Assembly (NCBI GenBank): GCA_034669905.1
Contig: JAXMOL010000076.1
Location: 1 to 24,906, forward strand
DNA from: Candidatus Hydrogenedentota bacterium
GTDB taxonomy: Bacteria > Hydrogenedentota > Hydrogenedentia > Hydrogenedentales > JAEUWI01
Reading direction: 5' to 3'
Length of the DNA stretch: 24,906 nucleotides
How positions within the stretch are numbered: position 1 is the stretch's first letter; each line of letters starts with the position of its first letter. The translations under genes and the position numbers were made by a program. The notes under the pieces are model-generated. The model was not told the DNA's origin. It saw only the letters and a list, made by a program, of their open reading frames with translations, and did not search any database. Positions 1 to 24,906 of this stretch are shown piece by piece.

Positions 1-13
1 TGCGGTCTGGATT

Positions 14-480
14 CCCAACGCGGCCGGATCACCACAACGTACGCCGGTGTGGGCGGGGAGCAAGCTCCCCGAAGAAAAGTAGCAGCAAGCTGCCACACGC
101 CAAAGAGTCCCCCCGCGCAAGAACGCATACGCCCTGGAGTGCGTAAGCTTGCTTACGCTGTCACCAAGCAAGCTTGCTTGCGGTGGACACAAGTACACTC
201 CCCCTGAACAACGGGCACCCCGTGCACCCAACGCGGCCGGATCACCACAACGTACGCCGGTGTGGGCGGGGAGCAAGCTCCCCAATGAAAAGTGGCAGCA
301 AGCTGCCACACGCCAGAGAGTCCCCCAGCGCGAAAACGCATACGCCCTGGAGTGCGTAAGCTTGCTTGCGGTGGACACAAGTACACTCCCCCTGAACAAC
401 GAGCACCCCCGTGCGCCCAACGCGGCGGATCACCACAACGTTTGCCGGTGTGGGCGGGGAGCAAGCTCCCCAATAAAAAG
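14..480 (+). repeat. REP/REPIN-like family A tandem array (partial unit 14-102, full unit 135-315, truncated unit 348-480)
   Basis: Direct repeats with TGGAGTG at 135 and 348 (213-bp period). Hairpins GCGTAAGC-TT-GCTTACGC, GCAAGC-TT-GCTTGC, GGGGAGC-AA-GCTCCCC and TGGCAGC-AA-GCTGCCA. The same element recurs at 19.8 kb and 21.8 kb. Confidence 0.9.
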
Positions 481-498
481 TCTGTTGGAGCCGATAAA

Positions 499-556
499 AT
501 TCGTGTCAATTCGTGTGCATTCGTGGTTCAACGTTCTGGTAGCGGCCAAAGGCCGC
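499..556. repeat. Three ATTCGTG copies at 10-bp period followed by a GCGGCC-AAA-GGCCGC hairpin
   Basis: ATTCGTG at 499, 509 and 519; inverted repeat at 542-556. Confidence 0.75.
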
Positions 557-591
557 AGTTTGTTTCTGCCGTTGAGCTGCCAGACACCCCC

Positions 592-631
592 AAAAACAAA
601 AATCGGGCCTGCTCCGAAGAACAGGCCCGAT
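592..631 (-). terminator. Rho-independent terminator of the 654-1241 gene
   Basis: The minus strand reads ATCGGGCCTGTTC-TTCG-GAGCAGGCCCGAT-TTTTGTTTTT: a GC stem with a C(UUCG)G tetraloop and U tract, about 20 nt after the stop codon. Confidence 0.85.
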
Positions 632-653
632 GAATTATCTCAGCGATGTAAAC

Positions 654-1241
654 TTATTGTCCCGGGGGCAGGAGGTGCGCGTAGGACATGGTGGTCTGGA
701 AGCGCGTGTCACCGCTGTTGGGGATAAAGGTCTGGTAGTAGGCGAAGGTGCCCTGCACGTCTTCGGCGTTGCCCGTCCAGCGAATGGTGATAGAACCATT
801 CATCTTGCCGTCATTGGAGTTGGCGGGGTTTTCCGGCGATCCGTCGGGCAGGTTGCCGATACCCATGGCCGGACGATCCGGAACCAACACACCGGCGGGG
901 CTTTCCTGACCACCGGTGGCCGTGTCCGGGTCAACAACCGAAGGACGGAAGGCCAGCGAGGCGCGGGCCGGCAGAATGAAGGTGTTGGTCGGGTCGGCTA
1001 TATCGGTGTTGCCACCCGGCCCAATGGACACACCCGACTGGGTGAAATAGAAAATCTCGCAGGTCAGGTCCGTATCGACGTTGCTCTTCAGCGTTACGAC
1101 GCCTGTCACACCCTTAGCCACACCGGGAATCTTATTTCCGATGGGGGCGTTGTCTACAAACCACGGAATGCTGAGCGTACTCGCAAAGGCAACCGTTGTT
1201 CCGACACAGGCCATCGCAGCCATAATACCAAGCTTTTTCAT
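654..1241 (-). CDS. Secreted hypothetical protein (195 aa, Sec signal peptide)
   Basis: Start MKKLGIMAAMACVGTTVAFA|STLSIPWF at ATG 1241 with AGGAG upstream. The mature part is Gly/Pro/Thr-rich and looks beta-rich. It has its own promoter and terminator. Confidence 0.85.
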   Translation of the reverse strand: MKKLGIMAAMACVGTTVAFASTLSIPWFVDNAPIGNKIPGVAKGVTGVVTLKSNVDTDLTCEIFYFTQSGVSIGPGGNTDIADPTNTFILPARASLAFRPSVVDPDTATGGQESPAGVLVPDRPAMGIGNLPDGSPENPANSNDGKMNGSITIRWTGNAEDVQGTFAYYQTFIPNSGDTRFQTTMSYAHLLPPGQ

Positions 1242-1358
1242 CTCGTACCATCTCCTCGTATGGACAGACCGGCTGACCAAAATCGCTTCCACAGAAGCTG
1301 TTAACTATTGACGAAATCGAGCCCCTGAAACACGCACTCCCAACGTAAACACGTCTTC

Positions 1359-1387
1359 GTTGTAACACACCCTCTGGCACGTGTCAA
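1359..1387 (-). promoter_or_regulatory. Sigma-70-type promoter for the secreted protein gene
   Basis: Minus strand TTGACA (1387-1382), 17-bp spacer, TACAAC (1364-1359). Confidence 0.65.
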
Positions 1388-1455
1388 GAAATGTTGCTCC
1401 TCTGCTAGTATAACCCATGACCCGTGATAGACCAAGAAAAAATGGCAGGACAACA

Positions 1456-3021
1456 ATGATATCACTATTCGCCTTATTGCGCGCTGCGACAAAAAAAAGC
1501 AGCGTTCCCCTCATCATCGCACTCACGCTCACCGCCTGCCACCACCCGACGCCCCTCGACCGCCCGGCACGCCATGTGCTCGTCATCGTCATCGACACCC
1601 TTCGGGCCGATCACCTGGGCACCTATGGCTATTCGCGGGACACCTCCCCCTTTCTTGACCGTCTGGCGGCGGAGGGCACCGTGTTTACCCAGGCCGTGAC
1701 CACCTCCTCCTTCACGGGCGAGGCCATCTCGTCCCTTTTCACCGGCCAATACCCTTCGGCAACCCCGTGGGGCGCGGGTTGGTATGCCCGCCCCGCGCCC
1801 GATGCCACCACATTGGCCATGGCCTTTCGGGAGCAAGGCTATGCCACCGCCCTCTTCTCCAATTCCCCCGTGCTGGATGCGCCGGAATTCTATCGGGGCT
1901 TTGATACCACGTGGTGCGGTACCGAGTTTGGTCTGAGTGGACAAGCCCCCCGCCTGGTGACCCGCGCCCTGGAATGGCTCCAAGCCCACCCGGACCAACC
2001 GACCTTCACCTACCTCCATTTCCTGGACCCCCATTCGCCCTATGCGCCCACAGAAACCTACGCCACCCGCTTTGGCACGCCCGACACCGACGCGCCTCTC
2101 TCGCTCTATGAAGACATACGACAACAGGTCCCGGCCTTGCGGGCCACGGGCTTTGGTCCGGGCGATGCCCGCTTCGAAGACCTGGTCCGCCGCTATGATG
2201 GGGAAATTGCCTTCATCGATGATACGGTGAAAGGGCTCTTCCAGGGATTAGAGAAGCTCGGCCTGAAAAACGACACGCTGGCCGTCATCACGTCCGACCA
2301 CGGCGAAGAGTTCCTGGAGCACGGCTTCGTGGAACACGCCTGGACCCTTTACCCGGAAGTACACCGCGTCCCCCTCCTTCTGTGGGAGCCCGACCGCATT
2401 CCCGTAGCGCGCAATGAGACCACCGTATCCCTCGTGGATATCATGCCGACCCTGGCGGCCTTACAGGAACTCCCCGCCCGCGAAGGTAGGGGCACGCCGC
2501 TGCTCCAATCCCGCGACGACGGCACCTGGTTTGCCGCCCCCGGCGCGGCCCCCCGCATCATGGAGCTCCTTATCCAGAGTCGCTGTCTGGTTCGTGCCGT
2601 GGTTCAGGAGGACGCGCTCTACGTCGCCTACTGGCAGTGGCGTTCCCCGGAGGAATGTGCCACGGCCGCCGGGGTGCTTCGGAAGACCCGCGCCGCTCTC
2701 CTCGATGGCTCGGTGGAGCCGGTGGACACCCGGGGTGTCATCGTGAAAGAGGCGCTCTATGATCTGGCCACGGACCCGGGCGCTCAGCATGATATCGCCT
2801 CCGCTCATCCCGAAGAAGTCGCACGGTGGCGTGCCTATCTGCTCGACTACCTGAAGACCTGTCCGCCCCAATTACCCGACCGTTTCAAAGCCACCCGGGA
2901 TGAGACGTTGTTGAACGAAGCCGAACAACAATTGCTGAAAAACGTCGCCGAGGAATTTCTCCAACCAACGGCGCCGGGCACGCCCCACGATCATGCGTTG
3001 GAATCCCTTGGCTACTTGTAA
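1456..3021 (+). CDS. Sulfatase-like hydrolase/transferase (alkaline phosphatase superfamily), putative lipoprotein
   Basis: IVIDTLRADHLG, SLFTG, HFLDPHSPY, YDGEIAFID, TSDHGEEFLEHG, LYDLxxDP and C-terminal LESLGYL; lipobox LTA-C. ATG 1456 has AGGA upstream (alternative start 1417). Confidence 0.9.
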   Translation: MISLFALLRAATKKSSVPLIIALTLTACHHPTPLDRPARHVLVIVIDTLRADHLGTYGYSRDTSPFLDRLAAEGTVFTQAVTTSSFTGEAISSLFTGQYPSATPWGAGWYARPAPDATTLAMAFREQGYATALFSNSPVLDAPEFYRGFDTTWCGTEFGLSGQAPRLVTRALEWLQAHPDQPTFTYLHFLDPHSPYAPTETYATRFGTPDTDAPLSLYEDIRQQVPALRATGFGPGDARFEDLVRRYDGEIAFIDDTVKGLFQGLEKLGLKNDTLAVITSDHGEEFLEHGFVEHAWTLYPEVHRVPLLLWEPDRIPVARNETTVSLVDIMPTLAALQELPAREGRGTPLLQSRDDGTWFAAPGAAPRIMELLIQSRCLVRAVVQEDALYVAYWQWRSPEECATAAGVLRKTRAALLDGSVEPVDTRGVIVKEALYDLATDPGAQHDIASAHPEEVARWRAYLLDYLKTCPPQLPDRFKATRDETLLNEAEQQLLKNVAEEFLQPTAPGTPHDHALESLGYL

Positions 3022-3043
3022 CGGCGAAAGAGGCACCGCCATA

Positions 3044-4672
3044 ATGGCCCCCATGACCCCTATCGCCCGCCGTGAATGGCTCTTTCCGCTCTGCCTCGCC
3101 ATCCTCTTCATCGTGGTGGGCTCCTTCCCCTATTGCTATGGCTACGCCACCGCCGCGCCGGGGGAAGACTTCATGGGCTTCATCGGCCGGGGAACACCGG
3201 GTGCCAACAGCTACTTTGCCTTCGCACGCCAGGTCGCGGAAGGACACCACGCCGTCACCAACCTCTACACCCCCCAGTCCCCAGAGCGGTCCTATGTCAA
3301 TCCCGAATGGTGGGTCATGGGCCAGACGACGCGCCTGACGGGTCTTTCACTCGTAGCAGTCTTCCACCTCGGGCGCATCCTTACGGTCTTCGCTTTTCTC
3401 CTGGCCCTCTATTACCTCTGCGCCGTGACCCTTTCCACGCCGGCCCAACGCCGGGCCGCCCTCCTGCTCGTCACCTGTGGCACGGGACTGGGCTGGCTGC
3501 TCGTGGGTGCCAACGGACTCCTCGGGACCCACCTGCCCCTCTCTCTCGATGCGAAGGGCGTGAGCATCTTCGGCTATTTGATGAACAAGCCCCACTTCAT
3601 CCGCGCCGGGGCCTTTGCCGCCCTCCAATACGGGTGGTTCATCCGGGGTGACCAGACGGGGCAGGCCCGCTTCTTTGCATTCTCCGGACTCGCCGCAGCG
3701 GGACACAGCCTTATCCGGCCCTACCAGATACCCGAGGCCTTTCTGTTCCTGGGCCTCTATGCCGCGATTCGCATCGCCCGACAGCCCGCCACGATGGGGA
3801 GGGTCCTCCCACACACGGCACTCGCCGGGCTTTGTCATGCCCCCCTCGTGGTGTGGCATGGCCTCGTCTATTGGAAGAATCCCCTGGGCCTGGGGAGCTT
3901 TGAATCCTGGACGCCCCTCTTCCTCCTGCCCCAGGTCTTCTGGCTGGGGCTGCCCTTCGCTGCCTTGCTGGTGCACCTGGTGCTCGGGTGGCCGGGATTG
4001 GCCGGGCGAAGGCCTGCGCCGTCCGTCCTGGCGCTCTGGCTCCTCGCGGCCTTTTTACTGCTCCATAGTCATCCCTTTTTCCGGTGGGGCGTCGAGAGTT
4101 ACTTCGCCTGGGTCTTCGTGCCGCCCCTCCTCTTCGTGGGCCATATCTGGCCCGCAGTGGCACGGTGGTGTGCGGCGCGGCCCGAGCCCCACATGCGACG
4201 ACTCGCGCTGGCGATCGTTATCGTGGCGGTGGCCCCGGGCAACGCCTTGATATACACCCAGTTTTTCACCGGGCTGCACGCACCCCAGCCGCCGTGGCGG
4301 TATTACCTCGATCAAGACACCCACCAGGCCATCGAATGGATTGGGGAACACGGCGTGGAAGGGGACGTGGTGCTGGCGAGCCATGACACGAGCCAGTTCA
4401 TCCCCCGGTTCGCGAACCTGCGGGTCTTGACGGGACAGGACGTGCTCACGGCCAACTACGCCACGCAGAACGATTGGGTCGCCCAGTTTTTTGGTGCCGC
4501 GGGCGACGAGGGCTTCAAGCGCTGGCTATGCCAGACTCAGCAGGTGGCGTGGGTACTCGTGGGCCCCGCGGAGCGGCGCCTCGGCAACCCCAACGTGGCA
4601 ATGCCCCGTGGATTCGAGCGGGTCCATTCCATTGGCGACGTGGACATTTACGCGGTTCGGCTGGTGCAGTGA
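3044..4672 (+). CDS. Polytopic membrane protein, possibly a GT-C-fold glycosyltransferase-like protein
   Basis: Roughly 10-12 hydrophobic segments, an extracytoplasmic loop after TM1 and a soluble C-terminal domain (AIEWIGEH..GDVVLAS). ATG 3044 has GAAAGAGG upstream and lies 22 bp after the sulfatase-like gene. Confidence 0.75.
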   Translation: MAPMTPIARREWLFPLCLAILFIVVGSFPYCYGYATAAPGEDFMGFIGRGTPGANSYFAFARQVAEGHHAVTNLYTPQSPERSYVNPEWWVMGQTTRLTGLSLVAVFHLGRILTVFAFLLALYYLCAVTLSTPAQRRAALLLVTCGTGLGWLLVGANGLLGTHLPLSLDAKGVSIFGYLMNKPHFIRAGAFAALQYGWFIRGDQTGQARFFAFSGLAAAGHSLIRPYQIPEAFLFLGLYAAIRIARQPATMGRVLPHTALAGLCHAPLVVWHGLVYWKNPLGLGSFESWTPLFLLPQVFWLGLPFAALLVHLVLGWPGLAGRRPAPSVLALWLLAAFLLLHSHPFFRWGVESYFAWVFVPPLLFVGHIWPAVARWCAARPEPHMRRLALAIVIVAVAPGNALIYTQFFTGLHAPQPPWRYYLDQDTHQAIEWIGEHGVEGDVVLASHDTSQFIPRFANLRVLTGQDVLTANYATQNDWVAQFFGAAGDEGFKRWLCQTQQVAWVLVGPAERRLGNPNVAMPRGFERVHSIGDVDIYAVRLVQ

Positions 4673-4714
4673 TGCCCTGGGCTTTTGAGCCGTGCAGGCC
4701 CTTCGGGCCGAAAC

Positions 4715-4748
4715 AAAGGACCAAAAGGACGGAAACGACCTAAAGGAC
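4715..4748. repeat. Four AAA(G/C)GAC copies at 9-bp period
   Basis: Copies at 4715, 4724, 4733 and 4742. Confidence 0.75.
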
Positions 4749-4750
4749 AA

Positions 4751-4955
4751 TAGGCATTACCACAGGAACTGTGGTCAAGAGAAATTACAGAGTCTCGTTC
4801 CTACGGTCCTCCGTAGGAATGCAGACCTTGCCGCTACTGCGGTAACGCCGAAGGCGAGAGAAACCATCGGTCATCCTGGCGACCTACACCCACGTGCAAG
4901 CCCTGTCCCGCAGGAGCGGAACCATAGGCATTACCACGGGGACCGAGGTAACGAG
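4751..4955. repeat. REP/REPIN-like family B (inverted hairpin pair plus an orphan arm)
   Basis: CTCGTTCCTACGG-TCCT-CCGTAGGAATGC (4794-4822) is inverted relative to GCATTACCACGG-GGA-CCGAGGTAACGAG (4928-4955). Inner inverted pair CCGCTACTGCGG (4831) and CCGCAGGAGCGG (4908). A third arm lies at 4751-4781. Confidence 0.7.
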
Positions 4956-5012
4956 CCTGCAAAACGCCCCACACAACGTTGCCGCCCAACCCCTATGCCG
5001 GCGGCCCCCAGA

Positions 5013-6488
5013 TCACGTATAGATCTGCGACACCAACTCGCCCGCCACATCCGTCAGGCGATAGTCCCGACCACTGAATCGGTAGGTCAATTCCTCGTGA
5101 TTAATTCCAAACAAGTGGAGCATGGTAGCGTGCAGGTCATTCACATGCACGGGGTCTTTCGTGATATTCCAACCGATTTCATCCGTCTCCCCGATGACCT
5201 GCCCGCCCTTCACGCCGCCACCGGCCATCCACATGGAAAAGGCATTGGGATGGTGATCCCGTCCCGTGTTGGCCTCCCGGAATCCGCCCCGGTTTTCGCC
5301 CAGGGCCGTGCGGCCAAATTCCGCCCCCCAGACAACCATGGTGTCCTCCAGCATGCCCCGTTGCTTCAGGTCTTTCAACAGCGCACCGATGGGCTGGTCG
5401 CACATGGCCGTCGTAAAACGCAATTCCCGATCCAGGTCGCTGTGGTGATCCCAGCTGGCGTGGTAGATATTGATAAAGCGCACGCCCCGCTCCACCATGC
5501 GGCGGGCCAGAAGACAATTGCGTGAGAAGGCATCAAAGGTCCCCTTGGGGCCACCCCGCGACGCCTTGAATCCCATTTCCGTCCGCCCCACCCCATACAT
5601 ATCGAGGGTCTCCTGGCTTTCGCCCGAAAGGTCGATCAATTCCGGCGCAGCAGACTGCATGCGGTAGGCCAGTTCATAGGACGAAATACGAGAAAGAATC
5701 TCCGGATCCCGCGTCGCCTCATAGTGCAGCTGATTCATATCCCGCACCGTATCCAGACCCAGCCGCTGGCATTCATGGGGCAGGCCTGCCGGATTCGCCA
5801 GGTGCAACACGGGTTCGCCCTGGTTGCGGAATAAGACGCCCTGATAGGTGGAGGGCAAAAAGCCGCTGGACCAGTTGGAAACACCTCCGGTGGCACCACG
5901 GCCCGCCGTCAACACGACGTAGCCCGGCAGGTTATCGGACTCCGAGCCCAGCCCATAATTGATCCACGACCCCATAGAGGGACGGCCAAAGGTGGGCACA
6001 CCCGTGTTCATCATGAGCTGGCCGGGGTGATGATTAAAGGCTTCGGTGTGCATGGAGCGAATCATGCAAATGTCATCGGCACAGTCCCCGATGTGGGGCA
6101 GCCAGGTGGACATCTCCATGCCCGACTCGCCATAGCGCTTGAAGCGCTGATTGCTGCCCATGACCACCGCCGATTCCTTCTGGATGAAGGCAAAGCGCAT
6201 GTCTTTGGTGAGGGACTCCGGCAGGGGCTGTCCGTTGAGTTTGTTCAACGTGGGCTTGGGGTCAAAGAGATCTACCTGGCTCGGCGCACCGGCCATGAAA
6301 ATAAAAATGCAGGCCTTGGCCTTGGGTGCGAAGTGGTTTTCTTTCGGCTCCAGGGGGTTGACCCCGACGGGTTTTGCCGGGGCCTCTTTCTGCAAGAGCG
6401 AAGCCAGGGCCAGACCACCAATACCCCCCGCGGTGCTCGTCAGAAAGTCACGGCGGGACTGCAGAATCTTTTCTTCTAGGGGATGCAT
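5013..6488 (-). CDS. DUF1501 domain-containing protein with Tat signal
   Basis: SRRDFL twin-arginine motif; PKAKxCIFIFMAGAPSQVDLFDPKP, GRPSMGSWINYGLGSE, CLLARRMVERGVRF, WDHH, GAEFGRT, GRDHHP and LTDVAG are typical of planctomycete-type DUF1501 proteins. Confidence 0.92.
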   Translation of the reverse strand: MHPLEEKILQSRRDFLTSTAGGIGGLALASLLQKEAPAKPVGVNPLEPKENHFAPKAKACIFIFMAGAPSQVDLFDPKPTLNKLNGQPLPESLTKDMRFAFIQKESAVVMGSNQRFKRYGESGMEMSTWLPHIGDCADDICMIRSMHTEAFNHHPGQLMMNTGVPTFGRPSMGSWINYGLGSESDNLPGYVVLTAGRGATGGVSNWSSGFLPSTYQGVLFRNQGEPVLHLANPAGLPHECQRLGLDTVRDMNQLHYEATRDPEILSRISSYELAYRMQSAAPELIDLSGESQETLDMYGVGRTEMGFKASRGGPKGTFDAFSRNCLLARRMVERGVRFINIYHASWDHHSDLDRELRFTTAMCDQPIGALLKDLKQRGMLEDTMVVWGAEFGRTALGENRGGFREANTGRDHHPNAFSMWMAGGGVKGGQVIGETDEIGWNITKDPVHVNDLHATMLHLFGINHEELTYRFSGRDYRLTDVAGELVSQIYT

Positions 6489-6530
6489 CGCGTTACGTAC
6501 TCCAAAGAAATATCCGGCTTACCCGAAGCG

Positions 6531-9500
6531 CTATTCCCGGGTTAAAAACTCATCCAGATTCATGATCGAACGGGCCAACACCGTGTGGGCCGCCGCCGTG
6601 GCAGGCGATACCGATTCCGGCAAATAGGGCCCCACCAGGGTTTTGGCTTCTTCCGGCAAGGGGGCAAAGGTCGCCTCCTGCGACTGAACCAGACCCACAA
6701 GCATTTCCAGCTCCTTGGCCTTGGGCTCCCGGCCCATGCACCACTTAAACGCCGTCGCCACCCGCGCCTCCAACGTGTCCGGTCCCGTCGTCAGCAGTCG
6801 CTGCGCCAGGGCTTGGGCCGCCTCTACAAAAACCGGATCATTCAGCAGGGTCAAGGACTGGAGCGGGGTGTTGGATCGGTTCCGTGCCAGGGTCGACACA
6901 TTGGAATCGGGGCAATCAAAGGTCATGAGCATGGGATAGGCCACCGTGCGCTGAAAGAAGATATAGAGTCCGCGGCGATAGCGATCGTCCCCTTCGCTCT
7001 CCTCCCACTTGATGGAGTTGGCATAGCCGAGGTTCATGACGCCCTCCGGAACCGGCGGCCGAACGCTGGGTCCGCCCACGCTGTCGGTAAGCAAGCCGCT
7101 GGCTGCCAGGAAGAGGTCCCGGGTGATTTCTGCCTCTACACGGAAACGATTCTGTCGGGCCAGCAGGCGGTTGGTCGGATCCTTCTGCTGGATGTCGTCC
7201 CGCAGATAGGAAGACTGGCGGTAAGTCGCCGACATAAGAATGGTCTTTATGAGCGACTTGGTGCGCCAGTGATGATCTTCCATAAAGCTCACGGCGAGCC
7301 AATCCAGGAGTTGGGGGTGGGTCGGCACTTCGGTGCGGGTGCCGAAGTCTTCACTCGTGCGGGCCAGGCCATCGCCAAAGAGATGCTCCCACACCCGATT
7401 GACCGCCACGCGCGCGGTCAGGGGATTCTCCCGTGCCACGATCCACTGGGCCAGATCGAGGCGGTCAGGCCGATCACCACGGACCTTCAGGGGCGGCAAC
7501 ACCGCAGGCGTATGGGGCTGAACCTCGGCACCAGGTTGCAGAAAGTCGCCCCGATTGTGAATGCGCGTCACCGGGGGTTGGGGATTATTCGCCAGGGCCA
7601 TCGTCACCGAAGCAATGGGGGCGGGCGCACTGTCTTTCGCCTTGGCCAGGGCCGCGGTGAGCTGCCTGTAGGTCTCGTCATCTTTTCCATAGGCCGCGAG
7701 GAGCGCGGCGCGGTCGGCATCGCTCCGCTCATCCGGTGCTTTCTTCAACGCGGCAAACACATCGTCGGAAAAGGGAATGCTTGCCGGGTCCGCACCGGTC
7801 AGCCCGAGACGGAAACGTCCAATAGTGTGGAAGCCCCCATAGTGATGGGCGAGCTCTATCGTAAACAGGGTGCCCGACGCATAGCCCACCGGCTCGGCAA
7901 GTAGAAATTCGGCGGTGCTGTTTTTACTCGTCTTGGAACCGTCGCCGACGGCCCAGCCACTGCCCTTGTCGCCGTCCAAGGCGTTTTCGATGGGGTAATC
8001 CTTCTGCGCGTAGGTGGCCGTCGCCGAGGCGATGGGCACCGGGGTCACATCATGAGGCGCATCGGCCGGGGCCGCAAACACGCGAAATTCGCTCAGCACG
8101 AAGTTGGCGTTGGGGGAACGACCGGGTCCCTTTTGTGGCAGGTCCGGGTGGGTCAAGACTTCCAGACGCAGGGCACGGGTCGCGGGGTTGTCTGTCTTCA
8201 GGACCACCGTATAGCTATCGGCCACGGGAGCTTCCCCCGTCAGCAACAGGGAGTTATCCTCCAAGGCCTGGAAGGTAGAGCCACCACGGGCACTGTAGGA
8301 ACGGGCCGCAGGCACCGTCCACCCTTCTTCCGGCAAGGTCAGGCCATCTTCCCAAGCGGCCAGCTTTTCTCCCAACCCTGCAATATAGGCGGCCCGCTCG
8401 GTCTCCTTCGCCGCCACATTGGCGTTGTGTTTTTCAACCGCGGCCGCATAGGCGGCTTCCTCACCAGGAAGCGGCGAAGGAATATCGGTCTCCAGGGCCG
8501 CATCGAAAAAAGCGTAGAGCCCAAAGTACTCCCGCTGCGTAATGGGATCATACTTGTGGGTATGGCACTGGGCGCAGGCCACCGTAAGCCCCATAAAGAC
8601 CGCCCCCGTCGTGTTGGCCCGATCCACCGCCTGCTTCACCCGATCTTCCTCCGGGTCAATACCGCCCTCCCGGTTGGTCAGGGTGTTGCGATGAAAACCT
8701 GTGGCCGTCTTCTGGGCCAGGGTGGCACCGGGCAACAGATCGCCCGCCAATTGCTGCACCACAAACTCGTCATAGGGCATGTCTTCGTTGATGGCGTTAA
8801 TCACCCAGTCCCGATACCGGTAGGCATAGGGACGGGGCCGATCCTTTTCATAACCATCACTGTCGGCATAACGTGCAAGATCCAACCAATGACGTCCCCA
8901 CCGCTCGCCATAATGGGGCGATGCGAGGAGGCGATTGACCACCTTTTCATAGGCGTCGGGCGATTCGTCCGCCAGGAACGCATCCACCTCGGCCGGCTCG
9001 GGGGGCAGGCCCAGTAAGTCGAGATAGAGCCGACGCAGCAAGACGGTCTTTTCCGCTTCCGGATTGGGATGCAGACCGGCCTCGCGCATGCGGGCCAGGG
9101 TAAAGGCATCGATGGGATTGTGGCCCCAGGCGCCCTCTGGCAGCGCAGGGAGCTCGGGGCGCTGCACAGGTTGAAACGCCCAGTGATCTGATTCGACCCC
9201 CGCGGCCCCTTCGGGCGTCTCTGGCAGCTCGGCCCCCGCCGCAAGCCACTCCCGGAGCACCCCTTGCTCCGCCTCGGAAAGGGGATCCCCCTTGGGCGGC
9301 ATGGTCAGTTTCTCGTGAAGACCGGACACCACCTGAAAAAGCAGGCTCTCCTCAGGTTGGCCCGATAGATATACCGCCCCCCCATCGCTGCCATTTCGCA
9401 AACCGGCGGGTGAATCGAGGCGAAGGCCCGCCTTTTGCTTCGTCGGGCCATGGCAGGAAACGCAGTGAGCGGCGAAGATGGGGGCCACTTCCGTATCATA

Positions 9501-9575
9501 GCGGGCCGTGCTGGCGGTCACACCCATGGGGAGGGCAGCCACCAGGGCGAGGGTGAGGAATCGCAGTTTCATCAT
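6531..9575 (-). CDS. PSD1 and planctomycete cytochrome c domain protein (PSCyt1 + DUF1549 + DUF1553)
   Basis: Signal peptide MMKLRFLTLALVAALPMG; haem motifs CVSCH and CAQCH; HWAFQP, NPIDAF, RRLYLDLLGLPP, YGERWGRHWLDLARYADS, NPLTARVAVNRVW, PTHPQLLDWLA, SNTPLQSLTLLND, NLDEFLTRE. The ORF-track start at 9806 is over-extended. Confidence 0.92.
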   Translation of the reverse strand: MMKLRFLTLALVAALPMGVTASTARYDTEVAPIFAAHCVSCHGPTKQKAGLRLDSPAGLRNGSDGGAVYLSGQPEESLLFQVVSGLHEKLTMPPKGDPLSEAEQGVLREWLAAGAELPETPEGAAGVESDHWAFQPVQRPELPALPEGAWGHNPIDAFTLARMREAGLHPNPEAEKTVLLRRLYLDLLGLPPEPAEVDAFLADESPDAYEKVVNRLLASPHYGERWGRHWLDLARYADSDGYEKDRPRPYAYRYRDWVINAINEDMPYDEFVVQQLAGDLLPGATLAQKTATGFHRNTLTNREGGIDPEEDRVKQAVDRANTTGAVFMGLTVACAQCHTHKYDPITQREYFGLYAFFDAALETDIPSPLPGEEAAYAAAVEKHNANVAAKETERAAYIAGLGEKLAAWEDGLTLPEEGWTVPAARSYSARGGSTFQALEDNSLLLTGEAPVADSYTVVLKTDNPATRALRLEVLTHPDLPQKGPGRSPNANFVLSEFRVFAAPADAPHDVTPVPIASATATYAQKDYPIENALDGDKGSGWAVGDGSKTSKNSTAEFLLAEPVGYASGTLFTIELAHHYGGFHTIGRFRLGLTGADPASIPFSDDVFAALKKAPDERSDADRAALLAAYGKDDETYRQLTAALAKAKDSAPAPIASVTMALANNPQPPVTRIHNRGDFLQPGAEVQPHTPAVLPPLKVRGDRPDRLDLAQWIVARENPLTARVAVNRVWEHLFGDGLARTSEDFGTRTEVPTHPQLLDWLAVSFMEDHHWRTKSLIKTILMSATYRQSSYLRDDIQQKDPTNRLLARQNRFRVEAEITRDLFLAASGLLTDSVGGPSVRPPVPEGVMNLGYANSIKWEESEGDDRYRRGLYIFFQRTVAYPMLMTFDCPDSNVSTLARNRSNTPLQSLTLLNDPVFVEAAQALAQRLLTTGPDTLEARVATAFKWCMGREPKAKELEMLVGLVQSQEATFAPLPEEAKTLVGPYLPESVSPATAAAHTVLARSIMNLDEFLTRE

Positions 9576-9695
9576 ATCAACCAGGGTTTCCACGCGTTGA
9601 ACAAGGTCTCCTATCACCCTAACACAGAAGGGCGTGCTGTTCCAGTGGTCCGCCGCCGGGCGAGGCCCGCTTGGCCCGGCGCCAAAGAAAAACAC

Positions 9696-9724
9696 TTGAC
9701 AAGAATGTGGAAACAAGTGATTAT
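9696..9724 (+). promoter_or_regulatory. Candidate sigma-70 promoter for the signalling pair
   Basis: TTGACA (9696-9701), 17-bp spacer, GATTAT (9719-9724), in an AT-rich divergent intergenic region. Confidence 0.45.
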
Positions 9725-9881
9725 ATGAAATGCCTCGGTTAGAACTGGAATAAACCTTAAACCATGGGGTATCCTTGAGCCGCAATAGAACCAAGATATA
9801 AACCAAGTCGGGCTACGGGGCGCGGCGTAGTGCCGGTTACACACTATCCCGGGGGAAAATGGGAAAGCACTTCGCATCTGC

Positions 9882-11528
9882 ATGAGTACTTCAAGCCACA
9901 TATTACTTGTCGACGACAATCTGCCAATCCTCCGCCTGTTGGAGGAAGTGCTTTCCGTATCTGGCCATAGCACCGAGTCCGCCTCCACGATCGCAGAGGC
10001 CCAATCCCTGCTGGAAAAGAGCACCTTCTGCTGCGCGCTCATTGATCTTGGGCTTCCAGACGGCAATGGACTCGACCTGCTGCCGGCTATCACATCCAAT
10101 CACCCCCTGCTGGTGCCCATTATTCTTACGGGCGATGGCCGCGCGGAAACGATTATCGAGACGATGCGTGCGGGTGCCTTCGATTTCCTGATCAAGCCCT
10201 TTGTGGCCGCCAACCTCCAGGCGGCCGTTAATCGTGCCGTGGACTACCACAATGTGCTGCGCGAACGAAACGAATTGATCCAACTGCTTTCCGAAGAACG
10301 CGAGCAGCTCAAGGCCCGCGTCGAGGAAGCCACCACGGATCTCCGTCAATATGCCAGCCATTGTGAATTGGTCAGTGCCCGGCTCCATTCCCTCGTGCGA
10401 TTGACCCAGGTCGCTTCCGAGCATTACACCGACGAACTCGTCTTTGAACGGATCGTGGAGGAGTTGGAGAAGTTTATCCCCCTCAAGTTCGTGGTCCTTC
10501 ACGCGACGACCAGCCTGGAATTCCTGTGCGCCCGCCGCGATCCCGATGGGCAGATACAGGTTATTGTGGTGGAGGGGGCGGAAAAGGCCCTTCCTAATGG
10601 CCAGTCCAATGGTGATATGGAGACCCGGCTGCGCGCGCTGGCGACCCACCACGCCGCCGTGGAAAGCGACGATGCGAAGATGTACCTCTATCCCCAGAGT
10701 TATTGGGGAAAGAATTCCTGCACGGTGGCCTTCCTGCTGGATGATGCCTTCGTGGTGGATGAGGATTGCGACCAGTTTCTGGGCATGTGTGCCCACTTTC
10801 TCGGTTTTGAATGGCAGGATGCCCGCCTCTCGCTCCATGCCACCCAGCAGGCGAGCCTGGGCAACATCGCCGTCGAAATCTCCAAGGGGCTGATTCAGGG
10901 ACTCACCGCAATACGAACCACCGCCGACTATGTGAGTGAAACGTCTGTCTCGACCGAGGCCATGGAAGGTCTCGACCGCATTCGGGGCAGCGTGGATAGT
11001 CTTCACAGCCGCATCAATGATTTCCGAATGCTTTCCCAGCCGCAGAAAGAGTCGGTGGCCACGGTTAATCTGACCGACTATCTCAACCAGGCGGTGGAAA
11101 TGCTGGGGAACGCGGTCCAGAATCGCAACATAACCATCGTCCGCCATTTTGAAGGCGAGAGTCCGTGTGTGCTCCTCAATGGCACCAGCGTCGCCCGCAC
11201 CGTGCTCGACCTTATATCCGCCACGATTCGCTCCGTGAAACTGGGTGGTGAAATCGCCCTGCGGGTCTCCGATGCGAAGCCCAATCACGTATTGGTGGAG
11301 ATCAGCCACGACATTGGCGCCTCCGAGTTGTTTGGGATTGAGCGGGATGAGCAGGCGCCCCAGGGCCCAGCCGTCGTGGAGAGTCACCCCCAGTTCATTC
11401 TGGCGCAGCGCACGCTGCAGCGCTGCGGGGGCCGTTTAATGCTACAATGCGAGAGTGAACTCCATCGGGCCTTTCATTTGATATTGCCCCGAAATCCGCT
11501 GGTGGAAATGAAGGAGTCAAAAGAATAA
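9882..11528 (+). CDS. Response regulator receiver fused to a coiled coil, a GAF-like region and a degenerate (pseudo) histidine kinase
   Basis: REC is intact: LLVDDN, IDLGLPDGNG, ILTG, FLIKPF. The C-terminal DHp/HATPase-like part (QASLGNIAVEISKGLIQGLTAI ... GGEIALRV ... VEISHDIG ... AQRTLQRCGGRL ... FHLILP) lacks the catalytic residues. Confidence 0.85.
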   Translation: MSTSSHILLVDDNLPILRLLEEVLSVSGHSTESASTIAEAQSLLEKSTFCCALIDLGLPDGNGLDLLPAITSNHPLLVPIILTGDGRAETIIETMRAGAFDFLIKPFVAANLQAAVNRAVDYHNVLRERNELIQLLSEEREQLKARVEEATTDLRQYASHCELVSARLHSLVRLTQVASEHYTDELVFERIVEELEKFIPLKFVVLHATTSLEFLCARRDPDGQIQVIVVEGAEKALPNGQSNGDMETRLRALATHHAAVESDDAKMYLYPQSYWGKNSCTVAFLLDDAFVVDEDCDQFLGMCAHFLGFEWQDARLSLHATQQASLGNIAVEISKGLIQGLTAIRTTADYVSETSVSTEAMEGLDRIRGSVDSLHSRINDFRMLSQPQKESVATVNLTDYLNQAVEMLGNAVQNRNITIVRHFEGESPCVLLNGTSVARTVLDLISATIRSVKLGGEIALRVSDAKPNHVLVEISHDIGASELFGIERDEQAPQGPAVVESHPQFILAQRTLQRCGGRLMLQCESELHRAFHLILPRNPLVEMKESKE

Positions 11529-11531
11529 CCC

Positions 11532-12923
11532 GTGAATAGAACTGCCGACATGCCGTTGACACAGCCTACCTCCAATGGGAAAGACTCCGGACAACGCCTC
11601 CTGGTGGTAGACACCGATCCCAGTGTGTGCTGGTCCCTCGAACGGGGACTTGCCCTCTCCGGGTATAGGGTGGTGTCTGTCAACAGTGCCTCCCAGGCCC
11701 TGACCCAGATCCGCGAAGAGCGATTTGCCGGGGTGCTCATGGAGATCATGCCGGAAGCCGGTCTGACGGTGGAAATCTTGTCGGAAATACTCGATCAGGA
11801 AGACCCCCCGAGTGTGGTGTGTGTCTCCATCGACGCCCCCCCACCCGTCGTGATCGATTGCATGCGCCGGGGCGCCACCGATTTCCTGGTGAAGCCATTC
11901 AGCCTCGCCGAAGTTCGTGCGGCGGTAGCCCGGGCCGTCGAGGTCGCCAAAGAGGCCCCCAAGAATTCTCTCGACGCCATCGAAGTGCCGCCGGATCAGG
12001 CTTCCTCCCTTCTCGTCGGCGTGAGCCAGCCCATGCAGGAGCTGCGCACCGTCATCAAGCAGGTGGCCCAGACCGACCTCAATTGCCTTATTCGTGGCCA
12101 GAGTGGTGCGGGCAAAGATGTCATCGCCCGGGAAATCCATCGCCTGTCCCGGCGTTCGGAAAAGCCCCTGATCAAGGTCAACTGCAGTGCCCTGCCCGAA
12201 CACTTGCTGGAAAGCGAATTGTTTGGCTATGAAAAGGGGGCCTTCACAGGTGCCATTACCGCCAAACCCGGTCGCTTCAGCCTGGCCGACAAAGGGGTCA
12301 TCTTTCTTGATGAGATCGGGGAAATGCACCCCAACCTGCAGGCCAAGCTCCTCCAGGTCATTGAACACAAGGAATTCACCAAGCTGGGGGGCCGCACGTC
12401 TATCAAAGTGGACGTTCAGATTATTGCGGCCACCAATGCCGATATTGACGCCATGACCAAAGATGGGCGCTTTCGCCAGGATCTCTATTTCCGGCTCAAT
12501 GAAGTCTGCATCTGGGCACCCGCGCTGAATACGCGTAAGGAAGACATTCCCCTGCTGGTAAAACACTTTGCCAACAAATACAGCAGCTTCGCCGGGGACC
12601 GACCCTTCAATATCACCGGGGAAGAGCTCACCGAGCTGGCCAACCGGGACTGGAATGGCAACGTGCGCGAGCTGGAAAGCACGATCAAGCGTTGGCTCGT
12701 TCTGGGCAAGGCCAACCTCGCCGGACCGCCTGTGCAGAAACCGGCACCTGCGGCCGCCGCCCCGGCAAGTCCACCACCGAAGCGCGATTTCACCCCGGAC
12801 GAAATCAGGATGGCCTTGGAACAGAATCAGTGGAATCGCCGTAAAGCGGCGGAGTCATTGAATATCAGCTACCAGGCCCTGCGCCGTCGCATCGAGAAGC
12901 ACAAGCTCGACCAGCCCCGTTGA
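11532..12923 (+). CDS. Sigma-54-dependent transcriptional activator (NtrC/Fis family) with atypical receiver
   Basis: Walker A GQSGAGKD, VNCSAL, ESELFGYEKGAFTGA, Walker B FLDEIGE, RQDLYFRLN, WNGNVREL and a Fis-type HTH (WNRRKAAESLNISYQALRRRI). Start is GTG 11532 or ATG 11550. Confidence 0.93.
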   Translation: MNRTADMPLTQPTSNGKDSGQRLLVVDTDPSVCWSLERGLALSGYRVVSVNSASQALTQIREERFAGVLMEIMPEAGLTVEILSEILDQEDPPSVVCVSIDAPPPVVIDCMRRGATDFLVKPFSLAEVRAAVARAVEVAKEAPKNSLDAIEVPPDQASSLLVGVSQPMQELRTVIKQVAQTDLNCLIRGQSGAGKDVIAREIHRLSRRSEKPLIKVNCSALPEHLLESELFGYEKGAFTGAITAKPGRFSLADKGVIFLDEIGEMHPNLQAKLLQVIEHKEFTKLGGRTSIKVDVQIIAATNADIDAMTKDGRFRQDLYFRLNEVCIWAPALNTRKEDIPLLVKHFANKYSSFAGDRPFNITGEELTELANRDWNGNVRELESTIKRWLVLGKANLAGPPVQKPAPAAAAPASPPPKRDFTPDEIRMALEQNQWNRRKAAESLNISYQALRRRIEKHKLDQPR

Positions 12924-12945
12924 GCCCCGCCCCCCACACCGACCA

Positions 12946-13662
12946 TCACCCCGACACCAGGGCATCCTGAATCTCTTTCACTGCATTGTCGAGCCCGATA
13001 AACAGGGCACGGGCGATGATGTCGTGGCCGATATTGACCTCCCGCAGTCCGGGCAGCGCCACGATGGGCGCCAGATTCTGTGCGGTCAGCCCATGGCCCG
13101 CGTGAAAGGCCAGGGGCGTCTCCGCGATGTGCAACGCCGCCGTTTCCAGGCGCTTCAACTCCGCGGCAACTTCGGCACCCTGCGCGTTGGCGTAGGCACC
13201 GGTATGTAACTCCACGTAGTCTGCGCCGGTGGCCAGGCTGGCATCAATCTGTGCCACTTCGGGGTCGATAAACATGCTGACGTGAATGCCCTGGGCGTGC
13301 ATGCCCGAGACTACCTCCGTGAGCCACGCCTGCTGGCCGGCCACGTCCAACCCGCCTTCGGTGGTGATTTCTTCCCGGTTCTCCGGCACCAGGCACACCG
13401 TCGCCGGTTTGACCTGGTGGGCAATGGCGATCATCTCGTCGACGGCGGCCATTTCAAAATTCATTCGCACCTGAAGAGACTCGGCGAGGCCGTAGATATC
13501 CCGATCCTGAATGTGGCGGCGATCCTGCCGCAGGTGGACGGTTATCTGGTGGGCACCGGCGCGCTCGCAGACGGCAGCCGCCTCCAACACCGACGGAACG
13601 GCCCCTTTGCGGGCCTCCCGCAAGGTCGCCACGTGGTCAATATTCACGCCCAATTCAATCAC
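12946..13662 (-). CDS. pdxJ: Pyridoxine 5'-phosphate synthase
   Basis: LGVNIDHVATLREAR, ITVHLRQDRRHI, CLVPENREEITTEGGLDV, VELHTG, AGHGL, EVNIGH. Confidence 0.97.
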   Translation of the reverse strand: MIELGVNIDHVATLREARKGAVPSVLEAAAVCERAGAHQITVHLRQDRRHIQDRDIYGLAESLQVRMNFEMAAVDEMIAIAHQVKPATVCLVPENREEITTEGGLDVAGQQAWLTEVVSGMHAQGIHVSMFIDPEVAQIDASLATGADYVELHTGAYANAQGAEVAAELKRLETAALHIAETPLAFHAGHGLTAQNLAPIVALPGLREVNIGHDIIARALFIGLDNAVKEIQDALVSG

Positions 13663-13786
13663 GGAAACACCCTTTCAACCGCCGAAGCCTGTCACGTATC
13701 CTCTACGCCATGACACACCCGGCCCAATCATTCTACAAGAAAACAGGAGGATACCTCTCCCGTAGCCTATGCGCACCCATCAAGGG

Positions 13787-15130
13787 CTACAGGGCAGCGA
13801 CCTTTTCGGCCAATTGTTTTGTCAGGGTCCGGGCCGCCCGGGCATCCTGGTGTTGCACCATGACGCGCACAATGGGCTCTGTACCGGAGGGGCGAATGAC
13901 AACCCGCCCTTTGCCTTCGATTTCTTCGCGAATCTCGTCGACCAGGGCATCGAGGACTTCCTGCGCCGGCTTGGGCTTGTTGCCGAGGGGCACTTTCTGG
14001 TGGCTCTCGGGCATCTCCTGATACGCATGGGCCAGGCTGGCAAGGGATTGTTCCTTGCGGATAATAATCGCCAACACCTGCAACGCCGCGATAATGGCGT
14101 CACCGGTAGTGTTGTGCTCGAGAATAATCATGTGGCCGGAACTCTCGCCGCCCACGATCAGCCCCTGATCGCGCATGGCCTCCACGACGTAGCGGTCGCC
14201 CACCTGGGTATGGACCACCTTACCGCCATAGGGCTCGAGGGCCCGTGCCAGGCCGCCATTGGCCATAATGGTGGTCACGAGGGTGTTGTGCGGCAGGGCT
14301 TCACGCTCAAGGTAGTCAATACCAAGAATCGCCAGCAGGGCATTGCCATCCAACAGGCGGCCGTTACCATCGGCCATCACCAGGCGGTCCCCGTCCCCGT
14401 CAAAGGCGATACCCAAATCGGCGCGCTCGCGAATCACCATGGCGCGCATCTCTTCCGGATGGACCGAGCCCACCCCCTCGTTGATGTTCATGCCATCGGG
14501 GTCGTTGCCCAGGGCGATCACCTTGGCACCCAGCTCCCGAAGGGTGTTGGGCCCCGCCTTGTAGGTGGCCCCATTGGAACAGTCCACGACGATTTTCATG
14601 CCGTCGAGGCGCATACCCTTGGGGAACGAGGCCTTCACAAATTCGATATAGCGGCCTACGGCATCGTCAATACGGCGGGCGATGCCGATATCGGTGCCCG
14701 TCGGGGGATTGTCATCCACTTTGCCCGAGCGAATGAGCTTTTCAATTTCGTCTTCCACTTCGTCGGCAATTTTATAGCCATCCCGCCCGAAGAGTTTGAT
14801 GCCATTATCGGCATAGTCATTGTGGGAGGCCGAGATCATGATGGCCCCGTCGCAGCGCAGACTGCGCATGATGTAGGAGACACCGGGCGTAGGCAAGGGG
14901 CCGGTGAGGAGCACATTGATGCCCACGGAGCAAAGGCCTGCGGTCAGGGCGTTTTCCAGCATATAGCAGGAGCGACGGGTATCTTTGCCGATGAGAATCG
15001 TGTGGCGGCCACTGCCATTGCGAAAGAGGCGGCCTGCAGCGCGCCCGACCTGCAAGGCCATTTCTGCGGTCATCGGGTGAATATTGGCTTTTCCCCGAAT
15101 GCCATCCGTGCCGAAAAGGCGCTCTCCCAT
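13787..15130 (-). CDS. glmM: Phosphoglucosamine mutase
   Basis: LFGTDGIRG, IGKDTRRS, ISASHN (phosphoserine), DGDGDR, VGDRYV, GGESSGH, RPSGTEP. ATG 15130 has AAGGAG upstream. Confidence 0.96.
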   Translation of the reverse strand: MGERLFGTDGIRGKANIHPMTAEMALQVGRAAGRLFRNGSGRHTILIGKDTRRSCYMLENALTAGLCSVGINVLLTGPLPTPGVSYIMRSLRCDGAIMISASHNDYADNGIKLFGRDGYKIADEVEDEIEKLIRSGKVDDNPPTGTDIGIARRIDDAVGRYIEFVKASFPKGMRLDGMKIVVDCSNGATYKAGPNTLRELGAKVIALGNDPDGMNINEGVGSVHPEEMRAMVIRERADLGIAFDGDGDRLVMADGNGRLLDGNALLAILGIDYLEREALPHNTLVTTIMANGGLARALEPYGGKVVHTQVGDRYVVEAMRDQGLIVGGESSGHMIILEHNTTGDAIIAALQVLAIIIRKEQSLASLAHAYQEMPESHQKVPLGNKPKPAQEVLDALVDEIREEIEGKGRVVIRPSGTEPIVRVMVQHQDARAARTLTKQLAEKVAAL

Positions 15131-15241
15131 CCTACTCTCCTTTGTTCTGCGTTCGTTGCGCACACCGGGCGAATACGCCGGGATGCTACATAAAATCATT
15201 CAGGTGCCGGGGCGCGTCAATGCTTCGCCTCAAGCGCCACC

Positions 15242-16102
15242 TTATTCCGTCGGCCCGTGGAGAATCGCTTCGGTCATCCGAACGACCCGCGCCATGGCCC
15301 GCACATCGTGAACCCGCACGCATTGCACACCATGCAGCACGGACGCGGCCACCGTCGCGGCAGTCCCTTCCGTGCGGTCCTGCACGTCTACCGTCAAGAC
15401 GGCCCCAATGGTCGATTTATTCGACGTGCCGATGAGCACGGGCAATTCAAACTGCTGAAATGTGGCCAGTTCCCGCAATACGGTGAGATTATGCGCCACC
15501 GATTTGCCAAAACCAAATCCCGGGTCGAGCCAGATCTGCTCCCGGGCCATGCCGGCCGCCAGCGCAGCATCAATACGTTCCTCAAAAAAAGCCATAATCT
15601 CCGACACCACATCCCCATAGGCCGGTGCCTGCTGCATGGTCTGGGGCGTGCCCTGCATGTGCATCAATACACAGGGGCATCCCGCCGCGGCCATACACCC
15701 GGCCATGTCCGGGTCGTGTCGCAGGGCACTGATGTCGTTGATGAGGGTAGCGCCAACTTCCAGCGCCCGCCGTGCCGTGGACGCATGGTACGTGTCCACC
15801 GAGATGGGCACGGGCGCATCCTGCAGCATTTCCAGGACCGGCACCAGCCGCAACCACTCCTCCTCTTCGCTGAGGGGAGCCGCGCCGGGACGGGAGGATT
15901 CGGCCCCCAGGTCGAGCACGTCCGCGCCTTCTTCAATCAGTCGGTGGGCATGGTCTACCGCGCGCTGGGGCGTATCAAACTGGCCCCCGTCAAAAAAGGA
16001 GTCGGGCGTCAGGTTCACCACCCCCATCACCAGCACACGTTTCCGCGCACGCACCGGGGCGGCATACCAGGGACGGTAGTGTGCCATCGGATCATCCATC
16101 AT
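15242..16102 (-). CDS. folP: Dihydropteroate synthase
   Basis: MGVVNLTPDSF, GAESSRPG, ISVDT, INDIS, LMHMQGTP, LDPGFGFGK, VRVHDV; conserved ftsH-folP-glmM synteny. Confidence 0.95.
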   Translation of the reverse strand: MMDDPMAHYRPWYAAPVRARKRVLVMGVVNLTPDSFFDGGQFDTPQRAVDHAHRLIEEGADVLDLGAESSRPGAAPLSEEEEWLRLVPVLEMLQDAPVPISVDTYHASTARRALEVGATLINDISALRHDPDMAGCMAAAGCPCVLMHMQGTPQTMQQAPAYGDVVSEIMAFFEERIDAALAAGMAREQIWLDPGFGFGKSVAHNLTVLRELATFQQFELPVLIGTSNKSTIGAVLTVDVQDRTEGTAATVAASVLHGVQCVRVHDVRAMARVVRMTEAILHGPTE

Positions 16103-16143
16103 GCCGAGCCATTCTCCCGCAACGGGTATAGGAGCATTCAGAC

Positions 16144-18132
<1,989 letters not shown>

Positions 18133-18285
18133 GAGTAAGCAATGTACCTTATCTTAGTCACGCGATTCTTGAACGGGGCGCGGGACGAAAACACCAGCGC
18201 GGAGTCGCTTGCAGCGGCAAGGGTTTGCACGCTTGCCAATGGCAGCTACCCCTTGGATATGACCTCATACTCGAAGCCAATTGTG

Positions 18286-18314
18286 ATCATACCATAGGCG
18301 CATAGAGCATACAA
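18286..18314 (-). promoter_or_regulatory. Candidate sigma-70 promoter for the ftsH cluster
   Basis: Minus strand TTGTAT, 17-bp spacer, TATGAT preceded by TGG (extended -10). Confidence 0.5.
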
Positions 18315-18342
18315 TTTAGCAAAACAGCCACAAATCGGTGTT

Positions 18343-18372
18343 TTGCGTCGCCACCGTGCAACGCGGTATGAT
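18343..18372 (+). promoter_or_regulatory. Candidate sigma-70 promoter for the MFS gene
   Basis: TTGCGT (18343), 18-bp spacer, TATGAT (18367). Confidence 0.4.
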
Positions 18373-18436
18373 TCGGGGTACCGGGGGGAACGTGTCGTAC
18401 CCCTATTGACCTGCCTCAGTCAGCCACGATTGTACC

Positions 18437-19807
18437 ATGACCCACTATTCCCCTGAAAAGACGGCCGCGACGGCCACGCCCTCCCGATCGGTCCTTAAAA
18501 TCGTCTTTTTGACGCTCTTTGTGGACCTCATCGGGTTTTCCATCATTTTTCCCCTCTTCCCCGCCATGTTGGAGTACTACAGCGCCCAGGATCCGCAAAG
18601 CGGCCTCTTTGCGGCGTTCTACAACGCCCTTCATTCCGTCACCCTGTCCCTCGGGATTGCCGAAAGCCACTGGGGTATCATCGTGCTTTTCGGGGGTCTT
18701 CTGGGTTCCCTGTATTCCCTCCTCCAGTTCATCGGAACCCCTATCTTCGGGGCCATCTCTGACCGTGTCGGGCGGAAACCGGTCCTCTTGTTTTCGCTCG
18801 TGGGCATCCTGATCTCCTATATCCTGTGGTTTTTCGCCGATAGTTTCGCCCTTCTCGTCTTGGCCCGCTTCCTGGGCGGCATCATGAGCGCCAATATCAG
18901 CACGGCCACCGCCATTGTGGCCGATGTCACGGAGGCAAAAGACCGCTCCAAGGGAATGGCCCTCGTGGGGATTGCCTTTGGCCTCGGCTTTATCCTGGGA
19001 CCGGCACTGGGTGGCCTGACGTCCCTCGTCGACCTGACCGCACACTACCCGGCCCTCGCCGCCTGGGGTGTCAACCCCTTCTCCATGCCGGCGGCGGTCG
19101 CCATGGTGCTCACGGCCTTCAATCTGGCCTACGTCTTCTTCAAGCTCCCGGAAACCCGCAATTTCGAGGCCGCCGAAGGAACGACGCGGACCAACAACCC
19201 CTTCGCCCTCCTGCGGACGGAGGCGTTCCCGGGCGTCACCCGCACCAACCTCACCTACTTCCTCTTCCTCCTGGCCTTTTCCGGCATGGAATTCTCGCTT
19301 ACCTTCCTGGCCCACGACCGCCTGGACTACAGTACGGGACAAAATGCCCTGATGTTTCTCTTTGTGGGCTTTATTCTGGCCGCCATGCAGGGCGGCTATG
19401 TGCGCCGCAAGTCATCGACCATTGGCCCCCGGCGCATGACCCTCCATGGCCTGTCCATGGTCGTGCCCGCCCTTATCCTGGTGGGAATGGCCGGCTACTG
19501 GCGCAGCAGCCTCATCCTCTACATCGGCTTGTTTCTCCTGGCGGCCGGTTCCGCCCAGGCCACCCCCTGCCTCACCGCCCTGGTCAGTCTATACACCCCG
19601 GCGGAAGAACAGGGGCGCGTCCTCGGCATTTTCCGTTCTCTTGGTGCATTGGCCCGGGCGATTGGCCCCCTCTTCGCCGCCGCACTCTACTGGTGGATCG
19701 GACCGACCATCGCCTACGTCCTGGGTGGCCTCTTTGTCCTGGTCCCCCTGACCATGGCCCTGCGCCTCCCCCGTAACGACATGTCCACCTCCGGCGAAAC
19801 GGCGTAG
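18437..19807 (+). CDS. MFS transporter, TetA-like DHA1 / MFSD10-like
   Basis: About 12 TM segments; TM1 Asp (FVDLIG), motif A GAISDRVGRKPV, motif B LARFLGG, motif C GFILGPALGG, LPET. Confidence 0.92.
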   Translation: MTHYSPEKTAATATPSRSVLKIVFLTLFVDLIGFSIIFPLFPAMLEYYSAQDPQSGLFAAFYNALHSVTLSLGIAESHWGIIVLFGGLLGSLYSLLQFIGTPIFGAISDRVGRKPVLLFSLVGILISYILWFFADSFALLVLARFLGGIMSANISTATAIVADVTEAKDRSKGMALVGIAFGLGFILGPALGGLTSLVDLTAHYPALAAWGVNPFSMPAAVAMVLTAFNLAYVFFKLPETRNFEAAEGTTRTNNPFALLRTEAFPGVTRTNLTYFLFLLAFSGMEFSLTFLAHDRLDYSTGQNALMFLFVGFILAAMQGGYVRRKSSTIGPRRMTLHGLSMVVPALILVGMAGYWRSSLILYIGLFLLAAGSAQATPCLTALVSLYTPAEEQGRVLGIFRSLGALARAIGPLFAAALYWWIGPTIAYVLGGLFVLVPLTMALRLPRNDMSTSGETA

Positions 19808-19827
19808 CGGTTTCTGAAAAAAGGGGT

Positions 19828-20238
19828 GGACTCCCTGGAGTGCGTAAGCTTGCTTACGCTTTCAACGAGCAAGCTTGCTTGCGGTGGACACAGGTACACT
19901 CCCCCTGAACAACGAGCACCCCCCGTGTACCCAACGCGGCTGGATCACCACAACGTTTCCCGGTGTGGGCGGGGAGCAAGCTCCCCAGATCAGGGTAGCA
20001 GCAAGCTGCCACACGCCAAAGAGTCCCCCAGCGCGAAAACGCATACGCCCTGGAGTGCGTAAGCTTGCTTACGCTTTCAACGAGCAAGCTTGCTTGCGGT
20101 GGACACAGACGCACCACCCGACAACAAAGGCACCCGCGCTTACCCATCGCGCCCCGTTCAGCACGACGTCCACCTCCGTGGGCGAGGAGCAAGCTCCCCG
20201 GGGAAAGGTAGCAGCAAGCTGCCACACGCCAAAGAGTC
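19828..20238 (+). repeat. REP/REPIN-like family A tandem array (units 19836-20018 and 20051-20231)
   Basis: 215-bp period with the same four hairpins as the array at 14-480; the two cores are clearly divergent from each other. Confidence 0.9.
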
Positions 20239-20302
20239 GCCTATGGACAGTTTCTTCGGCGACATGAAACGCTGCCGGGCAACCCCCATTCTCCCCTACA
20301 AG

Positions 20303-20341
20303 AAAGCCGCCCGTCGAAGCTAGCCTTCGACGGGCGGTTTT
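20303..20341. terminator. Bidirectional Rho-independent terminator between the convergent MFS and aminotransferase genes
   Basis: AAAG-CCGCCCGTCGAAG-CTAGC-CTTCGACGGGCGG-TTTT, a perfect 13-bp stem. Confidence 0.8.
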
Positions 20342-20359
20342 AGCTTTTCATGCGACGTT

Positions 20360-21679
20360 TTAGTCGGCCAGAGCCGTGTATTTCCGAGTCTTCTTGGTCT
20401 TGGCGGTCCGCAGTTCGTCGATATTGTCGACGACCTTCGCGACGGCTGCCGCCACGTCATCCATGTCTTTCTTCTTGTTCATCAGCAACTGGTGATGAAT
20501 CGTGATACCCGACTTGGTATGGGCATCGACACAGACCGGCAGCTTGTGGCGCTTGGGGTTCAAGGCCTTCCAATACTCTTTGTCGAGCTTGTGGCGCACC
20601 TTCGTACGGGGCTTATAAAGGCCGCACATGTTCAGCGGTTCATAGGGCGCTTCAAAGCCATACCCAAGCCCCAATTCGGCGTTCAGGGCCGCACAGAACT
20701 GGGCATTGGTCACCTTCAGTTCCTTCGGGTCAATGCGGAAGCTGTAGTTGAAGTAACTCTGCTGCGTCACTTCCTTGCGGCGCCGCATGGGCATCACCCC
20801 ATCAATTTCCTCCAACTGCTTGTTGAGGTAGATGGCGTTGGCATCCCGGCCCTTGACCTGCTTGTCGAGACGGCGCAGGCCGCCCTGCAGAATGGCGGCC
20901 TGCCACTCGGTGATGCGGTAGTTGCCGGACTGGAGCGCCGTGGAAATATCGACGGCCTTCTTGAGTCCAAAGACCACGGGGCTGGCTTCGTAGGGACGAC
21001 CACAGTTGCGCAGGCTGTAGAGCCGGTAGAACAGATCTCTGGTCTTGCACATGTTGAAGCCGCCTTCACCGGAAGACATGACCTTGGATTCCTGGAAGCT
21101 GAAGGAGGCCACGTCACCGAAGGAACCCACGCCTTTGCCCTTCCAGAAGGTGCCGTGCTGGTGGGCACAGTCTTCGATGAGATGAATCTTGTGCTTTTTG
21201 CAGAGCTTGACCAGCTTGGTGATATCGGTCACACAACCGTAGAGGTGCACCACGATGACCGCACGGGTCTTTTTGGTGATCAGGGACTCCACATGATCGA
21301 GGTCCAGGTTCCACGTGTCGGGCTCCACATCGGCCAGCACGGGAATGGCATTCACATCGGCACAGGCGGCGGCGGTGGCCTGCCACGTCATACCGGGCAC
21401 GATCACTTCGTCGTAGGCGCCGATTTCGAGGGCTTCGAGGGCCAGCTGGATGCCGACGGTACCGTTGGCGCAGCACACGCCATACTTGGCTTTCTGATAG
21501 GCCGTAAACTTCTCGGCGAAATCCCACTCGATGGGACCATCATAGGACCAACGATTACTCTTGGTAATCTCGGCCACGAGCTTGGCGTCGGCCGCGTCGC
21601 TCACGGGCCAGGTGGCCCAATCTTTTGCTTTGGACTTGGCACGGACGGCCTTGCCGCCATTGAGTGCGAGTTTTGCCAT
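20360..21679 (-). CDS. DegT/DnrJ/EryC1/StrS family PLP-dependent aminotransferase (scyllo-inosose aminotransferase/RifK-like)
   Basis: LALNGG, CANGT, EVIVPGMTWQATA, VIVVHLYG, IEDCAHQHG, FSFQESKVMSSGEGG (PLP lysine), GNYRITEWQAA. Confidence 0.92.
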   Translation of the reverse strand: MAKLALNGGKAVRAKSKAKDWATWPVSDAADAKLVAEITKSNRWSYDGPIEWDFAEKFTAYQKAKYGVCCANGTVGIQLALEALEIGAYDEVIVPGMTWQATAAACADVNAIPVLADVEPDTWNLDLDHVESLITKKTRAVIVVHLYGCVTDITKLVKLCKKHKIHLIEDCAHQHGTFWKGKGVGSFGDVASFSFQESKVMSSGEGGFNMCKTRDLFYRLYSLRNCGRPYEASPVVFGLKKAVDISTALQSGNYRITEWQAAILQGGLRRLDKQVKGRDANAIYLNKQLEEIDGVMPMRRRKEVTQQSYFNYSFRIDPKELKVTNAQFCAALNAELGLGYGFEAPYEPLNMCGLYKPRTKVRHKLDKEYWKALNPKRHKLPVCVDAHTKSGITIHHQLLMNKKKDMDDVAAAVAKVVDNIDELRTAKTKKTRKYTALAD

Positions 21680-21743
21680 GGTGATTTTCTTCCCGGCGCA
21701 GGGCGCGCGTTGTTGTATTGCGGTATGAAACAGGCGGACCTAT

Positions 21744-21773
21744 AGGATACCGAGACGACGCGGATGCCTGCAA
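21744..21773 (-). promoter_or_regulatory. Candidate promoter for the aminotransferase gene
   Basis: Minus strand TTGCAG, 18-bp spacer, TATCCT. Confidence 0.35.
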
Positions 21774-21786
21774 TGTTTTACACGGG

Positions 21787-22244
21787 TGGCGGGAAGCTGC
21801 CACACACCAGAGAGTCGCGTACGCTGAAACAGACCCACCCTCTGGAGTGCGTAAGCTTGCTTACGCTTTTACTCAGCAAGCTTGCTTGCGCCGGACACAG
21901 GTACGCCACCGCAGTAAAAGAGTTCCTCCCGTGTACCCAGCGCGACCGCTTCCCCACTTCATTCGCCAACGTATGTGGGGAGCAAGCTCCCCAGATAACG
22001 GTAGCAGCAAGCTGCCACACTCCAGAGAATCGCGTACGCTGAAACAGACCCACCCTCTGGAGTGCGTAAGCTTGCTTACGCTTTTACTCAGCAAGCTTGC
22101 TTGCGCCGGACACAGGTACGCCACCGCAGAAAAAGAGTTCCTCCCGTGTACCCAGCGCGACCGCTTCCCCACTTCATTCGCCAACGTATGTGGGGAGCAA
22201 GCTCCCCAGATAACGGTAGCAGCAAGCTGCCACACTCCAGAGAG
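21787..22244 (+). repeat. REP/REPIN-like family A tandem array (remnant right arm, then units 21843-22024 and 22058-22239)
   Basis: 215-bp period; the two 182-bp units are nearly identical; terminal TCTGGAGTG...CACTCCAGA inverted repeat. Confidence 0.92.
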
Positions 22245-22271
22245 TTCGCTTCAAATAATTTAATCCCCCGA

Positions 22272-23039
22272 TCACTCGTGGGGCATGGGCACGTAGCGTT
22301 CTGCCACGGCCTCGTGGAGTGCCGCCGCCAAGACCTTTCGATTCATCCCGCCGATGGGCTCCTCCCCAAAATAGAGTGTCGCCGTAAATCCGGGGTATCG
22401 CAGTAGGCGCCGCATGTGCGCGAAAAATGCTTCGGGTCGCCACCACCCGATGATGTGGGAAGCCAGGGGCGAGGTGTCAGGCGTCTCATAATTAATGGTT
22501 ACATAATGAATCGGCACCCCATTGTCGATGGCCGGTTGAATGAGCGCTGACTTGAAGGGAGCCACGGCGAGCCCGCGGGAAATGCGACTCTCGGCAAAGA
22601 CCACGAGACCGTCGTCTTGTTCGAGGGTGTGGGCAATGAGGTCGTTCACCCGCACCGCATCCTGCCGCTGCTCCCGGTCGATAAACAGGACATGGAGCGA
22701 GCGGGCCACCCAACCAATGACAGGCCAGTGCTTCACATCGCCCCGGGCCACAAAAGTACACCCCAACACGGCAGACAAGAGGAAGATATCGAGATAACTC
22801 AGGTGATTCGCCACCAAGTAATAAGGGGGCTTGGGCAGGGGCCCCACGATAACAACCCGCATGCCCGCGAGTCGCCTGAAGCCCTGCCCCCACATGCGCA
22901 CAAGCCACCGCCGCCAACGCCGATCATGCACCTCGGAAAAACGGGTAAAGAGCCCCACGAATATGCGTAAGAACCACGCCAACGCTGTCCACAAAAGGAG
23001 CAAGGGAAAGCGAATGCCACTCTGCAACGTCTCGTACAC
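22272..23039 (-). CDS. Lysophospholipid acyltransferase (PlsC / OlsA-like)
   Basis: NHLSYLD (HX4D), FVARGDVKHWPVIG, FIDR, VFAESR, PFKSAL. GTG 23039 is preceded by GGAGG. Confidence 0.88.
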   Translation of the reverse strand: MYETLQSGIRFPLLLLWTALAWFLRIFVGLFTRFSEVHDRRWRRWLVRMWGQGFRRLAGMRVVIVGPLPKPPYYLVANHLSYLDIFLLSAVLGCTFVARGDVKHWPVIGWVARSLHVLFIDREQRQDAVRVNDLIAHTLEQDDGLVVFAESRISRGLAVAPFKSALIQPAIDNGVPIHYVTINYETPDTSPLASHIIGWWRPEAFFAHMRRLLRYPGFTATLYFGEEPIGGMNRKVLAAALHEAVAERYVPMPHE

Positions 23040-23172
23040 GTGCTTCCTCCCACTCCTGTTGACCAACAAAACAATCCGCTCTCGGCTGCGATTGTATCCC
23101 ATCGAAAGCCTTCGGAACACCCCCGCGGCTTTATCCGCTTTCCCCATTTATGGCACAATAGGGGCCTCCCAA

Positions 23173-23348
23173 AAGCACGGTCGTGACTGGCGACATAGCG
23201 TGGAATGAACCACGGGGAAACGACGTGCTTAGCGCCCTGGTCCGGAATATCCCTGCCATTTGCAGGAAACCTTCCTGGATGAGGGCGGAGCAGGACGCTT
23301 GGTCCTGGTTGTGGCCCTGCCACCTTGTTTTATGCCGCTCGCCTGGGC
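23173..23348 (+). ncRNA. ZMP/ZTP (pfl) riboswitch aptamer
   Basis: P1 AAGCAC-G-GTCGT / ACGAC-GTGCTT; conserved GACTGGCG (23185-23192); P2 CGTGG-AATGAA-CCACG followed by GGGA; distal P3 GCCGCTCGCCTGGGC (23334-23348), whose CGCC pairs with GGCG as the pseudoknot; located directly upstream of purH. Confidence 0.9.
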
Positions 23349-23407
23349 TGGGCGCGGTGTGGATTCTCCCCACCCGTCTGTCTGAACGCCACCATTGGAG
23401 CAAGAAA

Positions 23408-24526
23408 ATGGCTGAACAAGATCTGAAGAAAATGTATCGCACGCGGACCGAGGGCGAATTCCCCGAGACCTTCGACGTGCTCGGGCGCGCCTATGAGAAG
23501 GTGGAAAACCTTCGCTACGGCACCAACCCCCACCAGCCCGCCGCCTTTTACCGTCCCGCCGACGATCAGGGCGTGGTATTGGGCCGCTACGAAATCCTCA
23601 AGACCGGCAAGAGCGGCCTCTCCCAGACGAACCTGGAAGACATGCAGCACGCCATCGGCATCCTGAAATACATGCAGCGCCCCGCCTGTGCCGTCATGAA
23701 GCACTGCAACCCCAGCGGCGTCGCCATCAAGGTCGACGATCAGGAACTGGTCCAGGTCTATGAACGGGCCCGCGACGCCGACGCCCAGGCCGCTTTTGGC
23801 TCGGTCGTCGTCTTCAACACGGAGGTAGACGAAGCCACTGCCGTCGCCATCATGGAGACCATCGTGGAAGGCGTGGCCGCCCCGAGTTTTTCCGACGCCG
23901 CCATCGCGGTCCTCAACGATTCGGCCCGCTTCAAGCGCAACAAGGAAATCCGCCTGATTAAGGTGCCTGATTTCTCGACCCTGCCGAAATACATCGACGA
24001 AAAGGCCCGTGGCTTCGAAATGAAGGTCTTTGATGATGGCAGCATCGTCTTGGCCCAGCCCTACCTCAGCCGGGTGAAGGGTGTGGACGACCTCGTGCCC
24101 GCCTACAACGAGCACCCGAAAAAAGGCCGCGCCGACATCGCCCGTCAACCCACCGAGCGCGAACTCGACGACCTCTTGTTTGCCTGGTATGTGAACATCC
24201 ACGTGCGCAGTAACGGCGTCGTCATCGCCAAGAACGGCCAGACCCTCGCCGTCGGCACGGGTGAACAGGACCGTGTGGGCGCGGTGCAGCAGGCCCTCAT
24301 CAAGGCCGGCCAGAAATACAAAGGCACCGAAACCCTCGAGGGCGCCGTTATGGCCTCCGACGGCTTCTTCCCCTTCCGCGACGCCGTGGATTCCGCGACG
24401 GGCGCCGGTATCGCGGCCATCGTCCAGCCCGGCGGCAGCATGAACGACTTCGACGCCATCACGGCGTGCAACGAAGCCGGTGCGACCATGGTCTTCAGCC
24501 TGGAACGCTGCTTCTCCCACCACTAG
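23408..24526 (+). CDS. purH: AICAR transformylase-domain PurH protein (372 aa, no N-terminal IMP cyclohydrolase/MGS-like domain)
   Basis: LRYGTNPHQPAA, VMKHCNPSG, DAQAAFG, VRSNG, GTGEQDRV, ASDGFFPFRD, QPGGS, RCFSHH. ATG 23408 has GGAG upstream; the ORF-track extension to 23183 overlaps the riboswitch. Confidence 0.88.
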   Translation: MAEQDLKKMYRTRTEGEFPETFDVLGRAYEKVENLRYGTNPHQPAAFYRPADDQGVVLGRYEILKTGKSGLSQTNLEDMQHAIGILKYMQRPACAVMKHCNPSGVAIKVDDQELVQVYERARDADAQAAFGSVVVFNTEVDEATAVAIMETIVEGVAAPSFSDAAIAVLNDSARFKRNKEIRLIKVPDFSTLPKYIDEKARGFEMKVFDDGSIVLAQPYLSRVKGVDDLVPAYNEHPKKGRADIARQPTERELDDLLFAWYVNIHVRSNGVVIAKNGQTLAVGTGEQDRVGAVQQALIKAGQKYKGTETLEGAVMASDGFFPFRDAVDSATGAGIAAIVQPGGSMNDFDAITACNEAGATMVFSLERCFSHH

Positions 24527-24550
24527 TGGCACCATCAGCCCAAATCTTTC

Positions 24551-24587
24551 CAACGCCCCCGTGAACATCACCGGGGGCGTTGTCTTT
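24551..24587 (+). terminator. Probable terminator after purH
   Basis: CAACGCCCCCG...CGGGGGCGTTG 11-bp stem followed by TCTTT, about 25 nt after the stop codon. Confidence 0.7.
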
Positions 24588-24894
24588 GGAGACTGCACCC
24601 GCGCACCCCACGAAACACAGCGACACCCACTACCGTAGTCACCACGCCCGGCAGGTATGCAATCACGAATCAGCCCGCGGGGGCTGTCCCCCTCCCCCGT
24701 GGTGCTGGCAACCTGATTTGTGGGACCGCTGAGACAGGTGGGACCCGTGGGACATGAGTCGCGTTGAAACTGCGTCGCCACAGGGGACTGCACCCGCGAC
24801 ATCCGCGAAGCACAGCACCACCCACTACCGTAGTTACGACGCCCGGCAGGTATGCAATCACGAATCCGCCCGCGGGGGCTGTCCCCCTCCCCCG
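24588..24894. repeat. Family C: two 104-bp elements with imperfect terminal inverted repeats (24588-24691 and 24783-24886)
   Basis: 195-bp period. Ends are GGGGACTGCACCCGCG ... CGCGGGGGCTGTCCCC (14/16 complementary in copy 2). The spacer carries four TG(G/A)GAC copies at 9-bp period. Confidence 0.8.
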
Positions 24895-24906
24895 AATCGT
24901 CGTCCC

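Follow-up and report, generated by a model that had tools for sequence, protein, structure and literature searches.

Histidine pseudokinases such as RetS act by binding to a partner, in that case the kinase GacS and not a pseudo-receiver activator. PsmA of Streptomyces is another histidine pseudokinase that acts by binding, its partner being DivIVA (PMC12963549), and in Azotobacter vinelandii NifL, which is homologous to histidine kinases but has no kinase activity, controls the co-expressed sigma-54 activator NifA through stoichiometric binding (PMC12998190). NifL combines a PAS/FAD input with an ADP-binding GHKL domain and grips the AAA+ domain of NifA, which itself has a GAF domain and no receiver. 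In Caulobacter, the pseudokinase DivL has its phospho-accepting His replaced by Tyr and retains a regulator-docking surface, with which it reads the phosphorylated regulator DivK as an input (PMC5361649), and in Leptospira LvrB carries an N-terminal receiver, a signalling coiled coil, a DHp domain and a catalytic fold in one chain, autophosphorylates and passes the phosphate to LvrC (PMC13269768). On the regulator side, aspartate-less receivers such as that of CmrT have a Glu acceptor position and an altered acidic pocket (PMC12632262, PMC4395418). According to a 2025 review, Glu is the commonest substitute for the acceptor Asp and the idea that it acts as a phosphomimic turned out to be wrong for certain examples; just 2/20 atypical regulators are non-orphans, and their on/off mechanisms are unknown (PMC12632262). 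A described case of sigma-54 acting on PEP-CTERM genes is PrsK–PrsR of Proteobacteria, in which PrsK is an active transmembrane kinase and PrsR a canonical regulator; the genes have an activator box upstream and are linked to exosortase, a TPR protein and exopolysaccharide (EPS) genes (PMC1569441, PMC9850573).

The gene pair considered here lies in a stretch of 24,906 nucleotides (the window; contig JAXMOL010000076.1, assembly GCA_034669905.1) from a Candidatus Hydrogenedentota bacterium, and encodes a kinase fold (protein 1) and a sigma-54 activator (protein 2). It resembles NifL–NifA in that a kinase-dead histidine-kinase homologue is encoded with a sigma-54 activator; however, protein 1 has a receiver and a GAF-like domain as its inputs and has lost its ATP boxes, its predicted handle on the partner is a Glu pseudo-receiver held at the canonical DHp site, and that pseudo-receiver has no counterpart in NifA. 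Like DivL it is a pseudokinase with a replaced His and a retained docking surface, but the residue is Lys/Arg, and the receiver of protein 2 (Glu in 54/54) cannot be phosphorylated, and information would flow from pseudokinase to activator. The layout of LvrB is shared, whereas protein 1, by its residues, should neither autophosphorylate nor pass on phosphate, and carries a GAF-like insert. Unlike the aspartate-less regulators, protein 2 has a dedicated, co-degenerate kinase-fold partner, and in contrast to PrsK–PrsR the pair consists of a soluble, dead kinase and a Glu pseudo-receiver activator, with a TGTCA-N4-TGACA palindrome in place of a 17-nt motif ending TTTACA (PMC1569441). A first-pass annotation of this DNA had held that no system with this combination was described. 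NifL–NifA is a precedent for a dead kinase homologue that binds a sigma-54 activator, and to that extent the claim is overstated. The literature searched, main texts with most subscription journals outside the coverage, nowhere describes this pair, this route through a Glu pseudo-receiver or a pseudokinase that partners a sigma-54 activator having a Glu receiver.

Protein 1: a receiver-bearing pseudokinase

Gene 1 (positions 9882–11528, forward strand, as are all features of this locus below; stop codon TAA at 11526) encodes a 548-aa receiver-controlled pseudo-histidine kinase (P0001), in which receiver, coiled coil, GAF-like domain and HisKA/ATPase fold follow one another. The receiver (9897–10244, aa 6–121; Pfam Response_reg, E 2.5e-19) is fully canonical, as had been annotated, with D11, D12, D55 (GAT at 10044), T83 and K105; D12, D55, T83 and K105 are present in 50/50 orthologues and position 11 is D or E in all 50, one N-terminally cut protein having been left out of the receiver, conservation and co-occurrence counts. 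The kinase-docking helix of this receiver is poorly conserved (0.39), and a census of 79 kinase-like ORFs in this genome gave no candidate for its input kinase. A long helix or coiled coil, seen in the predicted secondary structure (10206–10421, aa 109–180), extends the receiver and is the best-conserved region of the protein (mean conservation 0.69 for aa 122–180). Between it and the DHp-like helices lies an alpha/beta domain that is absent from the first-pass account (10431–10826, about aa 184–315). It is probably GAF-like, to judge from its predicted fold and from GAF-kinase clusters that match it at 0.94–0.97, although Pfam GAF has no match in protein 1. The full-length monomer model has a pTM of 0.41, and the arrangement of the domains in it is therefore not trusted.

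The C-terminal half comprises a DHp-like helical hairpin (10845–11045, aa 322–388) and a degenerate ATP-binding, HATPase-like fold (11055–11492, aa 392–537). A profile of residues 295–540 aligns with solved HisKA kinases (ZraS, E 3.8e-15), and the PDB matches of protein 1 are headed by the LvrB structure 8vc9 and include DivL (4q20) and RetS. The DHp-plus-HATPase architecture of HisKA kinases is thus present as fold only: Pfam HisKA reaches 18.2 bits, below its cut-off of 26.9, and HATPase_c has no match. The HisKA register places K335 (AAG, 10884–10886) at the phospho-His position, G336 at the acidic H+1 position and Q339 at H+4. Among 57 genomes (residue tallies cover 57 of the 67 with protein 1) position 335 is R in 35, K in 21 and Q in one, giving Lys/Arg in 56/57, and His is found in none, as against 110/112 aligned canonical kinases. 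H+1 is N, G or S in 52/57 instead of Glu/Asp, and Q339 is kept in 51/57. Both Asn of the N box are replaced (position 443 is Asp in 54/57, position 447 Asn in 2/57), the G1 Asp occurs in 0/57 and the G2 glycines are replaced, which agrees with the earlier view of an apparently dead kinase; the fold nevertheless still conserves C429, N433, R439, D443, R450, P503 and R510. His, Gln or Asn at 335 was encountered in the representatives P0027, P0019, P0026 and P0032, of which P0027 has His yet lacks the ATP boxes, and no orthologue in the 57 genomes or among the family representatives has both His and ATP boxes. In a profile search of 1.84 billion representatives no intact ancestor was found: about 35 family clusters are followed by a gap to ordinary kinases. 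A full-alignment search for related loci was dominated by receiver matches, with at least three full-length matches among the 80 listed. A search for the contig of P0027 gave 11 matches, each confined to the receiver.

Protein 2: a sigma-54 activator with a Glu pseudo-receiver

Gene 2 (11532–12923) starts at GTG 11532 or ATG 11550, leaving the gap of 3 or 21 nt to gene 1 that had been noted, and encodes a 463-aa protein (P0002). Its pseudo-receiver (11598–11942, aa 23–137) has a receiver fold without the acceptor Asp. The acidic pocket reads VVDTD (D27-T28-D29), with T28 at the second acidic position, and E71 (GAG, 11742–11744) occupies the acceptor site, both exactly as first reported; S99 and K121 are retained, and W34 lies in helix 1. 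In 54 orthologues (of 65 genomes with protein 2) E71 and D29 are invariant, W34 is kept in 53/54, position 28 is never acidic and an acceptor Asp is never found. Since Asp occupies the acceptor position in 114/118 receiver domains of this genome and the Glu is invariant, the substitution is not due to chance. The kinase-docking helix of this receiver, helix 1, is conserved more highly (0.81) than any of its other helices (0.41–0.71).

The output half is intact, as had been stated. An AAA+ sigma-54 interaction domain (12015–12713; Sigma54_activat, E 5.5e-67) carries Walker A, GAFTGA, Walker B, arginine finger and sensor II motifs, which pattern matching found in 51/51, 51/51, 48/51, 50/51 and 50/51 orthologues, respectively. 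It is followed by a Fis-type helix-turn-helix, WNRRKAA...SY..LRRRI (12801–12899; HTH_8, E 2.2e-8), and rpoN is present in the genome; by its AAA+ motifs, helix-turn-helix and genomic rpoN, protein 2 is a sigma-54 enhancer-binding protein. With the residues altered at both ends, the normal His-to-Asp phosphate route is almost certainly impossible for the pair.

Distribution and selection

Across 135 genomes of Ca. Hydrogenedentota, 63 have both genes, 66 neither, four protein 1 only and two protein 2 only; where both occur, they are neighbours in 62/63 genomes. Three of the four cases of protein 1 alone stop at a contig edge, and one of the two cases of protein 2 alone begins at one. The dead kinase region of protein 1 has a dN/dS of 0.025–0.05 in 6/6 measurable pairs (a seventh was saturated), and identical substitutions are found across eight families of the order. 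The sampled genomes are kin. Loss of the His, N and G boxes co-occurs with the Asp-to-Glu change throughout the phylum, as the annotation had supposed in proposing a joint loss of phosphotransfer, and on this sequence evidence the pair is an old, selected system whose phosphate-transfer residues were lost jointly and whose proteins, each subject to purifying selection, are both intact.

One protein 1 truly lacks a partner (G134, 100% complete). Alone among the 57 it has neither Lys nor Arg at 335, and it retains 4/20 interface residues, fewer than any member with a partner, whereas the rest of its DHp residues are in range. In G044 (93% complete, no protein 1 found) a motor-intact protein 2 without its partner lies next to a PEP-CTERM gene and a gene for an EPS sugar transferase. 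This protein 2 matches 9/18 interface and 43/95 other positions and has lost W34; because it has diverged throughout, that loss is not interface-specific proof.

Predicted complex

A complex model of the protein 2 receiver, taken without its AAA+ domain, on the DHp of protein 1 gave an ipSAE of 0.62, the best of three controls giving 0.00; the controls included no non-cognate receiver. The mark used is attained by 116/157 solved complexes and 2/215 mismatched pairs, a calibration unlike this job. Between runs at least 94% of the contacts recur, with a partner pLDDT of at least 87, and the docking geometry is the ordinary kinase–regulator arrangement. K335, I338-A343 and R345-T347 of protein 1 face T28, D29, W34 and K121-A126 of protein 2; E71 is not among the confident contacts, and a K335–E71 salt bridge is neither supported nor excluded by the model. 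The predicted interface positions have a conservation of 0.81 against 0.61 elsewhere. The proposal that DHp-receiver docking was kept thus gains from a conserved docking helix that the model seats on the DHp. The score may reflect memory of solved kinase–regulator pairs, because the model resembles them. Direct docking of protein 1 on protein 2 is nevertheless considered very probable.

Candidate regulon

Neither the likely targets nor a receiver-less paralogue of protein 2 featured in the first-pass annotation. The likely output of the pair, from sequence patterns, is a PEP-CTERM/exosortase/exopolysaccharide regulon read through sigma-54 promoters with a TGTCA-N4-TGACA box, and this box is previously undescribed. 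Sigma-54 sites lie upstream in 17/26 PEP-CTERM regions (one further region, too short, was left out) against 91/1743 in the background, and the TCA-N4-TGA motif in 12/18 against 33/900. Within genomes outside those used for motif building, box and sigma-54 site together precede 19/23 small genes diverging from gene 1, 11/20 PEP-CTERM genes near the pair (a single family contributes many of the loci that have PEP-CTERM neighbours) and 17/29 paralogue operons, with 0/145 in shuffles. They face gene 1 in 2/58 upstream rows, both from one genome, and not in this locus; two short upstream regions were left out of the gene 1 and paralogue counts. The strict box pattern matches 51/69 genomes with the pair and 9/66 without, and boxes directly adjoin the pair in many genomes. 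Pair and full-length exosortase occur together in 59 of the 135 genomes and are both missing from 59, with 10 having the pair only and seven the exosortase only. The profile of the PEP-CTERM, exosortase and EPS genes and their linkage with the pair match what would be expected of control of the PrsK–PrsR type, and it is quite likely that protein 2 acts on the box regulon.

The paralogue, EBP-B (G000:C15:75552-76604), has a complete motor, is the only other protein in this genome to share the Fis-type helix-turn-helix, and is encoded by the first gene of an exopolysaccharide/exosortase operon; it is present in 66/135 genomes. The recognition helices differ at two or more positions (SYQALRRRI in protein 2, SYSSLLRRI in EBP-B), and EBP-B may share the box with protein 2. 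In one genome (G021, 98% complete) both genes of the pair are missing, whereas EBP-B, the EPS operon and boxes are present, so EBP-B can read the box without protein 2.

Membership of PrsK–PrsR itself was ruled out by score and motif. No PrsK or PrsR above cut-off was found in the genome (TIGR02915 / TIGR02916: protein 2 298 against 502.6, genome best 439.5; best PrsK 102 against 300), and the enriched motif is TCA-N4-TGA, not the one ending TTTACA as PMC1569441 describes it in words.

Models of regulation

Because the residues were lost together, the proteins kept together and docking is predicted, the pair likely controls slime and surface-protein genes through binding and not phosphate transfer. 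The explanation that we prefer, and as a whole hold with even confidence, is a hold-and-release switch of the NifL kind, with phosphorylation of the protein 1 receiver as its input. The DHp of a protein 1 dimer would grip the pseudo-receiver by its helix 1 and beta5-alpha5 loop, as in the predicted complex, and binding would inhibit protein 2 in the manner of NifL. Phosphorylation of D55 would, by analogy with LvrB, re-wind the coiled coil and shift the DHp, which would probably alter the grip and free protein 2; the GAF-like domain is a possible second input. Free protein 2 would then bind the box, as motif, profile and synteny suggest, and fire sigma-54 promoters in front of genes for PEP-CTERM surface proteins, of genes for two small GGDEF-like proteins and of the exopolysaccharide/exosortase operon, from which EBP-B would amplify the response. 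The inhibitory direction is somewhat favoured, as G044 keeps a motor-intact protein 2 alone beside EPS/PEP-CTERM genes and EBP-B has a complete motor without any receiver, an argument from single genomes. More tentatively, there may have been a phylum-wide conversion, His to a basic residue and Asp to Glu, in which a transient phosphotransfer complex became a stable one switched by the pseudokinase's own receiver phosphorylation, the regulon being independently taken over from PrsK–PrsR; the box would be new, a receiver-less paralogue would serve as amplifier, and feedback would come from two GGDEF-like proteins that carry RxxD and may read c-di-GMP.

If the hold-and-release switch is correct, kinase–regulator docking can outlive its original chemistry, and sigma-54 control of the NifL kind would have a second, independent route. 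On/off switching by pseudo-receivers has been called a mystery, mainly since those studied are orphans (PMC12632262); this pair comes with a partner of its own, an interface prediction, D55 as a defined input residue and a promoter that can serve as read-out, with all components soluble and tractable in E. coli. It also names a likely regulator and box for PEP-CTERM/EPS (floc, biofilm) genes outside Proteobacteria, a point left open in PMC1569441.

Recent decay of an ordinary two-component pair could be argued from a frameshift in gene 2 of G132 and a stop in gene 1 of G072, but it is negligible as an explanation and was ruled out: eight families share the substitutions, the Glu is invariant, dN/dS is low, and no orthologue has an acceptor Asp or a His with ATP boxes. 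The adjacency of orthologues and their lack of canonical residues, proposed at the outset as a check, thus go against decay. Protein 1 might instead be a phosphatase or phosphate sensor for another phosphorylatable receiver, its own or another regulator's, with protein 2 constitutive and controlled by amount or ligand and the shared operon merely historical. In HisKA kinases Asn/Thr at H+4 serves phosphatase activity, which can work without the His, and the retained Gln at H+4 would suit this reading, as would the sensing of phosphorylated DivK by DivL (PMC5361649). It would leave unexplained the conserved docking helix of the pseudo-receiver, the interface loss in the DHp of the partner-less protein 1 and the near-perfect co-occurrence, and no conserved third receiver gene was found near the pair; we regard it as very unlikely.

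An activating role for protein 1 is harder to separate from the hold-and-release switch. Protein 2 would be off alone, and protein 1 with a phosphorylated receiver would push the pseudo-receiver into its active form, allosteric activation replacing phosphotransfer. The co-selection and docking evidence fits this equally, receiver phosphorylation moves LvrB to its output state (PMC13269768), and the pseudo-receiver has lost its Mg site, so that Glu alone need not activate protein 2; the solitary protein 2 of G044 and the receiver-less activity expected of EBP-B speak against it, though indirectly, and on balance it seems rather unlikely. It is also conceivable, if unlikely in a higher degree, that the box is read mainly by EBP-B, protein 2 having other targets or acting only in a mixed hexamer with EBP-B that the pair tunes. 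HrpR/HrpS is a precedent for a mixed-hexamer activator. EBP-B heads the EPS/exosortase operon, the recognition helices differ, and box promoters occur in 4/5 of the genomes that have EBP-B without the pair (of these five, three are less than 90% complete, and in G123 a contig end truncates protein 2). Against this, box promoters occur in 6/8 genomes, mostly fragmented, with the pair and no EBP-B match, and the boxes adjoin the pair itself; moreover, the promoter of EBP-B is itself of the box/sigma-54 type in 17/29 genomes and that of gene 1 is not, so another activator should start the loop.

Additional observations at the locus

A 791-aa ORF, P0170, found on one contig and N-terminally cut, is a fusion in which the C-terminal half of protein 1 continues into protein 2; it could be an assembly error and was left out of the counts. 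Upstream of gene 1 lies a sigma-70-like promoter candidate, TTGACA-17-GATTAT (9696–9724; 10/12 matches), which is weak alone because shuffled versions of the region contain an average of 1.2 such sites. Similar sites were seen upstream of gene 1 in 15/58 rows, in which some genomes are duplicated.

Architecture of the pair

Gene 1 (9882–11528, + strand) and gene 2 (11532–12923, + strand) lie 3 nt apart, or 21 nt when measured from a later ATG start, and their sequences indicate that protein 1 and protein 2 form a pair that is without His-to-Asp chemistry. Protein 1 opens with a receiver in which D11, D12, D55, T83 and K105 are all present and whose catalytic residues are retained in 50/50 orthologues, in agreement with the canonical receiver described in the first-pass annotation. 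The rest of the protein consists of a 70-residue helix, a GAF-like domain (assigned from the predicted fold and structural look-alikes; no Pfam match), and, below the Pfam cut-off but recognised by profile and structure searches, a HisKA plus HATPase fold. When aligned to ordinary kinases, the phospho-His position is occupied by Lys335, and replacements have removed both Asn of the N-box, the Asp of G1 and the glycines of G2; the kinase fold thus appears dead, as had been proposed. At 11166–11411, several positions of the dead ATP-binding fold are near-invariant (C429, N433, R439, D443, R450, P503, A508, R510 and C515); together they may make up a new surface to which a ligand or the AAA+ domain binds.

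Protein 2 is a sigma-54 activator with receiver–AAA+–HTH architecture. Its receiver has T28 in the second acidic position and, as first read from the DNA (GAG at 11742), Glu at the acceptor site (E71), a position held by Asp in 114 of the 118 receivers detected in the window's genome. Both E71 and D29 are invariant in the 54 protein 2 orthologues, none of which has an acidic residue at position 28. Among pseudo-receivers, Glu is the residue that most often takes the place of the acceptor, and the proposal that it mimics phosphate has failed in some cases, according to a 2025 review (PMC12632262). No published description of the pair was found in the main texts of the openly readable literature.

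Distribution and selection

Of the 135 genomes in the phylum sample, 67 gave a match to the dead kinase region and 65 to the Glu receiver, with 63 genomes having both and 66 neither; loss of the His and ATP boxes and the Asp-to-Glu change therefore travel together, as the first-pass annotation had supposed. Orthologues that were not co-located, which it had named as evidence to the contrary, were not what was found, the two matches being adjacent on one contig in 62 of the 63 genomes. A contig edge cuts off three of the four protein-1-only genomes, and one of the two protein-2-only genomes begins at such an edge. A profile run against 1.84 billion representatives returned 32 proteins at E ≤1e-30, then a few fragments, then ordinary kinases. 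Two close relatives (P0177 and P0184) have a source named as Candidatus Hydrogenedentes, and three full-length hits among the matches listed bear depositor titles of Nitrospirales.

Residue 335 is Arg in 35, Lys in 21 and Gln in one of 57 genomes; a few representatives have His, Gln or Asn there, and in these the ATP boxes are absent too. Values of dN/dS were 0.025–0.05 for the dead kinase region (six pairs; a seventh was saturated) and 0.04–0.16 for the pseudo-receiver (four pairs). Taken with the residue tallies, one phospho-site, that of the protein 1 receiver, is under selection, and the His-to-Asp step has been lost at both ends. The two proteins are co-selected, with input receiver and AAA+ motor intact. 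Three irregular copies may be assembly errors: a frameshifted gene 2 (L140:7441–8692), a gene 1 with an internal stop (G072:C3:3860–4393), and a single ORF on one contig (P0170) in which protein 2 is fused to the C-terminal half of protein 1.

Predicted docking and natural orphans

Helix 1 of a receiver is the kinase-docking helix. In the pseudo-receiver it is the most conserved helix (0.81 versus 0.41–0.71), and its W34 is kept in 53/54 orthologues; in protein 1's own receiver it is the least conserved (0.39). That this latter helix (9918–9962) is weakly conserved despite an invariant active site may mean that the phosphate donor is a small molecule or that the input kinase changes. Complex modelling, which the first-pass annotation had suggested, was carried out with two copies of protein 1 (residues 295–540) and one pseudo-receiver, and predicts that the DHp of protein 1 docks onto the pseudo-receiver in ordinary kinase–regulator geometry, with K335 and residues 338–353 facing T28, D29, helix 1 and residues 121–128. 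E71 is absent from the contacts named. The model scored 0.62 versus 0.00 for the best control, in a control set without non-cognate receivers; that mark was reached by 116/157 solved complexes and 2/215 mismatched pairs, counts that are only roughly valid for this model. Runs shared at least 94% of contacts, and partner pLDDT was at least 87. Because complexes of this kind have already been solved, a pass here means likeness and not binding.

Two genomes hold partner-less copies that could serve as natural controls. In G134 (100% complete; L135:6986–8629), neither protein 2 nor its paralogue accompanies protein 1, which is the one with Gln at 335 and retains 4/20 interface residues (minimum among paired members 0.33) and 21/50 others (paired minimum 0.41). 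In G044 (93% complete; L155:6734–8326), protein 2 is present and protein 1 was not found; this is the only genome of 54 to have lost W34, which is weak evidence for the interface because protein 2 there has diverged throughout (matching 9/18 interface and 43/95 other positions).

Possible mechanism and known systems

The best structural match for protein 1 is LvrB, a receiver-controlled kinase with coiled-coil signalling (PMC13269768), and by analogy phosphorylation of D55 would be passed through the protein 1 coiled coil. Binding of protein 1 might then inhibit protein 2, as NifL inhibits NifA (PMC12998190). We lean modestly towards inhibition over activation for two reasons: one genome retains a protein 2 with an intact motor in the absence of protein 1, and the sister activator needs no receiver. 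That protein 1 acts instead as a phosphatase, through its conserved Gln339, is a minor alternative. Under the inhibitory reading, the pair would work as NifL–NifA does but with a different input; it lacks nucleotide motifs, its predicted handle is different, and it is not a member of that system. The docking site would be reused as in DivL, the docked receiver here being non-phosphorylatable.

Likely targets

The neighbourhood sample comprised the window and 41 loci from other genomes, many of the neighbour-bearing loci coming from one family. Three kinds of neighbour recur: a small coiled-coil/GGDEF-like gene divergent from gene 1, seen at 23 loci; PEP-CTERM genes, of which 20 are spread over 17 loci; and, at 7 loci, an EPS sugar transferase. 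Full-length exosortases (E ≤1e-30) and the pair occur together in 59 genomes and are both absent from 59, with 10 and 7 having only one. The window's genome encodes 27 PEP-CTERM proteins, rpoN and 23 sigma-54 activators. With site weights set from the sigma-54 consensus, sigma-54 sites precede 17/26 PEP-CTERM genes versus 91/1743 background regions, and TCA-N4-TGA lies upstream of those sites in 12/18 versus 33/900 cases, ranking top among 135 spaced words tested. In this genome and its relatives, the resulting box is a palindrome, (T/G)TCA-N4-TGA(C/A), often TTGTCA-N4-TGACAA, some 85–170 nt 5' of the sigma-54 sites.

Matrices derived solely from the window's genome were run on other genomes, where box and sigma-54 site precede 19/23 of the divergent small genes (spacing 105–108 in 18), 11/20 PEP-CTERM genes, and 17/29 copies of EBP-B, a receiver-less paralogue of protein 2 (shuffles 0/145). 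The strict box pattern matched in 51/69 pair-bearing genomes and 9/66 without the pair (reversed control 7/135). Towards gene 1 the combination was found in only 2/58 rows, both from one genome, and the pair's own promoter candidate is sigma-70-like. The pair would fill the role of PrsK–PrsR, yet is not itself that system: the window's genome gave no PrsK or PrsR above the cut-off, and the box differs from the proteobacterial PrsR motif, which ends TTTACA (PMC1569441).

EBP-B and small GGDEF-like proteins

EBP-B (contig 15 of the window's genome, 75552–76604) is sister to protein 2 (support 99/95, in a tree built from five orthologues and all but one of the 23 activators of this genome) and shares its WNRRKAA type of helix-turn-helix. 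It is first in an operon (63382–77634, L175) for polysaccharide export, a Wzc-like kinase, TPR, exosortase, EpsI, TPR and cNMP-like proteins, the promoter of which is a box plus sigma-54 site. EBP-B occurs in 66/135 genomes, 61 of them pair-bearing, a profile like that of the pair. The box on this promoter and the sigma-70-like promoter on the pair suggest that protein 2 starts a cascade via EBP-B. Against this stands G021 (98% complete), which has EBP-B, its operon and boxes, and in which the pair was not found; EBP-B can therefore probably read the box as well.

Two types of small GGDEF-like protein have box plus sigma-54 promoters: type A (e.g. L169:4667–5227), the gene divergent from gene 1, and type B, divergent from EBP-B (L159:9962–10420; contig 15, 77260–77628). 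Both lack the GGDEF motif and have RxxD at the c-di-GMP inhibitory-site position (23/23 rows for type A; 22/22 for type B, with one genome counted twice), so that both may be feedback regulators that read c-di-GMP. In the genome of the window itself, no type A gene was found.

Remainder of the window

The convergent genes at 12946–18132 (– strand), which we take from their translations to be pdxJ-, glmM-, folP- and ftsH-like, are not part of the pair's system. A secreted-looking 212-aa protein without a Pfam family is encoded at 654–1292 (– strand). Translations of the intergenic stretches at ~150–630, 19850–20270 and 21720–22450 repeat the same short motifs, in tandem at 21.7–22.4 kb, which suggests a family of repeated extragenic elements.
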